This document shows, one piece after another, positions 1-64,000 of a stretch of 64,000 nt of DNA. The notes beneath the pieces were generated by a model. That model ran no database searches. It had not been told where the DNA came from and was given only the letters and a program-made list of their open reading frames with translations. The position numbers were made by a program, and so were the translations under genes. The first letter of the stretch is position 1, and the number at the start of each line of letters is the position of its first letter. The DNA is taken from positions 1 through 64,000 of the IMG/VR virus record IMGVR_UViG_3300029905_000002; one strand, 5' to 3'. This DNA is from a virus.

Positions 1-2
1 CT

Positions 3-347
3 AAGAAAACAGAACCCAAGGCCAAGAAGGAAGAATCCAAAAAACTGGTACCTATCAAGGGTAAAACTTCCAAGAAGGACCAGGTAGTAAAGGAAACCGA
101 ACAAAGACAACAGGCTTCACTGGTCGAAAAGGTAATAGCCCACAGGGAAGTTAAATACATTTATCCTGCCGATGTTCAGGATACCTTGGCTCGGAAGAAA
201 TGGAGACAAGCAACACGCAACAAGCTCCATGAACTCGAAAGAAAGATGAATCGCTTACGGGAAGCCGATAAAAAGGAATTCGAAGCTGCCCGTAAGGCCT
301 ACGAAGATTTCAAGGCACAAGTTCTCAAACCTGAACAGGTTGCTTAA
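3..347 (+). CDS. 3' end of lysine-rich hypothetical protein (partial, start outside window)
   Basis: Frame is open from the window edge to TAA 345-347. Hand translation reads ...VKYIYPADVQDTLARKKWRQATRNKLHELERKM... A stem-loop follows. Confidence 0.5.
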   Translation, partial: KKTEPKAKKEESKKLVPIKGKTSKKDQVVKETEQRQQASLVEKVIAHREVKYIYPADVQDTLARKKWRQATRNKLHELERKMNRLREADKKEFEAARKAYEDFKAQVLKPEQVA

Positions 348-356
348 CATTCACCA

Positions 357-418
357 GGGAGATTCCTTCAACTATATTCGGGCTGCCAGACGCCTCTGAC
401 GAGAAGAAGGAATCTCCC
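357..418 (+). terminator. Long stem-loop after the partial gene
   Basis: Arms gggagattccttc (357-369) and gaaggaatctccc (406-418) form a 13-bp perfect stem with a 36-nt loop. Confidence 0.4.
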
Positions 419-434
419 ATTTCTTTCCACTATC

Positions 435-737
435 ATGAAATATACCATCTTTGAGGATAAGATTATCCAGAAGTGGAACCGAGAACTTTTAGAGCTACAC
501 CAAAGATGCTGTAAAACCTACTTAATTCAGAAATCACTAAAAAACCGAAGGATTAAACAGTTCTTCGTCATATATCACAGATATGTCAATGAGAGAAATA
601 TCCAAGAATTCTTCGGAAGGCCAATACATATATTTGTTCAAGCTCTTATTCTCGACCAACTAGATAAAATATCCAACTACATAAAGCCAAAGAAAAATGA
701 ATCTAAGAAACGTAAACGTTCAGTACATAAAAGGTAA
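435..737 (+). CDS. hypothetical small protein
   Basis: ORF track; same-strand packed array; basic C-terminus; no motif recognised. Confidence 0.4.
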   Translation: MKYTIFEDKIIQKWNRELLELHQRCCKTYLIQKSLKNRRIKQFFVIYHRYVNERNIQEFFGRPIHIFVQALILDQLDKISNYIKPKKNESKKRKRSVHKR

Positions 738-993
738 ATACACCTACAAGAAAACTTATGCTTCACTCCAGGACACTAAGGCCAAGATCTTTTATTCTGG
801 GCCTATAGAACCAATGGAGCCAGTATTTGCCAAGATCCTAACTATCATGAGAACCTTTATGGTAAACCCAGATAGGCTTTCAAATGTCTCAAGAAAATCC
901 TTAAAACTTCTTCAAGAGATGATGAAGGATCCTACAAAGAATTTTAAGAACGAAGGTATAACTCACATAATTATCTACGAACATGTACAGTAA
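697..993 (+). CDS. hypothetical small protein
   Basis: ORF track; overlaps its neighbours in operon-like packing. The true start may be further downstream. Confidence 0.4.
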   Translation: MNLRNVNVQYIKGKYTYKKTYASLQDTKAKIFYSGPIEPMEPVFAKILTIMRTFMVNPDRLSNVSRKSLKLLQEMMKDPTKNFKNEGITHIIIYEHVQ

Positions 994-1369
994 TATCGTA
1001 AAAGACCTCTATATCGGAAAATCTAAACTCACATTCAGAGCCAATGACACAGATATCCCAGATATTATAACCGTTGGCAAATTATTCTACTTGGTAAATC
1101 CTAACACTGAACAAGGTAGGAATTTACCCGATTATGGTACCTTCGGAAACTTTTGGATACATAATAATCAAGGTACCTTTGAAATAACTTTCCTCCACCC
1201 AGAACATAAAATCTATGTAACTGGGATCCCAAAGGGAGAAGTTCTGGATAACTTCAGATTAGAAGGTACCATTTGGTCATCCTATTATGAAGATGATTAC
1301 CGAGGATATTTATTTCAGATTATACCGTCAGACATTAAACTAAAACTTATTATCGATGGAAGCAATTGA
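983..1369 (+). CDS. hypothetical protein
   Basis: ORF track; overlapping start/stop with neighbours. Confidence 0.5.
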   Translation: MYSNIVKDLYIGKSKLTFRANDTDIPDIITVGKLFYLVNPNTEQGRNLPDYGTFGNFWIHNNQGTFEITFLHPEHKIYVTGIPKGEVLDNFRLEGTIWSSYYEDDYRGYLFQIIPSDIKLKLIIDGSN

Positions 1370-1748
1370 TTACATAAAGCAATTCAGGCTCGATCAAGAG
1401 AACTATGAATTTAGAAGGGAAGAATTCCTACAGCAATTTGGAGAAGAATTTCTAGAATACTGCCAAACTACGCCTATCGGGAGGGATAGGGAAACTGGGC
1501 AACTATATTACTACCGATTCAAGGAAGTAGTAAAGAACTTCGAAATAAAATTCTGGTCCATCTCTAAGCTCAAGGTAGGAAAACCTTTAACCAAGAAATT
1601 ATGGAATGCCTTCTTTGCCTTGTATGTGGTACCATTTAGGGATAAACATTACCCTAAAATGGCATCCTTAATCAGGGAACTTAAAAAATCCTCTAATAAG
1701 GTAATTTCACCTGGTAAACAAGACAATAATGTTCGGACCGCAAATTAA
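1356..1748 (+). CDS. hypothetical protein
   Basis: ORF track; overlapping start/stop with neighbours. Confidence 0.5.
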   Translation: MEAIDYIKQFRLDQENYEFRREEFLQQFGEEFLEYCQTTPIGRDRETGQLYYYRFKEVVKNFEIKFWSISKLKVGKPLTKKLWNAFFALYVVPFRDKHYPKMASLIRELKKSSNKVISPGKQDNNVRTAN

Positions 1749-2010
1749 GGACCTACATGGCAATATATTTTCGGTACACAAATGGCGATTATATATTGCC
1801 ATCCCTGAGAAATTTGGTAAGGTAATTTTCACTAAGGATTGCCTTACCAATACTTCTTTTAACTTGGCAATTAATGGAGATACCTATATGGCATTTGATT
1901 TAATTGAGGACCAACCCATATATGTTGGGTATAAACTTAAACTTGAAGGATACGATGAATCATTAGACATACGTAAATCTCATCTATATGGAAAAAGAAA
2001 AAGACATTAA
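1729..2010 (+). CDS. hypothetical protein
   Basis: ORF track; packed array. Confidence 0.45.
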   Translation: MFGPQIKDLHGNIFSVHKWRLYIAIPEKFGKVIFTKDCLTNTSFNLAINGDTYMAFDLIEDQPIYVGYKLKLEGYDESLDIRKSHLYGKRKRH

Positions 2011-2893
2011 ACGATTCCCCAGACCCTTAGGGCTAACTGCAATGATGAAGGAATACAATGATACCAAGGATCCTTCTTTGCTGTCAAAAGCCCAGGATTA
2101 CCTGATTAACCAATGGTTGATGGGTAATGGCGTTATCTGTGGAGTTATGTATGATATAAATCTCTTATCTCAGAAGCTTGGCTTAGATATCAATTACATT
2201 CGTATGTATATGAGGGATAGGCTTCTGAATTCTAAGATCTGGGATAAGGATAGACAAGAGGAAATGGTAACTGGCTTACTTGGAGAACAACTTGCCTGGG
2301 CTATGGAAGATCGTATGGAAGTTTCTCATCAGGTACAGGTATTAAGGGAAGCTCAGGGAGGGAAATATACACCATTTATCTCTGCTGAACTAAATAAGGC
2401 ACTCAAATTAAAACTGGATTCATCTAACTCTCTGCAGACGATTGTACGCAATCTGATTGGAGGATCTACTACCAATATATTCCAACAATTTAACCAACAG
2501 AATATACAGGCAGCAGATTCACAATTCATTTCCGTAGATGAAGCCCGAGAACTTATTCAAGAACAGCAGCAAGTATTACCTAAATCCGAAGAAGCCAAAC
2601 TCCTTGAGGCCAAATATGATATACATTCCTTGCCAGAGGTAGTTGCTACTAAGCAAGAAGGAGTAGATACTACTAAAGAAGGTTTGAGCTTGAATAAGAC
2701 CGAACTTAATATGATTACTGATGATTATAAGGGAGCTATGGCATCATCTTCTAGAGAGCATCATGAAATGCGAAGGGAAATAGAACAGAATATTGACCCA
2801 GATGAACCAGATCCCGAGCTAGACATATATTACACCGAATACGAAGAAGAAGACGAAGACAACAATATATCTGAACAATTCTTAAGAAAATGA
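1988..2893 (+). CDS. hypothetical protein with strongly acidic C-terminus
   Basis: 301-aa ORF with an acidic tail (EPDPELDIYYTEYEEEDEDNN). Function not recognised. Confidence 0.55.
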   Translation: MEKEKDIKRFPRPLGLTAMMKEYNDTKDPSLLSKAQDYLINQWLMGNGVICGVMYDINLLSQKLGLDINYIRMYMRDRLLNSKIWDKDRQEEMVTGLLGEQLAWAMEDRMEVSHQVQVLREAQGGKYTPFISAELNKALKLKLDSSNSLQTIVRNLIGGSTTNIFQQFNQQNIQAADSQFISVDEARELIQEQQQVLPKSEEAKLLEAKYDIHSLPEVVATKQEGVDTTKEGLSLNKTELNMITDDYKGAMASSSREHHEMRREIEQNIDPDEPDPELDIYYTEYEEEDEDNNISEQFLRK

Positions 2894-3216
2894 AAACAGA
2901 CAAATTCTTACTTTCTACGAGTACCATATTGGGCTCAGTAGAAGAAACCTACATTAAATTCGTAGGAGATCACTGGGATGACCCAGACTTGGATGACTTG
3001 CTCAAGGAATTAATCCAAAAGAGTACCAAGCATAGAGTACACTTGAAATTAATCATGAGCACAGACAATGTAATCATAGTAGAGACATCTAAATATGTCT
3101 TGGACCAAGGATTTACAGATCACCAGATCTGGGTATTCCGCAAATGGATGAAAAACAAGTATTCTATCCATCTTACTAGATATAACATTAACTTTACTAA
3201 CTTAAAATTCACTTGA
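2890..3216 (+). CDS. hypothetical protein
   Basis: ORF track; ATGA start/stop overlap with the upstream gene. Confidence 0.5.
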   Translation: MKTDKFLLSTSTILGSVEETYIKFVGDHWDDPDLDDLLKELIQKSTKHRVHLKLIMSTDNVIIVETSKYVLDQGFTDHQIWVFRKWMKNKYSIHLTRYNINFTNLKFT

Positions 3217-3217
3217 T

Positions 3218-3553
3218 ATGATTAAATTCGTGCCTTTAAAATCAACAGATGACCAGGAAGAGAATCGCAAACTGATCACTCCATTGATTTCAAAAGTACA
3301 GGCAGTACTTCAAAAGCCAAGACTGTCCTTGAATCCTGGTATGCCACCAATAGTACAAATAACCGAAGATATTATCCAAGCTATGAGTACAGATGACTTG
3401 CCTGCTCAACCAATCCTGGTATTACCTGGATCTATTATCCAATGTTATGTACCTCATCTGAATAAGATAATTGCTCTCATCTTTGGAGGAAAGAATGCTA
3501 TCCAGATATTCGTCACCTCAGTAATAATCGAGGAACCAGCCAACCAAAATTGA
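3218..3553 (+). CDS. hypothetical protein
   Basis: ORF track. The last codons (PANQN*) lie inside copy A of the 124-nt repeat. Confidence 0.5.
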   Translation: MIKFVPLKSTDDQEENRKLITPLISKVQAVLQKPRLSLNPGMPPIVQITEDIIQAMSTDDLPAQPILVLPGSIIQCYVPHLNKIIALIFGGKNAIQIFVTSVIIEEPANQN

Positions 3554-3661
3554 TATTATTTTTAATCACGCTGTAATATATAAATAAAAATAACTATATT
3601 TGCAGCGTGATTTATACCCTATTTGTTTTATTTTAATACTGTTTTTATATGGACAAAAAAG
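3538..3661 (+). repeat. Early promoter/leader repeat, copy A
   Basis: About 124 nt, repeated at 5763-5886. The first 45 nt (agccaaccaaaattgatattatttttaatcacgctgtaatatat) are identical. Both copies end in atggacaaaaaag. Confidence 0.85.
3564..3612 (+). promoter_or_regulatory. Bacteroidota-type -7 box inside a 10-bp inverted repeat
   Basis: Arms aatcacgctg (3564-3573) and cagcgtgatt (3603-3612). TAtaTTTG at 3595-3602 matches TAnnTTTG. It lies about 45 nt upstream of the ATG at 3649. Confidence 0.6.
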
Positions 3662-4128
3662 TAAGAACCATCCAACAGCTCCAAACATTACAGGAGCTCT
3701 TCCCTATTCACATCATCTCTGCTATTGCAGACGATCATGGCTGGGTAGCTAACACAACGAATATCACATTCAAAATCGAATGCGAGGACGTTCCTAATTA
3801 CAACAACATTTCCCTTTATCTCGAATCCGAGGATCTGCTCTACGACTTGGCCGATAACATAGGCTTAATCGATCCACGTATCATGGATACACAAATTAAT
3901 CCTAATCAATTCGATTATCAATATGATCGACTGGACGGGATATTCCAAGCAATATGCGTACTCAACAAGCAATATCCGGGTGTCTTGAAACGACACAAAT
4001 CCCAAATTATCGAGAAACTCCAAATGCTTTCAGCACTTGATCCCGACGAAAACTTCATCTTTGCTCAACTGCTCAGAGAAATCCAACAAGGCAACTGGAG
4101 ATCAAATGTTTACTTCGATAAGTACTAA
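3649..4128 (+). CDS. hypothetical acidic protein, first gene of cassette A
   Basis: ORF track. N-terminus MDKK... and the block GWVANTTNITFKIE resemble the first gene of cassette B (5874..6362). Confidence 0.6.
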   Translation: MDKKVRTIQQLQTLQELFPIHIISAIADDHGWVANTTNITFKIECEDVPNYNNISLYLESEDLLYDLADNIGLIDPRIMDTQINPNQFDYQYDRLDGIFQAICVLNKQYPGVLKRHKSQIIEKLQMLSALDPDENFIFAQLLREIQQGNWRSNVYFDKY

Positions 4129-4138
4129 TCACTAACCT

Positions 4139-4158
4139 GGGAGGGCTACGGTCCTCCC
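4139..4158 (+). terminator. Intergenic stem-loop with UACG tetraloop
   Basis: gggagggc-tacg-gtcctccc, an 8-bp stem including one G-U pair. Preceded by aacct. No U-tract follows. Confidence 0.5.
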
Positions 4159-4174
4159 TTAAATATAACAACGT

Positions 4175-4615
4175 ATGAACAAAGATTTAATTATGTCCGG
4201 TAAACTGAATCACCTAGATCTTATAGATTCAGTCCCTTTCGTTCTCAACGAAATCATCAACATGTACAACCCATTCAAGGATGCCAAGAAAGATATCCAT
4301 GCTACTCACTTGGATAATAACGATGAATCTCACTTCTACTACTTGGTATTAACCTGGATATACCCACAAGGAGACCCACAGGTGCTAGAAGAAGAGATAT
4401 GCGATCAGATTGCATATCAATCATCCCAGGTCTATCGTAAACTAGAAGCTTGGTTACAAAGATTCTGCGATCACCAAAATGATTGCGAACAACCTTGGAC
4501 TCAGGTACATCACTATCATGATCATGCCATCTGGGCTAACGAAGGTGATTCCATAGAATTACACTGCGATGACAATCATATTTACATAACATTCCATTTC
4601 TCAGGACAATGGTAA
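4175..4615 (+). CDS. hypothetical acidic, His-rich protein
   Basis: ORF track; no motif recognised. Confidence 0.55.
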   Translation: MNKDLIMSGKLNHLDLIDSVPFVLNEIINMYNPFKDAKKDIHATHLDNNDESHFYYLVLTWIYPQGDPQVLEEEICDQIAYQSSQVYRKLEAWLQRFCDHQNDCEQPWTQVHHYHDHAIWANEGDSIELHCDDNHIYITFHFSGQW

Positions 4616-4635
4616 ACCTCTAAACAATAAACATT

Positions 4636-4788
4636 ATGAAACTAAAAAAGATCAAAAAGAACATTGCCAAGCTCCCACTGGAGAAACAAATTAAGTTGGC
4701 TAATTGGGTAGACAAATTCATTAAAGATGCCCAAAACAATCCGGCATTAGCTGGGAAGGTAGAACAAGAAACTACCGAATCAATCTAA
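4636..4788 (+). CDS. hypothetical 50-aa protein (absent from ORF track)
   Basis: Hand translation gives MKLKKIKKNIAKLPLEKQIKLANWVDKFIKDAQNNPALAGKVEQETTESI*. It fills an otherwise empty gap and is followed by a stem-loop. Confidence 0.4.
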   Translation: MKLKKIKKNIAKLPLEKQIKLANWVDKFIKDAQNNPALAGKVEQETTESI

Positions 4789-4799
4789 TTAATTAACCT

Positions 4800-4822
4800 G
4801 GAGCAGGGAATGTCCCTGCTCC
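4800..4822 (+). terminator. Intergenic stem-loop
   Basis: ggagcaggg-aatgt-ccctgctcc, a 9-bp stem. Preceded by aacct. Confidence 0.5.
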
Positions 4823-4838
4823 TTAAATCCCACAGAAT

Positions 4839-5399
4839 ATGGAGATACAAGAATTAAAACAATTGTTCTTAGACAGAAAAGACAGCAGATTAGTTAACAA
4901 CATGTCTACAATCGTAGCAGGTATCCGTCATTCCTACTTGGAAAATATACTGCCAATGTTCGTCGAAAAGGATCATACCTCTGAATCTGCTAGAAGAGAG
5001 ATTAACCTCATTACCGAGGTACATGCTAAATTCTTATTAAGTACCGTACTATTCTTTTATCAGATACCTGGGATTAAACTCAGCGAATACCATACACCTA
5101 TATACCTGCTTATCGACCCAGATAATAATGCTATGATCTTTGGATTGGCTATCTTCAAGGAGAGTACAGAGCCTGCATTATTATTCTCACTGGAAGAGAA
5201 TCTCCAGGGATCTTCCTGGGGAATGTCCATCACTAAGACATCTTGGGCTGAATCTAGAGAATCATTTCCCATTATCCTCTGCAAGGATACATTCCGAATA
5301 GAGGATAAGCTCTACATGTCAAATACATTATTTGGAGATCCATTAACACAACAGATAACCAATATGTTCGATGGATCTGCACTCAGCAAACTGAATTAA
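4839..5399 (+). CDS. hypothetical protein
   Basis: 186-aa ORF. Similar in size to 7431..8009, which may be a distant paralog. Confidence 0.55.
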   Translation: MEIQELKQLFLDRKDSRLVNNMSTIVAGIRHSYLENILPMFVEKDHTSESARREINLITEVHAKFLLSTVLFFYQIPGIKLSEYHTPIYLLIDPDNNAMIFGLAIFKESTEPALLFSLEENLQGSSWGMSITKTSWAESRESFPIILCKDTFRIEDKLYMSNTLFGDPLTQQITNMFDGSALSKLN

Positions 5400-5427
5400 T
5401 ACAGGTATCACATATAACATTCTACGT

Positions 5428-5757
5428 ATGAATACACCTAATCAACAACAATTATTACGAGATCTCTGCGAAGATCCAGGGTCTTTCGTAGAACTTGTAG
5501 AGGACTGGGCAAAACATAAACATCCTGATTCATTCCTAATCAAGAGATTGTTTACTAGACATAATCTATTTGACCAAGTGCATCATGCTTATATTACTGA
5601 TGAACCATTCAAGGTAGATGGGAAATTCATCAATCCTCTACAGGTAGTATTTCAACTAGAAGGTGATCCTTGCATCTATCGATTATTCGGACACATAGAC
5701 GATAATAGGGTCCATGTCGTACTAGCCAGATTACCCATAGGAGACTTGCCCAACTAA
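5428..5757 (+). CDS. hypothetical protein
   Basis: 109-aa ORF, the same length as 7105..7434. Confidence 0.5.
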   Translation: MNTPNQQQLLRDLCEDPGSFVELVEDWAKHKHPDSFLIKRLFTRHNLFDQVHHAYITDEPFKVDGKFINPLQVVFQLEGDPCIYRLFGHIDDNRVHVVLARLPIGDLPN

Positions 5758-5762
5758 GAGCT

Positions 5763-5886
5763 AGCCAACCAAAATTGATATTATTTTTAATCACGCTGTA
5801 ATATATATAAAATAAAATGGTTATATTTGCAGCGTGATTTATATCCTTATTGTTTTATTAAATGTATTTGTTTATGGACAAAAAAG
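5763..5886 (+). repeat. Early promoter/leader repeat, copy B
   Basis: Direct repeat of 3538-3661. It has the same length and the same internal inverted repeat and -7 box. Confidence 0.85.
5789..5839 (+). promoter_or_regulatory. Bacteroidota-type -7 box inside a 10-bp inverted repeat (copy B)
   Basis: Arms aatcacgctg (5789-5798) and cagcgtgatt (5830-5839). TAtaTTTG at 5822-5829. Confidence 0.6.
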
Positions 5887-6362
5887 AACTTATTTCTAAA
5901 TTAAAAGGTATTAATGCCACGAACCCCATTAATGCTATCATCCCTTCCTACTGCGGAGAATGGGTCACTACCAATTGCAACATCCATCTTTACAATGACG
6001 ATGACAACATGGATCTCTACATTTACACGGACTATGAATCATTCGTCAAGGATGCTTTCAATTCACTTCAATTGCTCGATCTCACTGCAGGTGCAGACGA
6101 TCAATTCTACGATTACAATCTCTCATGCTTTGAATCCCTCATTTATGCTGCCCACCAAATGCAACCACTCGACAGGGCATCTCTCTATCAAGAATTGCTC
6201 TCACGAATCAAGGACTTAGAAACATGGGCACAGGATCCTGACAATGACGATGACGGTATGCTCCAAACATATCAATCCGAACAACGGGATAACATCGAGG
6301 CTAACTCATTACAGGGACTCGAAGGCTATGAACTCTACAACGAAATCAAACAATCACTCTAA
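5874..6362 (+). CDS. hypothetical acidic protein, first gene of cassette B
   Basis: Track ORF 5862..6362 trimmed to the ATG at 5874 (MDKKEL...). This ATG aligns with the ATG of copy A. Confidence 0.55.
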   Translation: MDKKELISKLKGINATNPINAIIPSYCGEWVTTNCNIHLYNDDDNMDLYIYTDYESFVKDAFNSLQLLDLTAGADDQFYDYNLSCFESLIYAAHQMQPLDRASLYQELLSRIKDLETWAQDPDNDDDGMLQTYQSEQRDNIEANSLQGLEGYELYNEIKQSL

Positions 6363-6373
6363 TCAACAAACCT

Positions 6374-6396
6374 GGGAGGGACCCCAAATCCCTCCC
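6374..6396 (+). terminator. Intergenic stem-loop
   Basis: gggaggg-accccaaat-ccctccc. Preceded by aacct. Confidence 0.45.
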
Positions 6397-6411
6397 TCAA
6401 CATCAATAGCT

Positions 6412-6687
6412 ATGAACGACCAAGAAATCAAACAGAATCGACAAGAGGTATTCGACTTCCTCAATAATCATACTGGCATTGCTAGCCGGTTAAAAACTAT
6501 CTTTGCATTCCACTACGATCAAATACAAAGGGAGGTACTACAGGAGCTATCTACTCTCGATAACAGATCCAAGAATCTACTATTTGACTTCATCGTAGGA
6601 TACATGGAAGAGGACATGACCTGGCCAGAACCTGATAACCAAGAATCCTTTAACAAGGAAATATCTGCCATAACCAATAATTACTAA
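6412..6687 (+). CDS. hypothetical protein
   Basis: Track ORF 6244..6687 trimmed to the internal ATG (MNDQEIK...). This start lies after the stem-loop and after the stop of the upstream gene. Confidence 0.5.
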   Translation: MNDQEIKQNRQEVFDFLNNHTGIASRLKTIFAFHYDQIQREVLQELSTLDNRSKNLLFDFIVGYMEEDMTWPEPDNQESFNKEISAITNNY

Positions 6688-6692
6688 CCAAC

Positions 6693-6712
6693 GAGAGGGC
6701 TTCGGCCCTCTC
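6693..6712 (+). terminator. Intergenic stem-loop with UUCG tetraloop
   Basis: gagagggc-ttcg-gccctctc, an 8-bp stem with a C(UUCG)G loop. Confidence 0.55.
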
Positions 6713-6727
6713 ATAAAATCAACAACT

Positions 6728-7099
6728 ATGACTGATATATATCAACCACAAAACGAAAGAGAACGAGAAACACTTAGACTCAATCAGGCTATTATTAACT
6801 CAGAATACTGCCAACGGATAATCAATCAAAAGTCAAGGTTCCTTCCTTTACTCAAGGAGATACAAATATACAATGTACAGCTATTAAATATCTCAGATGC
6901 CTATATCGATCTGGAAACCTGGATATTTCGATCCGATTACGATTGGTATACTACTTATGAATTGCTTAACAAGTTCTTCTTCTATTGGACACAAAACGAA
7001 GATCAAATAAGGACCACTGCTGGAGATGCTGCTCTCAATATAGAGAGGCTTACCACTAGCGATGAATACGATTATTACCGAGTAACAGTTAAATACTAA
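6728..7099 (+). CDS. hypothetical protein
   Basis: ORF track; no motif recognised. Confidence 0.5.
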   Translation: MTDIYQPQNERERETLRLNQAIINSEYCQRIINQKSRFLPLLKEIQIYNVQLLNISDAYIDLETWIFRSDYDWYTTYELLNKFFFYWTQNEDQIRTTAGDAALNIERLTTSDEYDYYRVTVKY

Positions 7100-7104
7100 C
7101 AACA

Positions 7105-7434
7105 ATGAAACCAAGACAACTACAAAAATTAATCCACGATCTGGGATTTACAACAGTCACTGCTAGAGTCCCCAGTAGCGGATACTATGCAATTATCACG
7201 GACCTAGCAGAGAAACAGACATGCTCTAGTAAACAAGCAATCGATACAATTAAGAAACTATCATTTGCAATTACTGCTCTTCTAGATCCTGGGATATTTA
7301 CCCATATCGATGAACAATGGTTTGGAGATCTCTATATCTATCAAATCCACGACAAGAACAGAGGTATCATTCTCTATTCATTCTTACTTAACACTCAAAC
7401 TCAAGTATTAACCATTAATAATTACAACGTATGA
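7105..7434 (+). CDS. hypothetical protein
   Basis: ORF track; 109 aa. Confidence 0.5.
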   Translation: MKPRQLQKLIHDLGFTTVTARVPSSGYYAIITDLAEKQTCSSKQAIDTIKKLSFAITALLDPGIFTHIDEQWFGDLYIYQIHDKNRGIILYSFLLNTQTQVLTINNYNV

Positions 7435-8009
7435 ACAACAGAACAGAATTCGTCCTCAATCAACTAGAACAATGGGACAAAGAACAAAAAACCCTCATCA
7501 CTCAACTGATGGTAAACGTATCAGAAAAGATGATAGCCGATATCATCACAACTGCAGAAGCTCAATATCCCAAGCTGGGATTATTTCTCCATCCCGAACA
7601 AGAACTATATTATAAGATACCTAACCCAGAGCTCTATATAGAAATGTACCGAAGAATATTGGGATTGGATTTCGGACCAGACGCTCAGCTCTACCTATCC
7701 AATGTAGATCTCGACGAAGAAGATATCCCAAAACCTCTGGTACCAATCTATATAGGCATCACAATCTTCTGGCCAGACGAATCCGAAGGCCTATCTATAG
7801 GCGTAGGAATAATGCCCGAGAGAGATTCTATCAAAATGAATCTCTGCCATACAATCAAGGCACCAGAAATGATGGAAAATACCTTCTTCACTCCATACAT
7901 TGCAAGGATGATCAGAGATCTCAATCACTACTTCGAATCCAAAGTCGAATCTCAGAATATCATGATGAAGCTAGCCTTAGCAATCTACCGATCTGAATCT
8001 GAGAACTAA
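7431..8009 (+). CDS. hypothetical protein
   Basis: ORF track; ATGA overlap with the upstream gene. Confidence 0.55.
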   Translation: MNNRTEFVLNQLEQWDKEQKTLITQLMVNVSEKMIADIITTAEAQYPKLGLFLHPEQELYYKIPNPELYIEMYRRILGLDFGPDAQLYLSNVDLDEEDIPKPLVPIYIGITIFWPDESEGLSIGVGIMPERDSIKMNLCHTIKAPEMMENTFFTPYIARMIRDLNHYFESKVESQNIMMKLALAIYRSESEN

Positions 8010-8030
8010 GGATCCGATACACATCCAACA

Positions 8031-8058
8031 ATGGGGCTATCCGAAAGGATCTAGCCCC
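8031..8058 (+). terminator. Stem-loop with inner GAAA tetraloop
   Basis: tggggcta / tagcccca outer stem and tcc-gaaa-gga inner stem. Followed by tttctg. Confidence 0.5.
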
Positions 8059-8136
8059 ATTTCTGTGAGAACAGATCCGCAAATCCCAGATCCCACTGAA
8101 GCCTACCGAACCCAGGCCACCGCTACCGAGCCCGCG

Positions 8137-8246
8137 CTAAACAAACAAAAATCACTACCCAATAATAATAACTATAATCCTAATAACCTATATACAATAA
8201 CTAATAATATAATCTTCTTACCCTCCTTTCCTTCCTTCCCTTATTT
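8137..8246 (+). repeat. 110-nt G-free tract
   Basis: Hand count finds no G on the plus strand from 8137 to 8246. Confidence 0.8.
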
Positions 8247-8339
8247 GGGGTACCAATTATATACTATTCAAACTTGAGTACTTATATCATTCCACATATC
8301 AATCTACTATCAATCCAGCTACTCTAACAATCTGGGGGT

Positions 8340-8870
8340 TGGCAAAACTAGGATCCTCAAGGCTCAAGGAAGGATCCAGGCAAGTACTATGCCAACACAT
8401 ACCCCATAAGGCCTCTAAATGGGGATCCTCAAGGTACCAAGACAATAAAGCCAATTAGCTCTACTACTATACTATCTACTATACAGGTAGCTATCTAGCT
8501 CTTATGCGCAAGGTGTATTAAGGGGCTCCAATAATTACCCATTGCCAAGATCCCCTAACCAACCCTTTATTATAGTTATTAGTATTATAGGGTGCATAGT
8601 TGGTAGGATTTGTGATTCAAGGCAATCGGATCGTTGATAATCAGGGAGTTATGTACCTAGATTGCCTAGATCCTAAGTTTATACTATATAGTTATTATAT
8701 AGGGTGGGTTGTTAGGATTTAGGCAATAGGATTTAAGGATTTATGGCCTCAAGGTAGTGGGGATTTATTAAAATCCTAAGCCTTTTTGTGTACCAAATGG
8801 CCCCTTAGGATGGCAAATTTAGGGGCTAGGATTTGTACCTTGGGGCCTCCAGGATTACCTTTTCAAGGTA
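8340..8870. repeat. Iteron-like motif cluster in an ORF-free region
   Basis: AGGATTT-type motifs occur at about 8605, 8714, 8728, 8736, 8759, 8828 and 8851, with an inverted copy at about 8771. CTCAAGG occurs at least 4 times and GGATCC 3 times. Confidence 0.55.
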
Positions 8871-9000
8871 CCGTTTCTTAGTACTAGGTACATTTACAAG
8901 CTAACTAAATACTTATACCAATAAAAAGAATGCTCTAGAAGCTTACCTATTCTGTAACTGATTGACTACCAATTACTTATCAACTTACGAACCCTATATT

Positions 9001-9079
9001 TTGCATATTAAAATAAAATGCGTACCTTTGCACCGTGATAGTTTATACATATTGTTTCATTAATTAAATTTTTTAAGAT
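9001..9079 (+). promoter_or_regulatory. Third copy of the early promoter/leader type
   Basis: TAccTTTG at 9023-9030, followed by caccgtgata. Copies A and B read cagcgtgattt at the same place. A similar AT-rich leader runs to the ATG at 9080. Confidence 0.55.
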
Positions 9080-9397
9080 ATGGAAAGAAATCAATTAGTA
9101 TTAAAAAAGGAGTTTTCTAAAATTAGAGAACAGTATGCCAACCAACCCAACTTGGACTTCGAACCTTATTACAAGGCCCTCCGGGATTCCATTCACCAAC
9201 TCGGTAACTTGCAATTAATATCTATCCTTTGCATTATTAACCAAGACGGTACATTCTACTGGGAATTCACCTTCAGGGGTACACCAACAATGGACTTATT
9301 CAAGGCCTTCACTTGGCTAGAGGACGATGATATTACTCCTCAACTCAAATGGAAGGACAGAGAACATGAGATCTTCATGCTTTATTTCACCATCTAA
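9080..9397 (+). CDS. hypothetical protein
   Basis: ORF track; preceded by a promoter-like box and followed by a stem-loop. Confidence 0.55.
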   Translation: MERNQLVLKKEFSKIREQYANQPNLDFEPYYKALRDSIHQLGNLQLISILCIINQDGTFYWEFTFRGTPTMDLFKAFTWLEDDDITPQLKWKDREHEIFMLYFTI

Positions 9398-9408
9398 TTA
9401 TTAACCCT

Positions 9409-9433
9409 GGGACTAGGCAATGCTCCTAGTCCC
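9409..9433 (+). terminator. Intergenic stem-loop
   Basis: gggactagg-caatgct-cctagtccc, a 9-bp stem. Preceded by aaccct. Confidence 0.5.
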
Positions 9434-9451
9434 TCTAACACTTTTACAACT

Positions 9452-9946
9452 ATGAAACTTATATCTACTAATTTACAAATCACTAGCAATAACCAAAAGC
9501 TCTACTCGGTTCACTATCAAACTACAGAGAAAGATTTCCAACTGGTACTTAACTCTATCGAAAACTACCTTCAAATTCTCTTCGATAACGAACATATTAC
9601 CCTAACAGGAGATTGCACAGAACCTCTGTGCAATAACAAATATCACTCCTGGTACCTAGAACCAATAGATACTAAGGAAATACCTAGCTGGGATAAAATC
9701 AAGGACCTAGCTAGCTATCTAGAGAATTACTTTGGCTATCAACATGATCAAGCAATGCACATAGTTCTACTAAATCTTACTCCGCTTACCCAAGCCCTAA
9801 ACACTAAGTATGATTCCTACATCTATTATAATACGGATGACTATGTAATGGAAATTACCGAAAAACCCCAACCCGAGGAATGCAGTTACTACGCCTTTAT
9901 TAATATACCCCATATAAACGGAAACATATACATCATCATTGATTGA
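9452..9946 (+). CDS. hypothetical protein
   Basis: ORF track; 164 aa. Confidence 0.55.
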   Translation: MKLISTNLQITSNNQKLYSVHYQTTEKDFQLVLNSIENYLQILFDNEHITLTGDCTEPLCNNKYHSWYLEPIDTKEIPSWDKIKDLASYLENYFGYQHDQAMHIVLLNLTPLTQALNTKYDSYIYYNTDDYVMEITEKPQPEECSYYAFINIPHINGNIYIIID

Positions 9947-9965
9947 TTGACTTTCCATATTCTCT

Positions 9966-10002
9966 ATACCTGGCTTACCTGCGATAGGACATAGCCAGGT
10001 AT
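9966..10002 (+). terminator. Stem-loop after the last early gene
   Basis: atacctggct ... agccaggtat, a 10-bp stem with a 17-nt loop. Followed by ctttgtgt. Confidence 0.45.
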
Positions 10003-10193
10003 CTTTGTGTATACGCTTATCTGAGGAACCTTATCTGAGTCCTACTAAGCTTACCGGCGAACATATATAAAGGCTATATATGGCCCTGTGGTTTCTGAGG
10101 TTATATGATAAAGGCTATATAGGGCCTTATTGATTTAGATCCTTTGGGACCATAAGGTGTATGCAATGGCCCCGGGGATTTAAGCAATTAAGG

Positions 10194-10269
10194 ATCCCAT
10201 ACCTATCCATCTATCCTTTCCTATTCATACTATCTTCTATTCATACCTACCTCTATCCTATATCATACA
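10194..10269 (+). repeat. 76-nt G-free tract with CTATCC/CTATTCATAC repeats
   Basis: Hand count finds no G from 10194 to 10269. ctatcc occurs 3 times. Its reverse complement, ggatag, resembles the AGGAT core of the 8.6-8.9 kb motifs. Confidence 0.7.
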
Positions 10270-10319
10270 GGTATATATAAGCTCTCTAGCGGAAGTGGGA
10301 GACCGAGCCCACCAAAATA

Positions 10320-10720
10320 AATTATATGAAAAATCTTTACACAAAATTCAGATGGGAGTAATTCCCAAAAATTTTTCAAAAATTCAAAAAATTTTTATAA
10401 AATAAAAATAATAAGAAAATTCTAAAAAATTCTTAAAAAATTTGGTTTTCTAAAAATCCAAATAATTTAAGATTTTTTATAAATAATCCCTACATGGTCC
10501 CACCCTGACCCTATCTTTCTTTATATATAGAATATCGTGCGCAAATAATAAAAAATTTGATTCTACAAAATTTTTTTAGAAAAATAAATAATTATTTTGA
10601 GTTGGTTAACTTAAAAAATTTTTTGTATTTTGAAAATTTGTATTTTTCAAGGGAAAAATAGGGATTTTTGTTAATGGATTAAAAAAATATAGGGTATTTT
10701 TTGGTGATTCAAAAAAAGTC
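10320..10720. repeat. Very AT-rich block of repeated A(5-7)T(4-7) tracts
   Basis: Tracts include caaaaatttttcaaaaattcaaaaaatttttataaaataaaaat and further aaaaaatt / aaaattt units. No ORF is present. Confidence 0.6.
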
Positions 10721-10722
10721 CG

Positions 10723-10730
10723 TACCTTTG
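10723..10730 (+). promoter_or_regulatory. Bacteroidota-type -7 box
   Basis: cgTAccTTTGca is the same core as at 9021-9032. It lies about 180 nt upstream of the ATG at 10910. Confidence 0.5.
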
Positions 10731-10740
10731 CAATGTCGAA

Positions 10741-10762
10741 GGGAGATAAGGAGTTATCTCCC
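10741..10762 (+). other. Leader stem-loop
   Basis: gggagataa-ggag-ttatctccc, immediately downstream of the -7 box. Confidence 0.45.
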
Positions 10763-10826
10763 CAGTGGTTGAAAAAGTGGAAAAAATAGGACTTTTTTAA
10801 GTGTTCTTTGATTTAATGATACAAAT

Positions 10827-10851
10827 GTTTCACGTGAAACTATTTTTTTTT
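10827..10851 (+). terminator. GTTTCACGTGAAAC palindrome plus T-tract (attenuator or terminator candidate)
   Basis: 14-bp perfect palindrome at 10827-10840, followed by tattttttttt. It sits between the promoter box and the gene. Confidence 0.5.
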
Positions 10852-10909
10852 CCTACCTACAAAAACGTGAACGATAAACTAAATTAATAACTCTAAAACT
10901 CAAAAGAAT

Positions 10910-11383
10910 ATGGAAACAAATAACAATCAAAACCAAAATCAAGTTACTACAAATGTAGCAACAAAAAAAGAAAAAGTAAATAAAGTGAGTGCAAAACGCG
11001 CCGTTGCTCAAGCAAAAGCAAACGGCAATATCCTCGATAAAATTACATCCTTTCGTAATTCGGGGACGATTGCAAAAGGTGTAAAGGGGCAAAATGTTGA
11101 CCTTTACAAAAAAGAACTTTTTGCAGGCTTATTTGACCAACAAAAAAAGATGGCACGCAAAAAATTACGTCAGATTCGGGACGGATTTTTTGCAGAAATT
11201 TTGTCCTGCAAGGACAAAACAAAACTCAAAAAGTTGTGCCAAGACTTTTATAAATGGTATGTTGATATTTATTCAGTAAATGATTTTTCAGTTAATTCGG
11301 TATGTAGCGGCCGAACGGACGATAATACCCGTAATTTGTGCGAAAAAGCATTACAAATTGTGAAAACAAATGTAAGTAAGTAA
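10910..11383 (+). CDS. lysine/arginine-rich hypothetical protein (moron-like)
   Basis: 157-aa ORF. CpG-containing codons (cgc, cgg, acg, tcg) are frequent here, unlike in neighbouring phage genes. It shares an ARKKxRQ block with the partial ORF at 3..347. Confidence 0.7.
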   Translation: METNNNQNQNQVTTNVATKKEKVNKVSAKRAVAQAKANGNILDKITSFRNSGTIAKGVKGQNVDLYKKELFAGLFDQQKKMARKKLRQIRDGFFAEILSCKDKTKLKKLCQDFYKWYVDIYSVNDFSVNSVCSGRTDDNTRNLCEKALQIVKTNVSK

Positions 11384-11391
11384 AGAAAATT

Positions 11392-11405
11392 GTTTCACGT
11401 GAAAC
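11392..11405. repeat. Second copy of the GTTTCACGTGAAAC palindrome
   Basis: Identical 14-mer located 8 nt after the stop codon of 10910..11383. Confidence 0.8.
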
Positions 11406-11424
11406 ATTCTAAAAATAAAAAATA

Positions 11425-11505
11425 ATGAAAAAATTTCTTTTTGTATTGGGTACATTTGTACTCATGTACTTTCTTATTCTAATTTTGTGGGCATTATCTT
11501 TTTAG
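11425..11505 (+). CDS. possible 26-aa hydrophobic peptide
   Basis: Hand translation gives MKKFLFVLGTFVLMYFLILILWALSF*. It lies just upstream of a strong terminator. Short ORFs like this can arise by chance. Confidence 0.25.
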   Translation: MKKFLFVLGTFVLMYFLILILWALSF

Positions 11506-11516
11506 AAATCTTTAAT

Positions 11517-11542
11517 AAATAGGGGACGTTTGTCCCCTATTT
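11517..11542. terminator. Bidirectional intrinsic terminator
   Basis: aaataggggac-gttt-gtcccctattt with an A-tract upstream and a T-tract downstream. It sits at the convergent junction of plus- and minus-strand genes. Confidence 0.7.
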
Positions 11543-11743
11543 TTTTATTCCTTACATTAAATTTAACGTAACCGTTAGCGGCCCTAAGTACTATACCCCA
11601 TACGTACACATTAAAGGAGATCCCAGTGAAAGCCAATGCCAAGCAAAACACAAAGAAAGAGACCCTTGGATCCCAAACATAATTTAGGGACCCTAAGATT
11701 TCTCCCAAAGCCCCAAAAATTTTTCGCAAACCCTACGTACGTA

Positions 11744-11989
11744 TTAAAGGGATCCCAAGAATTCCTCTAAAGTCATCTCCTTATTCCCATCTATCCTTAC
11801 CACATCCACCCTTCTTTTCATTTCATCTAAACTCCAAGGTATCTCATCCTCAAATAAAAACTCATTCCCATAGAAAGTAAACCATCCCACTTTGAAATAA
11901 GAATAACCAAGGTTTATAAAATCTCCATTATCATAATACCCCTCAATAGGTATTCTCTTAAATCCTTCAATCCTCATAATAATACTCAA
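11744..11989 (-). CDS. hypothetical protein
   Basis: ORF track; part of the minus-strand packed array. Confidence 0.5.
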   Translation of the reverse strand: MSIIMRIEGFKRIPIEGYYDNGDFINLGYSYFKVGWFTFYGNEFLFEDEIPWSLDEMKRRVDVVRIDGNKEMTLEEFLGSL

Positions 11990-12290
11990 ATCTAAATCCT
12001 TTCACTTGCTTATAAATCCCTTTGCATACCTTAGATATAGAGCTATCAGAAATACCCAATTCTTTAGAGGCAGCTCTTATATTAGGGTATATTTTCCTAT
12101 TAGTATTACAAAATACTGCTCTAGAAGATCCCTTATTATAGCCCCAAGATTTCCTATTTAGTACCATCTTCTTAATCCTATCCCTTTGCATCTCTAAAGT
12201 CTTAGGATCATAGATTTCCTCCCACCTATTACCTTCAGCAAAGTTATTGCCTTTACCAAAATGCCCATTAGGTAATCTGTATTTCCTCAT
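11967..12290 (-). CDS. putative DNA-binding protein with a NUMOD1/IENR-like helix-turn-helix
   Basis: The C-terminal block IYPNIRAASKELGISDSSISKVCKGIYKQVKGFRFEYY resembles DNA-binding modules of homing endonucleases. No nuclease motif was seen. Confidence 0.4.
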   Translation of the reverse strand: MRKYRLPNGHFGKGNNFAEGNRWEEIYDPKTLEMQRDRIKKMVLNRKSWGYNKGSSRAVFCNTNRKIYPNIRAASKELGISDSSISKVCKGIYKQVKGFRFEYYYED

Positions 12291-12291
12291 C

Positions 12292-12633
12292 CTAGTAATC
12301 TATGCCTTTGCGTTCAATGATTAGGTTCCCTGTCTCATGATCGTTATAGGTCCAGGAAGGAAGGTTCTCAAAGGGTCCTTCTGCAGGCTTATCTTTTGAA
12401 ACTTGATATCCTATCACTACCCAGAACCAGGCAATTAGGATTCCATGAAGTACCCATTGAAGTTTACCAAATGCCTTGAATCCGAACTTAAAGTATAAAG
12501 CAATCCAAATCACTGGGTAGATGGGAAAGATTATAATCAGAAGGATAATTAATCCTCGGATAAGCATGGAGGTAGTAGAATCCATTGTGGTTCCTACTCT
12601 CCTAAAATTTCTATCATAGTGGGTATATATCAT
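12292..12633 (-). CDS. hypothetical membrane protein
   Basis: Several hydrophobic segments (LIRGLIILLIIIFPIYPVIWIALYF, LHGILIAWFWVVIGY). Confidence 0.5.
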   Translation of the reverse strand: MIYTHYDRNFRRVGTTMDSTTSMLIRGLIILLIIIFPIYPVIWIALYFKFGFKAFGKLQWVLHGILIAWFWVVIGYQVSKDKPAEGPFENLPSWTYNDHETGNLIIERKGIDY

Positions 12634-12650
12634 AATTAGTAGGTATTAAA

Positions 12651-12673
12651 AGCCAGGGAATTATTCCCTGGCT
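12651..12673 (-). terminator. Intergenic palindromic stem-loop
   Basis: agccagggaa-tta-ttccctggct, between two minus-strand genes. Confidence 0.4.
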
Positions 12674-12678
12674 AGAGG

Positions 12679-12876
12679 TTAATTAGATAGCTTTTTCTTT
12701 AGGATTAAGAAAAGGTATATGATGAAGAATCCTGGAGTAATCATCCAAACGGATAGGAAGAAAATGAGCTTCCCTGGTACTCCGTACTTTTGCATCAATC
12801 CCTCTTTTAATCCGAACTTAGTAAATACGATTGCCGGTATAAGGCACAGTAGGTATAGAATAGTGATGGCAATCAT
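12679..12876 (-). CDS. small two-TM membrane protein (holin-like size)
   Basis: 65 aa with two hydrophobic spans and a basic C-terminus (LKKKLSN). Confidence 0.45.
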   Translation of the reverse strand: MIAITILYLLCLIPAIVFTKFGLKEGLMQKYGVPGKLIFFLSVWMITPGFFIIYLFLILKKKLSN

Positions 12877-13217
12877 AGGAGGTTATTAAGTTTAAGGATA
12901 TACTTGGGATCGGATCCCTTAAATCCATTTCTCAATTCGTGTTGAATGTTCTCCAATTTCCTTTTCAATTCATGGTATGCTTTATAGGCCTGGAATAAGG
13001 TTTGATTCTTCTCATTCAAGGGTAAGGCATATCCTTCTTTGCCATCGGTTCTTCCGAAGATTTCTCCAGAAGGAATTCTTGATACTACTACTTTGTTGGA
13101 TAGTTTGGCAATCTTCTGAGATTTGTTGATTTCGATCACCTTAGCAATCTCATAGAGGGTTTTCCCATCATGGTAAAGCACCTCTTGTTCTGGCTTGAGT
13201 TTTTTAATTTTGTCCAT
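12873..13217 (-). CDS. hypothetical protein
   Basis: ORF track; overlaps the start of the downstream gene. Confidence 0.5.
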   Translation of the reverse strand: MDKIKKLKPEQEVLYHDGKTLYEIAKVIEINKSQKIAKLSNKVVVSRIPSGEIFGRTDGKEGYALPLNEKNQTLFQAYKAYHELKRKLENIQHELRNGFKGSDPKYILKLNNLL

Positions 13218-13240
13218 AAATAAATAGATATATTAATACG

Positions 13241-13633
13241 TTACAAATTTACGGGTAAATTTTTAATTTCTTGTATATATTTTTCTATTTCTTGCAAATT
13301 AGTGGGGCAAGGGATTATGTTCTTGAGGATAATCCAAGTATCTTTGGTAAGGAAAATGGTATTTGGGGTTATATCCAAATCCTCTTCTATCTTCATATAA
13401 GGCATCAGATTCCCCATATACTCGAGGTTGTTATGAGAAGCCCAAATCCTCTTGTTTGTATTATAAAAATACTTCATAGTGGAAGAGATTGGGTAGGACA
13501 TTCCGATGGAGATATCAGAATATGCTTGGTGACCTCTAATCTTCCATACATCAAAATCTTTAGTGATCAGATATTTCCAATACCCAAGATCCATCTTATC
13601 CCAATAATGTTTAATACTTTCTTGTAAGTTCAT
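13241..13633 (-). CDS. hypothetical protein
   Basis: ORF track; first gene of the minus-strand array. The antisense ORF 13271..13627 is judged spurious. Confidence 0.5.
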   Translation of the reverse strand: MNLQESIKHYWDKMDLGYWKYLITKDFDVWKIRGHQAYSDISIGMSYPISSTMKYFYNTNKRIWASHNNLEYMGNLMPYMKIEEDLDITPNTIFLTKDTWIILKNIIPCPTNLQEIEKYIQEIKNLPVNL

Positions 13634-13738
13634 ATCACATAAATTTAATGATTTATATCAAATAGCTCAGGTATATAGAACTTAGCTAAGGATTTGAGCA
13701 ATACCGAGTAATCCCTAATATAACCATATTGATCGATT

Positions 13739-14329
13739 ATGATAACTAACGAAATGTTTCAGAAACTCGGAGAGAAGTTCTCAATAGAACCAGCTCTCCT
13801 GAAAGCTGTTGCCATAGTAGAATGTGGTTTAGACCTTAATGGATTCTTGGCAGATGGTAAACCTAAGATTTTATTCGAAGGCCATATCTTCTACAAAGAA
13901 CTCCTCAAGGTAAACCCCAAAGCTACGGTAGTAAGAATCTCTAGATCCCATCCTTCGATTTGTTATGAATCCTGGACAAGGCAATTCTATCTCGGAGGTA
14001 TGGATGAGTATGATCGGTATAATGAAGCCAGGAAAATCCATCCAGAATGTGCTATGCTTGCAACTTCCTGGGGATTTCCTCAAATCATGGGCTTCAATTA
14101 CCAATACTGCGAATGTGAAACTGTGATGGAATTCGTTCGAAAGATGAAGGCATCAGAGGAATCCCAAATGGAACTCTGGTACAAATTCCTTAAGAACCAA
14201 AACCTAGTGGGATATTTGCAGGAGCACGATTGGGAAGGGTTCACTCTTAAGTATAATGGGCCCGGTCAAGTGAAACTTTATAGTCAGAGATTAAGTAACT
14301 CTTATAATAACTTGAAAGGTAAACTATGA
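13739..14329 (+). CDS. endolysin, N-acetylmuramidase family (DUF3380-like)
   Basis: Blocks EPALLKAVAIVECG, GKPKILFEGHIF, SWGFPQIMGFN and YNGPGQVKLYSQRL match the conserved pattern of this muramidase family, as recalled from memory. Confidence 0.8.
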   Translation: MITNEMFQKLGEKFSIEPALLKAVAIVECGLDLNGFLADGKPKILFEGHIFYKELLKVNPKATVVRISRSHPSICYESWTRQFYLGGMDEYDRYNEARKIHPECAMLATSWGFPQIMGFNYQYCECETVMEFVRKMKASEESQMELWYKFLKNQNLVGYLQEHDWEGFTLKYNGPGQVKLYSQRLSNSYNNLKGKL

Positions 14330-14682
14330 AGATCGTTTATACCAAGAATTTCCCTTTCAAAGGATATGCTGCCATTAATCTTTTTGGGATCCTATTTATA
14401 CGTAAAGACGGTATGGATCAAGTAAGTGAAAAAATGATAAATCATGAGAGAATTCATTCTGCTCAGATGAAGGAAATGCTTTGGATATTCTTCTATCTCT
14501 GGTATGGGATAGAATATCTCATCATCCTTATAGCTAGTCCTCATACTAATCAGAAGGATGAATATCATGAGATATCCTTTGAAGAAGAGGCTCATAACAA
14601 TGAAGAGAATCTAAATTATCTGTCCGAACGTAAGCATTATGCTTGGACAAAGTACTTATCCATTAAAAGCTACAAGAAATGA
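14326..14682 (+). CDS. small hydrophobic protein with an HExxH motif
   Basis: HERIH motif followed by a hydrophobic segment (MLWIFFYLWYGIEYLIILIA). ATGA overlap with the endolysin gene. Confidence 0.45.
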   Translation: MKIVYTKNFPFKGYAAINLFGILFIRKDGMDQVSEKMINHERIHSAQMKEMLWIFFYLWYGIEYLIILIASPHTNQKDEYHEISFEEEAHNNEENLNYLSERKHYAWTKYLSIKSYKK

Positions 14683-14756
14683 ACGAAGAAGAGAAGAATA
14701 AAACTGGTTATGGATCACCCGATACGGAGAATACTAACTCAAAAACTGAGTAAACG

Positions 14757-15797
14757 ATGAAACCCAAGAAACTCAAAGTCATGGGATGCTGTGCAGGATC
14801 CGGAGCAGCTCTACTTTTCCCGTTTTTGAACGATGAAAGGTTCGAAATACTGGGAAATTTAGAGCCCAGACCTGTATTTCATACTCCAAAAGAGGAGCAA
14901 TGGAGACTCAACTTCGATAAAATACCCTTTGTAAAGTCCTTCGAACTACCCGATTGGGAACCTGATATTATTGTATCAAGCCCCGATTGTGGTGCAAGTA
15001 GCATTATGAGGCTTTCTAAGAAGAAAAAGTTGGGTAAACCCGAGAAAAATAAGACCATTAACCTGGTTCTCAAGGCAATTATTACCTATAAACCCCAAGT
15101 TTTTCTGATTGAAAACCTCCCAAGGCTCCTGGATTTTATTCCTAAAACCGAATTTTGTCTCAGATTCCCTGGATACAAGCTCATATTTCACTGTCATTCA
15201 GTAATAGAGTTCGGTAATTCCCAGAAGTCAAGGAAAAGGTTGGTAATTATCGGAGTAAAAAGAGGCTCTAAGTTTAATAGGAAATCCTTCGCAAAGATAT
15301 TTAGCATAAATAAGCCAAAAGTTACTAGAAAATTACTAGAACTTGCCTGGGGCAAGGGAAATTTTATCCCACCAATGGATAAAGTTTTGGCGATGTATGA
15401 TTATCGAAAATTGCCTAAGAAGGAGAATTTAACTGTAGCAGAGATCCAAAAGCTCTGGAATAATGACTTCAAAAATGAATACAAATGGCCGATCAAGACA
15501 AGAAAAATGAAATCCCTACCTGGAGTTTACCGATTAAAGGAGGATACATACCCGATGACGGTAAGACCTGCAGATAGGCAATTTAGACCCGATGGATTAC
15601 CTTTAGGGATCCAGGATATGAGGGTAATCATGGGAATACCGAAATCCTTCAAACTTTATTTCCCTGAGAAATTCAAGGACTTGGTACCAACTTCTGAAGA
15701 TAAAGATTTTCTTTATTACCTCAATAAAGCCAGGTATACCCTTACCAAAGGTTCGGTAGGTGAAATAGGATATTGGTTCAAAGAGTGCATCTTATAA
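14757..15797 (+). CDS. divergent DNA (cytosine-5) methyltransferase
   Basis: Motif I-like GCCAGSGA, motif IV-like SSPDCGASS, motif VI-like FLIENLPRL and motif VIII-like QKSRKRLVIIG occur in the canonical order. Confidence 0.55.
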   Translation: MKPKKLKVMGCCAGSGAALLFPFLNDERFEILGNLEPRPVFHTPKEEQWRLNFDKIPFVKSFELPDWEPDIIVSSPDCGASSIMRLSKKKKLGKPEKNKTINLVLKAIITYKPQVFLIENLPRLLDFIPKTEFCLRFPGYKLIFHCHSVIEFGNSQKSRKRLVIIGVKRGSKFNRKSFAKIFSINKPKVTRKLLELAWGKGNFIPPMDKVLAMYDYRKLPKKENLTVAEIQKLWNNDFKNEYKWPIKTRKMKSLPGVYRLKEDTYPMTVRPADRQFRPDGLPLGIQDMRVIMGIPKSFKLYFPEKFKDLVPTSEDKDFLYYLNKARYTLTKGSVGEIGYWFKECIL

Positions 15798-15856
15798 AGC
15801 TCCTATTCTAGGACTTAAAAAATCTATACCGCGCTTTTTATTTACAGGCACCAATA

Positions 15857-15920
15857 TCCAAATACCTAAAGGTATTTGGAATACTACTTACTACCGTAAG
15901 TAGTAAGTAAGTAGTATTCC
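15857..15920 (+). terminator. Two overlapping stem-loops after the methyltransferase gene
   Basis: tccaaatacc-taaa-ggtatttgga at 15857-15880. ggaatactacttactac...gtagtaagtaagtagtattcc at 15878-15920, imperfect. Confidence 0.45.
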
Positions 15921-16024
15921 AGTAATATCATCAGTAGATTTGTTTTTATATTAAAAGAAAAGGGCCTTGATCCTAAAGTTCTTCAAGGACTATTCAGAAT
16001 TGCAACCCATAAAACTTAACTCGT

Positions 16025-16309
16025 ATGAACAAGGAAATTAAAACACCGAAGATTTCTAGAGATGAAGCAAAGGATTTGAAATATAGGGGATTTTTACCCA
16101 AATCCATAATCCGAATCATTTATCGTCATTTGATTCTTTTGATGGTAAGATGCGGAGCAAGGTTTATTTGTCGTCCAACTGATAAGTCCTTTTTTATAGG
16201 ATTTTCAGTACCTCTAAAGAATAATCCTCAATTGACTGAATCCAATCTCGGTCAACTTAAGGATGTATTATCTGAGATCCAGTATATTATTAAGTCAAGT
16301 AGGTACTAA
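16025..16309 (+). CDS. hypothetical protein
   Basis: ORF track. Confidence 0.45.
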   Translation: MNKEIKTPKISRDEAKDLKYRGFLPKSIIRIIYRHLILLMVRCGARFICRPTDKSFFIGFSVPLKNNPQLTESNLGQLKDVLSEIQYIIKSSRY

Positions 16310-16935
16310 TGAAAAAGGTATTAACCATTCTGTTGGTCCTAATCCTTCTAGGATTGACTATTTTCTTTTGGTACCGATATAAACGGGTGATTGGGAGGTA
16401 TTCGGATCTCATTGCCAATCCTACTACTGAATACATTACCGATACCGTTTATATCGATAAACCATTTGAACCTGAACCCACTTTTAGTCAGTTTGTTAAA
16501 CCCAAGAGAATCCTGGTATATGATACGATCATCAATGTTGTACATAAGGTTAAGGATTCCATAAGCTACTCTTCTATATCAAGCCAGGATTCTCTTTTTC
16601 AATTCATTCTAGAAAAGGATAAAATCAAACTGAATCTGTTCAATCAAACTTCTGGTATTTATTCCTCTAGAATCTTTCCAATCAATCTAGAAGATTACCA
16701 ATACAACTGGTATCAGGGTAATTTAACTTCCGAATATGTTGGGAAGAAGTTGAAAATAAAACCTTATGCCTATGCCAAATATCGAGTATTTCATAACTTG
16801 ATGGACATAGGAACCGGGATTTCTTTCAAGACCAAGAAATTTGATTATAACCTCGGAATCAACGTTTACCATTACCCTTCCTATATGAAGGGAATTGGTA
16901 CTGACTTGGAGATTTCGATTAAATACAACTTCTAA
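16309..16935 (+). CDS. secreted or outer-membrane-like protein
   Basis: N-terminal signal/anchor MKKVLTILLVLILLGLTIFF. The C-terminus ISIKYNF has alternating hydrophobic residues and a terminal Phe, which is like an OMP beta-signal. Confidence 0.45.
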   Translation: MKKVLTILLVLILLGLTIFFWYRYKRVIGRYSDLIANPTTEYITDTVYIDKPFEPEPTFSQFVKPKRILVYDTIINVVHKVKDSISYSSISSQDSLFQFILEKDKIKLNLFNQTSGIYSSRIFPINLEDYQYNWYQGNLTSEYVGKKLKIKPYAYAKYRVFHNLMDIGTGISFKTKKFDYNLGINVYHYPSYMKGIGTDLEISIKYNF

Positions 16936-16939
16936 AACT

Positions 16940-18436
16940 ATGGCAAGAAAGATATCTGAAGAAAGAACTACACTTACTAGAGAAGAGCTAAAAACCTTAG
17001 CTGCTGTTAGTAATGATGTCTTCCTATTCAGTACTTTCTGTTATGTAATTCACCCCATGAGAGGTAAGGTACAATTCAAACTGTATCCTTACCAACGTTC
17101 GGTATTATATAACTTCGTTGCAGAAAGATTCAATATCATCCTGAAATTCCGTCAGGCTGGTATTACTGAATTAATCTCAATGTACTGCCTTTGGTTGGCT
17201 ATGTACCACCCAAACAAGAAAATCAACATCATTTCCATTAAGGATATCACGGCAAAGAAGGTGTTGAAGAAAATCAAGTTCATGTACAAAAACTTACCTT
17301 GGTATCTTCAAACACCAATCCTTAACGGTAGAGGTGGAGAATACGGATCTGCATCTTTGATGGAGTTCAACAACGGTTCATTTATTGAATCCTTACCTAC
17401 ATCTCCTGAAGCTGGTCGTTCTGAATCCTTGACTCTCTTGGTGATAGATGAGGCTGCAATGGTTCGATGGGCATCAGATGTATTTGCTGCCGCTTTACCT
17501 ACCATCTCTACTGGTGGTGCTTGTATCATTAATTCTACTCCCAGAGGTATCGGAGGATTTTATCATTCAATGTGGGTAGATTCCATTGCTCAATCCAATG
17601 GCTTCAATCCCCTCCGATTGTATTGGAATATGCACCCTGAACGTGATCAAGCTTGGTATGATCAAATGGCTGCAGCATTGGGACCAAGAAGAACAGCACA
17701 GGAAATAGATGGAGACTTTTTGGGTTCTGGCAATACAGTATTCGATTTGGCAGATATCAAGGCTATTGAAGATTGCTTGGATGATTATCCAGTAATTGAG
17801 AAACGATTCAATGGCCAATATCGAAGGTATCTGAATCCGGAACCAGATCGGGAATACTTTATTGGTGCAGACGTTTCTACTGGTAGAAATACCGACTATT
17901 CCTCCTTCACCTGTATGGATAAGGAAGGAGAAGAACAAGTGGTATTCAAGGGTAAACTATCCGTAGACAAATTTGGAAGACTTCTGGGAGACACAGGCCA
18001 GCTCTTTAATTGGGCTACGCTTGCTCCCGAATCCAATGATGTCGGTTTGGCAGTTACCTCTCTCCTTCAAACTGAAGGCTACCCTAAGCTATACTATTAT
18101 CAGAAAATCCTCAAGAAAAAAGGCAAAAGCAAACCCGAGATGGATCAATCACCAGGTTGGCTTACTACCAATAAAAATCGTTCGGTAATCATCGAAGGAT
18201 TGGAAAAGGATATCCGAGAAGAGAACATAATCGTAAAGGATCCTTTCTTTGTACAAGAGGCTTACACTTTCATTTATGATGGCTTGGGTAGACCAGTAGC
18301 AATGGGTAAACATAAAACCAACAATGATGCAGTGGACATGGAAAATGAGATCTATGCCGATGATGATATATTCGGTAAGGCAATCTGCAATCACATTCGA
18401 AAAGGAAAGACAAACATTATAGTTCAACCGAGATGA
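16940..18436 (+). CDS. terL: terminase large subunit
   Basis: Track ORF trimmed to the ATG at 16940 (MARKISEE...). Walker B-like LLVIDEAA. Size is about 498 aa and the portal-sized gene follows immediately. Confidence 0.8.
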   Translation: MARKISEERTTLTREELKTLAAVSNDVFLFSTFCYVIHPMRGKVQFKLYPYQRSVLYNFVAERFNIILKFRQAGITELISMYCLWLAMYHPNKKINIISIKDITAKKVLKKIKFMYKNLPWYLQTPILNGRGGEYGSASLMEFNNGSFIESLPTSPEAGRSESLTLLVIDEAAMVRWASDVFAAALPTISTGGACIINSTPRGIGGFYHSMWVDSIAQSNGFNPLRLYWNMHPERDQAWYDQMAAALGPRRTAQEIDGDFLGSGNTVFDLADIKAIEDCLDDYPVIEKRFNGQYRRYLNPEPDREYFIGADVSTGRNTDYSSFTCMDKEGEEQVVFKGKLSVDKFGRLLGDTGQLFNWATLAPESNDVGLAVTSLLQTEGYPKLYYYQKILKKKGKSKPEMDQSPGWLTTNKNRSVIIEGLEKDIREENIIVKDPFFVQEAYTFIYDGLGRPVAMGKHKTNNDAVDMENEIYADDDIFGKAICNHIRKGKTNIIVQPR

Positions 18437-19905
18437 AACTTTTTAACTTATTCGGGAGGAAATCACCTCCCAAGGAGGATACTCAACAAAATGAGGCTCC
18501 TCGGAATAAACCCGAAACCCCTATTTCACCAGGTAGGGTCTCGGTAGATGAAGATGATTCTCTATTTCTTACTCTGAAAGGGCAGACCAAAATGGTTGAG
18601 CCCTCTTTTCGTGTTGAAGTAATTAAACTTATCAGAGATCTGTACAAGGTAAATCCTGATATGTCTATTGCTACCCAGGATATGTTTAAGTTAGCCAACA
18701 CGGGTCATAACGTAACATTTCCTAACAATAGCGATGATGAGGCAGAGAAGATGAGAGATCATCTTAAAGCTGTTACTACCAAATGGTCCAGATATACTGC
18801 TGGAATCGATGGATTAGTAAATAAGATGATGGTTCAACTCCTGGTAGGAGGAGCTATATCCGTAGAAGCTGTACCTAATAAGGATTTAAGTGGCTTGGCT
18901 ACTATTCTGTTCTTAAAACCCGAGAATATAATCTTTAAAAGGGAAGCTAATGGCGTATATTCTCCTTATCAGAGGAATAACAATGCTCTTGTAAAAAATG
19001 GCCAGTACATAAAGCTTAACCCCGAAACCTACTTTTATGCAGGTATGTTCAATGATACCGATGAACCTTACGGAATACCTCCGTTTATGGCTGCGTTGGA
19101 TTCATTGAAAGGCCAACATGATATGAAGATTAATTTCAAGCATATCATGGAAATCTGCGGTATGGTAGGATTCTTGGAAGCTAAGATGGCTAAATCTGAC
19201 CAAAGACCCAATGAATCCATCAATGCCTATGAGGCCAGGTTAAATCGAGAACTGATTCGATTGAAGAAGAACCTTAAAGAAGGTATGAAGGATGGTATAG
19301 TAACTGGGTACATAGATGACCATGAATTCAAACTTAACTCTACTACCAAAGAACTTGGCAATATAGAGATCCCATGGTCCATGAACCAACAGTCTGTTGC
19401 AAATGGATTGGGAGTAAATGGCTCTATCATAGGTCTTGGTAATGTAAGTGGAGATGGTGCATCAGGTACTATGCTCTCTAAAATGATTTCCCAGTTGAAG
19501 AATCTGCAAATGATAGCAGGCTTTGTTCTTGAGAAGATTTATTCTTTAGAGCTCTTGCTGGCAGGATTTAACAACAAAGGAATCAGAATCACTTGGGGTA
19601 CTTCTACTATCTCCGATGAAGTCAAGGTTCAACAAGGTCTTCAGTATAAAATCCAAAACTTGGACCTGTTGTACAAGGCAGGTATCATATCTCAGGACCA
19701 ATATGCTTGGGAAATGGGTTATGATTCACCCGATGAAGATGAACCCAGGTTATCTTTGGAGGACCAAAATGGTGTCAATAATGATCCACAAGAGGCAACT
19801 AAGAAGAAACAAAGGCAATCAGATAAGAACCAATCTGCTAGACGCTCTAGAGATAAGGGATCTTCTTCTGGTCGCCGTCATGACCAAAACACTAAACCCC
19901 GTTAA
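18433..19905 (+). CDS. portal protein
   Basis: 490-aa ORF overlapping the terL stop. Canonical position; basic, disordered C-terminus. Confidence 0.65.
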   Translation: MKLFNLFGRKSPPKEDTQQNEAPRNKPETPISPGRVSVDEDDSLFLTLKGQTKMVEPSFRVEVIKLIRDLYKVNPDMSIATQDMFKLANTGHNVTFPNNSDDEAEKMRDHLKAVTTKWSRYTAGIDGLVNKMMVQLLVGGAISVEAVPNKDLSGLATILFLKPENIIFKREANGVYSPYQRNNNALVKNGQYIKLNPETYFYAGMFNDTDEPYGIPPFMAALDSLKGQHDMKINFKHIMEICGMVGFLEAKMAKSDQRPNESINAYEARLNRELIRLKKNLKEGMKDGIVTGYIDDHEFKLNSTTKELGNIEIPWSMNQQSVANGLGVNGSIIGLGNVSGDGASGTMLSKMISQLKNLQMIAGFVLEKIYSLELLLAGFNNKGIRITWGTSTISDEVKVQQGLQYKIQNLDLLYKAGIISQDQYAWEMGYDSPDEDEPRLSLEDQNGVNNDPQEATKKKQRQSDKNQSARRSRDKGSSSGRRHDQNTKPR

Positions 19906-19907
19906 TT

Positions 19908-21392
19908 ATGCCGCCTAAAGTTAATATAACCCATAGAAACAGGGAGCACCTTGATTCAATGAGAATTGGTCAAGGCCATACTATCCTGGCATCTTATGTA
20001 CCAGAGGCCGTTGGTGCTCAGACTTTTTGTGAAAGGTATTACGAATGGGTTAAACCTACTCCAGAATCCATCACTCAATTTGGATTATTCGGTAGTGAGA
20101 TCGATTATAATACCTATTACCCAGATCTCAAGGCAGAGGATCTTAAGCCTAAGGATGAGGAATTTATCGAACCTGTATTTCGATTGCTTTCCGAAACCAT
20201 AGTATCTAAGAATTGGAATCCTACCGATTTCAGTCAGAATGGTGTACTTAAGGCTTCTATGAAGCTTCTGCTTGGCCAAACAGTAAATTGCGATCACTCT
20301 ACTGATATTGGTAATGCCATTGGATCTGTATCCAAGGTGATGTGGCAAGAAGGATACAAGGATGGTTCCTTCAGTATCCCCGCTGGTATCAATGGAGTAC
20401 TTAAGATTGATGGCAAAGCTAATCCAAGAATTGCTAGAGGTATCCTTATGGAACCTCCTTCAATCCATTCTAACTCTGTTACCGTTCAGTTTAAGTGGGA
20501 TAAATCTCACCCAGGTATGGAAGATAACGAATTCTATCAGAAACTTGGTACCTATGATGCCAAGGGCCAGATGGTTCGTAGAGTGGTGACTGAGGTAGTA
20601 AGATACCTTGAAACTTCTTTGGTATCCCATGGAGCTGATAGCTTTGCCCAGAAAATCGGTTCTGATGGTAAAATCATTAATCCTGCATTTGCCCAGAGAT
20701 CTTGGGCATCATATAAGGAGTATGAGGAAGATACCAAACAGGTATATTATTTCTCTGATTTCAAGGATTACAACGATACCCAAGAATCCTTTAGTGATAC
20801 ATCACAATTAGATAACCAAGATAAAAACAGTATGAACGAACTTGAATTGTTTATTGAAAACCTCGTTAAGGAAGGAATCATTTCTTTTGCCGAGGGTACC
20901 GAAGCAAACCAAGAAAATGCTCTGGTATTACTGAAAGGCTTGGTATCATCCAAAGGTGATCTTCAAACTCGAGTTGATAATCTGACTACGGAAAAGAATC
21001 AGCTTACCGATCAGATTGCCAACAAGGATGCAGAGATTGCAAACTTAAAGGATATGGCTACGGTAGGCAAGAATTACATTGCTTCTCTCCGTGAGGATGC
21101 TGTAGCTACCTATAAGAAACTTATGGGTGATCAAGTCGATGAAACTATCGTCACTATGCTGAACTCTGAAACAACGGGCTTGGCAACTCTTATCTCCTTG
21201 AAGAAGGATTATGAAGCTAGATTGGATGAGAAATTCCCAATGAAATGTGCTAATTGCGGTTCTCATGAAATCAGCCGTGCTTCTTCGGTTAAGGAAGACA
21301 CTACAAAAAACAAAGAGGATGAGGCTCAAGAAGGCGAAATTCCTTCTAACGAATCCTTGATGGAACAATTTTATCGTAACAAATTAAAGTAA
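19908..21392 (+). CDS. putative prohead scaffold/protease-like protein
   Basis: Lies between portal and capsid genes. The C-terminal half looks coiled-coil (LQTRVDNLTTEKNQLTDQIANKDAEIANLK). No protease catalytic motif was identified. Confidence 0.35.
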   Translation: MPPKVNITHRNREHLDSMRIGQGHTILASYVPEAVGAQTFCERYYEWVKPTPESITQFGLFGSEIDYNTYYPDLKAEDLKPKDEEFIEPVFRLLSETIVSKNWNPTDFSQNGVLKASMKLLLGQTVNCDHSTDIGNAIGSVSKVMWQEGYKDGSFSIPAGINGVLKIDGKANPRIARGILMEPPSIHSNSVTVQFKWDKSHPGMEDNEFYQKLGTYDAKGQMVRRVVTEVVRYLETSLVSHGADSFAQKIGSDGKIINPAFAQRSWASYKEYEEDTKQVYYFSDFKDYNDTQESFSDTSQLDNQDKNSMNELELFIENLVKEGIISFAEGTEANQENALVLLKGLVSSKGDLQTRVDNLTTEKNQLTDQIANKDAEIANLKDMATVGKNYIASLREDAVATYKKLMGDQVDETIVTMLNSETTGLATLISLKKDYEARLDEKFPMKCANCGSHEISRASSVKEDTTKNKEDEAQEGEIPSNESLMEQFYRNKLK

Positions 21393-21399
21393 GACAAAT

Positions 21400-21891
21400 A
21401 TGGCAAATTATGGACCTACGACGCAGTTGGTCAATGACCCTCAGCCGTTGACCCTCTTTGGGCAAAAGACTCCCAGAGCCGTCATTTATAAAAGTGAATC
21501 ACATAAGCTTCACCAAGCTTTCTGTGTAAAAGAAGGACAAAAAATAGTACAAGGCATGCCGGTAGCTCTCGGTCAAGATGGTTTGATTGAACCGTTCATT
21601 CCCGGGGGCGATGGTTCTCAGATCTACCTTGGCGTAGCAGTTACGGATAATGTAAATCCGGCCTATGGTCCACAAAGAAATTATCCGGTAGAAGTTACGG
21701 TTGCTGTAGAAGGTTATATGATCTGTAACTGGGTAGCTACCGCTGCCATTTATGCTGGCTATGTTGCTCCGATGGGCACATTGCTCAATGATCGTTTTAT
21801 CATTGCTCAATCTTCGGTAGAGGAAACTAAGTTTATTTCCTTGCTGCCTGCTGATGAAGCCAATGATGTAATCCAGGTATTAATCCGATAA
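21400..21891 (+). CDS. putative capsid decoration/cement protein (DUF2190-like)
   Basis: 163 aa, directly upstream of the major capsid gene. Gly/Val-rich beta-type pattern. Confidence 0.35.
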   Translation: MANYGPTTQLVNDPQPLTLFGQKTPRAVIYKSESHKLHQAFCVKEGQKIVQGMPVALGQDGLIEPFIPGGDGSQIYLGVAVTDNVNPAYGPQRNYPVEVTVAVEGYMICNWVATAAIYAGYVAPMGTLLNDRFIIAQSSVEETKFISLLPADEANDVIQVLIR

Positions 21892-21902
21892 ACTCATTTA
21901 AC

Positions 21903-23021
21903 ATGGCAACAATTGATATTTCAAAATTGAAGGCTCAGGATTTCATGAATGAATTTCCTGAGATGGTGAGAAGCTTGGAAGCTGCTCGCTCTGGAAATAA
22001 TAACCACAAACCCATTGAAATCACCTTTGAGGAAATGGTTCAGGGTAAGTGGGGTATCTCTCAAGCAGATTTGTTTGAAAAGGTGGGTGTTAATCCCAAG
22101 GTAGATACGATGCAGAATATCTTCACGATGCCCCAACAGAACATCCGTTGGTTGGTACCGGAAATTATCCGTGCTGCTGTAACTCTGGGTATGCGCCAGG
22201 CACCTTTCTATCCCAATATCATTTCTTCCGACCAGTCAGTAAGCGGCTTGACTATCGTTATGCCGATGGTTAACATGTCCGATGCCGTTCCTGCTAAGGT
22301 GAACGAGGCTGAAACCATCCCCTTGGGAGATGTTAGCTTCGGCCAGAAATCGGTTACCCTGTTCAAGATCGGTAAGGGCTTCAAACTCACCGACGAAGTC
22401 CGTAACTACGTATCTCTGGATGTCTTGGCTATCTATCTGCGTGACTTCGGTGTACAGCTGGGTTATGCTTTGGATACTCTGGCAATGGATGTACTTATCA
22501 ACGGTAACAAGGAAGATGGTTCCGAATCCGCTCCGGTATTGGGTGTATATGAGACCACGAATGGTATTACCTACAAAGACTTGCTGCACATCTGGGTAAG
22601 AGCTGCCCGAATGGGACGTAACTTCAGCACTATGATTGGTGGTGAAGACCAGGCAATCGAATTGCTCGACCTGCCCGAATTTAAGGAACGTCATTATGGT
22701 ACGACGGAAGCTACTCTGACTGTGCATTCTCCGGTTCCGAACCGTGCAGATTTCTATATATATCCGGGAACTCCGGATCAGCAGTTGCTTCTGGTTGATA
22801 CATCTTCGGCCTTGATTAAGTTGACCGCTCGTCAGCTCATGATGGAATCCGAAAGAATCGTATCCAACCAGACTTCTGCTATTTATGCAAGTCTGACTAC
22901 GGGTTTCTCGAAGGTATACCAAGATGCTGTTCTGTTGCTGGCTGCCAATGTTCCGTTCTCGGAGGCTGGCTTCCCGGACTTCATGAACATCGATCCTTTC
23001 TTGAACGTAAGTTTGGAATAA
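21903..23021 (+). CDS. major capsid protein
   Basis: 372 aa in the canonical position after the scaffold and decoration genes. Codon usage differs, which fits high expression. Confidence 0.7.
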   Translation: MATIDISKLKAQDFMNEFPEMVRSLEAARSGNNNHKPIEITFEEMVQGKWGISQADLFEKVGVNPKVDTMQNIFTMPQQNIRWLVPEIIRAAVTLGMRQAPFYPNIISSDQSVSGLTIVMPMVNMSDAVPAKVNEAETIPLGDVSFGQKSVTLFKIGKGFKLTDEVRNYVSLDVLAIYLRDFGVQLGYALDTLAMDVLINGNKEDGSESAPVLGVYETTNGITYKDLLHIWVRAARMGRNFSTMIGGEDQAIELLDLPEFKERHYGTTEATLTVHSPVPNRADFYIYPGTPDQQLLLVDTSSALIKLTARQLMMESERIVSNQTSAIYASLTTGFSKVYQDAVLLLAANVPFSEAGFPDFMNIDPFLNVSLE

Positions 23022-23169
23022 CGTAACTTAATGAATTAAGTGACTAACGTAACTCTTTTGTTTTTGGATTTTTTCGTGGGAAAACAATTAATTAGTTAAA
23101 TCACTCTCCGTAGGCCTGCTTGGGAAAGTGGGCCTACATTCTATTGTTAAACTCTTTAATAAACATGGT

Positions 23170-23559
23170 ATGGAACAACGAATAGTAACGGTAGGTCCGA
23201 GAGCTTATAGCTTTCACGACCAATCCACAGGTATCACTGTAATTCGGGGCCAACAGAAAGCCTTGAACATGAAGCAATATGCTTCAAAGAAGATCCAAAG
23301 AGCCCTGGCAACAGGCCACTTGGTATTGGTAGCTAATCAAGTCATTTCGGCTATCTCCGAAAATGATTTGAAGAAGATGATCAAGAAGATCAAAGCCCAA
23401 TACAAACAGGGTATGGAGTTGGCAAAGGTCCAGAAAGGATACAACTTTGAGCAGGCAAAGGCTTTGGCAAAGGCCTTCGAAATCGAGGCTGATCCCGAAG
23501 ATACAGTTGAAACCCTGATTGAAGCTGTATTTAAGGAACTTGCTAACTCAGAAGAATAA
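23170..23559 (+). CDS. hypothetical head-associated protein
   Basis: Track ORF 23128..23559 starts with GTG. The first in-frame ATG is at 23170. Confidence 0.45.
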   Translation: MEQRIVTVGPRAYSFHDQSTGITVIRGQQKALNMKQYASKKIQRALATGHLVLVANQVISAISENDLKKMIKKIKAQYKQGMELAKVQKGYNFEQAKALAKAFEIEADPEDTVETLIEAVFKELANSEE

Positions 23560-23560
23560 A

Positions 23561-23938
23561 ATGAAAACAAAAGTCCTACTCTTGCTGGGCATGCTGCTTA
23601 TGTTTGTATGCCCGCTCTTTGCCCAAACGGGTGATGCCAATACAGATCTTGGCATAGGTAACGAAGCTTTCACAGCAATTGTATCTGTCATCTCTTTGGT
23701 AGTTACTCAGATTGCTAAGCAGGTCTCTTACATTCAGAATCACAACTGGCTGAAGATCCTTATCTCGGTAGTAGTTGGTATTCTGATATGCGCTATATCC
23801 AAGGTTATTAATTGGCCAATTGATTTGGTAGACATGAGTTGGGTACAGACCATATTATTAGGTGCTATTGCAGGTCTGTCTGGCTCTGGTATTTACGACT
23901 TAATCAAATCTTTCTTCAAAACTAACAAAGAAGAATAA
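23561..23938 (+). CDS. membrane/secreted protein
   Basis: Trimmed to the ATG at 23561. Signal peptide MKTKVLLLLGMLLMFVCPLFAQ plus further hydrophobic spans. Confidence 0.5.
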   Translation: MKTKVLLLLGMLLMFVCPLFAQTGDANTDLGIGNEAFTAIVSVISLVVTQIAKQVSYIQNHNWLKILISVVVGILICAISKVINWPIDLVDMSWVQTILLGAIAGLSGSGIYDLIKSFFKTNKEE

Positions 23939-23950
23939 CATTATTAAGGT

Positions 23951-24838
23951 ATGGAACATGGATTTGACTTTCTCACTGTAAGATCTGGTCTATCCGTTTC
24001 CTGTCGAGTTATAGGCAAAGTCCCGGTCAAATGTGTTTTTGATTGGGACTTTGGTGATGATAAGGGTGAGGTTTTCAATAAACGCCATCCTTCATATACC
24101 TATGAAAATCCAGGATTCTATACCATCACTATGCACGTAACAAGCTCTACCGGTTTGGATATTACAGTATCCCATAATGTAGTAGTTTGTGATTTTGGTC
24201 ATAACACTTTATCTGATAGTATCTACAACCTTATCAATAACCTTATACCTTCAGAGTTATCCGATGGTATGACCGATGAGGAAAAGAGATTCTATATTTA
24301 TAAGTGGCAATTATATATCGGACCACTAGTAAATCATCCAATACCGCCTGATAAATATCAAGATGAATTATGGTATGAAGCACTAGAAAACCAACTAATA
24401 ATGGAATTATCTGCCTGGGATTACTTAAATGTGAAATTGCAGAATCTGTTAATATCCACAGGTGAGTACCTAAGTCAGTTAACTTCGACCAAAGAGCAAA
24501 TCGGTGATGGTACTTCTGGACCAGAACAAGCCAGAGGCGATAGGATTAAACAGATCGTTACTGGTCCAACTGAGGTTCAATATTATGACCAGTTGGCTGA
24601 TGCTACTAGTTCACTTTGGAAGGCATATACAGATGCCCTTAAACCAGGTGGAACGATGGATTTACTTAAGGCAAACCTTTGTATGCTTGCATCAAGGTTA
24701 GAGATTTATCTACCTTTCTGTGATTCCGTATCACGAACCGTAGTACCAAGAGTTGTTAACCCAAGAATACCAGGTCCTTTGGATGGTCCCAATCCCACTG
24801 CTCCCATCCGAGGCCTTAAACCTTTCCGTAAAAAGTGA
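23951..24838 (+). CDS. PKD-domain-containing structural protein
   Basis: FDWDFGDDKGEVFNKRHPSYTYENPGFYTITMHVTSSTG matches the PKD domain pattern. Confidence 0.6.
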   Translation: MEHGFDFLTVRSGLSVSCRVIGKVPVKCVFDWDFGDDKGEVFNKRHPSYTYENPGFYTITMHVTSSTGLDITVSHNVVVCDFGHNTLSDSIYNLINNLIPSELSDGMTDEEKRFYIYKWQLYIGPLVNHPIPPDKYQDELWYEALENQLIMELSAWDYLNVKLQNLLISTGEYLSQLTSTKEQIGDGTSGPEQARGDRIKQIVTGPTEVQYYDQLADATSSLWKAYTDALKPGGTMDLLKANLCMLASRLEIYLPFCDSVSRTVVPRVVNPRIPGPLDGPNPTAPIRGLKPFRKK

Positions 24839-25311
24839 CCAAGACTCCTCATTTCAAAGTCTGGAATAGTTCTTGGGACAGGTATAAGCATATCATTACG
24901 AGCTTTATGAATTGGGATGCTGGTAGGCAAACTATTACCTGGGCTAAGAACGTAGATCAGATGTTATCCCATGCTGAGGACGATATCCCAAAGTATTTTA
25001 ATATACAAATAGAGGCTTTGCTTTCCTACAATGCTTTCAGAAACTGGCCTATCAATAAGGCTACTGTTGCAGGAGCATTGGACGATGAAAATATGTCCCT
25101 CTTAATTTCTCGTAGGTACCTTGAAGTAAATGGGTACATGACCAAAGAAGGTTACTGGGATTTTAATTGGGAGATGGACAGATTCGTTATCAACGGTATA
25201 GTTTATAAGCCTACTGGGGATACCGAAGTAGCCCAAGCTAAGGATGAAGGTTTGGTATTTATGGTTATCCTAAGGAGAGATAAAGATTCTAAAATAACAT
25301 TTGTCACATGA
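24835..25311 (+). CDS. hypothetical structural protein
   Basis: ORF track (GTG start) with overlapping stops and starts. Confidence 0.45.
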   Translation: MTKTPHFKVWNSSWDRYKHIITSFMNWDAGRQTITWAKNVDQMLSHAEDDIPKYFNIQIEALLSYNAFRNWPINKATVAGALDDENMSLLISRRYLEVNGYMTKEGYWDFNWEMDRFVINGIVYKPTGDTEVAQAKDEGLVFMVILRRDKDSKITFVT

Positions 25312-25778
25312 AGACTGTTCAACTCACATTTACTCAGATTAATGGGGTTGATGGTATCTACTACGACAGTAACCTTATTCAAGTTAGTGGTCCTTCTGGA
25401 GTACATATCGAAATGCCTGATTTAGGTAAACGGGTTGAGATATCCATCTGGAGAAGTATTACTGGCTTCAAAATGGTATCTTGCTACCATGATTATTTCA
25501 AATCAATCTTCGATAAGGATCTTCTCCACATCGATATTGGTAGGAAATATATTGGTCATATATCCGAAATCGGAGCTGTGGTCAAGTTCAGGATAGATCA
25601 GATTCCAGATTATGCTATCATAAAAGGAGAAGTCGAAGACTTAGGTCCGGTAGATCCAGATAATCCCGATGATATAGCAAATGCCTTTGCTGGTAGTGAA
25701 GGTGTTTATTTTCAGGATATCGATTCTGAATACCTGATTGGAAGAAGTCGAAGTTTAAACTTAAATCCAAATTATTGA
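25308..25778 (+). CDS. hypothetical structural protein
   Basis: ORF track. Confidence 0.45.
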   Translation: MKTVQLTFTQINGVDGIYYDSNLIQVSGPSGVHIEMPDLGKRVEISIWRSITGFKMVSCYHDYFKSIFDKDLLHIDIGRKYIGHISEIGAVVKFRIDQIPDYAIIKGEVEDLGPVDPDNPDDIANAFAGSEGVYFQDIDSEYLIGRSRSLNLNPNY

Positions 25779-25779
25779 T

Positions 25780-28700
25780 ATGTACTTAAGTAAATACTAC
25801 ACTTGCGAAGAAATAGACCAACGGCTACTCCAGGGATACTTCGATGACTTCGTAAAAGCTGGATTTGTTGGCACTATTCAGGAGTTCTGGGCTTTTGTAC
25901 TTTCTATCTCAAACAAGGTAGATAAGAAAGAAGGCTACGGATTGTCTAAGAATGACTTTACCGATGAACTCTTAGAGAAATTGAATGGGATAGAAGAACA
26001 TGCTAATTATGTTACTAAAGTATCCCAGTTGGAAAATGACAAGAACTATCAAACTGCTGATGATGTTAAAACGGCCATCTCCAATTTGGTAGATGGAGCA
26101 GATGATGCTCTTGATACTCTTAAGGAATTAGCAGAGGCTTTGGGTAATGATCCAAACTTTGCTACTACTATTACAAATAAACTTACGGCTCTGAGAAATG
26201 AGTTGTTAGAAGAGGTTAATCGGGCTACTGCTGCTGAAACCGATCTAGACAACAAAATTATTCAGTTACGTACCGATATAACCAATATTTTCAAGGATCT
26301 TGAGCAAAAGCTTACTCTGGTAATTCAAGATATTAATACTAAAATTGATAACTTGAATACCAGAGTTGATGAAGATATTGCTAATCTGGCTGCTTATAAA
26401 ACCGAAATGGCTACCACGGTTGCCAACGCTCGAGCTGAAGCTAAGGCTTATACTGATGCAGAAACTACTCGGGCAAAAGAAGCAGAAGCTGCTTTAGCTC
26501 AAGCAGACCATGATCTCAAGGTTCAACATACTAGGGATAAGGCCGAACTTCAGGCATCCATTGCTGCAGAAACTGCTGCAAGAGAACAAGCAGATCAGAA
26601 TATCACTAATTCCTTAGCTGCAGAACAACAATCAAGAATTTCAGAAGATGCAGCTATACGCCAAGAATTTGCCAAAGCAGATCAGCAAATTAAGGATACT
26701 TATGTACCTTACGTAAATGTAAGTACTACTGAGTTACCTAACCGTAAAGCAATTATATTACCATCTTATGGAGATGTAATCCTTGCTACTGGTCCTGATG
26801 GAACTCAATATTCTTTGGCTCAGCTTAATCGTTGGGGAATTATGGACTTTGGTAATCCTGCTTTCCCTCTTAATTTAAATGTTCCTGCAGGAGATAGACC
26901 TACTGTTCAAGAGGCTGGACAATCTGGTGAGGAAGCTCATGACTTGGCATATCTTGAAGATGTCCAGAAATGGTTTGGTAAGATTGATATCCCGGCTCAG
27001 TACCAGGATGCTGCAGTAGTTCAGTTGATTCCTACTCTTGAGCAATCCTATATTGATGATTTAGGCAATCCTGATACCATCAATGGAGAACCCTTCAATG
27101 CTACATCAAATACTTATAAGATTGGGGATCCCTATCTGTCAATTGCTTACTTTGATGAAGCTTTGGTAATGCACTATCATCTGTATAATGCAAACAACTC
27201 TTACAATGTTGGAGCTGTATTCTATGCAATGATGGATTATGCCAAGAAAAACCAAGAAGACCATGATGCAATTAGACAGGAAATCAAGGATTCACAGACT
27301 TCGACTGATAACATCAAAGATGAACTCCTTACCGCGATTCAGGAAGAAGCAAAGGCTAGAGAAGAAGCTGACCAGGCTTTGGATGATAAGAAGGTTGATA
27401 AGAAGGAAGGATATGATCTTTCAAAGAATGACTTTACTGATGAGCTTCTAGAAAAACTGAATGGCATTGAGGAAGGAGCAAATAAGATCACTGCCTTGTC
27501 TCAGCTTCTCAATGATACTGATTTCCAAAATAGTACTCAAGTAAACGAAGCTATTGAAAAGGTTATTGGTTCTGCTCCCGAAGTACTTGATACTCTGGAA
27601 GAGATTGCCAAAGCTCTGGGAGATGATCCTAACTTCTCAGCAACTATTACTAAGAAGTTAGCAGCTCTGGCTGAGGATATTAATTCTGAGGAAGAAGCCC
27701 GTATTGCTGCGGATACCCAACTTCAAACCAATATCGATAATCTTGGTACACAAACTGATACTAAGCTTACTCAGCTCAGTAATCAGTTCCAAACTAAGAT
27801 TGATACCGAAGCTCAGACTCGTCAGGAAGCCGACCAGGCTCTTCAGAAAGGTCTTACCAATGAGGCTACTGAAAGGCAGGCTTCCGTCAATCAGTTAACT
27901 CAGGCCTTAACCCAGGAATACTCAGATCGTCAATCTGCTGACCAGAATCTCCAAACCCAGATTACCCAGCTTGCCAATAACATGGCTGATCAAGGTACAT
28001 CCCTGATTGAGTATGTAAATGGTATTCGGGATACTTTGCAGAAGGGTATTACCGATAACACTAAACTTATTAATACCAATACTGCTAATATCCAACGTAA
28101 TTTAGAACTCATCCAGGGTCTTCAGGAAACGGTAAATAGTACGGTAGATAACGTAACTAACCTTCTGAATCGCCTTGAACAAGAGATCAAAGATCGGAAG
28201 GATGCTGATACAATTCTTCAGGGTAATATCGATACAGTAGCTACGAACTTGGCAACTGAAACTGCTAATCGAATCGCTGCTGACCAGGTACTCCAGGATA
28301 ATATCGATAAGCTTCAGCAAGATACTCAAACGTCCATTAGGGAATTAGAGCAAAAGCATGATACCGAGATGGCTCAGGAAATTGCTAATAGGCAAGCTGC
28401 TGATAAAGCCATCCAAGATCAAATTGATACATTCCCTGATAATATAAGGGTTAATGAGGCAATTACTACTCGTGATGCTAGTCAAATAGTAGTTACTTAT
28501 ACTTATAAATATAAGGATGCTCAGAAAAAGTACACTGGAGAGAATACTAATCCTGTCACTTTACCAGCTGTTACATCTACTTTAGCAGGTCTTATGACTG
28601 CTGAAGATAAGAATAAGCTTGAGCAGGTAATAGTGGATTTAGCCACTGAAACCAATAATCGTATTAATCAGGATAATATCCTTCAGGATAATATCGATAC

Positions 28701-28824
28701 TCTGTCCCAAACTCATCAAGACGATATTGAGGCTCTCCAGAATATGATTCAATCTCAGGAACAGAGAATTCAACAACTTGAAAAGTTAGTAGCTGAATTG
28801 TATGCTGCTTTAACTCTTAAATAA
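25780..28824 (+). CDS. long coiled-coil fiber protein with an internal duplication
   Basis: 1014 aa. The fiber-type block KKEGYxLSKNDFTDELLEKLNGIEE...LDTLxExAxALGxDPNF occurs twice. Long heptad-like Q/A/E/D-rich stretches. AGLMTAEDKNKLE motif. Confidence 0.75.
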   Translation: MYLSKYYTCEEIDQRLLQGYFDDFVKAGFVGTIQEFWAFVLSISNKVDKKEGYGLSKNDFTDELLEKLNGIEEHANYVTKVSQLENDKNYQTADDVKTAISNLVDGADDALDTLKELAEALGNDPNFATTITNKLTALRNELLEEVNRATAAETDLDNKIIQLRTDITNIFKDLEQKLTLVIQDINTKIDNLNTRVDEDIANLAAYKTEMATTVANARAEAKAYTDAETTRAKEAEAALAQADHDLKVQHTRDKAELQASIAAETAAREQADQNITNSLAAEQQSRISEDAAIRQEFAKADQQIKDTYVPYVNVSTTELPNRKAIILPSYGDVILATGPDGTQYSLAQLNRWGIMDFGNPAFPLNLNVPAGDRPTVQEAGQSGEEAHDLAYLEDVQKWFGKIDIPAQYQDAAVVQLIPTLEQSYIDDLGNPDTINGEPFNATSNTYKIGDPYLSIAYFDEALVMHYHLYNANNSYNVGAVFYAMMDYAKKNQEDHDAIRQEIKDSQTSTDNIKDELLTAIQEEAKAREEADQALDDKKVDKKEGYDLSKNDFTDELLEKLNGIEEGANKITALSQLLNDTDFQNSTQVNEAIEKVIGSAPEVLDTLEEIAKALGDDPNFSATITKKLAALAEDINSEEEARIAADTQLQTNIDNLGTQTDTKLTQLSNQFQTKIDTEAQTRQEADQALQKGLTNEATERQASVNQLTQALTQEYSDRQSADQNLQTQITQLANNMADQGTSLIEYVNGIRDTLQKGITDNTKLINTNTANIQRNLELIQGLQETVNSTVDNVTNLLNRLEQEIKDRKDADTILQGNIDTVATNLATETANRIAADQVLQDNIDKLQQDTQTSIRELEQKHDTEMAQEIANRQAADKAIQDQIDTFPDNIRVNEAITTRDASQIVVTYTYKYKDAQKKYTGENTNPVTLPAVTSTLAGLMTAEDKNKLEQVIVDLATETNNRINQDNILQDNIDTLSQTHQDDIEALQNMIQSQEQRIQQLEKLVAELYAALTLK

Positions 28825-28832
28825 TCAGAACT

Positions 28833-30350
28833 ATGGCTTTAGTAAATTTTAAGAAAGGAACTCAGGCAGATTACGAAGGTAATCTTTCGACCTATTCAAC
28901 CTACATTTATGTAGCTGAAGATACTCGCAATGTATACCTCTTTGGTGTACTGCAGCAAGGTATCTCCGATGAGATTTATCGAAAGCTTGTTGCTTTCGAT
29001 AATTCTGTACTCAATGTAATTAATGCTCAGAAGAACGTTGCCAACGGCATTGCTGGCTTGGATGATGAAGGTAAAATCGATCCTTCTCTTATCAAGGGCG
29101 TAATTGGCCACGTACTGGGCTTGGAAAATTTCGTTACTGAGAATCCTACTCCGGTAGAAGATGGTAAGTACTACTTTAACACTACCACCAAGAAAATCAT
29201 CGAAGGTGTAGATGGTATCTGGGAAGAAACTGATCCCCAATCTCAGATACTGTATAACCGTAGAGGTGCTGATGATCAAGGCCGTACTAATGTACTGTAT
29301 CGTTGGGATGGTGCTGCTATGACGGAGGTTTCTCCCTCTATCGTAATCGGTACTGTAACTGGTACTGCCTACGATGGTGGCCAGGGCCAAGCTAACCGTG
29401 ATGCTTTGAATGCTATGAGCAATACGGTAGTTACTGGCTTCGGTTTGGTAACTCCGGATGCTACTCAGATCAACATTGCTTTCACTGATGCAGATAAGAA
29501 TACCGGCAATAATCAGTATGCTGCTGGTGATGGTGGTAATATTACTATCCCTGCTGCTACTGGTACTGCTGCTGGTTTGATGTCTGCAGCTGATAAAGTT
29601 GCATTGGATACTTTAGCCGGTGATGGAGAAGGATCTTTGGCTGATATAGCTGCTGACTTGGCTGCTCTAGATGCAAAGATCGGTGAATTGGGTTCTCTGA
29701 CCACCGATGCTAAGAATACTATAGTAGCTGCTATCAACGAAGTAGATGCTCATGCAGATGCTGCTCAAGCGGCTGTAGATGCTTTGGATGCTGCTGTAGT
29801 TAAACAGATCAAGGTTGGTACTGGTACTGCTCAGAATCCTACTGGAGGCTTGGTAACTATTGCTAATGCTACTGCCGAAGCTGATGGTGCAATGGCTAAG
29901 GAAGACAAGGCAAAAGTAGATAAGATTATTAATAATGGAGATGGTACTCAGTTCTTGGCAAATGATGGTACTTATAAGACCATTGAGATGGAACTTTCTG
30001 AGGATTATGCTGCTTCCGAATCCGTTAATCTTGAATTGGAACCTGCTGCTGGAGATTCTTATGAAACTGCTATCAGTAAACTTCACAAGGCAATCTTGGA
30101 CAATGAGGAAGTAACGGCTAAGGCTTTTGTAAACTTCCAAACTGTATTGGGAGTTGAGAATCCTAATATGACCATGCCGGATCTTTCTGATACGAATTAT
30201 CTGAATGGTCAAACTCAGTTTGTAGCTGCTCTCAAGGCTTTGGACACTGCTCTAAAGACGGTTGCAGATCAGGCTGCAGAGATTACAGATCTTGAGGCTA
30301 GAGTTCTTGCTCTCGAACAAGCTCTTACTCTTAAGACTGTTGGTGCTTAA
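28833..30350 (+). CDS. tail fiber protein
   Basis: 505 aa. Motifs AAGLMSAADKVALD and ADGAMAKEDKAKVDK. The N-terminus MALVNFKKG...VYLFGVL is shared with the DGR target gene. Confidence 0.7.
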   Translation: MALVNFKKGTQADYEGNLSTYSTYIYVAEDTRNVYLFGVLQQGISDEIYRKLVAFDNSVLNVINAQKNVANGIAGLDDEGKIDPSLIKGVIGHVLGLENFVTENPTPVEDGKYYFNTTTKKIIEGVDGIWEETDPQSQILYNRRGADDQGRTNVLYRWDGAAMTEVSPSIVIGTVTGTAYDGGQGQANRDALNAMSNTVVTGFGLVTPDATQINIAFTDADKNTGNNQYAAGDGGNITIPAATGTAAGLMSAADKVALDTLAGDGEGSLADIAADLAALDAKIGELGSLTTDAKNTIVAAINEVDAHADAAQAAVDALDAAVVKQIKVGTGTAQNPTGGLVTIANATAEADGAMAKEDKAKVDKIINNGDGTQFLANDGTYKTIEMELSEDYAASESVNLELEPAAGDSYETAISKLHKAILDNEEVTAKAFVNFQTVLGVENPNMTMPDLSDTNYLNGQTQFVAALKALDTALKTVADQAAEITDLEARVLALEQALTLKTVGA

Positions 30351-30428
30351 ACCTAAATACTTTAACTATTGGAAGGAGGGCGGGATCTCAAAGGTTTCAC
30401 CTTCTTTTTGTTTAATCATTAGTAAGTT

Positions 30429-31208
30429 ATGAAATGGATACAGATAAATCAGACATCTATTGGAGCCCAAGATTATAATTTGGTAGAGAAAGTTGGAGAG
30501 GATGTGAATGTATTTTCTCCTAGTCTTTATAAGGCTATTGATTTAGGCTTACCAAGTGGACTTTTATGGGCTGATAGGAATATAGGAGCTGCTACTCCCG
30601 AGGATGGTGGCTTATATTTCCAATGGGGAGATACCCAAGGATATACGGCCGAGCAAGTAGGTGACGGGGAAGGATTAAAGGCATTTAGTTGGACTGATTA
30701 TAAGTGGAGTGTTGATGGTTCTTCAGATAACTTCTCGAAATACAATAATACGGACAATAAAACGGTTCTCGATTCAGAGGATGATGCAGCACATGTAAAT
30801 ATGGGTGGAAATTGGAGAATGCCAACATCCGATGAATACAAGGAATTGTGTCTTAATACTGACATTTACTTAGTTCTGACAGAGGGTGAAGAAATACAAG
30901 GCACTGCACAAGAGCAAAGCGGAAGAGTAATGATTAACTGGGCGTCTCAGGCAGAAGGAACTTTGAAAGGTGTTAAATTCTATAAGAAGGGCGACAAACA
31001 AACATATATGTTTGTTCCTGTTTCTAGTGTAGCTTACGATGGCCCTATTCAGGATGTCGGTGAGGACGGCGCCTTGTGGTCTTCTTCGCTTCGTTCTTCA
31101 GATGTTCAAGATGCGTGGGACTTCGGCTTCAATGCGGGCTACGGCGGCATCGTCGGCGGCTTTCGGTTCATCGGTATTTCCGTTCGTGGAGTTAAAGAAA
31201 CAATTTAA
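30429..31208 (+). CDS. FISUMP (Fibrobacter succinogenes major paralogous) domain protein
   Basis: GLLWADRNIGA, GLYFQWGD, GGNWRMPTSDEYKEL, LWSSS and a GISVRGVKE end match the TIGR02145-type pattern. Confidence 0.65.
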   Translation: MKWIQINQTSIGAQDYNLVEKVGEDVNVFSPSLYKAIDLGLPSGLLWADRNIGAATPEDGGLYFQWGDTQGYTAEQVGDGEGLKAFSWTDYKWSVDGSSDNFSKYNNTDNKTVLDSEDDAAHVNMGGNWRMPTSDEYKELCLNTDIYLVLTEGEEIQGTAQEQSGRVMINWASQAEGTLKGVKFYKKGDKQTYMFVPVSSVAYDGPIQDVGEDGALWSSSLRSSDVQDAWDFGFNAGYGGIVGGFRFIGISVRGVKETI

Positions 31209-31221
31209 AATATAAAACAAT

Positions 31222-33072
31222 ATGGCATATGTAAATTTCTGGAAGGGTCTAGAAGCGAATTATAATTCGGAGACTCATAAAGATGGTATTTACCAATGTA
31301 CCGATACTGGTAATACCTATATATTTGGAGTTCTTAATAAGAATTCTATTGGGTATGAGGATAAATATTGCATTGCAGAGTGGTCTGATGATCCTAATCA
31401 ATTAGAAATTCTAAATCTCCAAGGAGATTTAGAATTTGCTCGTGACTACCATCCTGTATTAGTAGATACTCGGGATAATCAGAACGAGACAACTAAAATA
31501 GTTGGTATGTTGATGGATAACAACATTTTGAGATTTTCGGATGGATCATTTGCTCCTGCTGTTTGTATTACACCTGAAAGAAAGGCTGAATGTGATGTAG
31601 AGCTTTATTTAGACCCTGATCATACTCAAAAATACTGTGATGCTGGTACTTTTAATCCCGTAGATTTTTATAATGAATACGGGATGGCCGATTTGTATGA
31701 TATAAATGGTAATAAAGTTAATGTATTACGTCCCTGGGAAACTACAGAAACTTATTATTCGAATATGATCACTAGATCTTCAACGGTTTATCATTTAGAT
31801 CGTCAAAAAGGAGCTTCTGGTAGAATTTGGAGTGGAATATTCGGTAGGCCAGTAAATTGGGATGGTATAGATATTACAGAATTTAAACTAGTACCAACAG
31901 GTCTTTCAGCATCTAAGTGTTGTACTATAGATGGTAAATTGAGATCTTTTTATTATCTCTTTGAGGCAGATCATGCTAATTGTAAATCTAATAAGACTTT
32001 GGATGGTATAGATGTAGTTGGTACTACTAAAGCAGTATTTCCTAGAATTTCTGATATTTCTCAAATTACTGCTATGAACTATGCTCGGGCTAATAATTCA
32101 GATCCTACGAAACCTTATCCATTTGCAGAAGGAGGTTTGCCGGCTTTGTTGGTATTTTCTACTTGTTTGGAGATCTACAATAAGACCAAAAATATCACTG
32201 GTATTTACGGTAGTGGTAGTTCTTCTAATGACAATATTGATGTAGATACTGTTGAAGATAAAGGTGGTCTTAGGATTAATGGTACCTCAGTTCTCAAGTT
32301 TAATCAGAATATTACTTATGGTGATGGTAATGTAAATTATTTATCATATTATCTTTCGAGTTATAAACCTCTATTTCCCTGTATGGAGCCCATTGTAGCA
32401 GCTTCTTATGCTAATGAAAGGAAGATTGCAGATGGAGAATGGTTTGAATTCTATGGTAATCAATATAAGGTTACTAGAATTTACCCAGATAAACTTGATT
32501 GCATTGTAATCAAGAAAATATCTTTTACTAAAGGGTCAGATAATATGGAGCTCTTTATTAGGGCTTCTATTACTTTTGGGGCTAATTATATGGGAGATAT
32601 TTGGGCTTATGTAGGAGGTGGATATGAAACGGTGGGTACTTGTAGTAATGTAACTCCAGGAGCTAATGGTGTTGGTCAAACTAATGAATGTTATATTCAA
32701 TATGATCAAACTCAATGGCATAGTGAAACTGCAATATATAAGGATGATTTGGGTAAGTTTGATTTTGAATCTACTTATAAGAAGGTTTCTACTTTCCAAG
32801 ATATATCAGACGGATGGAGAGATGATCGTATCCCAAATACTCCCTGTTCAGTTACACGAGTTTCAAATAGTCAACAAGGAGATAGCTTCTATAACTGGAT
32901 GAATAATTATTGGGGAACAGTATTGAATAGGAGAGTCAGACGAGAAATGGCAATGTTTGCGAGGTCGTCCTTTGCAGAATGTTCTCTTCGTACTTGTGAT
33001 CTGAACGATCCTGTTTCTCATACTAACCTCAACATTTCTTGCCTTGCCCAAGCCCAATTAGACTTAGGTTAA
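31222..33072 (+). CDS. DGR target protein: tail fiber/receptor-binding protein with a C-terminal variable region
   Basis: The N-terminus MAYVNFWKG...TYIFGVL is homologous to fiber 28833..30350. The last ~38 codons contain the VR. Confidence 0.85.
   Translation: MAYVNFWKGLEANYNSETHKDGIYQCTDTGNTYIFGVLNKNSIGYEDKYCIAEWSDDPNQLEILNLQGDLEFARDYHPVLVDTRDNQNETTKIVGMLMDNNILRFSDGSFAPAVCITPERKAECDVELYLDPDHTQKYCDAGTFNPVDFYNEYGMADLYDINGNKVNVLRPWETTETYYSNMITRSSTVYHLDRQKGASGRIWSGIFGRPVNWDGIDITEFKLVPTGLSASKCCTIDGKLRSFYYLFEADHANCKSNKTLDGIDVVGTTKAVFPRISDISQITAMNYARANNSDPTKPYPFAEGGLPALLVFSTCLEIYNKTKNITGIYGSGSSSNDNIDVDTVEDKGGLRINGTSVLKFNQNITYGDGNVNYLSYYLSSYKPLFPCMEPIVAASYANERKIADGEWFEFYGNQYKVTRIYPDKLDCIVIKKISFTKGSDNMELFIRASITFGANYMGDIWAYVGGGYETVGTCSNVTPGANGVGQTNECYIQYDQTQWHSETAIYKDDLGKFDFESTYKKVSTFQDISDGWRDDRIPNTPCSVTRVSNSQQGDSFYNWMNNYWGTVLNRRVRREMAMFARSSFAECSLRTCDLNDPVSHTNLNISCLAQAQLDLG
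32957..33051 (+). repeat. DGR variable repeat (VR)
   Basis: 95 nt matching TR at a constant offset of 253. The 5 mismatches (32969, 32972, 32998, 33007, 33019) are all opposite TR adenines. Confidence 0.9.
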
Positions 33073-33087
33073 GATTCCGCAGGAATC
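33073..33087 (+). promoter_or_regulatory. Hairpin immediately 3' of VR and the stop codon
   Basis: gattcc-gca-ggaatc, a 6-bp stem beginning 1 nt after the TAA. The position is analogous to the DGR target-recognition hairpin. Confidence 0.5.
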
Positions 33088-33209
33088 TATAGTTATAGTG
33101 AGCGCAGCGAACATTAAAAATCTTAAGGGCTCCTAACAAGAGTAACATTGGGATTACTCCTCTGAAGTAGGACACTTAAGTTGGAAAAATGGATGGGTAT
33201 AGCGAGATC

Positions 33210-33304
33210 TTGCGAGGTCGTACTATGCAGAATGTTCTCTTCGTACTTGTAATCTGAACAATCCTGTTTCTAATACTAACCTCAACATTTCTTGCCTTGC
33301 CCAA
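33210..33304 (+). repeat. DGR template repeat (TR)
   Basis: Noncoding copy of VR with about 23 adenines. In the VR frame it reads LARSYYAECSLRTCNLNNPVSNTNLNISCLAQ, rich in AAY codons. Confidence 0.9.
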
Positions 33305-33442
33305 AATGGGAACTTAAATGGCCGTACCTATTCATACTCAGAAGTAGTAAACTATAAGACAACCTACTCAGGATACTTATCGATTGGGGTATGTATTAGA
33401 GGAGTAGGTCCTACCTATGGTAGGATAAAGCCCATTCTTTAT

Positions 33443-34798
33443 ATGTTAGAAAATATAATAACTAAAGAACTCGTAGATCAGGCCATTGTCAAAGCTAGTA
33501 AACATAAACTAAATCGTTCAGAAGTACAGAAGGCTTTAAAAAACAAAGAGAGATTATCTGATCGACTTTATGAAAGTATTCTGGATGGTACTTATTCTAA
33601 ATATATTAGGTATACAGACAGAATAAAAATCGGTCACAATAAAAAAGTAAGGCATATTAAAATGCCATCCTTTAAAACTCTAAGCCTTCAGCACCTCTGT
33701 ATCTTCATGATAAAAAGGTTTTATGATAGAGTAGATAATTTAAATGGTTTAAACTGTAAAGAGGGTTGTGGTATAACTTCTAAGAATCGAAGAAAATCTG
33801 TTTTGAAACGAGTTAAACATATCTTCTTTGATAAGAGAGATGCTAATTACTTATTAATCATCGATCAAAGGAAATGTTATGAGCATATATCTCCCAGTAT
33901 ATTTAGGGCTCAAGCTAAGAAGTTAATACCTGACCATGAGCTTATAGATTTTATAATATCGGTATGTTTCTTTAATAAGAAATTACCTATTGGAGCTCCA
34001 ACATCTTCTCTTATACATCATGTTATTATGTTAAGATCTGATTATTTTGTTCGGAGTTTAGTGGGTATGAAAGGTTCTGTGAGATATGCCGATGATAATC
34101 TAATAGCCTTTGATACAAAAGAAAATGCTAATACTGCTAAGTGGAGAATTATGAACTTTTGGTGGTATGAGTATAAAATAAGGAATAAATCATTAACTAC
34201 TCGTGTAATACCTATCATTCAGAAGAACATAGATTTTTGTGGATTTGTATTTAATCGAAACTTAGGTAAGAAGATTACGGATCATAATAAAGGCTATGTT
34301 AAAATACGATGTGATACTCTTACTAGATTAACTAGAGTAAAGGATATAAAAGCTTTACCAGCTTATTTGGGCTTAATAAAACAATCTGATTCGTATAATT
34401 TTTTAAAACATTCAAGCGAACATAATATGAAGTTACTTGAATTAACCCGTAAAATTAAGATTGAACGTAAGTTTGATGCCGATAACATAGACATAAAAGA
34501 TCTGATAGGGAAATCTTTTGTCTTGATAGATTATGAGATTCGAGAAAAAGATAATAAACCTAGTTGGATGAAATGTTTGGTTGGGTTAACTAAAGATGTT
34601 AGTAAATCTAGGAAAGAAGTAAGGGTTTATGAATTTCATGGAAATTTTCAATACTTGATGAGATATCTTTTAGAGATAGAGAAGAAGTTAAGTAGGGAAG
34701 ATTTTTTACCTATTACTGATTGTAGTATAGAAGATAGGTGTGGTTATATCTTTAAAGGTAGTACTAAAGTAATCGATTATATAAACTTAAAATCTTAA
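33443..34798 (+). CDS. DGR reverse transcriptase
   Basis: Motifs IIDQRKCYEHI, LPIGAPTSS and RYADDNLIAF. It lies 140 nt downstream of TR. At 451 aa it has about 130 aa beyond the RT/thumb region. Confidence 0.85.
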   Translation: MLENIITKELVDQAIVKASKHKLNRSEVQKALKNKERLSDRLYESILDGTYSKYIRYTDRIKIGHNKKVRHIKMPSFKTLSLQHLCIFMIKRFYDRVDNLNGLNCKEGCGITSKNRRKSVLKRVKHIFFDKRDANYLLIIDQRKCYEHISPSIFRAQAKKLIPDHELIDFIISVCFFNKKLPIGAPTSSLIHHVIMLRSDYFVRSLVGMKGSVRYADDNLIAFDTKENANTAKWRIMNFWWYEYKIRNKSLTTRVIPIIQKNIDFCGFVFNRNLGKKITDHNKGYVKIRCDTLTRLTRVKDIKALPAYLGLIKQSDSYNFLKHSSEHNMKLLELTRKIKIERKFDADNIDIKDLIGKSFVLIDYEIREKDNKPSWMKCLVGLTKDVSKSRKEVRVYEFHGNFQYLMRYLLEIEKKLSREDFLPITDCSIEDRCGYIFKGSTKVIDYINLKS

Positions 34799-34803
34799 TA
34801 AGT

Positions 34804-35670
34804 ATGAGTACATATTCAAAAAATCTTGTACAGATTCACCGTAGTAATTCTGACTATGGAGAAAACGATCTGGTAAAGGGCAATAAACTGATTAAGACTT
34901 TTGGTAGAACTAAAGATATATACTATTTCTTTCATCAAACTCAGAAAGAAATGTATCAAGAAACTTCCGAATCCGATCCTTTAGAAGTTGAGGTAGTTTA
35001 TGCTTTACCCGTTGTGGTAGATGTTAATACAGATTATGATACTATAGTAAGAGAAGCTATAAAAGCTTTTTATGGTATTAAAACTGATTCAGATTACATT
35101 AATCTGTTAGAAACTCTCTATGGAGAATTTTATACTAACCCGAGTAAATCAGAATATATACTTTTGGTAGATGAGATCAAGTCTCAATTGAATTCTTATG
35201 GCTTTTTTAATAAGTCTAATAAGTCTATTAGTAATCTTTCTTCGGGTATTTCTTTAATTGAATCCTTGGTAGCTATTCAAGAGATTATTAAAGAAGGTAG
35301 TTTAAACCTTCCAGATGAATCAGTAGTAAAGTTAAAGAATTTTTATGAACCCTGGGAATCTTTTATTGGTAAACCAATGAAATTGGGTACTATCTTTACT
35401 TATAATGGATCTTTGTATAAGGCTATTATCGATATAGATTCAGTAGTAAGTACTTGGATACCTGGGTTTTCTACTCTAAATATATATAATCCAATATCGG
35501 AGCATACTGGTTCCGAAGAAGATCCTATACCCTATAGTAAGGGTATGTCTTTGAAAAATACTTTGTATTATACTGAAAACAACATATTGTATCAGTGTAT
35601 CATAGATTGTATACCCACTTTGATTACTCTATCGGAGCTTTGTGAATTAAAGTACGTTACTAAAGTATAA
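34804..35670 (+). CDS. hypothetical protein downstream of the RT
   Basis: 288 aa. The C-terminus carries two similar aromatic blocks (FTYNGSLYKAIIDIDSVVSTWIPG and LYYTENNILYQCIIDCIP), which look like a carbohydrate-binding module. This is a weak call. Confidence 0.5.
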   Translation: MSTYSKNLVQIHRSNSDYGENDLVKGNKLIKTFGRTKDIYYFFHQTQKEMYQETSESDPLEVEVVYALPVVVDVNTDYDTIVREAIKAFYGIKTDSDYINLLETLYGEFYTNPSKSEYILLVDEIKSQLNSYGFFNKSNKSISNLSSGISLIESLVAIQEIIKEGSLNLPDESVVKLKNFYEPWESFIGKPMKLGTIFTYNGSLYKAIIDIDSVVSTWIPGFSTLNIYNPISEHTGSEEDPIPYSKGMSLKNTLYYTENNILYQCIIDCIPTLITLSELCELKYVTKV

Positions 35671-36269
35671 TGGCACAATCCATAAATCGTACTATAAAGT
35701 TGCCTGGTCTAGCAAACTTGCAGATTTATGTAGATAAAAGAGATCAGCAAAGAGCTTTACACTTGCTAGACAGGCAACCCCATATCTTAAGAACTGCATA
35801 TGAAAAAGCAGCTTGTGAGTTTGGAAATAAACTCCTTAAGATAGTGAAAACTTGTCTCAATAAGGGTCAACCACCTGCAGGACAAGGTGTATCTTGGCCC
35901 CCACATTCTCCTCATACTACTAAGAGATTCGGGGCTCATCCTCTTCTTCATCTTACTGGTCAATATGCCAGAGAAGTACAGATTATGAAGAATAAAAAGA
36001 ATGGTAGAATCATGGTAGGTGTACCAAATGTAATGAAAGAACGTCAGACTTCTAAGTCCCAGGGAGGTACAACTACTAATTCTATCCGAACCCTAAATCA
36101 GATTGCCTATATTCTTGAGGTTGGTACATCCAATATACCTCCAAGACCTCTTTGGAAACCAGCTTATCAAGCTGCAGGAGGTAATAAAGAAATTAGGAGA
36201 CTCATGGTAAAACACATCCGAAAAGAAATCAGAAAAGAAATAGGAGGAATCAGAAATGCCAAACTTTAG
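35670..36269 (+). CDS. HK97 gp10-like head-tail joining / tail completion protein
   Basis: LEVGTSNIPPRPLWKPAY resembles the gp10 family signature. Confidence 0.4.
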   Translation: MAQSINRTIKLPGLANLQIYVDKRDQQRALHLLDRQPHILRTAYEKAACEFGNKLLKIVKTCLNKGQPPAGQGVSWPPHSPHTTKRFGAHPLLHLTGQYAREVQIMKNKKNGRIMVGVPNVMKERQTSKSQGGTTTNSIRTLNQIAYILEVGTSNIPPRPLWKPAYQAAGGNKEIRRLMVKHIRKEIRKEIGGIRNAKL

Positions 36270-37590
36270 TATAGACATTACCGAAGGTATGGGTCCCTCC
36301 GAGATAAAAGTTAGACCTAACAGTATGAATTTAACTTCTGACCCATTAACTGGGTATGTTAAAATTCGTACTAGTGATGGTTTTTCGCAATCAATCCCTT
36401 TAACTCAAAAGACAGGTAAGTTTACTTATAAATATACATTAGAAGCTAATCCTGCAACAATCCAAATAGATTCCTTTGGTGGTTCTGCAACTCTAAACAT
36501 TACATCCATCAAAGAAACCTATTTGGATGATGTATTATTAGAAACTGATGAGAATTGGGGATATAGTTTATCTGCGGATCCAGGTATTACTTTAGATGGT
36601 AATACAGTTACTGTTGGAGAAAATGTAAATAATTATGATATAACCAGTAAAGTAAAAGTAACTCAAAATGAATCTGGTAAGAAGGTATACATCAATATAT
36701 CCCAGGAAGCCAAGTCTGCTGTAGAGGGTTGGAAGTATTATTTATTCTCTGCATCTAATGGTAATGCTACTAGTTTACCTGAAATTGATGTTGAAAAAGA
36801 AGTAGGTTTTGATGGATCTGATGCTGATATAGGAGATTGGGTTTTCGGATTTGCTATTAAAACCCTAGATGGAGCTTTAGTAATTGGAAATGATGATTTA
36901 GATTTGAATGGATGGGCTGAGCTCATTACTAAGTCTGAGAACTTTAGTAATGTAATGAGATTAGATACCATAAAAGTTACTGGAGCTAATTTAGAATCTT
37001 TAGTTAGATCTAATACTCAAACCGAACTTCAATATTATTCTTTAACTCCACATTTAACTTTATCTAAGAATACTACTGGACAATCACGTAAGGTTACTGT
37101 TAAATTAAGCCTTAATGAAAATCCTAGTTTAGTTCTTACTTATATATTTACTCAAGAATCAGCTGAAGCAATATTTACTTGGGAAGATGGTAGTACTGTT
37201 AAAAATTTGGGTATTTTTGGAAATGGAGGAAGTAATACAAAACCGAGTTATCTTTATAATTCTAACTATTATCCTAAATTAAATATTAGGTCTATACTTT
37301 CTGATGGAGAACCCTTTGATGATCCAGGTTTAGTAATTAGAAGTATAGAAGTAGATGATCCAGATGGTATAACTTCATTTGGTAATACTAAAACTCCAAC
37401 TGGTACTATTTCTTCAGATAAACCTGATATAATAACCTTTAGTTTTGGATTCAGTAGTTTTGATGATATGATAGCTAATGGATCTCCGGGTGAACATACA
37501 ATTACTGTATATCAGTTAGATAGAGATGAAAATAGAACTGGAAAGAGTATTACTTTGAAGTATAGTTTAACAGGTACTTATTTAAAATAA
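36256..37590 (+). CDS. hypothetical structural protein with Ig-like repeats
   Basis: 444 aa, beta-rich and repetitive. No specific motif recognised. Confidence 0.45.
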   Translation: MPNFSIDITEGMGPSEIKVRPNSMNLTSDPLTGYVKIRTSDGFSQSIPLTQKTGKFTYKYTLEANPATIQIDSFGGSATLNITSIKETYLDDVLLETDENWGYSLSADPGITLDGNTVTVGENVNNYDITSKVKVTQNESGKKVYINISQEAKSAVEGWKYYLFSASNGNATSLPEIDVEKEVGFDGSDADIGDWVFGFAIKTLDGALVIGNDDLDLNGWAELITKSENFSNVMRLDTIKVTGANLESLVRSNTQTELQYYSLTPHLTLSKNTTGQSRKVTVKLSLNENPSLVLTYIFTQESAEAIFTWEDGSTVKNLGIFGNGGSNTKPSYLYNSNYYPKLNIRSILSDGEPFDDPGLVIRSIEVDDPDGITSFGNTKTPTGTISSDKPDIITFSFGFSSFDDMIANGSPGEHTITVYQLDRDENRTGKSITLKYSLTGTYLK

Positions 37591-37592
37591 CT

Positions 37593-38012
37593 TTGTCCTT
37601 CAGAAGAGATGCTACTGCAATCTATGAACCAGTTCATTTAATACCTGGTTCATCCAGAATAGTAGTTGGAATAAGAACTGATTCTGCTTACACTTCTTCA
37701 GTTGCTAAAGAATTACCAAATCCATGGTCACTTTTGGATGGAGGCTTTATTGGAGATGGTTCTAAATCTAGAAATATATTTAGTTGGGATTGGGATCATA
37801 TCGAAGCTATCCAAGAAGTTGCGAATGATTCTACATTCTACTTTGGTAGTGGAGATGTAGGTCAACTTATGGGCACAAGTAATTTCAGTTCTCCTCAAGG
37901 TTATGGTAGTGAACAGATGAATATATCACCAGATAATAGAGGAGTATATACACCTGATGATCAAGGAAATGAATTTACTATCACGGTTATAAAGATTAAT
38001 AAATCTTCTTAA
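37593..38012 (+). CDS. hypothetical structural protein
   Basis: ORF track (TTG start), packed between neighbours. Confidence 0.4.
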   Translation: MSFRRDATAIYEPVHLIPGSSRIVVGIRTDSAYTSSVAKELPNPWSLLDGGFIGDGSKSRNIFSWDWDHIEAIQEVANDSTFYFGSGDVGQLMGTSNFSSPQGYGSEQMNISPDNRGVYTPDDQGNEFTITVIKINKSS

Positions 38013-38701
38013 TGGTGAATAGCCAAGAAATAGTAGAGAGGACATTATACATATGTCTCCTCTCTACTGCCCTTAAAATGGGGTACACAATTAACCCTGA
38101 TGACTACTTACCTTTATCACAAGAAAATGAAAAGAGGTACCATGATGCAATTAATGCTCTACCTCTTTTCATTCCCATCTTTGGTATAGGTAATAATCAG
38201 GTAAGAGGTGCAAAAACGGTACCCAGGATAACTATGGAATCTGAAGCTTATTATCCTGGAGATATCGGAGTAACTAAATACATTATAGGTGACCAACTAG
38301 AGGATGGTAACTACCAAGCTTCAGAATTTCCTTTTGAAACTAGAGATATCTCTATCGATATCCATTTGGTTGCTAATACCCAGAAGGATATGAGACTTCT
38401 CCATCACATTATGCACAAAGCATTACCAGTAAGAGGATACGTAAGACCTTACTTCAATGACTTGGCAAGCTGGGAAGATGGTAGGGTACAACCAACTGGG
38501 AATCTTTTCTTAGAGATAGGTAATTATTATGATTACCCTGATGATGCTCATGGCTTATTGGAAAAGGTATATTCCTATACAGTAAAAGATGGTATCATTC
38601 CCCAAGAAGATTTGGAGGATGGGATTATTGTTCCCATTAAGGATATCTCTGTATTAATACAGGCTTACGGTACTGATGGACTGAATCTACACGTAACCTG
38701 A
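38012..38701 (+). CDS. putative tail completion / sheath-proximal protein
   Basis: Call rests only on its position immediately upstream of the sheath gene. Confidence 0.3.
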   Translation: MVNSQEIVERTLYICLLSTALKMGYTINPDDYLPLSQENEKRYHDAINALPLFIPIFGIGNNQVRGAKTVPRITMESEAYYPGDIGVTKYIIGDQLEDGNYQASEFPFETRDISIDIHLVANTQKDMRLLHHIMHKALPVRGYVRPYFNDLASWEDGRVQPTGNLFLEIGNYYDYPDDAHGLLEKVYSYTVKDGIIPQEDLEDGIIVPIKDISVLIQAYGTDGLNLHVT

Positions 38702-38750
38702 ACAATACCCAGCACTACTTTATAAAAGGCTTAACTTAAAACCAACGAAT

Positions 38751-40505
38751 ATGCCAGTATCACCGTATGTAAAATTTCAGTTTGTGAACAAAAATGTTCA
38801 GCAAACTACTCCCCAACTTGGGGTTTCTCTGTTCCTGGCTAGAACCACTAAAGGCCCTTATGATGATCCTTCCGAATTGCTCAACAGCTTTTCTCAATTC
38901 CAAAGAATCTTTGGTGATGAGATAGTACCTGATGGTTCGGTATCAAATATCCAAAAGGCCTTTGAAGAAGGCTCTAAGCTCAGGATTATTCGTGTACTTG
39001 GTAAAGGTGCTACTAAAGGTACAGTATCCGCAACTGCTGCTGAATCTTTGGCTGTAGAAGCAGAAGAGGATGATGTACAAGTAATGTCAGCTACTCCCGA
39101 ACCTGCTGAGCCTGAAACTTTGATTAAGATTACCTCTAATGGTGTATCTTATGGTTTCGGATTGGTAACTAAAGGTTATGGAGATTCAATAGGTGATGGA
39201 GATACCTTCCAAGTAGGATTCTATATGCAAGCCAATACCTTGTATTACAGAATCTATAGTGCTAATGGCCAAGTTCTTGAACAAGGCCCAGTAATGACCT
39301 GGAAGACTGCCGATGATGTAAATGATACATCTTTCGACTATCTGGCTCTCTCTAATTTTATCAATAATTCCGAGTACATCTCGGCAATGATTACTGAAGG
39401 TAGTTCACTTGACAATATGATTAAGTGGCTTACTGATTCGGTAGATAATACCAAGAATGCCGTTACCGTTACGGTAGGTGGCTCTGCTCCTACTACTGAG
39501 GAAACTAAATTCGATGGTACGGTAGGATCTGCAGGTACAGATCCTACTGCCGAGGAATGGATTGCTTCCCTGGACTTCATCAGAGATTACCAAGATATTT
39601 ACCATGTAGCTTGCTCTCACCTGGATCAGCATATAAAGGAAACTGCAGATCAGCTCAAGGTACATAAAGCTGCTGGAGACTTGGCAAATGAACTTGAGGA
39701 ATTTGTTTACTGTATCGAGGTACCTAAGTACCAAACTCATTATACTCAAGGCCAACAGCCCAGAGATTATAAGAGCATCTGTACTTGGATTGATACTACT
39801 CTTGGTACTGTAGGTAATTCCAAATTCATTGCCTACTTCTCATGCGGCCTTAAGTATTACAATGCTCAAGGAAATCTTAGTAACTGTGATGTTATGGGTA
39901 CTGTATTTGGATTAGCAGATACTTCTGCAACCGCTTACGGGCCCTGGAGAAGCTTTGCTGGTATGAATAGAGGTATAGCTTATGATGCTAATGGTCCGGT
40001 ATCTCCGAACTACGGAGCTCCTTCTCGTTACGAACAACTTAACGAATTGGCTCAGCATTATGCTAATACCTTCGTAATCAAGGATACTCCTTCTTCCGGT
40101 AAGAGAACTATGCTTTGGCATTGCTTCACTTCTCAGGTTAAACAGGATTCTTACAGATTCCTCTCTATTGTTCAGCTCAGTCTGTACCTGAAGAAGAGTC
40201 TCAGACCTATACTTGATAAGTATATTGAAGAGCCTAACGTATGGTCCACTTGGAAGAACATCTACCTGGAAGGCAAACCCATTATGGATAACCTGGTAGA
40301 TCAGGATGCTATCTCGGAATATACCTGGATGGGTGACCAGGATGCTTCTTCTTGGGCAGATCTCCAGGTTAACAATGAGGCAGATGCTCGTCAAGGTAAG
40401 TATAAACTTATCATTAAGTTCAAAGATATCGTTCCTATGCAGGAAGTTACAGTTGTACTTAAGACTGATGCTGCTTCTAATACAGTTAATGTTTCATTTG
40501 AATAA
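38751..40505 (+). CDS. tail sheath protein
   Basis: 584 aa, followed by a T4 gp19-like tube gene. Size and order are typical of contractile tails. Confidence 0.7.
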   Translation: MPVSPYVKFQFVNKNVQQTTPQLGVSLFLARTTKGPYDDPSELLNSFSQFQRIFGDEIVPDGSVSNIQKAFEEGSKLRIIRVLGKGATKGTVSATAAESLAVEAEEDDVQVMSATPEPAEPETLIKITSNGVSYGFGLVTKGYGDSIGDGDTFQVGFYMQANTLYYRIYSANGQVLEQGPVMTWKTADDVNDTSFDYLALSNFINNSEYISAMITEGSSLDNMIKWLTDSVDNTKNAVTVTVGGSAPTTEETKFDGTVGSAGTDPTAEEWIASLDFIRDYQDIYHVACSHLDQHIKETADQLKVHKAAGDLANELEEFVYCIEVPKYQTHYTQGQQPRDYKSICTWIDTTLGTVGNSKFIAYFSCGLKYYNAQGNLSNCDVMGTVFGLADTSATAYGPWRSFAGMNRGIAYDANGPVSPNYGAPSRYEQLNELAQHYANTFVIKDTPSSGKRTMLWHCFTSQVKQDSYRFLSIVQLSLYLKKSLRPILDKYIEEPNVWSTWKNIYLEGKPIMDNLVDQDAISEYTWMGDQDASSWADLQVNNEADARQGKYKLIIKFKDIVPMQEVTVVLKTDAASNTVNVSFE

Positions 40506-40519
40506 AATAAAATAAGGTT

Positions 40520-40642
40520 ATGAGATATATTCTTAAACTAAAGGGTTCAGAGAGTATTAGTTATATTCTTGGATACTGTTATGTAACTTTGAATACTACT
40601 AATGACCAAATTAGTGTCTTTAAAGGTAATGAACCGACATAA
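40520..40642 (+). CDS. possible 40-aa ORF between the sheath and tube genes
   Basis: Hand translation gives MRYILKLKGSESISYILGYCYVTLNTTNDQISVFKGNEPT*. No supporting signal. Confidence 0.2.
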   Translation: MRYILKLKGSESISYILGYCYVTLNTTNDQISVFKGNEPT

Positions 40643-40659
40643 GTAAAATCTGAGATAAT

Positions 40660-41124
40660 ATGGGAGCAAAAGTTAAAAATCCTCGTAAGAAATTCCTATG
40701 GTCACTTACGTTCCCAAAACACCCCTTGAATGCTTATCTTTTTCAGACCTGTACATTACCAGATATTGAAATTGATGTAGTAACTCATGGAGATGTAAAC
40801 CGGGATGTAAAGACTGCTGGTAGAGTTACAGTAGGTAATATGACTTGTGAAAAGCTTATGACTACTGATGGCTCTGATACCTGGCTTCATGACTGGCTTT
40901 ATTCATGTCAGGATATGATCATAGGTGGTGGTTTGGTTCCTTCCCAATATTGGGAAACCTGTGAAGTATCGGAGTTGGCAGAAGATGCCGTTTCAGTCCT
41001 TAATGTTTGGCATCTTGAGGAAGTTTGGCCATGCAAAGTAAATGGCCTGGACTTAGACAGAATGGCCTCAGAAAATACAATCGAAACTATCGAATTCTCG
41101 GTAGGTACAATCGATAAATACTAA
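40660..41124 (+). CDS. tail tube protein (T4 gp19-like)
   Basis: 154 aa. FLWSLTF...AYLFQTCTLPDIEIDVVTHG...KTAGRVTVGNMTCEKLM fits the tube family pattern. It follows the sheath gene. Confidence 0.65.
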   Translation: MGAKVKNPRKKFLWSLTFPKHPLNAYLFQTCTLPDIEIDVVTHGDVNRDVKTAGRVTVGNMTCEKLMTTDGSDTWLHDWLYSCQDMIIGGGLVPSQYWETCEVSELAEDAVSVLNVWHLEEVWPCKVNGLDLDRMASENTIETIEFSVGTIDKY

Positions 41125-41662
41125 TTCTCATGTCATGTTGAGTTTTAGGGTTGAGGGAGTGGGGCTCTAAGCTTTGCTCCCTTTTTCGTGTTTAACAATT
41201 TAAAGAAATAACATTATGACAGATTATAGAAGAAGACTTTTAGCTGCCTCTCCTAAGAGTGCAATGGGGAGGGGCTGATTCATCTTGGTTTCTTAGGTAT
41301 TGATAGTCTAGTACTCAAATACCTACAATTTGATGGTAAGATCATATCATCCGGGGAAACTTGGAGAACACTAGTAGTTGAATGTCAGGGATTTGATCCA
41401 TCTCAGGGAGAGATTATGCCTGGCTTAATGATGACAGTTTTAAATTCAAGCTCTATTAGTTCATCTCCAGTTTATGTAGACCATTACATAGTTATACATA
41501 ACTCTAAATAGTGGACTAGACTAGATTCAATTTAATTTTAACAAGTCAAGTTCACAATTTAGTATGGGCATCTATTATGGCGAGCCAGTTAATTCAGTTA
41601 CGTATAGAGATCTTTAGATCTATCTTTAGCATAGCTAATAAACCCAAAACATTTATATTGAC

Positions 41663-42418
41663 ATGAGAACATTTGAATTTTTCGTTCCTTCTGGTTATCG
41701 ATATGAGATCAGGGAACAAAACGGAGAAGATGAGGAGATCCTTTCTAACCCAATGGATCTCAAGGACCTAATGAACTTTACCAAGTTCATACAAACTATC
41801 GTAGTTCATACAGACTTCACTCCCAGTGGAAGATTAACCATCCAGGATACTCTAAGAATTCCTGTAAATGACCGCTACTGTATTTTATTCCAATCCCGTA
41901 TTTTCTCTCTTGGCGAAACCGTAGAGTTTGCCTATAAATGGGATACGGGTACAGTAGAATATGAACAAGATATTAGAGAACTTCTCTATGATGATTATTC
42001 TGAAGAAGGGAGATCGAAACTTACCGAACAATATCTCAATGAGAAGCCTGATGCAATTCCTTATTACCCCGAGGGTAAGACTTTCGCATTTAACTTCAAG
42101 CTATCTACTGGTAAAGAAATAAGTTTTAACCTTTTGGATGGTGAAGGTGAACGAAGACTTATCACTTTGCCTAAGGAAAAGCAAACCAGGAACTCTCCTC
42201 TCATTTGCCGAAACCTCCAATTAATGGTAGATGGTAAATGGGAAAAGGTACAGAACTTCTCTGGCTTCACTGTAAAGGAAACTCATGAGATTCGGAAATT
42301 CGTAATGTCTGTAGATCCTACGTTCGAAGGTGCAGTAGATATTGAGAATCCTACAACTAAGGAAGTATTAAGATACCCCATTATCACTGCTCCAGGTTTT
42401 TTCTTCCTGACGGAGTAG
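41663..42418 (+). CDS. tail assembly chaperone (gpG/P2 gpE analog), zero-frame product
   Basis: Immediately upstream of the tape measure gene and ends at the slippery site region. Confidence 0.5.
   Translation: MRTFEFFVPSGYRYEIREQNGEDEEILSNPMDLKDLMNFTKFIQTIVVHTDFTPSGRLTIQDTLRIPVNDRYCILFQSRIFSLGETVEFAYKWDTGTVEYEQDIRELLYDDYSEEGRSKLTEQYLNEKPDAIPYYPEGKTFAFNFKLSTGKEISFNLLDGEGERRLITLPKEKQTRNSPLICRNLQLMVDGKWEKVQNFSGFTVKETHEIRKFVMSVDPTFEGAVDIENPTTKEVLRYPIITAPGFFFLTE
42397..42403 (+). promoter_or_regulatory. -1 programmed frameshift slippery heptamer T_TTT_TTC
   Basis: The zero frame reads ggT TTT TTC. The -1 frame stays open for 57 codons up to TGA 42568-42570, which overlaps the tape-measure ATG at 42567. 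Confidence 0.6.
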
Positions 42419-42566
42419 ACTTAGAATATGCCTACTGGTATATCTGCAAAGCTGGTGTAAAGATGGACTACACCAGCTTTTGTCGTCTTCCGTACAGATC
42501 AAAAAAGAAGTTCATCGAGATAGCTACCGAATGGTATGATTCATTAAAAAAGAAAAATCATAAGAG

Positions 42567-44588
42567 ATGAATACTGCTTCACAAAGTTTAGTACAGGTTG
42601 GAGTCTCTATGGTGTTAAGGGATAATTTCACCAAGGAGGCTGGAAAGATATCCCAATCTTTCCGAACTATGATGGCCGATATGGATACTTTATCCAGAGG
42701 TTACAGAGCTTCCTTTGGTGATATATCTGAAATCGGCATGAATCTAGTAGGCTCCATGTATGAAGCTTACAAATACTCAGCAGGAGTACAAAACGAAATC
42801 TGGCTGACCTCTAAGATTGCCGGAGCTAACCTTAAGGAATCTAAAGAACTCTGGGAGGTTGCTCAACAGGTCAACAAAGAAACTCCTCTGTCTGCTGCTC
42901 AGGTAGCTTCTGCAGAAAGATACTTGGCTATGGCTGGTAACTCAGCTCAGCAAATCAAAGACCTTATAGGTCCTGCTTCTAAGCTTGCTTCAATCTTCGG
43001 TATAGATCCAGGAGGTAAGGGAGGCCTTGCTGATATGATGACCAATATCATGGCCATGTTCCAAATCGATTCTTCTAAGGCTACTCAAGTAGTAGATGAT
43101 TTATATACTGCAGTAACTAGTGCCAACATTTCTATGGAAGACTTGATGGCAACCATTAGATACTCAGGAGCAGATATGAATGCTGCAGGTGTATCTCTTA
43201 GGGAAGTAGCTGCAGCTGCTGGTGCATTAGGAGATGTTGGTATCCAGGGTACAATGGCTGGTACTTCTCTTGGCAATATGATGAGATATTTCCAATTATC
43301 TATCGCAGGCCAAAAGAAGTATGGATTTGAAACCCTACAGAAATGGGGATTAGATAAAGAAGATTTCTATGATGCCTCTGGTCAATTCAAAGGCTTAGGT
43401 AATTTCCTGAATAAGTTCTATGAGGTATACCAACAAATGGATCCTCTACAAAGAACCCAGGATTTCTATAACATATTCTCGGTTCGTGGTATGCGAGCTT
43501 TGATTCCTATGATGGAAGCCATAGAGGCTGGGAACGATAAGTTCCTAAAGATCATGGGAAGGTATGATTCCAATCAAGGCATCGTAGAACGTATTAACCA
43601 AGAACGTCTAGCTACCAATGCAGGTCTCATTGACCAATTCGAATCTTCAGTCGAGAACTTAATTACTACCTTTGGTAAGGCTTCAGAAGGTCCCTTTAGA
43701 GGATTGCTAGAGGTGGGAACTCAATTGGTGGATTCTCTCAATAGCTTTATCCAAACCGACTTCGGAGCTAAGACTACATCCTATGCTGTAGGTATGATTA
43801 TTACTGGTACAGTATGGATGACCTTAAAAGGTATCTTAGCATTCGTACAAAATATCACTGCCTATACTTCTGGTATTCAACAAGGTATTATTCAGACTGC
43901 CAATAACACAAGGCTGAACTCTGTAAATACCTTGAAGATGGGAGAGATAATGAGAATTAGGCTTTTAAGTATAGAAGGCAACATGACTCAGATGATAGTT
44001 AATCAGAGAACTATGATTAGCCTTCTTGGTAGACTTAATGGCATAGCCTTGAACTCTGCTGGGCAATGGTATGTTACAGATCCAGACCGTTATGGTAAAA
44101 CTTCGAAAGGTCAGAAGGCTAAGAAGGGTCAATATGCTGGAGGCGGTATAGGTAGACCTGTAACTGCTATCTTCATGGATGATGATTTTGAATCTACTCG
44201 TCAACAACAGAAGCCTTCTACTCCTCCTCCTGCTGGAGGAGGTAAGAAAGGTCTGGGTACCATAATTGCCACTGCTGGTCAATGGGTATCAAGGAATGCA
44301 GGTAAGCTTACCAATAAGATTGGTATAGCCCTTATGGTATTGGAAACTGGGCAATATATTGCTAGCCTATTAACTGATGCTACTAAGGAAAATACCGAAG
44401 CCTTGAAAGCTAAGGAAGATGAGGAAAGAAAGAGAAGGGAGAACCTTTGGTATGAGGCAGTTAAGCAAGGTGTCATAGATGGTATGAAGAACGGTAAGTT
44501 TAATCTTAACGTTAACTCTAACAATCCAGACATCTCAATAACTGGTGGAGATTTCGATTATACAGGTGGAGCTTTATTAGGTATGTAA
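42567..44588 (+). CDS. tape measure protein
   Basis: 673 aa with hydrophobic/Gly-rich central segments, positioned after the chaperone pair. Confidence 0.75.
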   Translation: MNTASQSLVQVGVSMVLRDNFTKEAGKISQSFRTMMADMDTLSRGYRASFGDISEIGMNLVGSMYEAYKYSAGVQNEIWLTSKIAGANLKESKELWEVAQQVNKETPLSAAQVASAERYLAMAGNSAQQIKDLIGPASKLASIFGIDPGGKGGLADMMTNIMAMFQIDSSKATQVVDDLYTAVTSANISMEDLMATIRYSGADMNAAGVSLREVAAAAGALGDVGIQGTMAGTSLGNMMRYFQLSIAGQKKYGFETLQKWGLDKEDFYDASGQFKGLGNFLNKFYEVYQQMDPLQRTQDFYNIFSVRGMRALIPMMEAIEAGNDKFLKIMGRYDSNQGIVERINQERLATNAGLIDQFESSVENLITTFGKASEGPFRGLLEVGTQLVDSLNSFIQTDFGAKTTSYAVGMIITGTVWMTLKGILAFVQNITAYTSGIQQGIIQTANNTRLNSVNTLKMGEIMRIRLLSIEGNMTQMIVNQRTMISLLGRLNGIALNSAGQWYVTDPDRYGKTSKGQKAKKGQYAGGGIGRPVTAIFMDDDFESTRQQQKPSTPPPAGGGKKGLGTIIATAGQWVSRNAGKLTNKIGIALMVLETGQYIASLLTDATKENTEALKAKEDEERKRRENLWYEAVKQGVIDGMKNGKFNLNVNSNNPDISITGGDFDYTGGALLGM

Positions 44589-44590
44589 CT

Positions 44591-45658
44591 ATGGCAAGTG
44601 TAATTAATAGGGCCGCAGGTACTGTACAAGAAAAGTACAACTCAATTGTAGAACGTACTCCAAGCGTTATTACACAAGGCCCAGTCAACAAACTTTGGAG
44701 AGCTCGGATCCTAACTAACCGAGCTATGTCTGGTCTTCCTAAGAATGGTTCTTTATTACCTAATCTTACTAAGACCATAGATAGTGTTACCTCAGGTAAG
44801 ATAGTAGATGACTTTGTTTCAAATGTAACCGGTAGGAAACCTGGTCCCAGTGCTTTAACAGTATCTCTGAAAAGATTTCAGGATGAGATAGATGCCTCCA
44901 ATGCCGAAAGTGGTATGAGTACTAAGAAATTTAGGAATTATACCAATGGAGGTCCTAATGTAAGAGAATCCGATCCTGCCCAGGCAGCTATGACACCAGT
45001 AGTAAGCTGGATGGATAGTAAGGAAGAATGGTTATCTCTGTATAATGAAGGTATAGTAAAAACCAACAAGGTCATCATTTTCAATAACTCAGTAAGCCCC
45101 TATTCATATATCGAATTACAGAACAGACCTACTCAAGTAGATTTCAGAGGAGAAAGTACCTGGGCTGTAATTAAATCTATGGGTAGGAACTTACCTATGT
45201 ACCATTATACTTCTGCCGAGGAAATTATCCAAATGAATGTTTCTTGGTACTGCAATGATCCAAATAATCCTGGAGAGGTAATTAATAAATGCCGTCTCTT
45301 GGAATCTTGGACTAAGGCTGATGGGTATACTCTAGCACCTCCTATTCTTCAGATAGGTTGGGGTACAGATGGAGATCTATTTTATGGCAGGTACTTTATC
45401 CTTACATCTGCAACGTACACGCTGAGCAACTTTAATGCTGCTGCTAGAGAACGTAACAGATCGGGAAATAATACTGCAACTGAGCAGAAATACTTGTTGC
45501 CTTATGCTGCTACCCAAGAGCTTATATTCAAAAGGGTATCTGATCACAATCTTACTCATGCCGAGATGACTACTCTGGGTATGGGTAGAAGATTTACTCT
45601 CAAGGAAACTAAAGGTATTACGTATAGTGATTCACAAATAGGATATTGGAGAACATGA
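44591..45658 (+). CDS. tail/baseplate protein following the tape measure
   Basis: Call rests on position only. Confidence 0.35.
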   Translation: MASVINRAAGTVQEKYNSIVERTPSVITQGPVNKLWRARILTNRAMSGLPKNGSLLPNLTKTIDSVTSGKIVDDFVSNVTGRKPGPSALTVSLKRFQDEIDASNAESGMSTKKFRNYTNGGPNVRESDPAQAAMTPVVSWMDSKEEWLSLYNEGIVKTNKVIIFNNSVSPYSYIELQNRPTQVDFRGESTWAVIKSMGRNLPMYHYTSAEEIIQMNVSWYCNDPNNPGEVINKCRLLESWTKADGYTLAPPILQIGWGTDGDLFYGRYFILTSATYTLSNFNAAARERNRSGNNTATEQKYLLPYAATQELIFKRVSDHNLTHAEMTTLGMGRRFTLKETKGITYSDSQIGYWRT

Positions 45659-45939
45659 TAGATTTAAGTATGTATAATGTAGGAGCATCTCCCTATGATT
45701 CTTCTACTCTGGTAAAGTATTCGGATGGAGATGTATCATTAGAACCACAGAGGCCTTCTGTATCTGCATCTAGTTCTGATATCCAACATACAGTACTAGA
45801 AGGTGAAACACTACAGAACATAGCCTTTAGGTACTATGGAGATTCAGGATTATGGTATCTCATATCCGAAGCCAATAACATTTTGAATCCATTTGAGGAA
45901 TTAACCGATGGTCAAATAATCCGAATACCAAATGGCTAA
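45646..45939 (+). CDS. LysM-domain tail protein (P2 gpX-like)
   Basis: HTVLEGETLQNIAFRYYGDSGLWYLISEANNI...DGQIIRIP is a LysM motif. Confidence 0.7.
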   Translation: MENMIDLSMYNVGASPYDSSTLVKYSDGDVSLEPQRPSVSASSSDIQHTVLEGETLQNIAFRYYGDSGLWYLISEANNILNPFEELTDGQIIRIPNG

Positions 45940-46429
45940 CATAGTAACACCCATACTAAGGCAAGGTACTGGTCAACCCTACCTTGCCCTATTTGATTCA
46001 GGAGGGATGCCTATTCGTAATCCAATTACGGGCATCCCTCTTGGCGCTTATATAACCAACTTCTCATTCCGATACGATGAAGAAAAAGAGAACATTGCTA
46101 CAGTAGCGATTGAGACTGGAGATCCTGATTCGGTAGATATAGAAGCTATCCGAGAAGGTAGTACAATCTTCCTACAGTGGGGATATATTTATGCCAATGG
46201 AGAATCCCTATCCTCACCAATCAGGGTTATCAAGGTAAGGGATTTCGATTGTATCTTCGATGACATGGGTACCCATATTACAATCAAATGTGTAGATGGT
46301 GTAGGAGATCTCAGATTCTTCCCTCCCTATACCTTCACTACTGTACCAGAATTTTCTTTATCCGAAGAATTAGATAAGGGTTATCACAACAACATAGGAA
46401 TCATAATAGAGGAATTTAGTTATGTCTAA
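45932..46429 (+). CDS. baseplate-associated hypothetical protein
   Basis: Position only; overlapping starts and stops. Confidence 0.35.
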   Translation: MANIVTPILRQGTGQPYLALFDSGGMPIRNPITGIPLGAYITNFSFRYDEEKENIATVAIETGDPDSVDIEAIREGSTIFLQWGYIYANGESLSSPIRVIKVRDFDCIFDDMGTHITIKCVDGVGDLRFFPPYTFTTVPEFSLSEELDKGYHNNIGIIIEEFSYV

Positions 46430-48446
46430 TGTAATCAGTAATAAGGTATACGAAAGTATACAACCCTGGAATGTACAACCTGAAACTACTGGTAAGATCC
46501 TCTATGCCAATAAGTTTGCAAATACCGATGCGGTAGCAATGCCGGAGGAGATAAGGGAATTACTAGATAGTGATGTAGGATTGAATGGTACCAATCTTCT
46601 GATTCAACTTGAGAACAAGTTCAAATTCTTCAGAGGAGGTCCATGGTACATTGATTCTAGAGACGGAGTAATTTATATCCACAATAGAAAATTCCAGGAA
46701 GAGATAGTTCACACTTACACCTACCAGAATGAAAATGGAGAGGTATTAAAAGTGCAGTTCCAAACCAACTATATAACCAAATCCACTAAGGTAGTACTTC
46801 ATGAAACTATAGATCCTAGTACTAAACGTACAGAAGTAAATCGTAGTGAATTGGATGATTCTTTGGATTTACTTATGAAGCCCTTGGATGCTTCTATTGA
46901 TAATACTATGTGGAGTAATCCTTACACTTCGGATCACCTTGAGGACTATGCTGATCATCCAAGTAATGCTTCTGGTGCTCAAGCTTATGCAGAAGCTACG
47001 GGTATGAAGAAGGAGTTGGAGATGAAACGTAAGAGTGATAAGGAAACTAGATCTAAGGTAGCCGAAGATCCCACTTATGACATCAGAAGATCTCAACAAA
47101 ATATCCTTGACCGTAAATCCTCAAAGGACCTGGAGAACATTATTAATACTACCCTCAATGACCCTAATACTCCGATGAGTATCAGAAACCAAATGAGGAT
47201 CTTGGTTAATGATGTAGACTTGGCAAAGGATCCAGAAGCTTACATGGCCAAGCTTAATCAGATTCTTAGAGGAGTATATTATGAAGAACCTGATTGGCAT
47301 ATTGAAGAGGTAGTAATAGATCCTCTAGAGTATTCGGATTCTCCCGATATGGATACTACTACTGATAGTGGCTTCGATAAATTTATGGGTTGGGGTAATG
47401 ATGGTAACTTGGCTAAAGCTAGACAGATAGGTTATCAGAGAATGTGTAATGATCCTAACATAACTGTAGTTGGAGTAGATGAATGGACAGAAGGAGGTAA
47501 AGTGAATGCAGGACCTGGTGCTACTTTCGGTCTGGGTATGCAAACCGAATCTGGCCCAGCTCCTTCAAAGGTAAGGGTAATTAAGAGAACCAATAAACCA
47601 GTCAAGGTACCTTTAACTCAAGTATATACTAATCTTCATGGTAGATTCGGAGGCTCTAAGAGATATCTCTGGGCAATGAATGCTAATAAGAATGGAGGAT
47701 TGAAATCCAAAGAGAAGGAGGTAAAGGTACTTATGACAGTAGTTGGTAGACCTCAACTCACTACCTCAATGATTATTAATATCCAGAATATAGGTAAACG
47801 TTGGTCAGGTCCTTACTATGTAAAGAAATGTACTCATACTATGAATGTGAGTGGAGGTTACCTATGTGAACTTGAACTCATTAAGAATAGTGCTAGAGGA
47901 GGAGCAAGTACTTCTGCTATAAGATTATCTTCTCAGAATGTACTCCATGTATATACCGATGCCAATGGTAAAACTGTTTATGGTAAAAAGCCAGAAGAGG
48001 ACCAGGCTTCCAAGTTTATGGATAGCTTTAATCGGGATGAGATTGCCTACTATACAGAGAAATCTGTTACTGCTTCTCGTAATGGTATGAGTCCAATGGA
48101 TGCAGCTGCCTTCAAAATGGCTTATAATGAACAGAATGCCGATGATCCATATGCTCTAGCAGCTGGTACTGTAAGATCTGATAGTATAGTAGCTGACTCT
48201 AAGGGAGTAAACTATGTAGCTCCTTATAAGCAAGTAGATAATGTATCTCCTTCTAAGATAAGAGGGTATAGGTCAAAACTCCCAGATCCTAAGGAACTTA
48301 GTCAAAAGCAATATGATGCTGTAAGTAAGAAGTTCAGATTATCCTTAAAGGATGCTCAGGATGTAGCTAAGCAACAAGCTAAGACTATGACTGAAGAGCA
48401 ATTAAAGAATGTAGAACAAGCTATGAGGGACCAAGTAGGTTTATAA
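46422..48446 (+). CDS. baseplate hub protein (P2 gpD / Mu gp44-like)
   Basis: VVGRPQLTTSMIINIQNIGKRWSGPYYVKKCTHTM..GGYLCELELIKN resembles the gpD family C-terminal pattern. Confidence 0.55.
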   Translation: MSNVISNKVYESIQPWNVQPETTGKILYANKFANTDAVAMPEEIRELLDSDVGLNGTNLLIQLENKFKFFRGGPWYIDSRDGVIYIHNRKFQEEIVHTYTYQNENGEVLKVQFQTNYITKSTKVVLHETIDPSTKRTEVNRSELDDSLDLLMKPLDASIDNTMWSNPYTSDHLEDYADHPSNASGAQAYAEATGMKKELEMKRKSDKETRSKVAEDPTYDIRRSQQNILDRKSSKDLENIINTTLNDPNTPMSIRNQMRILVNDVDLAKDPEAYMAKLNQILRGVYYEEPDWHIEEVVIDPLEYSDSPDMDTTTDSGFDKFMGWGNDGNLAKARQIGYQRMCNDPNITVVGVDEWTEGGKVNAGPGATFGLGMQTESGPAPSKVRVIKRTNKPVKVPLTQVYTNLHGRFGGSKRYLWAMNANKNGGLKSKEKEVKVLMTVVGRPQLTTSMIINIQNIGKRWSGPYYVKKCTHTMNVSGGYLCELELIKNSARGGASTSAIRLSSQNVLHVYTDANGKTVYGKKPEEDQASKFMDSFNRDEIAYYTEKSVTASRNGMSPMDAAAFKMAYNEQNADDPYALAAGTVRSDSIVADSKGVNYVAPYKQVDNVSPSKIRGYRSKLPDPKELSQKQYDAVSKKFRLSLKDAQDVAKQQAKTMTEEQLKNVEQAMRDQVGL

Positions 48447-48448
48447 CT

Positions 48449-49168
48449 ATGGCATACGAATCAGCTGAGAAAATAATAAATGATGGCCTTGAAAGTTTAA
48501 GGAGATATTACTCTACTTACCGAGGCATTGTAGTAGACCCCGAAGATCCTTTGCATCAGAACCGATTATTGGTTTGTGTACCAGAGGTAATGGGAGGAAC
48601 TACTAGTTGGGCTTATCCCAAAGGGCAACATGGTTCTGCAGGAGATGGATTCAAATACTTTACACCTAAGATGGGAGATATAGTATTTGTAACCTTTGAA
48701 TTCGGAGATCATACAAAGCCCTTATGGGAATTTCATGGATGGGGAATCAATCAGATTCCCGACATGCTTGATGGTGTAAACAAATGTGGTATAGTTACTC
48801 CAGAAGGTAACTTAATTGTATTAGATGATGAAGATGGTAGTCTAACAGTTAAGTTCTCTGGACCTATCACAATCCAATCGGATAAAGAGGTATCAGTTAT
48901 GGCTGCCTCAAGTATTATGGTTAAATCCGACCAGAGCATTTGTTTCAATGATGGTGATAATCAGGGTATGGTAAACATCAAGGATCTTACCGATAAACTG
49001 AATTACCTGGTTCGGCAACTAGAAACTCTGAGACAGGTCTTTAACACCCATGTTCATTCGGGTGTTACTACTGGTCCTGGTTCTAGTGCTATTCCAGTTA
49101 CTCAAGCATCACAACCATTCAGGCAATTTAATCAGATTGAGTACGAAGATTTAAGTATCATACACTAA
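48449..49168 (+). CDS. baseplate spike / assembly protein V (gp5 OB-fold type)
   Basis: YRGIVVDPEDPLHQNRLLVCVPEVMGG..SWAYP...PKMGDIVFVTFEFGD fits the gpV pattern. Confidence 0.65.
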   Translation: MAYESAEKIINDGLESLRRYYSTYRGIVVDPEDPLHQNRLLVCVPEVMGGTTSWAYPKGQHGSAGDGFKYFTPKMGDIVFVTFEFGDHTKPLWEFHGWGINQIPDMLDGVNKCGIVTPEGNLIVLDDEDGSLTVKFSGPITIQSDKEVSVMAASSIMVKSDQSICFNDGDNQGMVNIKDLTDKLNYLVRQLETLRQVFNTHVHSGVTTGPGSSAIPVTQASQPFRQFNQIEYEDLSIIH

Positions 49169-49575
49169 TGGCAAACATATATAAAAAGCTCATAGGCAAG
49201 GGTCCCTTATTTCCTATACAATTAATTACCAATGAGCAAGGTAAGGTAGGATGGTACCCAGTAGATGGAGATCCTGAATTAATTAAGGAGAACATCACAG
49301 CATTGCTGTACTATATGATAGGTCAAAGAATTCGTCAAGAAACCTTTGGTACTCGGCTATGGGAATGTATTGAGGAACCAAATGTACAAGCCCTTTCTTT
49401 CCTAATTAAAGACTTCTTAACTACCGCCCTAACTACTTGGGAAGGTAGGATTATACTCCAGGATATACAAACTGCTAGAGCTGGTTCTAAATTAAACATA
49501 CTAGTTACCTATGCTATAAATGGAACAAACTCTAGCCAATTTATTAATATCGAATACGATCTAACCAACACTTAA
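49168..49575 (+). CDS. baseplate wedge protein gpW / T4 gp25-like
   Basis: GKGPLFPIQL...IKENITALLYYMIGQRIRQETFGTRLWECIEEPN matches the GPW_gp25 pattern. Confidence 0.7.
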   Translation: MANIYKKLIGKGPLFPIQLITNEQGKVGWYPVDGDPELIKENITALLYYMIGQRIRQETFGTRLWECIEEPNVQALSFLIKDFLTTALTTWEGRIILQDIQTARAGSKLNILVTYAINGTNSSQFINIEYDLTNT

Positions 49576-49580
49576 ACAAT

Positions 49581-51302
49581 ATGGCAATTTATAATAAATG
49601 GCTAAGTCCCTACCAGAGATCTTACCAATCCATTAAATCCAAGTTGGTAGAATCTCTGATGGGTATTAAGGATACCAATGGGAATACCTACATCACTGAT
49701 TATTCAGAAGGTAATATCCTAATCATTATCCTTTCTTTGTTTGCGGCTATTGCCGAAGTTCTTCACTATTACATTGATAATGCTGCCAGAGAATCCTTCT
49801 TGGTAACTGCTAGAAAGTATGAATCTGTAAAGAAGCATGCTGCCTTGGTAGATTACCATCCCACTGGTGGAGTAGCTGCTCAGGTAAATGTAACTTTACT
49901 CAGACCCACTACCGGTGATTCTATCGGTACCCAATTAACTATCACTACCTCTATGAAGTTTACAGATAGTGATGGTAATACTTGGTACCCAGCTTACGAT
50001 GTAGTTTGGTATTCTAATGTTAGTACAGTAACTGTACCTTTGGTTCAACACGAACAATATACTGTAACCAATGTACAAGGTATAGTAATACCTTCAGGAG
50101 GTAGACCTTCTATTCAAATGAATATCTCTGAGGGTAAGTATTATGAAGAAGGTACAATGGAGTTAACTATTGGTGGTGAATCTTGGGCTCTGGTAAAAAC
50201 CTTTGCATACTCTAAGCCTACCGATAAACATTTCATGGTAGAGATTGATGGTAATCTTAACCCCATTATCAGATTTGGTGATGGGGTATTTGGTGCTCTG
50301 CCTACTCCAGGAGCTACGATTAACAAGGCAGTTTGTTATGTAACTGCAGGAGCTAATGGTAATGTACCCGTAAGTTCTATCACTTCCGTACCTTCAGATA
50401 TCACCAATTCTATCAATGATGTAGAATGTTCTAATGTACAACCTGCTTCTGGTGGAGCTACCTATGAATCCTTTAATATGCTCAAGGAACACATATCCTT
50501 AAGTATGAAGACCATGGGAGTAGCAATCACTAAAGAAGATTTCGAATCCTTGGCTAAATTGGTACCAGGCATTGCTAAAGCCAAAGCCGATTATGAATGC
50601 GGTAGAAAGCTTACAGTATATGTATCTGGCCTTACTAATGTAGCTGTAGCCGATTCTAAGGTTAAGGAAGTATTAGATACTCTGAGACAGAAGGCTCCTC
50701 TTACTACCTGGCTCAATGTTAAATCTGCAGGTACAGTAGAGATTATGCTTGAGATGGATGTTACTGGTAGGAAATCATACAAACGTACCGAGATTCAGCA
50801 GGCAATCCTTCAAGCATTATATGATGCCTATAATCCTCAAACTTCAGACATAGGAGGTCATGTAAGAGTATCTGATATTTATGCTTTGGTAGATAACTTG
50901 CCTCAGGTAGATTACCTTCACATCACTAAGTTCTATACCAAGCCTTGGCCTATTACCATGTATGGTAACAAATCCTTGCTCATAGGGCAATTCAGTTTGG
51001 CTAAGGCCACTGGTAGTATGACTTACTTCATTCAATTCATCAGTGCTACTGCTTTCACAGTTAGAGCTGTGAAGAATGGTAATAAGGTATTCTCAGGTAC
51101 AGTTGGAGGTACTAATAGTATCATTGACTTGGATAATGGATTCCAATTCACATTACCAATCCAAGATAATGGTTACCAACAAGGTTATAAATATCAGATT
51201 ACCATTGCTGAACCTAACCATGATTATGAGGATCCTGGATTTAATGTACCAGTATTCCAATCTTCTTCTCAATTGATATTAACTGTAAATGAAATAGTAT
51301 AA
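49581..51302 (+). CDS. baseplate J-like protein
   Basis: 573 aa directly after the gp25-like gene, following the P2/Mu gene order. Confidence 0.55.
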   Translation: MAIYNKWLSPYQRSYQSIKSKLVESLMGIKDTNGNTYITDYSEGNILIIILSLFAAIAEVLHYYIDNAARESFLVTARKYESVKKHAALVDYHPTGGVAAQVNVTLLRPTTGDSIGTQLTITTSMKFTDSDGNTWYPAYDVVWYSNVSTVTVPLVQHEQYTVTNVQGIVIPSGGRPSIQMNISEGKYYEEGTMELTIGGESWALVKTFAYSKPTDKHFMVEIDGNLNPIIRFGDGVFGALPTPGATINKAVCYVTAGANGNVPVSSITSVPSDITNSINDVECSNVQPASGGATYESFNMLKEHISLSMKTMGVAITKEDFESLAKLVPGIAKAKADYECGRKLTVYVSGLTNVAVADSKVKEVLDTLRQKAPLTTWLNVKSAGTVEIMLEMDVTGRKSYKRTEIQQAILQALYDAYNPQTSDIGGHVRVSDIYALVDNLPQVDYLHITKFYTKPWPITMYGNKSLLIGQFSLAKATGSMTYFIQFISATAFTVRAVKNGNKVFSGTVGGTNSIIDLDNGFQFTLPIQDNGYQQGYKYQITIAEPNHDYEDPGFNVPVFQSSSQLILTVNEIV

Positions 51303-53941
51303 TGAAGCTTAATTCCCTTATCGATTTTCTACCCTATGAGTATAAAGATCAAGATACATATAAGGTAGAGGGTAAGGGTATTCTTGAGAGATATCTCGAG
51401 ATATTCGGGGATTATTTCCAGGATGTAATTACATCTGATATCGATAATCTTTTAGACATCATAGATATTGATAATACTCCTGGATACTATCTTAACTATC
51501 TCTGGGAATTCCTTGGAGAATTACCCTTTGCCAATACTCCACAGATACCTCATAAGGTATGGGAAACTTACTTTGCTGGGTTTAAGGATAAGTCTACTAT
51601 AGAACAACTGTGTAACAAGTGGCTTAATAACCGTACGGGTGTTTTAGAATTTGATACTGATACAGTTAGGAAGCTTCTTAAATGTTCTATAGCTTTATTT
51701 AAAATTCGAGGAACCAAACAATTCTTCGAAATCCTTTTCAGGTTATATGGATTAGGAATAACTATTACCGATCCAGTAAGTAATAATTCAGATCTTTGGA
51801 TTCCTGATTCACATCCCCTTTTTGATGTTGAAGAATCTACTTATGATAAAAACTCGAAATATGATAATATCTATACCTGTACCCAATGTGTTCCAGTAGA
51901 TATAGTAATTTCTGGACATGGTTTCACATCACTTACAGATCAGTTCTTCTCTTTTAAGAAAGCTATTGATTCATTATTTGACAGGTTTTTACCATATAAT
52001 GTTAGACCAAATATAACCTATTCTGGTATAACTCTAGACCGAAATTATCAGATTACGGCAGTACCACAAAATGGTACTATTATCACTAGAGGTACGATTG
52101 ATGATATTAATATTTTAGTAACTGTAACCGCTGATACTAGATATGGAGATATCGATTATAGATATCAAGTATCGGGAGATGGGGTAAATTGGTCTAATAC
52201 TACATATGATTCTCCGAGTATATACATCGGTAAAAGAGTAGGTACAATATACTTCAGATGTGTTGGTGATCCTGATGTAGTTACTTCTGTTACCATTACT
52301 GAAGGAGATTATATTATGGCTTATAATATATGGGGTGTAATAGATGGAGATTCATATAATGACCCAGTTACTGTTGTTTTACCTACTTGGGAAGAGAATC
52401 AGGGTATCTTAGATGTAACAGTAAACGGTACTTTGGTTGGTACTATCGGTAGTACAAGATTGAATCGTAATGATTTAAATATCCGAATCGTAGAAACCGG
52501 AGAAATCATCCAATCTCCAGCTCGAATTCAAATTACTAAAGCTGGTACTTATACTTTCCAGTTAGTAGACTTCCCAATACGTACTTGGGTATTAACCGTA
52601 ACTGCTGAGGAGGAATTTATAATAGTAGCAGAACCAAACCGAGCTTCATGGGATGCTGATAATCCTCCCAGTACAGTAGTAACAGTCACTAGTAAATATC
52701 ATAATCCTGATGATCTTACTATATCTTTGTATAGTTTAAATGGTAATACTCCTCTTGGTGGTAATCCCTATACATTCCAAGCCCCGAGTGCTGGTATTTA
52801 TTATTTCGTATGTGATCAGGACCCCAATCAAAAGAAAGCAAGTTTCTCAGTTACTGGGTCTGGGTTTAATATGATATATCCAATTTCTGTTAGTTTTACT
52901 AATGTTAATACAAATAATGTCTTTGATTATGGGGTACCCATCAGTATACAAGGTAACATTAAAGTAGTATGGAATCTTACTCCCAATGGATATAATAATA
53001 ACCCTGAAAGTTATGATAATCAGATTCAGAATGAGGCAGTATTAGAAGTATTAAGGTATGATAGTGTAATAGCTACAATCCCCATTACTCAGGATTGCCA
53101 AACTTCGGATCCTTTCTTTGTATTTACAGAATCTACATATACCATTACTGAACCTGGTTCATATCAGTTGAAGATTAAATTAAATGGTATAACTAGATTT
53201 TCTACTACTTATATAGTTACTCAGAATGGCCCTGAATCAAACTTAGAATTATACATAGTACCCTACGATGAATCCGATGATGGTTGGGTAAATTATGATG
53301 ATCCTGATGAAGATTATACTTCTTTGACTTATAAATTCGATGATAATCATCCGATATGTAGATTTTATCTTGAAAGATCTGATGGAGTAACTGGTACTGC
53401 CAAGTTAACCAAAGATAATACTTCATACCATGTTGGAGACGATCAAGATCCAATAGAATTCCTTAAGTCAGATAGACCTTCTGGTACTTATACTTTCCAG
53501 TTGATGGATATTACAGATGTAATTACTGCCAGTCTGATTATACAGAAGGATCCTCCAGCTTATACCATTCAATGTGATCCACCATCTGCAATTATGGCTT
53601 CTGGAGAAACTTCGGTAAGTACTACAGTAAAAGTTACTATGACTCCTGAGGATACTTCTGGAGAGTTTACTTATAATATAAATGTACCTGGGTTGGATGT
53701 ACCAGTAGATGCCAAGAATGGGTATGTATTTACTACTCAAGCTACTGGTGATTTTACTTTTACAGTAACTGATACAGCTGATACTGATAATCCAGTAAGG
53801 TGTACTTTTACAGTAGAAGCAACTGTAAGTGTTACCCCGGAGGAACTGCAATGGGATGCTACAGATACCCAATTTCAAACGTTAAATATAGACCTTCCCG
53901 CAGTTCAGGGTTGGACCGCAGAAATTAGTGATACACCATGA
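51302..53941 (+). CDS. baseplate wedge / fiber-connector protein (P2 gpI / Mu gp48-like N-terminus) with a long beta-rich C-terminus
   Basis: N-terminus FLPYEYKD...LERYLEIFGDYF...YLNYLWEFLG. It follows the J-like gene. Confidence 0.5.
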   Translation: MKLNSLIDFLPYEYKDQDTYKVEGKGILERYLEIFGDYFQDVITSDIDNLLDIIDIDNTPGYYLNYLWEFLGELPFANTPQIPHKVWETYFAGFKDKSTIEQLCNKWLNNRTGVLEFDTDTVRKLLKCSIALFKIRGTKQFFEILFRLYGLGITITDPVSNNSDLWIPDSHPLFDVEESTYDKNSKYDNIYTCTQCVPVDIVISGHGFTSLTDQFFSFKKAIDSLFDRFLPYNVRPNITYSGITLDRNYQITAVPQNGTIITRGTIDDINILVTVTADTRYGDIDYRYQVSGDGVNWSNTTYDSPSIYIGKRVGTIYFRCVGDPDVVTSVTITEGDYIMAYNIWGVIDGDSYNDPVTVVLPTWEENQGILDVTVNGTLVGTIGSTRLNRNDLNIRIVETGEIIQSPARIQITKAGTYTFQLVDFPIRTWVLTVTAEEEFIIVAEPNRASWDADNPPSTVVTVTSKYHNPDDLTISLYSLNGNTPLGGNPYTFQAPSAGIYYFVCDQDPNQKKASFSVTGSGFNMIYPISVSFTNVNTNNVFDYGVPISIQGNIKVVWNLTPNGYNNNPESYDNQIQNEAVLEVLRYDSVIATIPITQDCQTSDPFFVFTESTYTITEPGSYQLKIKLNGITRFSTTYIVTQNGPESNLELYIVPYDESDDGWVNYDDPDEDYTSLTYKFDDNHPICRFYLERSDGVTGTAKLTKDNTSYHVGDDQDPIEFLKSDRPSGTYTFQLMDITDVITASLIIQKDPPAYTIQCDPPSAIMASGETSVSTTVKVTMTPEDTSGEFTYNINVPGLDVPVDAKNGYVFTTQATGDFTFTVTDTADTDNPVRCTFTVEATVSVTPEELQWDATDTQFQTLNIDLPAVQGWTAEISDTP

Positions 53942-54480
53942 CCCAAGATTTTACAAGTGTACATCCAATGTTACCTTTAGGAATGGTAACTGCAGGATTA
54001 GGTATTGAGGGAGATAATATTATCTCCCAATTTATTACAGAATACAGTCATATACTTATAGATTTACGATGGATGATTGTCCTCGGAGTAGTATTAATAA
54101 TATCGGATTTTTGGTTTGGGATTTCAGAATCCAAGAAGAGGAAAAAGAAAATAAGAAGATCTAGTGCATTTAGAAGAACTCTAAATAAAACTATAGATTA
54201 CTTCTGTTATGTTACTCTGGGTTCTCTCTTAGGTAAAGCTTTGGGAGAGTATTTTGGATTTGATACTATAGCAATATCCGTATCAGTTATAATCCTATGT
54301 TATGCTTTTGAGATAGATTCTATCTATGGCCACATCTGTGCTATTCACGGAATTAAAAAGCATTACAGTATTTGGAAATTGATTGGTATGGTATTTACTC
54401 TGAGATTCAAATCTTTCGGAGATGCTATTAAGAATATGAACGAACAGTCTACAAAAAGCAAAACTAAAACTCAAGAATAA
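53938..54480 (+). CDS. putative holin-family membrane protein
   Basis: 3-4 hydrophobic spans. The block ISDFWFGISESKKRKKKIRRSSAFRRTLNKTIDY is similar to the phage holin 4 family. Confidence 0.45.
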   Translation: MTQDFTSVHPMLPLGMVTAGLGIEGDNIISQFITEYSHILIDLRWMIVLGVVLIISDFWFGISESKKRKKKIRRSSAFRRTLNKTIDYFCYVTLGSLLGKALGEYFGFDTIAISVSVIILCYAFEIDSIYGHICAIHGIKKHYSIWKLIGMVFTLRFKSFGDAIKNMNEQSTKSKTKTQE

Positions 54481-54481
54481 T

Positions 54482-55780
54482 ATGAAAACTTATTTTAACT
54501 ACGAAGCTCAGATCAAATCTAAGGATGCTGCCGAAGCTATTGCTTCTCCGATAGGCTTAGGTCCATTCTGTGGATTCGGTTCTGCTACTTTATCAAATGG
54601 AGTATTAACTATCTCTCCGTATGGTATAGATGGTACATTTACTGCTTTACCAATTCGAGATAGGATTAGAGCTAGGTATTTTAATCGTGAGGATGATATT
54701 CCTCAAATTACTTTTGGGGTAATTGCTGCAGATGGAGCTATTTATACTGACACTATTCAGAATATTACCATTAATGAAATCCAAGGTTCTCAAGGTGTAA
54801 ATGATAATATTATAGTATATGCCATCCATAGGCAAGTTCAAGAACCAGTAGAGAATCCAGTAGATTTTGTTGCTTATTGGAGTTCATCATCTACAAACTT
54901 CTATGAGCTCTATAAGAAATCTATGGACCCTTATTACCCAAGAGTTTCAGGAGCTACACCCTATTATTCTAATAAGGATATTTATACAGATTCAGATCTT
55001 ACCTTCGAAAATCTTTGTGCAATGGCAAAAGCAGCTTGCCCAAACCAAGCTGTGAATGATGAAACAATGGTGTTGATTGGTATTTATGGATCTGGTCTTA
55101 ATGCAGAAACACAAACTACAGAAAGATTTGCTATAGTTCCTTATGGAGGTATATTCCCACAACCTTTACCCTATACTACTGCAACTTATTCTGCTCAGAG
55201 ATCTCAGAATGAGATGTTAACTACTATCCTTAATCAATTTCCTGCCGATACAGACTTGATTACTTGGATTAAAGATTATATTAATGATCTCTTGAGTAGT
55301 GATGATTCTTCTATAGATATAATCCCTGAAGGAACCATTGTACTTTACAATGGTACTACTGCTCCGAGTGGATGGGCAATATGCGATGGTACTAATGGTA
55401 CTCCAGATCTTAGGGGAGTATTTGTTATTGGAGCTGGTACTAACCAGACAACTGGTACAAGTTATAACTTTAATACTAGTGGAGGTAATGAGCAGATAAT
55501 GCTTACGCTTAACCAGATGTATCCTCATACTCACCCAGTACATGACTATTACTTGTTAGAAATGAGTGGCCATGGTAATCCAGCTTCAGCTGGATTTGGT
55601 GCTGATCCTGCTGGAGGTAGATATAGAGGTAATAATAAAACCGATGAAGATAATGATACTTTCTATTGGAAAGAGCATAATACTGAAAGAACTCCCGGAG
55701 CTGAAGATCAGGAGCCAATTAATATTATGCCACCTTATGTAGCTCTTACTTACATTATTAAGCTCCCAACAGGAGCTTAA
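54482..55780 (+). CDS. tail fiber protein with a phage tail collar domain
   Basis: GTIVLYNGTTAPSGWAICDGTNGTPDLRGVFVIGAG is the tail-collar signature. Confidence 0.7.
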   Translation: MKTYFNYEAQIKSKDAAEAIASPIGLGPFCGFGSATLSNGVLTISPYGIDGTFTALPIRDRIRARYFNREDDIPQITFGVIAADGAIYTDTIQNITINEIQGSQGVNDNIIVYAIHRQVQEPVENPVDFVAYWSSSSTNFYELYKKSMDPYYPRVSGATPYYSNKDIYTDSDLTFENLCAMAKAACPNQAVNDETMVLIGIYGSGLNAETQTTERFAIVPYGGIFPQPLPYTTATYSAQRSQNEMLTTILNQFPADTDLITWIKDYINDLLSSDDSSIDIIPEGTIVLYNGTTAPSGWAICDGTNGTPDLRGVFVIGAGTNQTTGTSYNFNTSGGNEQIMLTLNQMYPHTHPVHDYYLLEMSGHGNPASAGFGADPAGGRYRGNNKTDEDNDTFYWKEHNTERTPGAEDQEPINIMPPYVALTYIIKLPTGA

Positions 55781-56427
55781 TAATGTAAATCTTCTTTAGC
55801 CCTTTCTTCCCAGAAATTTATTTCCTCTCTAAGTTCAGAAATGTATCTTAGAGAGGATTTTTTTTGTTCTAAACCAAAGAAATCTAAGAGTAGATGATTG
55901 GTAATCCTTCCATCGGATCTCATCCTTTCTTGTATATAAGGAGGAGGAGTAACTAATACCTCAAATACAATGTAAGCATCTCGAGAAATATGTTTTTTCA
56001 TATACTCATACATCATACTGAGCATAACGGATTTGGCAGTTTGTTCTTCTGTATCATCCTCTAATTCTTTTGAATCATCAAATAAATCCTCAAGTTTCTG
56101 TAAGTTCTGATTATATTCTGCCTGCTCAGTATAAGCTCCCCTAAGTATCTTGCATTTATAAGTTGATAAGGAAGCCAAGATCCTTGCTTTAAGATGTTCC
56201 TCAGAACAAGTACCCTGATATTTATTAAAAACATATAATACTTTGTCCCAGAATTGATCCCTGAGAATATCCGATGTAAGGTTATATCTCTTGGCATCAA
56301 TCTGCCTAACCAGGTTTTTAATTACTGGTTTACAAATCTTATACATCCGTTCGAAGAGTTGGTGATCATAGTCCTTCATCTCTTTTAGTCGATGTAACTC
56401 AGAGCCGCTGATGTTAACTGTGTCCAT
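55777..56427 (-). CDS. putative transcription regulator (sigma-factor-like), hypothetical
   Basis: Lone minus-strand gene between the structural and replication modules. Helical, 216 aa, with its own TAnnTTTG box. Similarity to sigma factors is only impressionistic. Confidence 0.3.
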   Translation of the reverse strand: MDTVNISGSELHRLKEMKDYDHQLFERMYKICKPVIKNLVRQIDAKRYNLTSDILRDQFWDKVLYVFNKYQGTCSEEHLKARILASLSTYKCKILRGAYTEQAEYNQNLQKLEDLFDDSKELEDDTEEQTAKSVMLSMMYEYMKKHISRDAYIVFEVLVTPPPYIQERMRSDGRITNHLLLDFFGLEQKKSSLRYISELREEINFWEERAKEDLHY

Positions 56428-56447
56428 ATTAAAATAATTAAGTTATG

Positions 56448-56455
56448 CAAATATA
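56448..56455 (-). promoter_or_regulatory. Bacteroidota-type -7 box for the minus-strand gene
   Basis: The reverse complement reads TATATTTG, about 20 nt upstream of the ATG (minus strand) at 56427. Confidence 0.5.
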
Positions 56456-56608
56456 TAAATTAAATACGATATATAAAAAGAATATATCAATAAATTTATA
56501 ATTTGGTGAAGTTAGGGTAGAGGATCATGGGGTTCTAGATATAGTTCTCAATAGTCATCCACATATCCGATACTATCAAAATCTATATGTTCTAAACATC
56601 TGTGCACA

Positions 56609-58033
56609 ATGAGAAAAGATAAAATCAAATTTCAATTCGACGTCTCTTTCCAATTAGAGATCCTAAGATTCCTAGTTCAAGATAAGGAGGGAGCATTAAT
56701 CCTCACACGTATAAAACCAAGTTATTTGGTTTTGATAGAACATTCTATCATCTGTGAGGGTATACTTAAGTTCTTTAAGAAGAGGAAGAAGATTCCTTCT
56801 GAGAATGTACTTAAGGAAGTAATCAAGGAGTTGCTAGAATCCAAGAATTATGTAGACCTTGTAACTAAGGATGACATCCCAAATATATACAAGATAATAC
56901 ATAATCTCTACACTCTACCTCTCAAGGATTCCGATTATATCAAGGAAAAGATCTATCAATTCTCTACCTATGTAGAAATGAAGAACTTAAATGATTCATT
57001 CGATTTAGAGAACTTCGAACAATACGAAGAATACTCTAGAAAGGTAGAAAGGATCCTTCAACATGCCAAACCTAAGCAAGAGGATGAACCCATCTTCATG
57101 ATTAGGGATGTAGTAGAAAGGCAATTCGAAAGACAGGCAGAACCTGCAGTAATTCCTTGTCCCTTTAGGCAACTTAATGCCTTGACTAATGCTGGTGGAT
57201 ACCCTGCTCATTCCATCAATGTAATCCTTGATAAACCTAAGGCAAAGAAAACTTTCTTCTTGGTAAACCTTGCAAGAGGATACCTTAGAATGAAGAAATC
57301 AGTTTTGTACATTGACCTTGAGAATGGTAAAGAACAAATCATGGACCGAATGATTCAATCTTCAATCAATAAATCTAAGAAGGAATTATACTCTGGAGAA
57401 TTCGATAAGGTAGAAGCAAAACACCTTAGAAAATTAGCCAGGTTTGGAGTTGAATTCGTAGTCCAAAGATTACCTGCAATGATTACAGATTGTAATACCA
57501 TCAGAGAACTTATAATTAAACTTAGGAACTCTGGGATTAATATCCAGGTATTATTTGTCGATTATGCAGGTAAGCTTGCATCTATTGCCAGAGATAAGGA
57601 AGATTTCGATAGGATTAGCAATGTATACATAGACCTACAGAACCTTGCGGAAGAGATGGATTTAGATGTAGTATGGACTGCTCATCATATCACCAGAGAT
57701 GGTAAAAAACATCGAAGGACTAGATATGATGAAAATGATATCTCTGGTTCTATTGCAATCGTTCGTAATGCTCAAACCATTATGGGATTAAATGCTACTC
57801 CTCAAGAAGAGACCGATGACATTCTCCGCTGTGAATTAATCACTCAACGGGACGGCTTACCGTCAGGAAGAGCATTATTTAAGATAGATGTAGAGAAACA
57901 AAGGCTCCGAGAATTTACCATAGATGAACGTAAGAAGTACGAAGAAATATATGGTAGCAAACTCGAACAAGAATTCAACAAACCAGATTCCAAAGATAAT
58001 GAAGAGAAACGTAAAAATGTTGCAGATATATGA
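56609..58033 (+). CDS. DnaB-like replicative helicase
   Basis: ILDKPKAKKTFFLVNLA (P-loop region), VLYIDLENGKEQIMDRM (H1a-like) and LFVDYAGKL (Walker B-like). 474 aa. Confidence 0.65.
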   Translation: MRKDKIKFQFDVSFQLEILRFLVQDKEGALILTRIKPSYLVLIEHSIICEGILKFFKKRKKIPSENVLKEVIKELLESKNYVDLVTKDDIPNIYKIIHNLYTLPLKDSDYIKEKIYQFSTYVEMKNLNDSFDLENFEQYEEYSRKVERILQHAKPKQEDEPIFMIRDVVERQFERQAEPAVIPCPFRQLNALTNAGGYPAHSINVILDKPKAKKTFFLVNLARGYLRMKKSVLYIDLENGKEQIMDRMIQSSINKSKKELYSGEFDKVEAKHLRKLARFGVEFVVQRLPAMITDCNTIRELIIKLRNSGINIQVLFVDYAGKLASIARDKEDFDRISNVYIDLQNLAEEMDLDVVWTAHHITRDGKKHRRTRYDENDISGSIAIVRNAQTIMGLNATPQEETDDILRCELITQRDGLPSGRALFKIDVEKQRLREFTIDERKKYEEIYGSKLEQEFNKPDSKDNEEKRKNVADI

Positions 58034-58239
58034 CAAAGGTAAGGATTAATCACAGCAGAGTTAAAGGTAAATGCGATCTAGGCATAAGTACTAATGGCTT
58101 TCAGTTTTATGTATGCCAGGCTTTATCTACTAAAGACCTACAGCTCATCATCAGAACCTGTAGGCAATGGTTAAATGATAAAGAGAAGGGTGAACATCCC
58201 AAATACACCATAGAAAATGAAATTAAATCCTACGTTTAA
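58030..58239 (+). CDS. hypothetical small protein
   Basis: ORF track; overlaps its neighbours. Confidence 0.4.
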   Translation: MTKVRINHSRVKGKCDLGISTNGFQFYVCQALSTKDLQLIIRTCRQWLNDKEKGEHPKYTIENEIKSYV

Positions 58240-59170
58240 GTCCAAGCTTTATACTTACTTTATTAAAAGGCTTCGGGCATTTCCATATCGCAACGGGTGG
58301 CTTAAAGTTCCAGTTTGCCCTTATTGCGGTAGGGAACTAAAAATGGGAATCAATCTTTCTACATTCAGAACCAATTGCTTTCGATGTAATGCACATCCTT
58401 CTCCAATTCAATTGGCAATGGATGTAGAAGGATTTACCGAGTACTCAGAACTTATTAAATTACTTGACAATGAAGACTTTACAGAACTTACCTTCAAAGA
58501 GGATAAAGTTGAACTCTCGGGGCGGAAAGAAGTATACCTTCCTGAAGGATTTAGAAACATTAGTGAAGGAAGATCCCAGCTTGCTAGATCGATGCGTAGT
58601 TATATCAAGAAGCGGGGCTTTTCCGTTGAGGGATTATCTAAGCAAGGAGTTGGGTACTGTAATACCGGAAAGTTCTTCGGATATTTAATAATACCCTATA
58701 CCTATCATGGAGTTCTTCGATATTACAACGCTCGTAATGTTATGGGTATTGGTCCTCGTTATAATAATCCTGACAAAGATACGACTGGATTAGGCAAGGA
58801 ATTTATAATCTTTAATCATGATGCTTTGGAGATGTATGAGTCAGTTTATATTTGTGAAGGAGCTCTTAATGCTTTAACCCTGGGAGAACGGGCAATAGCA
58901 ATGATGGGAAAAGCAGTAAGTTCTTACCAAATAAATGAACTATTGAAATCTCCAGTTAAAAGATTTACTATCCTTTTAGATTCGGATGCTAAACTTTATG
59001 CTATCAATCTTGCACTTAAGTTGGTCAACTTCAAAAGAGTTAAGGTAGTATTTCCACCCGATGGGAATGATGTAAATGATTTAGGAAAGAAGAACACAAT
59101 GAAACTTGTCTACAAAACGAGATACCAGGAATATAAAGATTTAATCAAACTTAAAAACTCAATGATATGA
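58217..59170 (+). CDS. DNA primase (zinc ribbon + TOPRIM)
   Basis: CPYCGRELKM...CFRCNAH zinc ribbon. YICEGALNALTL and LLDSDA...DVNDLG TOPRIM acidic motifs. Confidence 0.7.
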   Translation: MKLNPTFKSKLYTYFIKRLRAFPYRNGWLKVPVCPYCGRELKMGINLSTFRTNCFRCNAHPSPIQLAMDVEGFTEYSELIKLLDNEDFTELTFKEDKVELSGRKEVYLPEGFRNISEGRSQLARSMRSYIKKRGFSVEGLSKQGVGYCNTGKFFGYLIIPYTYHGVLRYYNARNVMGIGPRYNNPDKDTTGLGKEFIIFNHDALEMYESVYICEGALNALTLGERAIAMMGKAVSSYQINELLKSPVKRFTILLDSDAKLYAINLALKLVNFKRVKVVFPPDGNDVNDLGKKNTMKLVYKTRYQEYKDLIKLKNSMI

Positions 59171-59388
59171 ACTGGAGGAAATTTTTCAAAGACTGGGTAA
59201 GTTTCATTAAAATGGCTTGCTTAATGATTTTAGGGATTGGTATAATCTTAATCCCTCCTATATTAATGTGTATACATTTTGATAAGGATGGGAATGGGAT
59301 TGGTTTGATTATATTATTGGCTTGGCTTATAATAACTATTGGAGGTATAGTAGCTTTGATGAAAAATATAGAATACAAAAATAAATGA
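59167..59388 (+). CDS. small membrane protein
   Basis: Two hydrophobic spans; 73 aa. Confidence 0.45.
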   Translation: MNWRKFFKDWVSFIKMACLMILGIGIILIPPILMCIHFDKDGNGIGLIILLAWLIITIGGIVALMKNIEYKNK

Positions 59389-60203
59389 GGGACCCATCTA
59401 TTCACATTTCTTATACCGAGTTTCAGGCAATATGCAGGGAGCTCGGTATTTCGGTTAATACCGAAGAATTCTTTGCTTTGGCAAGAAGGAAAGCTCTAAA
59501 TTCTAGAGCAGTAGTAGTTACAAACAATAAGCAACAAAAGAAAGTAAATAACATCTTACTAGCAAATCATGGAGATGCTTCTTTAGTTGCCGATATTATT
59601 TATGCAACCCGTATAAAACTTAGGCATAGGGGAGTTAGGAAAATAAATGAAACCAACTCCAGGGAATGGGCAAATTGTAAAAAGCTTGCCGATGTATGTA
59701 ATACCTTCTGTGAGGATTTTAATTTAGAAACCAGGGAAGGTTTTATTAAGTATATAGAAATTGGGATCTCCAGGATGAAGGATGCAAGGAATCTAGTTCA
59801 GAGATTGATATCTATGCAAGAGAATATAACTGAAGATTATGAAGCTCAACTGGAACTATCCCAATTATCTAGATCCGAACTCGAGGAGGTATCTGCTATC
59901 AAGGATTACTTTTATAAATCCATTGCCGATGCTACGGGGATTTACGAACGGGATGAGAAAGCCGATAAATTAATTCACTTCTTAAAACTTAAACAACTTT
60001 GTGATGAGAATTCTTGGGACTATAGGATTTATATTGATGCTCAGTTTGAGTCTCTTGCTTGGTGTAATGGTATTCCTAATATCAGGGATCTTTGGGATGA
60101 TAGATCAATTGAGAGATTCAATAAGTACCTTTATAAGATTAATGGTAAACAAACTAAACCAGAGAAGAAAGGATCCCTCTGGGATAAAATAAAAGAGGAG
60201 TAG
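59385..60203 (+). CDS. hypothetical protein
   Basis: ORF track; lies within the replication module. Confidence 0.5.
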   Translation: MRDPSIHISYTEFQAICRELGISVNTEEFFALARRKALNSRAVVVTNNKQQKKVNNILLANHGDASLVADIIYATRIKLRHRGVRKINETNSREWANCKKLADVCNTFCEDFNLETREGFIKYIEIGISRMKDARNLVQRLISMQENITEDYEAQLELSQLSRSELEEVSAIKDYFYKSIADATGIYERDEKADKLIHFLKLKQLCDENSWDYRIYIDAQFESLAWCNGIPNIRDLWDDRSIERFNKYLYKINGKQTKPEKKGSLWDKIKEE

Positions 60204-60204
60204 T

Positions 60205-62901
60205 ATGAACAGAATCATTATCAAGAATGGGAATATCTGTGAATTGGATGTCCCATTAAAGTATGCGAACAAATTGTATAACCAATTTGCAATCCGACAT
60301 CCTAATGCCTTTTATTTAAGGACCCGAGTTAAGGGTATGGCAAACTGGGATGGTACAGTTAAATTCATTACCAAGTCTGGGCAATTCAAAATCGGATTAT
60401 TGCCAAGTGTATATGAAGCTTGTAAGAAACTTGGTTTACGTAAGATTGAGATTTTAGATATGCGTAAACCTGTACCCACTATTAAACATGTTCAGCATCA
60501 TGTAGGAAATTATAAACTTAGGCCTGAACAAATCAAGGCCGTAAAATCCGTTGTGTATAATAAGGTAGGTGATATACCTTTTCATATTGGTGTATTAAAT
60601 CTCACCGTTAACTTCGGTAAGTGCAATGGTAAGAATACTCTAGTATATACTGACAAAGGTCTAATCAAAATTAAAGACTTAGTAAACAAAGATGGTAGTT
60701 TCAAGTTACCATTTAAGTTACTTGGAATGGATGGGCAATATCATACTCCATCAGCTGGAATCTTTAATAGGATCAAAGCTATCAGAATTACTACAGAGAA
60801 TGGTTATTCTCAAATATGTGGATATGATAATCATAGGTTTTATACTGTTACTAAAGATGGTAAGTTAGATTGGGTATATGCTAAGAATCTGAAGAAAGGA
60901 GACAGTATACCTCTTTATAAAAGTACTCCCTCTGTATCACCCGATTCATGTAAGGATAAGAATTTAGCTTACCTACTAGGAGTTATTTGTGGGGATGGCC
61001 ACATCCATATTAAACCTCGTAATAATATACATGTATCCGTATCTGGTCAAAGTAAGGAGGTATTTGATTCTATAGTTCCAATTTGGAATAGGTATACTAA
61101 AACTCCCGTAGTAGTAAAACCACACAGAAGATTCAATGGTTACCATATATCAAAGTCCGACAAGTTATTTTCTAACTTGTTAAGTACTGAGTATCCCGAA
61201 TTACTCGGGCTTTCAGATGAGAAATATATCCCTAATAAGATTATGAATGCTTCTTCTGAAGTAAAATGTAATTTTATAGCTGGGTTATTTGATACTGATG
61301 GTCACAATGAATCTTCCAAAAGGAATTTCTCGTGGACTTCTGTATGTAAGAAGAATGTGAAACTAATTCAGTTAACTTTACTTACCCTTGGTATATCAAG
61401 TAAGATTAGTAAGAAGAAAACCCTATGTAATGGTAAAAGAAGTATAGCTTGGCGGTTACATATCTATTCCAGGGATTATGATCACTTATTATCTATTATT
61501 CCTCTTAAGGTACCTTATAAAAAGGTAAAGGATCGAGAATGTAGGAATAACTATGGTCATAGGTTACCTATAGAATTTGCTAAGAAAATTTATAAATACT
61601 ATCGGAGTTTAGGTTTAAGTACTCGAAAGAGTAAATTATCCTCAATAGATAGGAATCAAATAAGACACCCTAATAGGTTAAATATAGAAGCAGCTAAAAG
61701 GTTACTTGAATTATACCCAAATGAAGAACTTATTGAGTTCATGTCATTTAGTGAAACCGTTATATGGGATAAAGTTAAATCAATCGAAGTTATTCGGGAG
61801 TATGATTGTTATGATATTTCAGTACCAGATGTTAAGCATTACATAACTCAAGGTTTTATATCTCATAATACCCTGGTAATGGCAGCTCTTTATTTGTCGT
61901 TCAAGAGACAATTAAAGACTTTGCTTATAACTAATGACTCCGATTGGTTACAACAGTCTAAGTTGGAATTCAAATCCTATTTGCCTAATGAACCCATAAC
62001 TTTTATTCAAGGTAAGGTACCTGGCCATTGGAATCAATTTTCAATAGGTATGGTTCAATCCTTATCGAAGAATATAAAGTATTATCAGGGTGAGCTAAGT
62101 ACCATAGATATGGTATTAGTAGATGAGGCTGACCAGGCTTCTAGCAAAACCTATCAGACCGTTTTATCCAGGATGTTTAATGCCAGAGTTAGGATTGGGA
62201 TGTCTGGTACCATTTATATGAGTAAGCTTGCAAAAGATAAATTAAAGAACATGAACCTGGAAGCTTTCTTCGGAAGAGTGTTATCAGAATTTTCTCTTAA
62301 ACAATCTATCGATAAAGGATACTCTACCAAGACAATCGTAAAATCTATCGAACCTAAAAGGTATTATGGTAATTGGCAATCCATTTATATCGATTACGAA
62401 TCCATTTATAAGGATACCATTTTGGATCACCCAGCTGCAAAGGAAGCAGTATATGACCGATTAAAATTCAACCTTGCCTACGGCAGAATCCCAGCTCTCG
62501 TAGTATGCAAATTTATTAAACATGCTGAAGAACTTTATAAATACTTAAAAGATAAACTTCCGGATTATAAATTTGCCTGTGTACATGTGAATACTAAGGA
62601 TAAGCTCCGAAGGCAAATAATGCAGGATTTCCGAGAAGGGAAGATAGATATCCTAATCTCAACTACCATCATTGCCCGAGGTAAAAACTTCCCATTATTA
62701 AAATATATGCTTAATGCTGCCTCAATGGATGCAAGGGAAAAAACCATCCAATTTTTAGGTCGCTTGGTAAGAACTAATGAATCTAAAAGTAAAGCATACT
62801 TGGATGATCTGATCTATCCTGGAGATTATCTACGAAAACATGGATATCATCGTAGGAAATACTATAAAGATCAACATCTTAAGGTCCTAGTAATTAGGTA
62901 G
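60205..62901 (+). CDS. SF2 (DEAD-type) helicase precursor containing an intein
   Basis: The exteins give Walker A NFGK|T, then VLVDEADQ, MSGT and QFLGRLVRT. Spliced size would be about 482 aa. Confidence 0.8.
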   Translation: MNRIIIKNGNICELDVPLKYANKLYNQFAIRHPNAFYLRTRVKGMANWDGTVKFITKSGQFKIGLLPSVYEACKKLGLRKIEILDMRKPVPTIKHVQHHVGNYKLRPEQIKAVKSVVYNKVGDIPFHIGVLNLTVNFGKCNGKNTLVYTDKGLIKIKDLVNKDGSFKLPFKLLGMDGQYHTPSAGIFNRIKAIRITTENGYSQICGYDNHRFYTVTKDGKLDWVYAKNLKKGDSIPLYKSTPSVSPDSCKDKNLAYLLGVICGDGHIHIKPRNNIHVSVSGQSKEVFDSIVPIWNRYTKTPVVVKPHRRFNGYHISKSDKLFSNLLSTEYPELLGLSDEKYIPNKIMNASSEVKCNFIAGLFDTDGHNESSKRNFSWTSVCKKNVKLIQLTLLTLGISSKISKKKTLCNGKRSIAWRLHIYSRDYDHLLSIIPLKVPYKKVKDRECRNNYGHRLPIEFAKKIYKYYRSLGLSTRKSKLSSIDRNQIRHPNRLNIEAAKRLLELYPNEELIEFMSFSETVIWDKVKSIEVIREYDCYDISVPDVKHYITQGFISHNTLVMAALYLSFKRQLKTLLITNDSDWLQQSKLEFKSYLPNEPITFIQGKVPGHWNQFSIGMVQSLSKNIKYYQGELSTIDMVLVDEADQASSKTYQTVLSRMFNARVRIGMSGTIYMSKLAKDKLKNMNLEAFFGRVLSEFSLKQSIDKGYSTKTIVKSIEPKRYYGNWQSIYIDYESIYKDTILDHPAAKEAVYDRLKFNLAYGRIPALVVCKFIKHAEELYKYLKDKLPDYKFACVHVNTKDKLRRQIMQDFREGKIDILISTTIIARGKNFPLLKYMLNAASMDAREKTIQFLGRLVRTNESKSKAYLDDLIYPGDYLRKHGYHRRKYYKDQHLKVLVIR
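60622..61869 (+). mobile_element. Intein with a LAGLIDADG homing endonuclease domain
   Basis: Begins with Cys (CNGKNTLVYTD) and ends ...GFISHN followed by Thr+1. LAGLIDADG blocks LAYLLGVICGDGHI and NFIAGLFDTDGH. 416 aa. Confidence 0.8.
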
Positions 62902-62953
62902 TTATCACCTCCTTATTTTGGTACCTAGAAGACTAAAAGATAATATCTTTATA

Positions 62954-62985
62954 TTTCCGTCAGGGAATATAAAGATGGGATCAAG
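62954..62985 (+). terminator. Stem-loop after the helicase gene
   Basis: atctttatatttcc-gtca-gggaatataaagat, a near-perfect inverted repeat. Confidence 0.4.
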
Positions 62986-63042
62986 GAAATTTTACATTTG
63001 GAAATCTTAGGATCCAAGAAATCCTACAAACTTCTAAAAACA

Positions 63043-63354
63043 ATGAAACTTAAATCATTCTTTCATAAGGAATCCGAAAACAATGATCGGATCATTTATC
63101 TTAATCTTGCTAACCTTATTAGTATATTTCCCATTAATAGGAGTGATCAAAGCTTGAATGTATATTTATACGGTTTCAATTGTATATTTAATAATGGGTT
63201 AGTTCTCAGAGTTACTTTGGAATCGAATTCTGAATCAGTACCACCTCTTCTATCTGAACTCAGAGATCTATTTATACATAACTTCGGATTCTCTATCATA
63301 AAGATAGACCGATATTATTATAAGGATATTAATTTTAGATTTAACATGCTATGA
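63043..63354 (+). CDS. hypothetical protein
   Basis: Track ORF 62998..63354 (TTG start) trimmed to the first ATG at 63043. Confidence 0.4.
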   Translation: MKLKSFFHKESENNDRIIYLNLANLISIFPINRSDQSLNVYLYGFNCIFNNGLVLRVTLESNSESVPPLLSELRDLFIHNFGFSIIKIDRYYYKDINFRFNML

Positions 63355-63851
63355 GTAAGAAGAAGAATCAAAAAACACCTTACTTACGAAGAATACCAGG
63401 ATATTCTTCTAAGTATCTAGTATCAAGGGATGGTTATATTTATAAAGAAACTAAGTATGGGTTTTTTGAATTAAAACCATCACAGGTTCACAATGGGTAT
63501 CTAACTATAAGCATACCAAGAGAAGGTACTTGTGTTAAACATAGAACTAAGATACATAGATTAGTAGCTTTAGCTTTTATACCCAATCCTAATCAATGTG
63601 ATCTGGTAATACACTTAAACAATGATCCCACTGATAATAGAGTAGAGAATCTTAAATGGGGTACTCAAGGAGAGAACATGCAACAGATGGTTAAGGATGG
63701 TAGACAAAGAAAATCTAAATTCTTATTAAAGTACTTGGATAGGATATTAAAACTCAGGGATCAAGGGTTTTCTCCAAGTGAAATCTCTAGAATCTTAGAC
63801 ATAAGTAAAACTTCTACTTACAGAGCCATTAAAAAATCCTCAAATTTATGA
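63351..63851 (+). CDS. HNH homing endonuclease (HNH_3 type) with a C-terminal HTH
   Basis: GYLTISI...HRLVALAFIPNP...VIHLNNDPTDNRVENLKWGTQGENMQQ. C-terminal FSPSEISRILDISKTSTYRAIKK. Confidence 0.8.
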   Translation: MSKKKNQKTPYLRRIPGYSSKYLVSRDGYIYKETKYGFFELKPSQVHNGYLTISIPREGTCVKHRTKIHRLVALAFIPNPNQCDLVIHLNNDPTDNRVENLKWGTQGENMQQMVKDGRQRKSKFLLKYLDRILKLRDQGFSPSEISRILDISKTSTYRAIKKSSNL

Positions 63852-64000
63852 AAAAGAATAGAAAAATAGACAGTGTAGAACCTCTTACTGTAATTGACTT
63901 AAAGTCTCTTGGTACTCCAGAGGATGTTTGTTTCGGTAAAAGTTACAATCTATCAACTAAGGAATGCAAGCTATGCGGAGACTCTGAGCTCTGTGCATTT
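63848..64000 (+). CDS. 5' end of hypothetical protein (partial, runs off the window)
   Basis: ATG overlaps the HNH stop (ATGA). Hand translation gives MKKNRKIDSVEPLTVIDLKSLGTPEDVCFGKSYNLSTKECKLCGDSELCA... Confidence 0.4.
   Translation, partial: MKKNRKIDSVEPLTVIDLKSLGTPEDVCFGKSYNLSTKECKLCGDSELCAF

Follow-up and report, generated by a model that had tools for sequence, protein, structure and literature searches.

A very probable diversity-generating retroelement of simple target-TR-RT architecture in a contractile-tailed phage

What is the repeat pair that joins the 3' end of a putative tail-fibre gene to non-coding DNA beside a reverse transcriptase (RT) gene, and is it still at work in this phage? 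The 64-kb stretch of viral DNA analysed here (the window) had been examined from its letters only, and that sequence-only reading proposed a diversity-generating retroelement (DGR). Having followed up the proposal by computation, we put the probability at about 0.95 that the locus is a functional DGR, simple in architecture (target-TR-RT) and lacking Avd, borne by a phage with a contractile tail and, probably, a Bacteroidales host.

The repeat pair, the target gene and the flanks

Three features define the core of the locus:

31222..33072, + strand: DGR target gene, 616 aa, its product putatively a receptor-binding or tail-fibre protein; the variable repeat lies at the 3' end of the gene (ORF; homology to the crAssE-Sib receptor-binding protein; AF2/BFVD)
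32957..33051, + strand: variable repeat (VR), codons ~579-610 of the 616-codon target ORF (repeat search and ungapped comparison)
33210..33304, + strand: template repeat (TR), non-coding, with 23 adenines (repeat search and ungapped comparison)

A repeat search and an ungapped comparison both return VR and TR as 95-nt direct repeats, offset throughout by 253 nt, with five mismatches, and in the ungapped comparison the homology ends abruptly at both edges. TR sits within the 370-nt intergenic gap between the target gene and the RT gene, and there is no third copy on either strand of the window. At all five mismatches (33222, 33225, 33251, 33260 and 33272) TR has A, where VR has C, T, G, G and C, respectively; 0 of the 72 non-A TR positions differ from VR in the window. 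With 23 A in 95 nt, the probability that five random mismatches would all hit A is ~6e-4. The TR codons TAC, TAT, AAT, AAT and AAT become TCC, TTT, GAT, GAT and CAT in VR, changing YY..N..N..N to SF..D..D..H at target residues 583, 584, 593, 596 and 600, while three AAC codons are unaltered. In the VR frame, 20 of the 23 TR adenines occupy codon position 1 or 2; five of the 23 are changed in the window genome. Machine comparison thus gives the same repeat pair, offset and mismatch count that the sequence-only reading had reached by hand, reproduces its codon changes, agrees with its target ORF coordinates, and shows no mismatch opposite a non-A TR base, the point on which that reading had staked its claim.

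Over 95% of its length, almost end to end, the target protein shares 35% identity (E=8e-109) with the receptor-binding protein of crAssE-Sib, an epsilon crAss-like phage with a described DGR cassette (Babkin et al., Viruses 2024; PMC11054128; GenBank OR575929). An AF2 model of the target (pLDDT 72, pTM 0.78) matches a 'Receptor binding complex' in BFVD (E=4.5e-21, TM 0.62), as well as tail collar fibre proteins. The target sequence has no match in Pfam, PHROG or PDB, and Foldseek against PDB did not recover a C-type lectin fold.

Downstream of the diversified part of VR lie three further features:

33035..33068, + strand: G+C-rich invariant VR 3' end TTTCTTGCCTTGCCCAA with the VR-specific flank GCCCAATTAGACTTAGG, candidate IMH (invariance in 22 genomes)
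33072..33088, + strand: hairpin AGATTCC-GCA-GGAATCT, with a 7-bp stem and a GCA triloop, 20 nt past VR, sharing one base, the final one of the stop codon, with the target gene
33305..33321, + strand: TR-specific 3' flank AATGGGAACTTAAATGG, candidate IMH* (unlike the flank of VR at the equivalent offset; named after the crAssE-Sib annotation)

The last 17 nt of the repeat (positions 79-95) have no A-templated change in 22 genomes, A94 and A95 included, and the VR and TR sequences part immediately beyond position 95. The crAssE-Sib record places its VR/IMH junction at the equivalent element, CCTTGCCC. By analogy with Bordetella phage BPP-1, we infer that 33035..33068 functions as an IMH, and 33305..33321 would be the corresponding IMH*. 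GCA-triloop hairpins are rare in the window, with three in total, one of them at 33072..33088. Each of the 24 related cassettes has one or more, starting 11-40 nt past VR; across these cassettes there are 51 such hairpins in 4,657 nt of VR-TR spacer versus 15 in 233 kb elsewhere, an enrichment of ~170-fold. BPP-type DGRs require a hairpin at the corresponding site downstream of VR (PMC3240598). Hence the sequence contains candidate DGR target-site elements, namely an IMH-like VR end that differs from the IMH*-like flank, and a downstream hairpin.

The reverse transcriptase, the spacer RNA and accessory factors

33443..34798, + strand: DGR RT, 451 aa, with IGAPTSS at residue 183 and RYADD at residue 214 (RVT_1, PHROG, PDB profile and Foldseek)
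34460..34798, + strand: C-terminal RT extension, ~residues 340-451, beta-rich, ~110 residues (AF2 secondary structure; family alignment)

The RT matches RVT_1 (E=2.9e-9), and its PHROG match is likewise an RT. When the family profile is compared with PDB, the best match is 8ub7_A, the Bordetella phage DGR RT (E=1.8e-9); in a Foldseek search with the AF2 model the top match is again 8ub7_A ('DGR ribonucleoprotein reverse transcriptase'; E=7e-13, TM 0.74). The closest solved relative is therefore a DGR RT, as had been claimed for this gene. The RYADD and IGAPTSS motifs were also read correctly, whereas the distance from TR, given as 140 nt, is 138 nt. A retron was considered and rejected: retron_St85_RT reaches 46.5 bits where its cut-off is 235, and no Rfam family exceeds its threshold in 32800-33600.

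The canonical RT motif 4, [I/L/V]GxxxSQ, is not present in this RT, which has IGAPTSS instead and retains the initial I. Among 30 aligned family RTs the motif ends in SP in 26, in SS in four and in SQ in none, the commonest form being IGTPTSP, and RYADN or RYADY replaces YADD in some. The crAssE-Sib RT also departs from GxxxSQ, and myDGR misses the crAssE-Sib DGR (PMC11054128). Since GxxxSQ is a detection heuristic of finders such as myDGR and not a mechanistic requirement, DGR membership rests on other criteria. The C-terminal extension is conserved in the family, whereas the Bordetella chain 8ub7_A has only 328 residues; the extension has no PDB sequence match, and the Foldseek matches of the RT span only ~339 columns.

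The 138-nt spacer between TR and the RT gene contains conserved elements of its own:

33335..33349, + strand: spacer RNA helix P1, TACT-CAGAAG-TAGTA (covariation)
33356..33362, + strand: AAGACAA motif, lying between P1 and P2 (AAGACMA in the family consensus)
33363..33408, + strand: spacer RNA helix P2, CCTACTC (33363-33369) with GAGTAGG (33402-33408) (window pairing from the MFE fold)

In 22 related cassettes P1 has compensatory changes in 5/5 pairs, with 97% of cells paired, and the homologous P2 helix across the family has double changes in 5/6 pairs. For P1 and P2 together, 90.5% of cells are paired versus 66% in shuffles, and there are 67 double-change cells versus 18, a number reached by 0 of 500 shuffles; the signal is also far above that of slid controls. 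The AAGACMA columns are invariant or nearly so in the 22-sequence alignment. We speculate that this motif might hold a priming adenosine, comparable to A56 of the BPP-1 Sp.

One conserved gene directly follows the RT gene:

34804..35670, + strand: 'ORF-X', 288 aa (homologues of its N-terminal domain beside family RTs)

In 17 of ~30 family loci a homologue of the N-terminal domain (~130 aa) begins -43 to +93 nt from the RT stop. This domain has no match in Pfam or PDB; C-terminal add-ons match DUF4376, a PHROG tail-fibre family and PHROGs of unknown function. It is possible that ORF-X is an accessory factor or a tail-fibre partner, and its membership of the DGR is uncertain.

None of the 45 small ORFs of the window matches the Avd family, and no other known accessory gene (HRDC, MSL or CH1) is found in the window or recurs in family loci. 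In related cassettes we scanned small ORFs within 5 kb of the RT match (8 kb for locus L001); among the top 25 Pfam families matched by these 98 ORFs there is no recurrent Avd-like family. We considered whether this might be a real DGR that depends on Avd supplied from elsewhere in the phage or host genome. The window covers 64 kb and related contigs up to ~91 kb, Avd proteins are poorly conserved (PMC5758913), and the family-locus scan extends to the top 25 Pfam families, all of which leaves some room for a distant avd gene. Set against this are the absence of an Avd match in the window and of a recurring one among the matches listed for related loci, and the VR-TR gaps of 139-356 nt in the family, which leave no space for avd at that site. 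Nor is Avd strictly defining, since it is found in ~74% of DGRs; in a curated set, 29% belong to architecture A, which has no accessory genes, and one entire RT lineage lacks avd (PMC5758913). We consider dependence on a distant avd unlikely, and favour a DGR that works without one.

The host phage, the cassette family and known systems

Structural genes in the window include those for a tape-measure protein, a tail tube like T4 gp19 and a baseplate wedge of the gp25 type; the major capsid protein encoded there is 64-66% identical to those of uncultured gut phages such as MT121964, not to crAss-like ones. The host is a contractile-tailed gut phage, is not crAss-like, and probably infects Bacteroidales. 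Beyond the cassette, the region searched shares no similar DNA with OR575929. Judged by sequence comparison, the window cassette nonetheless belongs to the crAssE-Sib-type (Epsilonunovirus) DGR cassette lineage, here outside an epsilon crAss-like genome. A VR/TR pair of 102-118 nt, with mismatches almost all at TR adenines, is present in 24 of 27 related loci, these being the loci in Bacteroidales genomes whose upstream DNA is long enough. Some family loci, in Bacteroidales genomes and MAGs, adjoin Mu-like phage genes.

Both the window and crAssE-Sib cassettes have the order target(VR)-IMH-TR-IMH*-RT without avd, VR/TR lengths that are similar (~96-108 nt), a shared CCTTGCCC element at the repeat 3' end, an RT lacking GxxxSQ (43% identity across 94% of the protein), and GCA-triloop hairpins past VR, of which crAssE-Sib has five. 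They differ in their unrelated host phages, in motif 4 (GxxxSS in the window versus GxxxSP), in the target, which is shorter at its N-terminus in the window, in the VR-TR spacer (158 nt in the window versus 356 nt), and in ORF-X, which follows the RT in the window but not in crAssE-Sib.

The prototype, BPP-1 (mtd-avd-TR-brt), shares adenine-specific TR/VR divergence, a VR at the 3' end of a receptor-binding tail gene, a G+C-rich invariant VR 3' end, a hairpin 4-34 bp downstream (PMC3240598) and a structured spacer between TR and RT, and its bRT is the best solved match. Unlike BPP-1, the window has no avd, an RT that is just 19% identical to bRT and carries the additional ~110-residue C-terminal domain, IGAPTSS in place of canonical GxxxSQ, and a target without detectable relation to Mtd; its hairpin has a 3-nt GCA loop on an A+T-rich 7-bp stem, whereas the BPP type has a GRNA tetraloop on a G+C-rich stem (PMC3240598). 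Architecture A1 DGRs (Wu et al., NAR 2018; PMC5758913) likewise consist of target, TR and RT without avd, HRDC, MSL or CH1, but here the conserved gene after the RT (ORF-X) could be an accessory gene not yet recognised as such. In other crAss-like phages, such as cr10_1 (Suoliviridae), the canonical DGRs are also target-TR-RT cassettes of gut Bacteroidales phages, and the 97-nt VR/TR pair of cr10_1 has 18/18 mismatches at A; the RT of this type is only ~25% identical, and cr10_1, a single control, has no GCA-triloop hairpin past VR.

Diversification, mechanism and meaning

To see how VR behaves in a population, we used 22 near-identical genomes from other samples, with both repeats present and from an RT cluster at least 90% identical. 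TR adenines account for 205 of the 227 VR/TR mismatches (90%), as A-to-C (84), A-to-T (78) and A-to-G (43) changes; the ~10% opposite non-A bases may reflect ordinary mutation, earlier TR alleles or mixed assemblies. The genomes carry 18 distinct VRs versus four TR alleles, TR being nearly invariant between them. All the variable positions templated by TR adenines lie within one segment:

32968..33034, + strand: diversified VR core, repeat positions 12-78 (22 genomes)

The most-changed adenines are A42 (19/22 genomes), A51 (16/22), A63 (15/22) and A75 (15/22). When 13 genomes are aligned over the 3.6-kb cassette, VR (32957-33051) is the only hypervariable stretch, with per-column variability of 0.037-0.117 across VR versus 0-0.009 outside it. 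The RT is intact (451 aa) in 16 of the 22 genomes and split in one lineage of six contigs. Related genomes were where the sequence-only reading had looked for its own failure, and there VR is hypervariable while its surroundings are almost invariant.

These data weigh heavily on whether the window holds a fossil, that is, a once-active element whose VR is no longer diversified in this phage. One could point to the mere 5/23 TR adenines that differ in the window, to an RT without the canonical SQ motif and to RYADN or RYADY in some family members, to the split-RT sister lineage (387 + 67 aa), which has two VR haplotypes among its six contigs, and to the RTs fragmented or deleted in many crAssE-Sib relatives (PMC11054128). 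The window RT is intact, however, and three other contigs encode an identical protein. Moreover, every one of the 16 intact-RT genomes has a VR of its own, even where several come from the same sequencing project, although these genomes are ~99.8-100% identical in the rest of the cassette; 16 different VRs, with nearly all changes at TR adenines, require recent and repeated diversification. A fossil is accordingly very improbable. We give next to no credence to an ordinary duplication near an unrelated retron- or group II intron-type RT, with VR varying by selection or recombination: NCBIfam and GenBank-style annotation do name such RTs 'retron-type', and a single-sequence PDB search ranks retron Ec86 first, with weak scores for retron St85 and group II intron models, but those scores are far under the family cut-offs (46 versus 235 bits and 27 versus 300), the DGR RT comes first in both profile and fold searches, RT, TR and VR co-occur in 24/27 family loci, and selection or gene conversion would not confine changes to the A of a non-coding copy 253 nt away.

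We propose that the functional DGR would work as follows. The non-coding TR would be transcribed as one RNA with the structured spacer downstream, and the RT would copy TR into cDNA, misincorporating opposite template adenines. The cDNA, presumably self-primed from the spacer, would replace VR, the last ~30 codons of the receptor-binding protein gene, at a recipient site marked by the invariant G+C-rich VR 3' end, the VR-specific flank and the GCA-triloop hairpin. Because nearly all TR adenines fall at codon position 1 or 2, up to ~12 residues would be randomised while scaffold residues stay fixed, presumably altering receptor specificity. The direction of information flow from TR to VR, the roles of the IMH-like end and hairpin as target-site marks, the priming and the effect on host range are all modelled on BPP-1. 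Across the family, cassette, hairpins and spacer RNA helices are all conserved.

It is possible, although we lean against it, that this RT lineage is a mechanistically distinct DGR subtype, with the C-terminal RT domain and/or ORF-X in place of Avd, GCA-triloop target recognition and AAGACMA priming. One or more strand-specific GCA-triloop DNA mini-hairpins may then replace the single GRNA-tetraloop cruciform, and the priming adenosine of AAGACMA may be held between the two covarying spacer helices.

DGRs are a well-known kind of system, and the window copy represents an unusual RT lineage published in 2024 for crAssE-Sib; we found no prior description of the GCA-triloop hairpins past VR, the covarying spacer RNA with AAGACMA, the ~110-residue RT domain or the post-RT gene. 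Since the kind of system is a textbook one, the chief value of the locus is as a clean, well-documented example: public assemblies alone reveal 16/16 near-identical phage genomes with different receptor-binding tips and one conserved template. The cassette lineage, which was first described in epsilon crAss-like phages, occurs also in this unrelated contractile-tailed phage and in loci with Mu-like genes; the target-TR-RT unit thus moves horizontally as a module. The RT lineage is widespread in Bacteroidales phages and prophages, and it escapes motif-based DGR finders because SP or SS stands for SQ; surveys relying on GxxxSQ-keyed finders would undercount it, and gut viromes may contain more of it than estimated. 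The hairpins, the spacer RNA, the RT domain and the downstream gene offer testable handles on target recognition without Avd and on cDNA priming.

The repeat pair and its variation in natural populations

The diversity-generating retroelement (DGR) is made up of the following features, with the variable repeat (VR) inside the target gene and the template repeat (TR) between target and reverse transcriptase (RT).

31222-33072, + strand: target gene, a 616-aa ORF for a putative receptor-binding or tail-fibre protein
32957-33051: VR
33072-33088: GCA-triloop hairpin, AGATTCC-GCA-GGAATCT, directly after VR
33210-33304: TR
33443-34798, + strand: RT, 451 aa, with IGAPTSS at residue 183 and RYADD at residue 214; starts 138 nt after TR
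34804-35670: ORF-X, 288 aa; starts 6 nt after the RT stop

The repeats are two 95-nt copies, 95% identical, with a sharp loss of homology at each edge; a repeat search and a base-by-base comparison agree on the constant 253-nt offset that the sequence-only reading had given. Machine comparison also returned exactly the five mismatches of that reading. TR has A at all five (33222, 33225, 33251, 33260 and 33272), where VR has C, T, G, G and C, and none of the 72 non-A TR positions differs from VR. With 23 adenines in 95 nt, the chance that five random mismatches would all fall on A is ~6e-4. In the frame of ORF 31222-33072, the TR codons TAC, TAT, AAT, AAT and AAT become TCC, TTT, GAT, GAT and CAT in VR, just as claimed, changing residues 583, 584, 593, 596 and 600 of the target at codon positions 1 or 2 in every case. 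No third copy of VR or TR was found in the 64-kb window, on either strand and with any change allowed at TR adenines.

The exact RT protein, together with a cluster of variants that share at least 90% identity with it, is present on many contigs from other samples. Examples of samples with this phage are SRR19357499, SRR23823959, ERZ27239284/287/297 and JGI 3300029906. These relatives were found via a protein index; scans of IMG/VR with RT peptides, and with TR in which N stood for each A, gave no match. We fetched 22 such loci with both repeats and compared each VR with its own TR. The earlier interpretation of adenine-restricted divergence as mutagenic retrohoming held up in these populations: 205 of the 227 VR/TR mismatches (90%) are at TR adenines, replaced in VR by C (84), T (78) or G (43). 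There are 18 distinct VRs as against four TR alleles, and VR is unique in each of the 16 genomes with an intact 451-aa RT, also among samples from one sequencing project. When the entire 3.6-kb cassette was aligned for 13 of these genomes, the mean variability per column was 0-0.009 in all 50-nt bins outside VR, whereas the three bins over VR reach 0.037, 0.117 and 0.051. Across the 22 loci, A-templated changes are confined to repeat positions 12-78; the last 17 nt of the repeat, TTTCTTGCCTTGCCCAA, have none, even at their two adenines. Such a pattern is expected of mutagenic retrohoming. A-templated change confined to VR would not arise from drift, from selection, or by gene conversion out of a silent cassette. 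About 10% of the population mismatches are at non-A positions, and some of these derive from TR allele history. Judged from these sequence comparisons, the element is almost certainly active.

Two main TR alleles, differing at repeat positions 12 and 15 (window 33221 and 33224), occur among near-identical genomes: T,T (codons TAC TAT) in the window and in related loci L006-L009, and A,A (AAC AAT) in most others. Both differences are at adenine sites. The VR of L007 has G at position 15 despite the T in its own TR, which suggests that A,A is the ancestral allele; T,T could reflect occasional overwriting of TR itself, or plain mutation. Among the TR adenines at third codon positions (GCA and GAA; repeat positions 20 and 23, window 32976 and 32979), changes were seen in one and two of the 22 genomes, respectively, while neighbouring first- and second-position adenines varied in as many as 19 of the 22. 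A change at the GCA site, at least, is synonymous, and the pattern reflects either uneven mutagenesis along TR or constraint at the nucleotide level.

In a sister lineage (L044-L049; for example L044:3501-4857) the RT is split into 387 and 67 aa, inside its C-terminal domain. Its six contigs carry two VR haplotypes, as against 16 of 16 unique where RT is intact, from samples (ONAT22, BRZ, ERR4096604) that may not be independent. The split RT could be a natural knock-out, in which loss of activity has frozen VR.

Hairpins and structured RNA around the template repeat

The hairpin directly after VR is one of only three GCA-triloop hairpins in the window. The others lie at 11199-11219 (TTTTGTCCT-GCA-AGGACAAAA, 9-bp stem) and ~15298-15312 (6-bp stem). 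Each of the 24 related cassettes carries between one and five of these hairpins on its coding strand, with the first beginning 11-40 nt past VR, and in long spacers the hairpins keep with VR rather than TR. We counted 51 in 4,657 nt of VR-TR spacer versus 15 in 233 kb of flanking DNA, an enrichment of ~170-fold; the next commonest triloop in the spacers occurs four times. The one canonical crAss-like DGR checked, cr10_1, has no GCA-triloop hairpin. In a single-window DNA fold the hairpin region does not exceed shuffles in stability (z=0), and the case for it comes from conservation in the family, not from energy. In BPP-type DGRs, homing requires a GRNA-tetraloop hairpin 4-34 bp after VR (PMC3240598). 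By analogy, a GNA-type triloop appears to take the place of the GRNA tetraloop in this lineage.

The spacer between TR and RT contains two helices with abundant compensatory changes. In these helices 90.5% of cells are paired, versus 66% in shuffles, and 67 cells have double changes, versus 18; none of 500 shuffles reached the observed values, and slid controls pair 27-51% of cells. An invariant AAGACMA motif lies between the two helices (window 33356-33362). In the Bordetella phage prototype, BPP-1, an internal adenosine of the spacer primes cDNA synthesis. We speculate, by analogy, that the AAGACMA region may be the priming region here. An Rfam search of 32800-33600 gave nothing credible (only a sub-threshold snoRNA match, E=0.34), and a sigma-70 and terminator scan of 32700-35000, made without Bacteroidales promoter models, was uninformative.

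A motif of the type GCYCAA(A/G)CTTG is found just upstream of the RT start in the window (~33425-33440), in L015, L022, L026 and L028-L032, and in other loci. It is similar to the VR 3' end (compare TGCTCAAACTTGA with TGCTCAAGTT) and seems to covary with that end. We dropped the idea that this GCTCAAACTTGA-type motif is a third copy of the IMH, for which the invariant G+C-rich VR 3' end and its flank are the candidate: the likeness is significant against shuffles in only six of 25 loci, and in the window it amounts to 9 of 16 matches (p=0.35, not significant). The motif may be a coincidence or a translational hairpin.

The target gene, ORF-X and the tail-fibre region

The 616-aa target has no match in Pfam, PHROGs, NCBIfam or PDB by single-sequence or profile search. 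Its family numbers more than 760 proteins, some of them encoded on large contigs of Bacteroides and Phocaeicola. A structural model (pLDDT 72, pTM 0.78) matched a 'Receptor binding complex' in BFVD (E=4.5e-21, TM 0.62) as well as tail collar fibre proteins; a Foldseek search of PDB with the full-length model gave no match (best E=0.37), and so did not recover a C-type lectin fold.

ORF-X has a conserved N-terminal domain of ~130 aa that matches no known family and has no informative Pfam or PDB match; in 17 of ~30 loci, the window among them, the gene starts between -43 and +93 nt from the RT stop. Unknown PHROGs match its C-terminal part, and in relatives DUF4376 or tail-fibre PHROG domains are found; the C-terminal additions resemble tail-fibre-associated domains. 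ORF-X may serve the DGR as an accessory factor, or it may act as partner or chaperone to the receptor-binding protein. A search of the 45 small ORFs in the window gave no hit to the Avd (accessory variability determinant) family, nor does one recur among the 98 small ORFs near related cassettes, in which the VR-TR gaps (139-356 nt) are too short for an avd gene. DGRs without Avd are known: 'Architecture A' makes up 29% of a curated set, in addition to one whole RT lineage (PMC5758913). The GCA hairpins, the structured spacer and the gene downstream of RT are family-wide features for which we found no earlier description.

Two neighbouring regions vary among strains. A 259-aa ORF directly upstream of the target (30429-31208) has a weak, sub-threshold match to Lcl_C (DUF1566-like; E=0.0047); L044 and L050 lack it, and L005 and L010 have ORFs of 81 or 105 aa in its place. 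We considered it as a second DGR target and rejected this, there being no TR-like sequence there or elsewhere in the window. Further downstream, a 444-aa gene (36256-37590) follows a neck/tail-completion-like ORF. Its counterpart in other, otherwise near-identical strains is 1087-1129 aa long with a BACON domain, and L002 has ~1.5 kb extra. The region from 36256 to ~38012 is a second, indel-type hotspot of the tail-fibre region.

The reverse transcriptase and its lineage

The RT that the sequence-only reading had placed after TR, with IGAPTSS and RYADD motifs, is present as described, at a measured gap of 138 nt. Single-sequence searches identified a reverse transcriptase without finer class (RVT_1, E=2.9e-9, and a PHROG RT family); matches to retron and group II intron models were weak and far below threshold, and we set those classes aside. 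With a profile of 26 family members, the first PDB match was 8ub7_A (E=1.8e-9, over the full length of 8ub7_A), and this chain was also the top Foldseek match to an AlphaFold2 model of pLDDT 79 (E=7e-13, TM 0.74 normalised to the target). The structure library titles it 'Diversity-generating retroelement (DGR) ribonucleoprotein reverse transcriptase'. None of 30 aligned relatives has the SQ of the canonical GxxxSQ motif; SP is found in 26 and SS in four (window included). A conserved, beta-rich C-terminal extension of ~110 residues has no counterpart in the 328-residue Bordetella chain 8ub7_A, no informative Pfam match, and no PDB match by sequence. In a few RTs of the family alignment, RYADN or RYADY replaces the catalytic YADD, which suggests, from the motif, that these are inactivated copies, in accord with a published account of fragmented RTs in Epsilonunovirus genomes (PMC11054128).

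In GenBank, only one phage has a similar cassette: crAssE-Sib (OR575929), whose record annotates VR, IMH, TR, IMH* (the TR counterpart of IMH) and RT in the order seen in the window. The paper describing it noted the non-SQ motif and the failure of myDGR on these elements (PMC11054128). Unlike the host phage of that cassette, the window phage is not crAss-like. Genes are present for a large terminase, portal, prohead protease, tape-measure protein, baseplate wedge proteins, a T4 gp19-like tail tube, and gp25-like and gp5/V-like baseplate parts, and the major capsid protein shares 64-66% identity with its counterparts in uncultured gut phages. The window is otherwise densely coded (~88%), almost entirely on the + strand, with no + strand ORF of at least 60 aa in 8278-9079, 9947-10909, 11384-13270 or 55781-56608; a tRNA scan of the whole window found no tRNA genes.

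When one genome was scanned for each prokaryotic species, 29 further loci of the RT family emerged; nearly all of them lie in genomes or MAGs of Bacteroidales, and several adjoin Mu-like phage genes. Upstream DNA was long enough in 27 loci, and 24 of these have a VR/TR pair of 102-118 nt whose mismatches lie almost all at TR adenines; the scoring favours A mismatches, but the segments are long and non-A counts are given. The occurrence of VR/TR-RT cassettes in differing phage contexts indicates that the cassette is a mobile module common to different phage backbones. The element belongs to the crAssE-Sib-type DGR lineage, Avd-less and non-SQ, here in a different phage backbone. Such a system is ordinary for gut Bacteroidales phages, in a lineage poorly covered by standard finders, and the conserved nucleic-acid and protein features of this lineage make the mechanism of Avd-less DGRs testable.

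Follow-up and report, generated by a model that had tools for sequence, protein, structure and literature searches.

Organization of the cassette

The window analysed here, a 64,000-nt stretch of viral DNA (positions 1 to 64,000 of the IMG/VR record IMGVR_UViG_3300029905_000002), carries a DGR cassette whose elements, a target gene with its VR, a TR and an RT gene, follow one another on the + strand. The target gene (31222..33072) encodes a tail-fibre or receptor-binding protein of 616 aa, and its 3' end contains the 95-nt VR (32957..33051), the end of which lies 21 nt from the stop codon. The TR (33210..33304) is likewise 95 nt long, contains 23 adenines and, read in the frame of the VR, includes six AAY codons; 138 nt downstream of its end begins the third element, the RT gene (ATG at 33443, + strand, 451 aa). 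The gap of 370 nt between the target stop (33072) and the RT start (33443) had been described in a first-pass annotation as holding only the TR, and its ORF list agrees: the + strand is free of ORFs of at least 40 aa, and the - strand holds just two, of 48 and 42 aa, taken here to be spurious.

The target gene has no match in Pfam or PHROG. Its product is 55% identical to the target of a related locus (L002), and residues 30-615 are 35% identical to the RBP of the epsilon crAss-like phage crAssE-Sib, the model of which is C-type-lectin-like according to its authors (PMC11054128). This 35% identity suggests a ligand-binding (CLec-like) fold for the target as well. All the related loci examined have the order target-TR-RT, whether their background is crAss-like, myovirus or prophage. 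The cassette gave no match by Megablast among 50,697 phage records, and a single-sequence scan of IMG/VR was equally empty; protein and profile searches were needed. Promoter and terminator scans returned sites that were fewer than, or no more numerous than, those in shuffled sequences.

Adenine-specific divergence of VR and TR

All five mismatches between VR and TR fall at TR adenines (hypergeometric p = 5.8e-4; 23 A in 95 nt) and at codon positions 1-2, and only 5 of the 23 TR adenines are affected. A search for a second VR within the 64-kb window found none, leaving a single VR. The same bias marks the relatives: across 29 RT clusters of the clade, 388 of 421 VR/TR mismatches are at template adenines, A accounting for 24% of the TRs. 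The last ~16 nt of the VR (33036-33051) are identical to the TR, are GC-richer and occupy the IMH position. Adjoining the target stop codon on the + strand is a hairpin, GATTCC-GCAG-GGAATC (33073..33088), with 6 bp and a GCAG loop, and hairpins with GCAG or GCAA loops lie just 3' of the VR in ~30 related loci. In the Bordetella phage DGR, a hairpin/cruciform 3' of the VR serves target recognition; by analogy, 33073-33088 is a candidate DNA hairpin/cruciform with this function. With a TR/VR pair that differs at template adenines, a DGR-type RT adjoining the TR and a candidate IMH at the VR 3' end followed by a candidate hairpin/cruciform, the cassette, as read from its sequence, is a working-looking DGR.

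The RT core and motif 4

The RT core (residues 1-337; 33443..34453, + strand) comprises an N-terminal extension, fingers, palm and thumb. As first annotated, the ORF translation gives an RT of 451 aa with YADD in the palm (Y215-A216-D217-D218) and IGAPTSS in place of the SQ form at residues 183-189, so that motif 4 reads P182-I183-G184-A-P186-T-S188-S189. The protein matches Pfam RVT_1 and phrog_1423. An AF2 model of the entire RT has a mean pLDDT of 85, and its best PDB match by Foldseek is the Bordetella DGR RT, bRT (8ub7_A; TM 0.77, target-normalised; E 1.9e-13). All 328 aa of bRT align with the query, over 336 columns, at a sequence identity of only 18%.

The [I/V/L]GxxxSQ signature of DGR RTs is thus replaced by IGAPTSS, in which the first residue, I183, is kept. 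Among the homologues listed, the motif ends in SP in 113, SS in 6 and SA in one, and SQ does not occur. I183 and R70 are invariant among the RT homologues and probably correspond to bRT I181 and R74, which promote adenine mutagenesis (PMC7826257). The substitution Q187P leaves adenine misincorporation by bRT unchanged (PMC7826257), so the last residue of the motif appears to be diagnostic rather than mechanistically defining; by analogy with this mutant, the SS ending is unlikely to matter. The lack of SQ may matter for detection: myDGR missed a DGR of the crAssE-Sib clade until the motif was changed in silico to SQ (PMC11054128), and SQ-dependent detectors therefore likely under-count the clade.

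Clade membership and carrier phage

Over residues 25-448, the C-terminal domain included, the RT is 43% identical to that of crAssE-Sib, and its homologues (120 listed of 218 found) are 42-48% identical across 98% of the query sequence. In IMG/VR the clade counts at least 207 relatives. Full-length homology, the GxxxS[P/S] form of motif 4 and the spacer RNA upstream of the RT gene (described below) are all present, and on sequence grounds the RT belongs to the crAssE-Sib clade: ~450 aa, [I]GxxxS[P/S], a clade-specific C-terminal domain and no Avd. This clade was described in 2024 from Bacteroidales phages; the crAssE-Sib DGR with its GxxxSP motif was reported in Viruses (PMC11054128), and its record OR575929.1 annotates VR, IMH, TR, IMH* and RT, with no Avd. 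Because the clade is published, the DGR described here is a new member and not a new kind of DGR or a new architecture. The crAssE-Sib description mentions neither the C-terminal domain, Avd nor the spacer RNA (PMC11054128).

The two systems share the layout of target with VR, TR and RT without Avd, a non-SQ motif 4, homologous targets and the same spacer RNA motif. They differ in that crAssE-Sib is a crAss-like podovirus, whereas the present phage is contractile-tailed, with a sheath, a gp19-like tube protein and gp25; in the ending of the motif, SP in crAssE-Sib and SS here; and in the gene for a ~130-aa module that follows the RT here and is absent after the crAssE-Sib RT. Nearly all of the 29 genome matches are to Bacteroidales, and the carrier, a gut myovirus, probably has a Bacteroidales host.

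The C-terminal domain of the RT

According to the AF2 model, the helices of the thumb end near residue 337, a linker of low confidence covers residues 326-341, and beyond it lies an extra globular domain (residues ~345-440; 34475..34762, + strand), whose predicted elements are a helix, short strands and three long beta strands. Its position relative to the RT core is modelled unreliably (pTM 0.67). The first-pass annotation had noted ~130 aa beyond the thumb and recommended structure prediction for this region. The extension is real and conserved, but its length is ~110 aa by AF2 and Foldseek; it is predicted to form a separate beta sheet/helix domain, which is neither of a known fold nor Avd-like.

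The domain and the catalytic core are conserved to the same degree, and the HMM of the domain matches all 120 of the 120 RT loci. Among 1.84 billion cluster representatives it was found in only 110 clusters, and the full-length proteins among these carry it at the C-terminus, as the window RT does; it is restricted to the crAssE-Sib-type RT clade. Apparent standalone copies proved to be fragments in the one case checked, in which the RT (locus L124) is split by a frameshift. The domain is usually acidic (range acidic to neutral, median pI 5.9). It contains no Pfam domain and has no sequence match in the PDB, and Foldseek against the PDB gave no match either (best E 0.22); in BFVD just one match reached significance, to a phage protein of 602 aa with an LtrA-like annotation. 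An OB-like or nucleic-acid-binding fold was considered and dropped, as no match supported it. Comparison with Avd by hhalign gave a probability of 1.8%, and there is no sequence, profile or fold likeness between the two.

Absence of Avd

When 49 non-overlapped ORFs (75-230 aa) from the entire 64-kb window were scanned against Pfam, neither Avd model, PF22296 or PF05635, was matched, and the matches to other families were weak (13-17 bits); the positive control, Avd of BPP-1, matched PF22296 at 7e-36. None of these 49 ORFs, nor the RT C-terminal domain, fits a bAvd or 23S-rRNA-IVP profile or the description of a ~128-aa basic helical bundle. The early observation that no Avd-type ORF lies by the cassette is therefore upheld and extends to the whole window, which may itself be part of a larger genome with an Avd or another cofactor encoded elsewhere in it. 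No Avd was found among the neighbours of related RTs, and Pfam scans of neighbouring genes gave no HRDC or MutS-like match.

Such an arrangement has precedents. Architecture A, which has no accessory gene, makes up 29% of 372 DGRs, post-thumb extensions occur in ~20% of DGR RTs, and one whole DGR lineage is without avd (PMC5758913). The cassette resembles architecture A1 and the avd-less lineages of Wu 2018 (PMC5758913) in its TR-RT core, its adjacent upstream target, the lack of an accessory gene and an RT post-thumb extension without recognisable motifs. Of the features defining A1 (target, TR and RT all sharing a strand; no avd, HRDC, MSL or CH1 gene), the absence of avd, HRDC and MutS-like matches was seen here, CH1 being compared by description only. 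The association with Bacteroides and relatives recalls Lineage 3A (PMC5758913), a likeness of association and not of tree placement. Hence the initial proposal of a variant DGR organisation is not supported: accessory-free DGRs, RT extensions and the crAssE-Sib clade had all been published, and the finding in that form matters little.

The DGRs that zeta crAss-like phages carry (PMC12386605) are similar in being phage-borne and mostly without Avd, and in targeting the C-type lectin domain of a tail fibre. Their RTs differ in keeping GxxxSQ and in being shorter (399-414 aa reported), and they are only distant relatives of the present RT. The crAss-like RTs matched here, cr55_1, cr10_1 and cr50_1, show ~24% identity, mostly over residues 1-330. 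Because these and other Avd-less DGR RTs manage without an Avd gene, its absence requires no substitute.

The ORF downstream of the RT

The RT gene is followed by an ORF of 288 aa (34804..35670, + strand) in two parts. The N-terminal ~130-135-aa module (34804-35223, + strand) belongs to an unannotated acidic family (123-148 aa, pI ~5) with no match in Pfam, PHROGs or the PDB, and the C-terminal half (~35263-35610, + strand) has matches to phrog_30034 and phrog_27545 and a weak likeness to CBM5/12. A survey of RT and downstream ORF, as originally suggested, shows that the association is frequent but incomplete. In 26 of 35 RT clusters, from different phage backgrounds, the module gene starts within a few nt of the stop codon of the RT, with which it often overlaps; the gene is missing from the other 9, which include a large epsilon crAss-like cluster of 43 loci. 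Members of the family also occur directly after tail-fibre genes homologous to the target (36-54% identity) in loci with neither RT nor TR (L087/L088 and L093/L094), which indicates that the module tracks the fibre gene and not the RT. The C-terminus of the module proteins varies, being absent, CBM5/12-like or of a third type. The 288-aa ORF is thus probably a tail-fibre-associated or virion partner protein, and it is not demonstrably part of the DGR.

A structured RNA in the TR-RT spacer

The spacer between TR and RT (33305..33442, + strand) contains a covarying structured RNA linked to the RT, which is the new result of this analysis. Across the clade it consists of a P1 hairpin with the loop YWGRARY, the motif UAUAAGACAAG and the stems P2 and P3. 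In the window, all on the + strand, P1 (33335-33349) has 4 bp and the loop CAGAAGU, the motif reads UAUAAGACAA (33353-33362) between P1 and P2, P2 occupies 33363-33408 and P3 33409-33425, and a possible closing pairing joins 33305-33310 with 33431-33436. The whole-spacer alignment was too gapped for a consensus fold, and the stems were assessed on an anchored sub-alignment and by rule-based stem tests. P1 is paired in 97% of cases and shows compensatory changes in 4 of 4 pairs, values reached by none of 500 shuffles. P2 is present in 22 of 30 clusters (6.5 expected) and P2 together with P3 in 17 of 30 (1.2 expected).

A model of the motif (R1) matches once per RT locus and on the + strand only, with 62 strong matches and one marginal match in 66 RT-bearing sources, and never in RT-less loci; in the window it lies at 33321-33366 (E 7.8e-7). 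The MFE fold of the window spacer shows P2, P3 and the closing stem, although the fold of the complete spacer is not significantly better than those of its shuffles (z = -1.65). Rfam gave no family match over 32800-33600, including intron and retron RNAs. Inspection by eye shows pairing between the 3' flank of the TR and the region before the RT start at several loci, and the window MFE fold has it too. Such a long-range pairing is not claimed, the crude test by RNAduplex against shuffles being non-significant (median z -0.36).

Comparison with the BPP-1 DGR

The BPP-1 DGR (bRT-Avd-RNA ribonucleoprotein, 8ub7) provides the closest structural reference. Common to both are the RT fold (NTE, fingers, palm and thumb, the TM of 0.77 covering all of bRT), adenine-specific mutagenesis, a receptor-binding protein gene whose 3' end carries the VR, structured RNA on the 3' side of the TR and a hairpin just after the VR. 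The differences are as follows: BPP-1 has Avd and the SQ motif, as against no Avd gene and SS here; the present RT has the extra ~110-aa C-terminal domain, whereas bRT is without an additional subdomain (bioRxiv 10.1101/2023.10.23.563531); and the spacer RNA elements of the two systems are unrelated in sequence. The Bordetella RT is wrapped in the RNA lying 3' of the TR, from which the primer also comes, and the Avd pentamer contacts the N-terminal extension of bRT, ~40 Å from the active site (bioRxiv 10.1101/2023.10.23.563531).

Alternative interpretations

Three other readings of the locus were weighed. It is possible, though doubtful, that the ~110-aa C-terminal domain is a fused replacement for Avd that binds the RNA 3' of the TR and activates the RT. 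Its presence in all 120 loci of an Avd-less clade, a conservation equal to that of the catalytic core and its confinement, in full-length proteins, to the C-terminus of these RTs would fit such a role, as would the position of the clade-specific conserved RNA, which sits where the Bordetella element has its Avd-binding stem-loop. However, the domain resembles Avd neither in profile (hhalign) nor in fold, a beta sheet with a helix that finds no PDB match by Foldseek being unlike a helical bundle, and its median pI contrasts with the highly basic Avd (PMC5758913). A single tethered domain would also be arranged differently from a pentamer seated on the N-terminal extension, and an Avd gene is missing from most zeta crAss-like DGRs, for which the shorter RT lengths given above are reported. 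A replacement in the form of the 288-aa ORF, acting through its ~130-aa module, is improbable. The gene abuts or overlaps the RT stop in most clusters, and its unannotated module is small and acidic, which by description recalls the likewise acidic CH1 (pI 4.7, 160-169 aa), to which it might correspond; CH1 is an accessory of Bacteroides Lineage 3a DGRs, is restricted to Bacteroides DGRs without avd, and belongs to architecture E1 (PMC5758913). Nevertheless, the module dissociates from the RT in both directions, being missing from 9 of 35 RT clusters (the 43-locus epsilon crAss-like cluster among them) and following fibre genes where RT and TR are absent, and was for this reason rejected as an Avd substitute. 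As it is not an obligatory RT cofactor, the first-pass suggestion that the downstream ORF replaces Avd is contradicted in that sense. Its hhalign probability against Avd is 0.1%, and a variable C-terminus is typical of modular virion proteins.

A third reading, and a very improbable one, takes the cassette for a decaying or inactive relic, or the RT for that of a retron or group II intron, the non-SQ motif then being a sign of lost DGR function. The small number of substituted adenines in the VR could be read in this way, and so could the failure of myDGR to detect the DGR of crAssE-Sib and that of further epsilon crAss-like genomes, the fragmented RTs of many relatives (PMC11054128) and the frameshifted RT of one relative found here. 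The best NCBIfam names for the RT are also those of retron and group II RTs. Their scores, however, are far under the curated cut-offs (retron St85, 46.5 vs 235; group II, 27.5 vs 300), Rfam shows no intron or retron RNA in 32800-33600, and the best structural match is a DGR RT. The RT reading frame is unbroken, YADD is present and conservation extends over the entire length; the non-SQ motif is clade-wide in a clade rich in adenine-specific VR/TR divergence; and the neutrality of Q187P in bRT (PMC7826257) shows that loss of the glutamine need not alter adenine misincorporation.

Proposed mechanism and significance

An intact accessory-free DGR with an RT of the crAssE-Sib clade, carried by a myovirus with a probable Bacteroidales host, is most likely what the window contains. 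In the mechanism envisaged, the TR would be transcribed together with its 3' spacer, and the tail-fibre gene would have the VR at its 3' end replaced by the resulting cDNA, with altered receptor specificity as the outcome. The structured spacer RNA (P1, UAUAAGACAAG, P2 and P3) may act as the 'Sp' RNA does in Bordetella, by attaching to the RT and bringing the priming site into position, and the C-terminal domain and spacer RNA together might make Avd unnecessary. For the domain, this role is suggested by its clade-wide conservation and its restriction to these RTs. The TR-RT unit would then sit beside the 288-aa ORF, most likely a virion or tail-fibre partner and not an RT cofactor.

A more tentative extension of this model is that the RT clade constitutes a self-sufficient one-protein DGR engine, Avd-independent and mechanistically distinct, in which the C-terminal domain and the spacer RNA make up a ribonucleoprotein by which primer and template are positioned. 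If true, this would represent an Avd-independent route to adenine-mutagenic cDNA, common to many gut Bacteroidales phages, and a DGR of a single protein would interest builders of DGR-based continuous-evolution tools. The clade offers a compact system in which Avd-less reverse transcription may be studied, with one extra RT domain and one covarying RNA by the TR, and to this clade the window adds a myovirus background and the SS variant of motif 4.

Cassette organisation

The best explanation of the element is an intact DGR, independent of Avd and of the crAssE-Sib type, that diversifies the tip of a tail fibre in a Bacteroidales myovirus. The phage is contractile-tailed (sheath gene at 38751-40505), and the cassette lies between its tail-fibre genes and a tail-completion gene. 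The target ORF (31222-33072, + strand, 616 aa) contains the VR (32957-33051, +) inside its 3' end, and a 370-nt gap holding the TR (33210-33304, +) separates it from the RT ORF (33443-34798, +, 451 aa). VR and TR are 95-nt direct repeats with five mismatches, all at TR adenines (p = 5.8e-4, with 23 A in 95 nt) and all at codon positions 1 or 2; six AAY codons stand in frame within the TR. No second VR is present in the 64-kb window. With 5 of 23 TR adenines changed, against 9-20 differences in relatives, the window VR is unusually close to its own template. The hairpin GATTCC-GCAG-GGAATC (33073-33088) lies directly 3' of the target stop codon, and essentially all related loci carry one to three short hairpins (loops GCAG, GCAA or TGCAA) 20-70 nt after each VR, which are probably counterparts of the DNA hairpin for DGR target recognition.

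The first-pass annotation had described a gap occupied by the TR only, with no Avd-type ORF nearby, and both observations hold. On its + strand the gap contains no ORF reaching 40 aa, and on the - strand only two short ones, taken to be spurious. When 49 non-overlapped ORFs of 75-230 aa, collected across all 64 kb of the window, were concatenated and compared with Pfam, none matched an Avd model; the same scan picked up a muramidase, a gp19-like tail tube protein, gp25, an HNH endonuclease, LysM and holins, some with as little as 13-17 bits, and the Avd of Bordetella phage BPP-1, used as positive control, matched PF22296 (bAvd) at 7e-36. Nor was Avd matched in any related locus inspected (one crAss-like genome, other phage contigs and prophages), in every one of which target/VR, TR and RT follow each other without an intervening gene.

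The RT and its clade

The ORF sequence confirms a 451-aa RT with the catalytic motif Y215-A-D-D218 and, as noted at first pass, IGAPTSS in motif 4 (P182-I-G-A-P-T-S-S189). A protein search with this RT gave 218 homologues, the best 120 of which are almost all 440-460 aa long and 42-48% identical at 98% query coverage, so that the C-terminal region is a feature of the clade. The best match among phage records is crAssE-Sib (OR575929.1; 42.8% identity over residues 25-448), annotated with VR, IMH, TR, IMH* and RT, and no Avd. Its RT has GxxxSP in place of GxxxSQ, which is why myDGR misses the element; the paper mentions neither Avd nor a C-terminal domain (Viruses 2024, PMC11054128). IMG/VR holds at least 207 relatives of the RT, and 29 species-representative genomes, nearly all Bacteroidales, carry it. 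The closest relative of the three-gene block is found on a 77.6-kb contig (L002; ERZ13617142 NODE_29), where the target, RT and syntenic downstream ORF are 55%, 47% and 39% identical to those of the window. Because this contig carries a crAss-type capsid gene and the window comes from a myovirus, the block has passed between phages of unrelated types.

Among the best 120 of the 218 homologues, motif 4 ends in SP (113), SS (6) or SA (1), and never in SQ. In the Bordetella RT (bRT), Q187P leaves adenine misincorporation unchanged, and I181 and R74 promote it (PMC7826257); I183 and R70, taken to be their counterparts, are invariant in the clade. Of the 421 VR/TR mismatches in the 29 RT clusters whose repeats are ungapped, 388 fall at TR adenines (A making up only 24% of the TRs), and judging by these repeats the clade appears adenine-mutagenic despite having no SQ. 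The adenine bias, the neutral Q187P and the retained I183 and R70 together argue that SS poses a problem for detection tools rather than indicating a different mechanism.

Candidate substitutes for Avd

The first-pass annotation had proposed a variant DGR organisation, in which a post-thumb RT extension of ~130 aa or the downstream 288-aa ORF might replace the accessory protein. The extension exists as a separate domain but is smaller. In the AlphaFold2 model (mean pLDDT 85), the thumb helices run to ~residue 337, a low-confidence linker covers residues 326-341 and a globular domain occupies ~345-440; with the complete 328-aa Bordetella DGR RT (8ub7_A) aligned by Foldseek over 336 alignment columns of the query (TM 0.77 on target, E 1.9e-13), this leaves ~110 residues. 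The domain is as highly conserved as the catalytic core. Its model as an isolated unit (pLDDT 75) has three long beta strands plus a helix and some short strands; Foldseek finds no fold neighbour in the PDB (best E 0.22), and BFVD gives just one significant neighbour, a phage protein of 602 aa with an LtrA-like annotation. Only 110 clusters contain the domain in a profile search across 1.84 billion representative proteins. All full-length matches (434-611 aa) have it at the C-terminus, in the same place as the window RT, and the short matches inspected are fragment-like. The one traced, on the related contig L124 (400-1712), belongs to an RT that a frameshift has broken in two (frame 1, residues 6-190; frame 3, residues 189-448), so that gene callers report a false 'standalone' domain, consistent with the published fragmentation of many RTs in this clade (PMC11054128). 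Most copies of the domain are acidic to neutral (median pI 5.9; 8.9 for the window copy), and its hhalign probability against Avd is 1.8%. Its distribution, fold and charge and the hhalign result thus identify a conserved domain specific to the crAssE-Sib-type RT clade, not an Avd look-alike.

The downstream ORF (34804-35670) begins with a ~130-aa module (34804-35223; the first ~135 residues of the ORF) whose family comprises at least 220 clusters, mostly of standalone, acidic proteins of 123-148 aa, with no Pfam, PHROG or PDB match; other members are fused to variable domains, and the C-terminal half, weakly CBM5/12-like in the window (matching phrog_30034 and phrog_27545), varies. Further members lie at the loci L087 (6001-6369), L093 (6001-6447) and L019 (7307-7690). 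Its co-occurrence with the RT is strong yet not complete: in 26 of 35 RT clusters the module gene starts within a few nt of the stop codon of the RT, and nine clusters, including an epsilon crAss-like one of 43 loci, do not have it. Moreover, two of four family members traced to contigs directly follow a large DGR-target-like protein (C-terminal ~570 residues 36-54% identical to DGR targets) at loci with no RT and no TR. The family is found immediately 3' of tail-fibre genes that resemble DGR targets, whether or not a TR-RT unit intervenes, and lysis genes often come next. Since clusters without the module and RT-less loci with it both occur, the gene goes with the fibre gene and can be separated from the RT in either direction, which argues against an accessory replacement; the ORF is read as a protein associated with the fibre, next to which the TR-RT unit is placed. 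The module may be related to 'CH1', the acidic accessory protein found in Lineage 3a DGRs of Bacteroides.

Nor is the architecture very unusual, and a new variant organisation is not supported. Of 372 DGRs surveyed by Wu et al., 29% lack an accessory gene (Architecture A) and ~20% of the RTs have a post-thumb extension of up to ~150 aa with no recognisable motif; Lineage 3 is wholly without avd, its sublineage 3A being restricted to Bacteroides and relatives, and no distal avd genes were found in avd-less DGR genomes (PMC5758913). Avd is likewise missing from most zeta crAss-like DGRs (PMC12386605), and the clade to which the window RT belongs is already known (PMC11054128).

Structured RNA in the TR-RT spacer

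Beyond the literature examined are the RT-restricted C-terminal domain, the fibre-linked module and a clade-specific structured RNA in the TR-RT spacer (33305-33442, +), none of which is yet evidence for a new mechanism. The P1 hairpin (33335-33349; 4 bp, 7-nt loop of consensus YWGRARY) lies ~30 nt after the TR, and the near-invariant motif UAUAAGACAAG (33353-33362) comes next; two more covarying hairpins, P2 (33363-33408) and P3 (33409-33425), are present in the MFE fold of the window. Across 28 clusters, P1 is 97% paired with compensatory changes in 4/4 pairs, values reached by 0 of 500 shuffles, and slid controls give 30-62% pairing. A covariance model of the region with P1 and this motif yielded 62 strong matches and a marginal one (17 bits, in the related locus L122) in 66 RT-bearing sources, many of them not used in building the model. 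Matches occur once per locus, always on the RT strand and between TR and RT wherever the RT start was mapped; four RT-less loci and the rest of 850 kb gave nothing. In 22 of 30 clusters (6.5 expected by shuffling) a P2 stem begins precisely 2 nt past AGAC, and P3 follows it in 17 of 30 (1.2 expected), with stem sequences that differ among clusters. The spacer RNA matches no Rfam family and is without mention in the DGR literature examined. In the Bordetella element, the RT is wrapped by the RNA that lies 3' of the TR, which also gives the priming nucleotide and holds the Avd-binding stem-loop; the conservation analysis published with it covered only DGRs with Avd (bioRxiv 10.1101/2023.10.23.563531). 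By analogy, RT binding and priming in the clade probably use the spacer RNA as their scaffold.

A third, degenerate IMH-like copy (33426-33442; AAGCCCAUU) is found just upstream of the RT start. Its sequence is nearer to the flank on the VR side than to that on the TR side, and related loci have it 10-40 nt before the RT start (consensus UGCYCAARCUUG). Pairing with the stretch immediately 3' of the TR can be drawn in several loci but was not significant in a crude duplex test.

Neighbouring genes

Immediately upstream of the target, a 259-aa ORF (30429-31208) has weak, sub-threshold Lcl_C/DUF1566-type and Fib_succ_major matches, both common DGR-target folds, and contains no VR matching the TR. 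A 1014-aa fibre-like protein (25780-28824) carries the segment DKKEGY(G/D)LSKNDFTDELLEKLNGIEE twice, near its N-terminus and mid-protein, which suggests internal duplication of a coiled-coil module. Of two putative homing-endonuclease-type genes (11970-12299, -; 63345-63848, +), one has an I-HmuI NUMOD-like domain and the other HNH_3 and an HTH; the window also contains an N-acetylmuramidase gene (13733-14326) and two holin-like ORFs.
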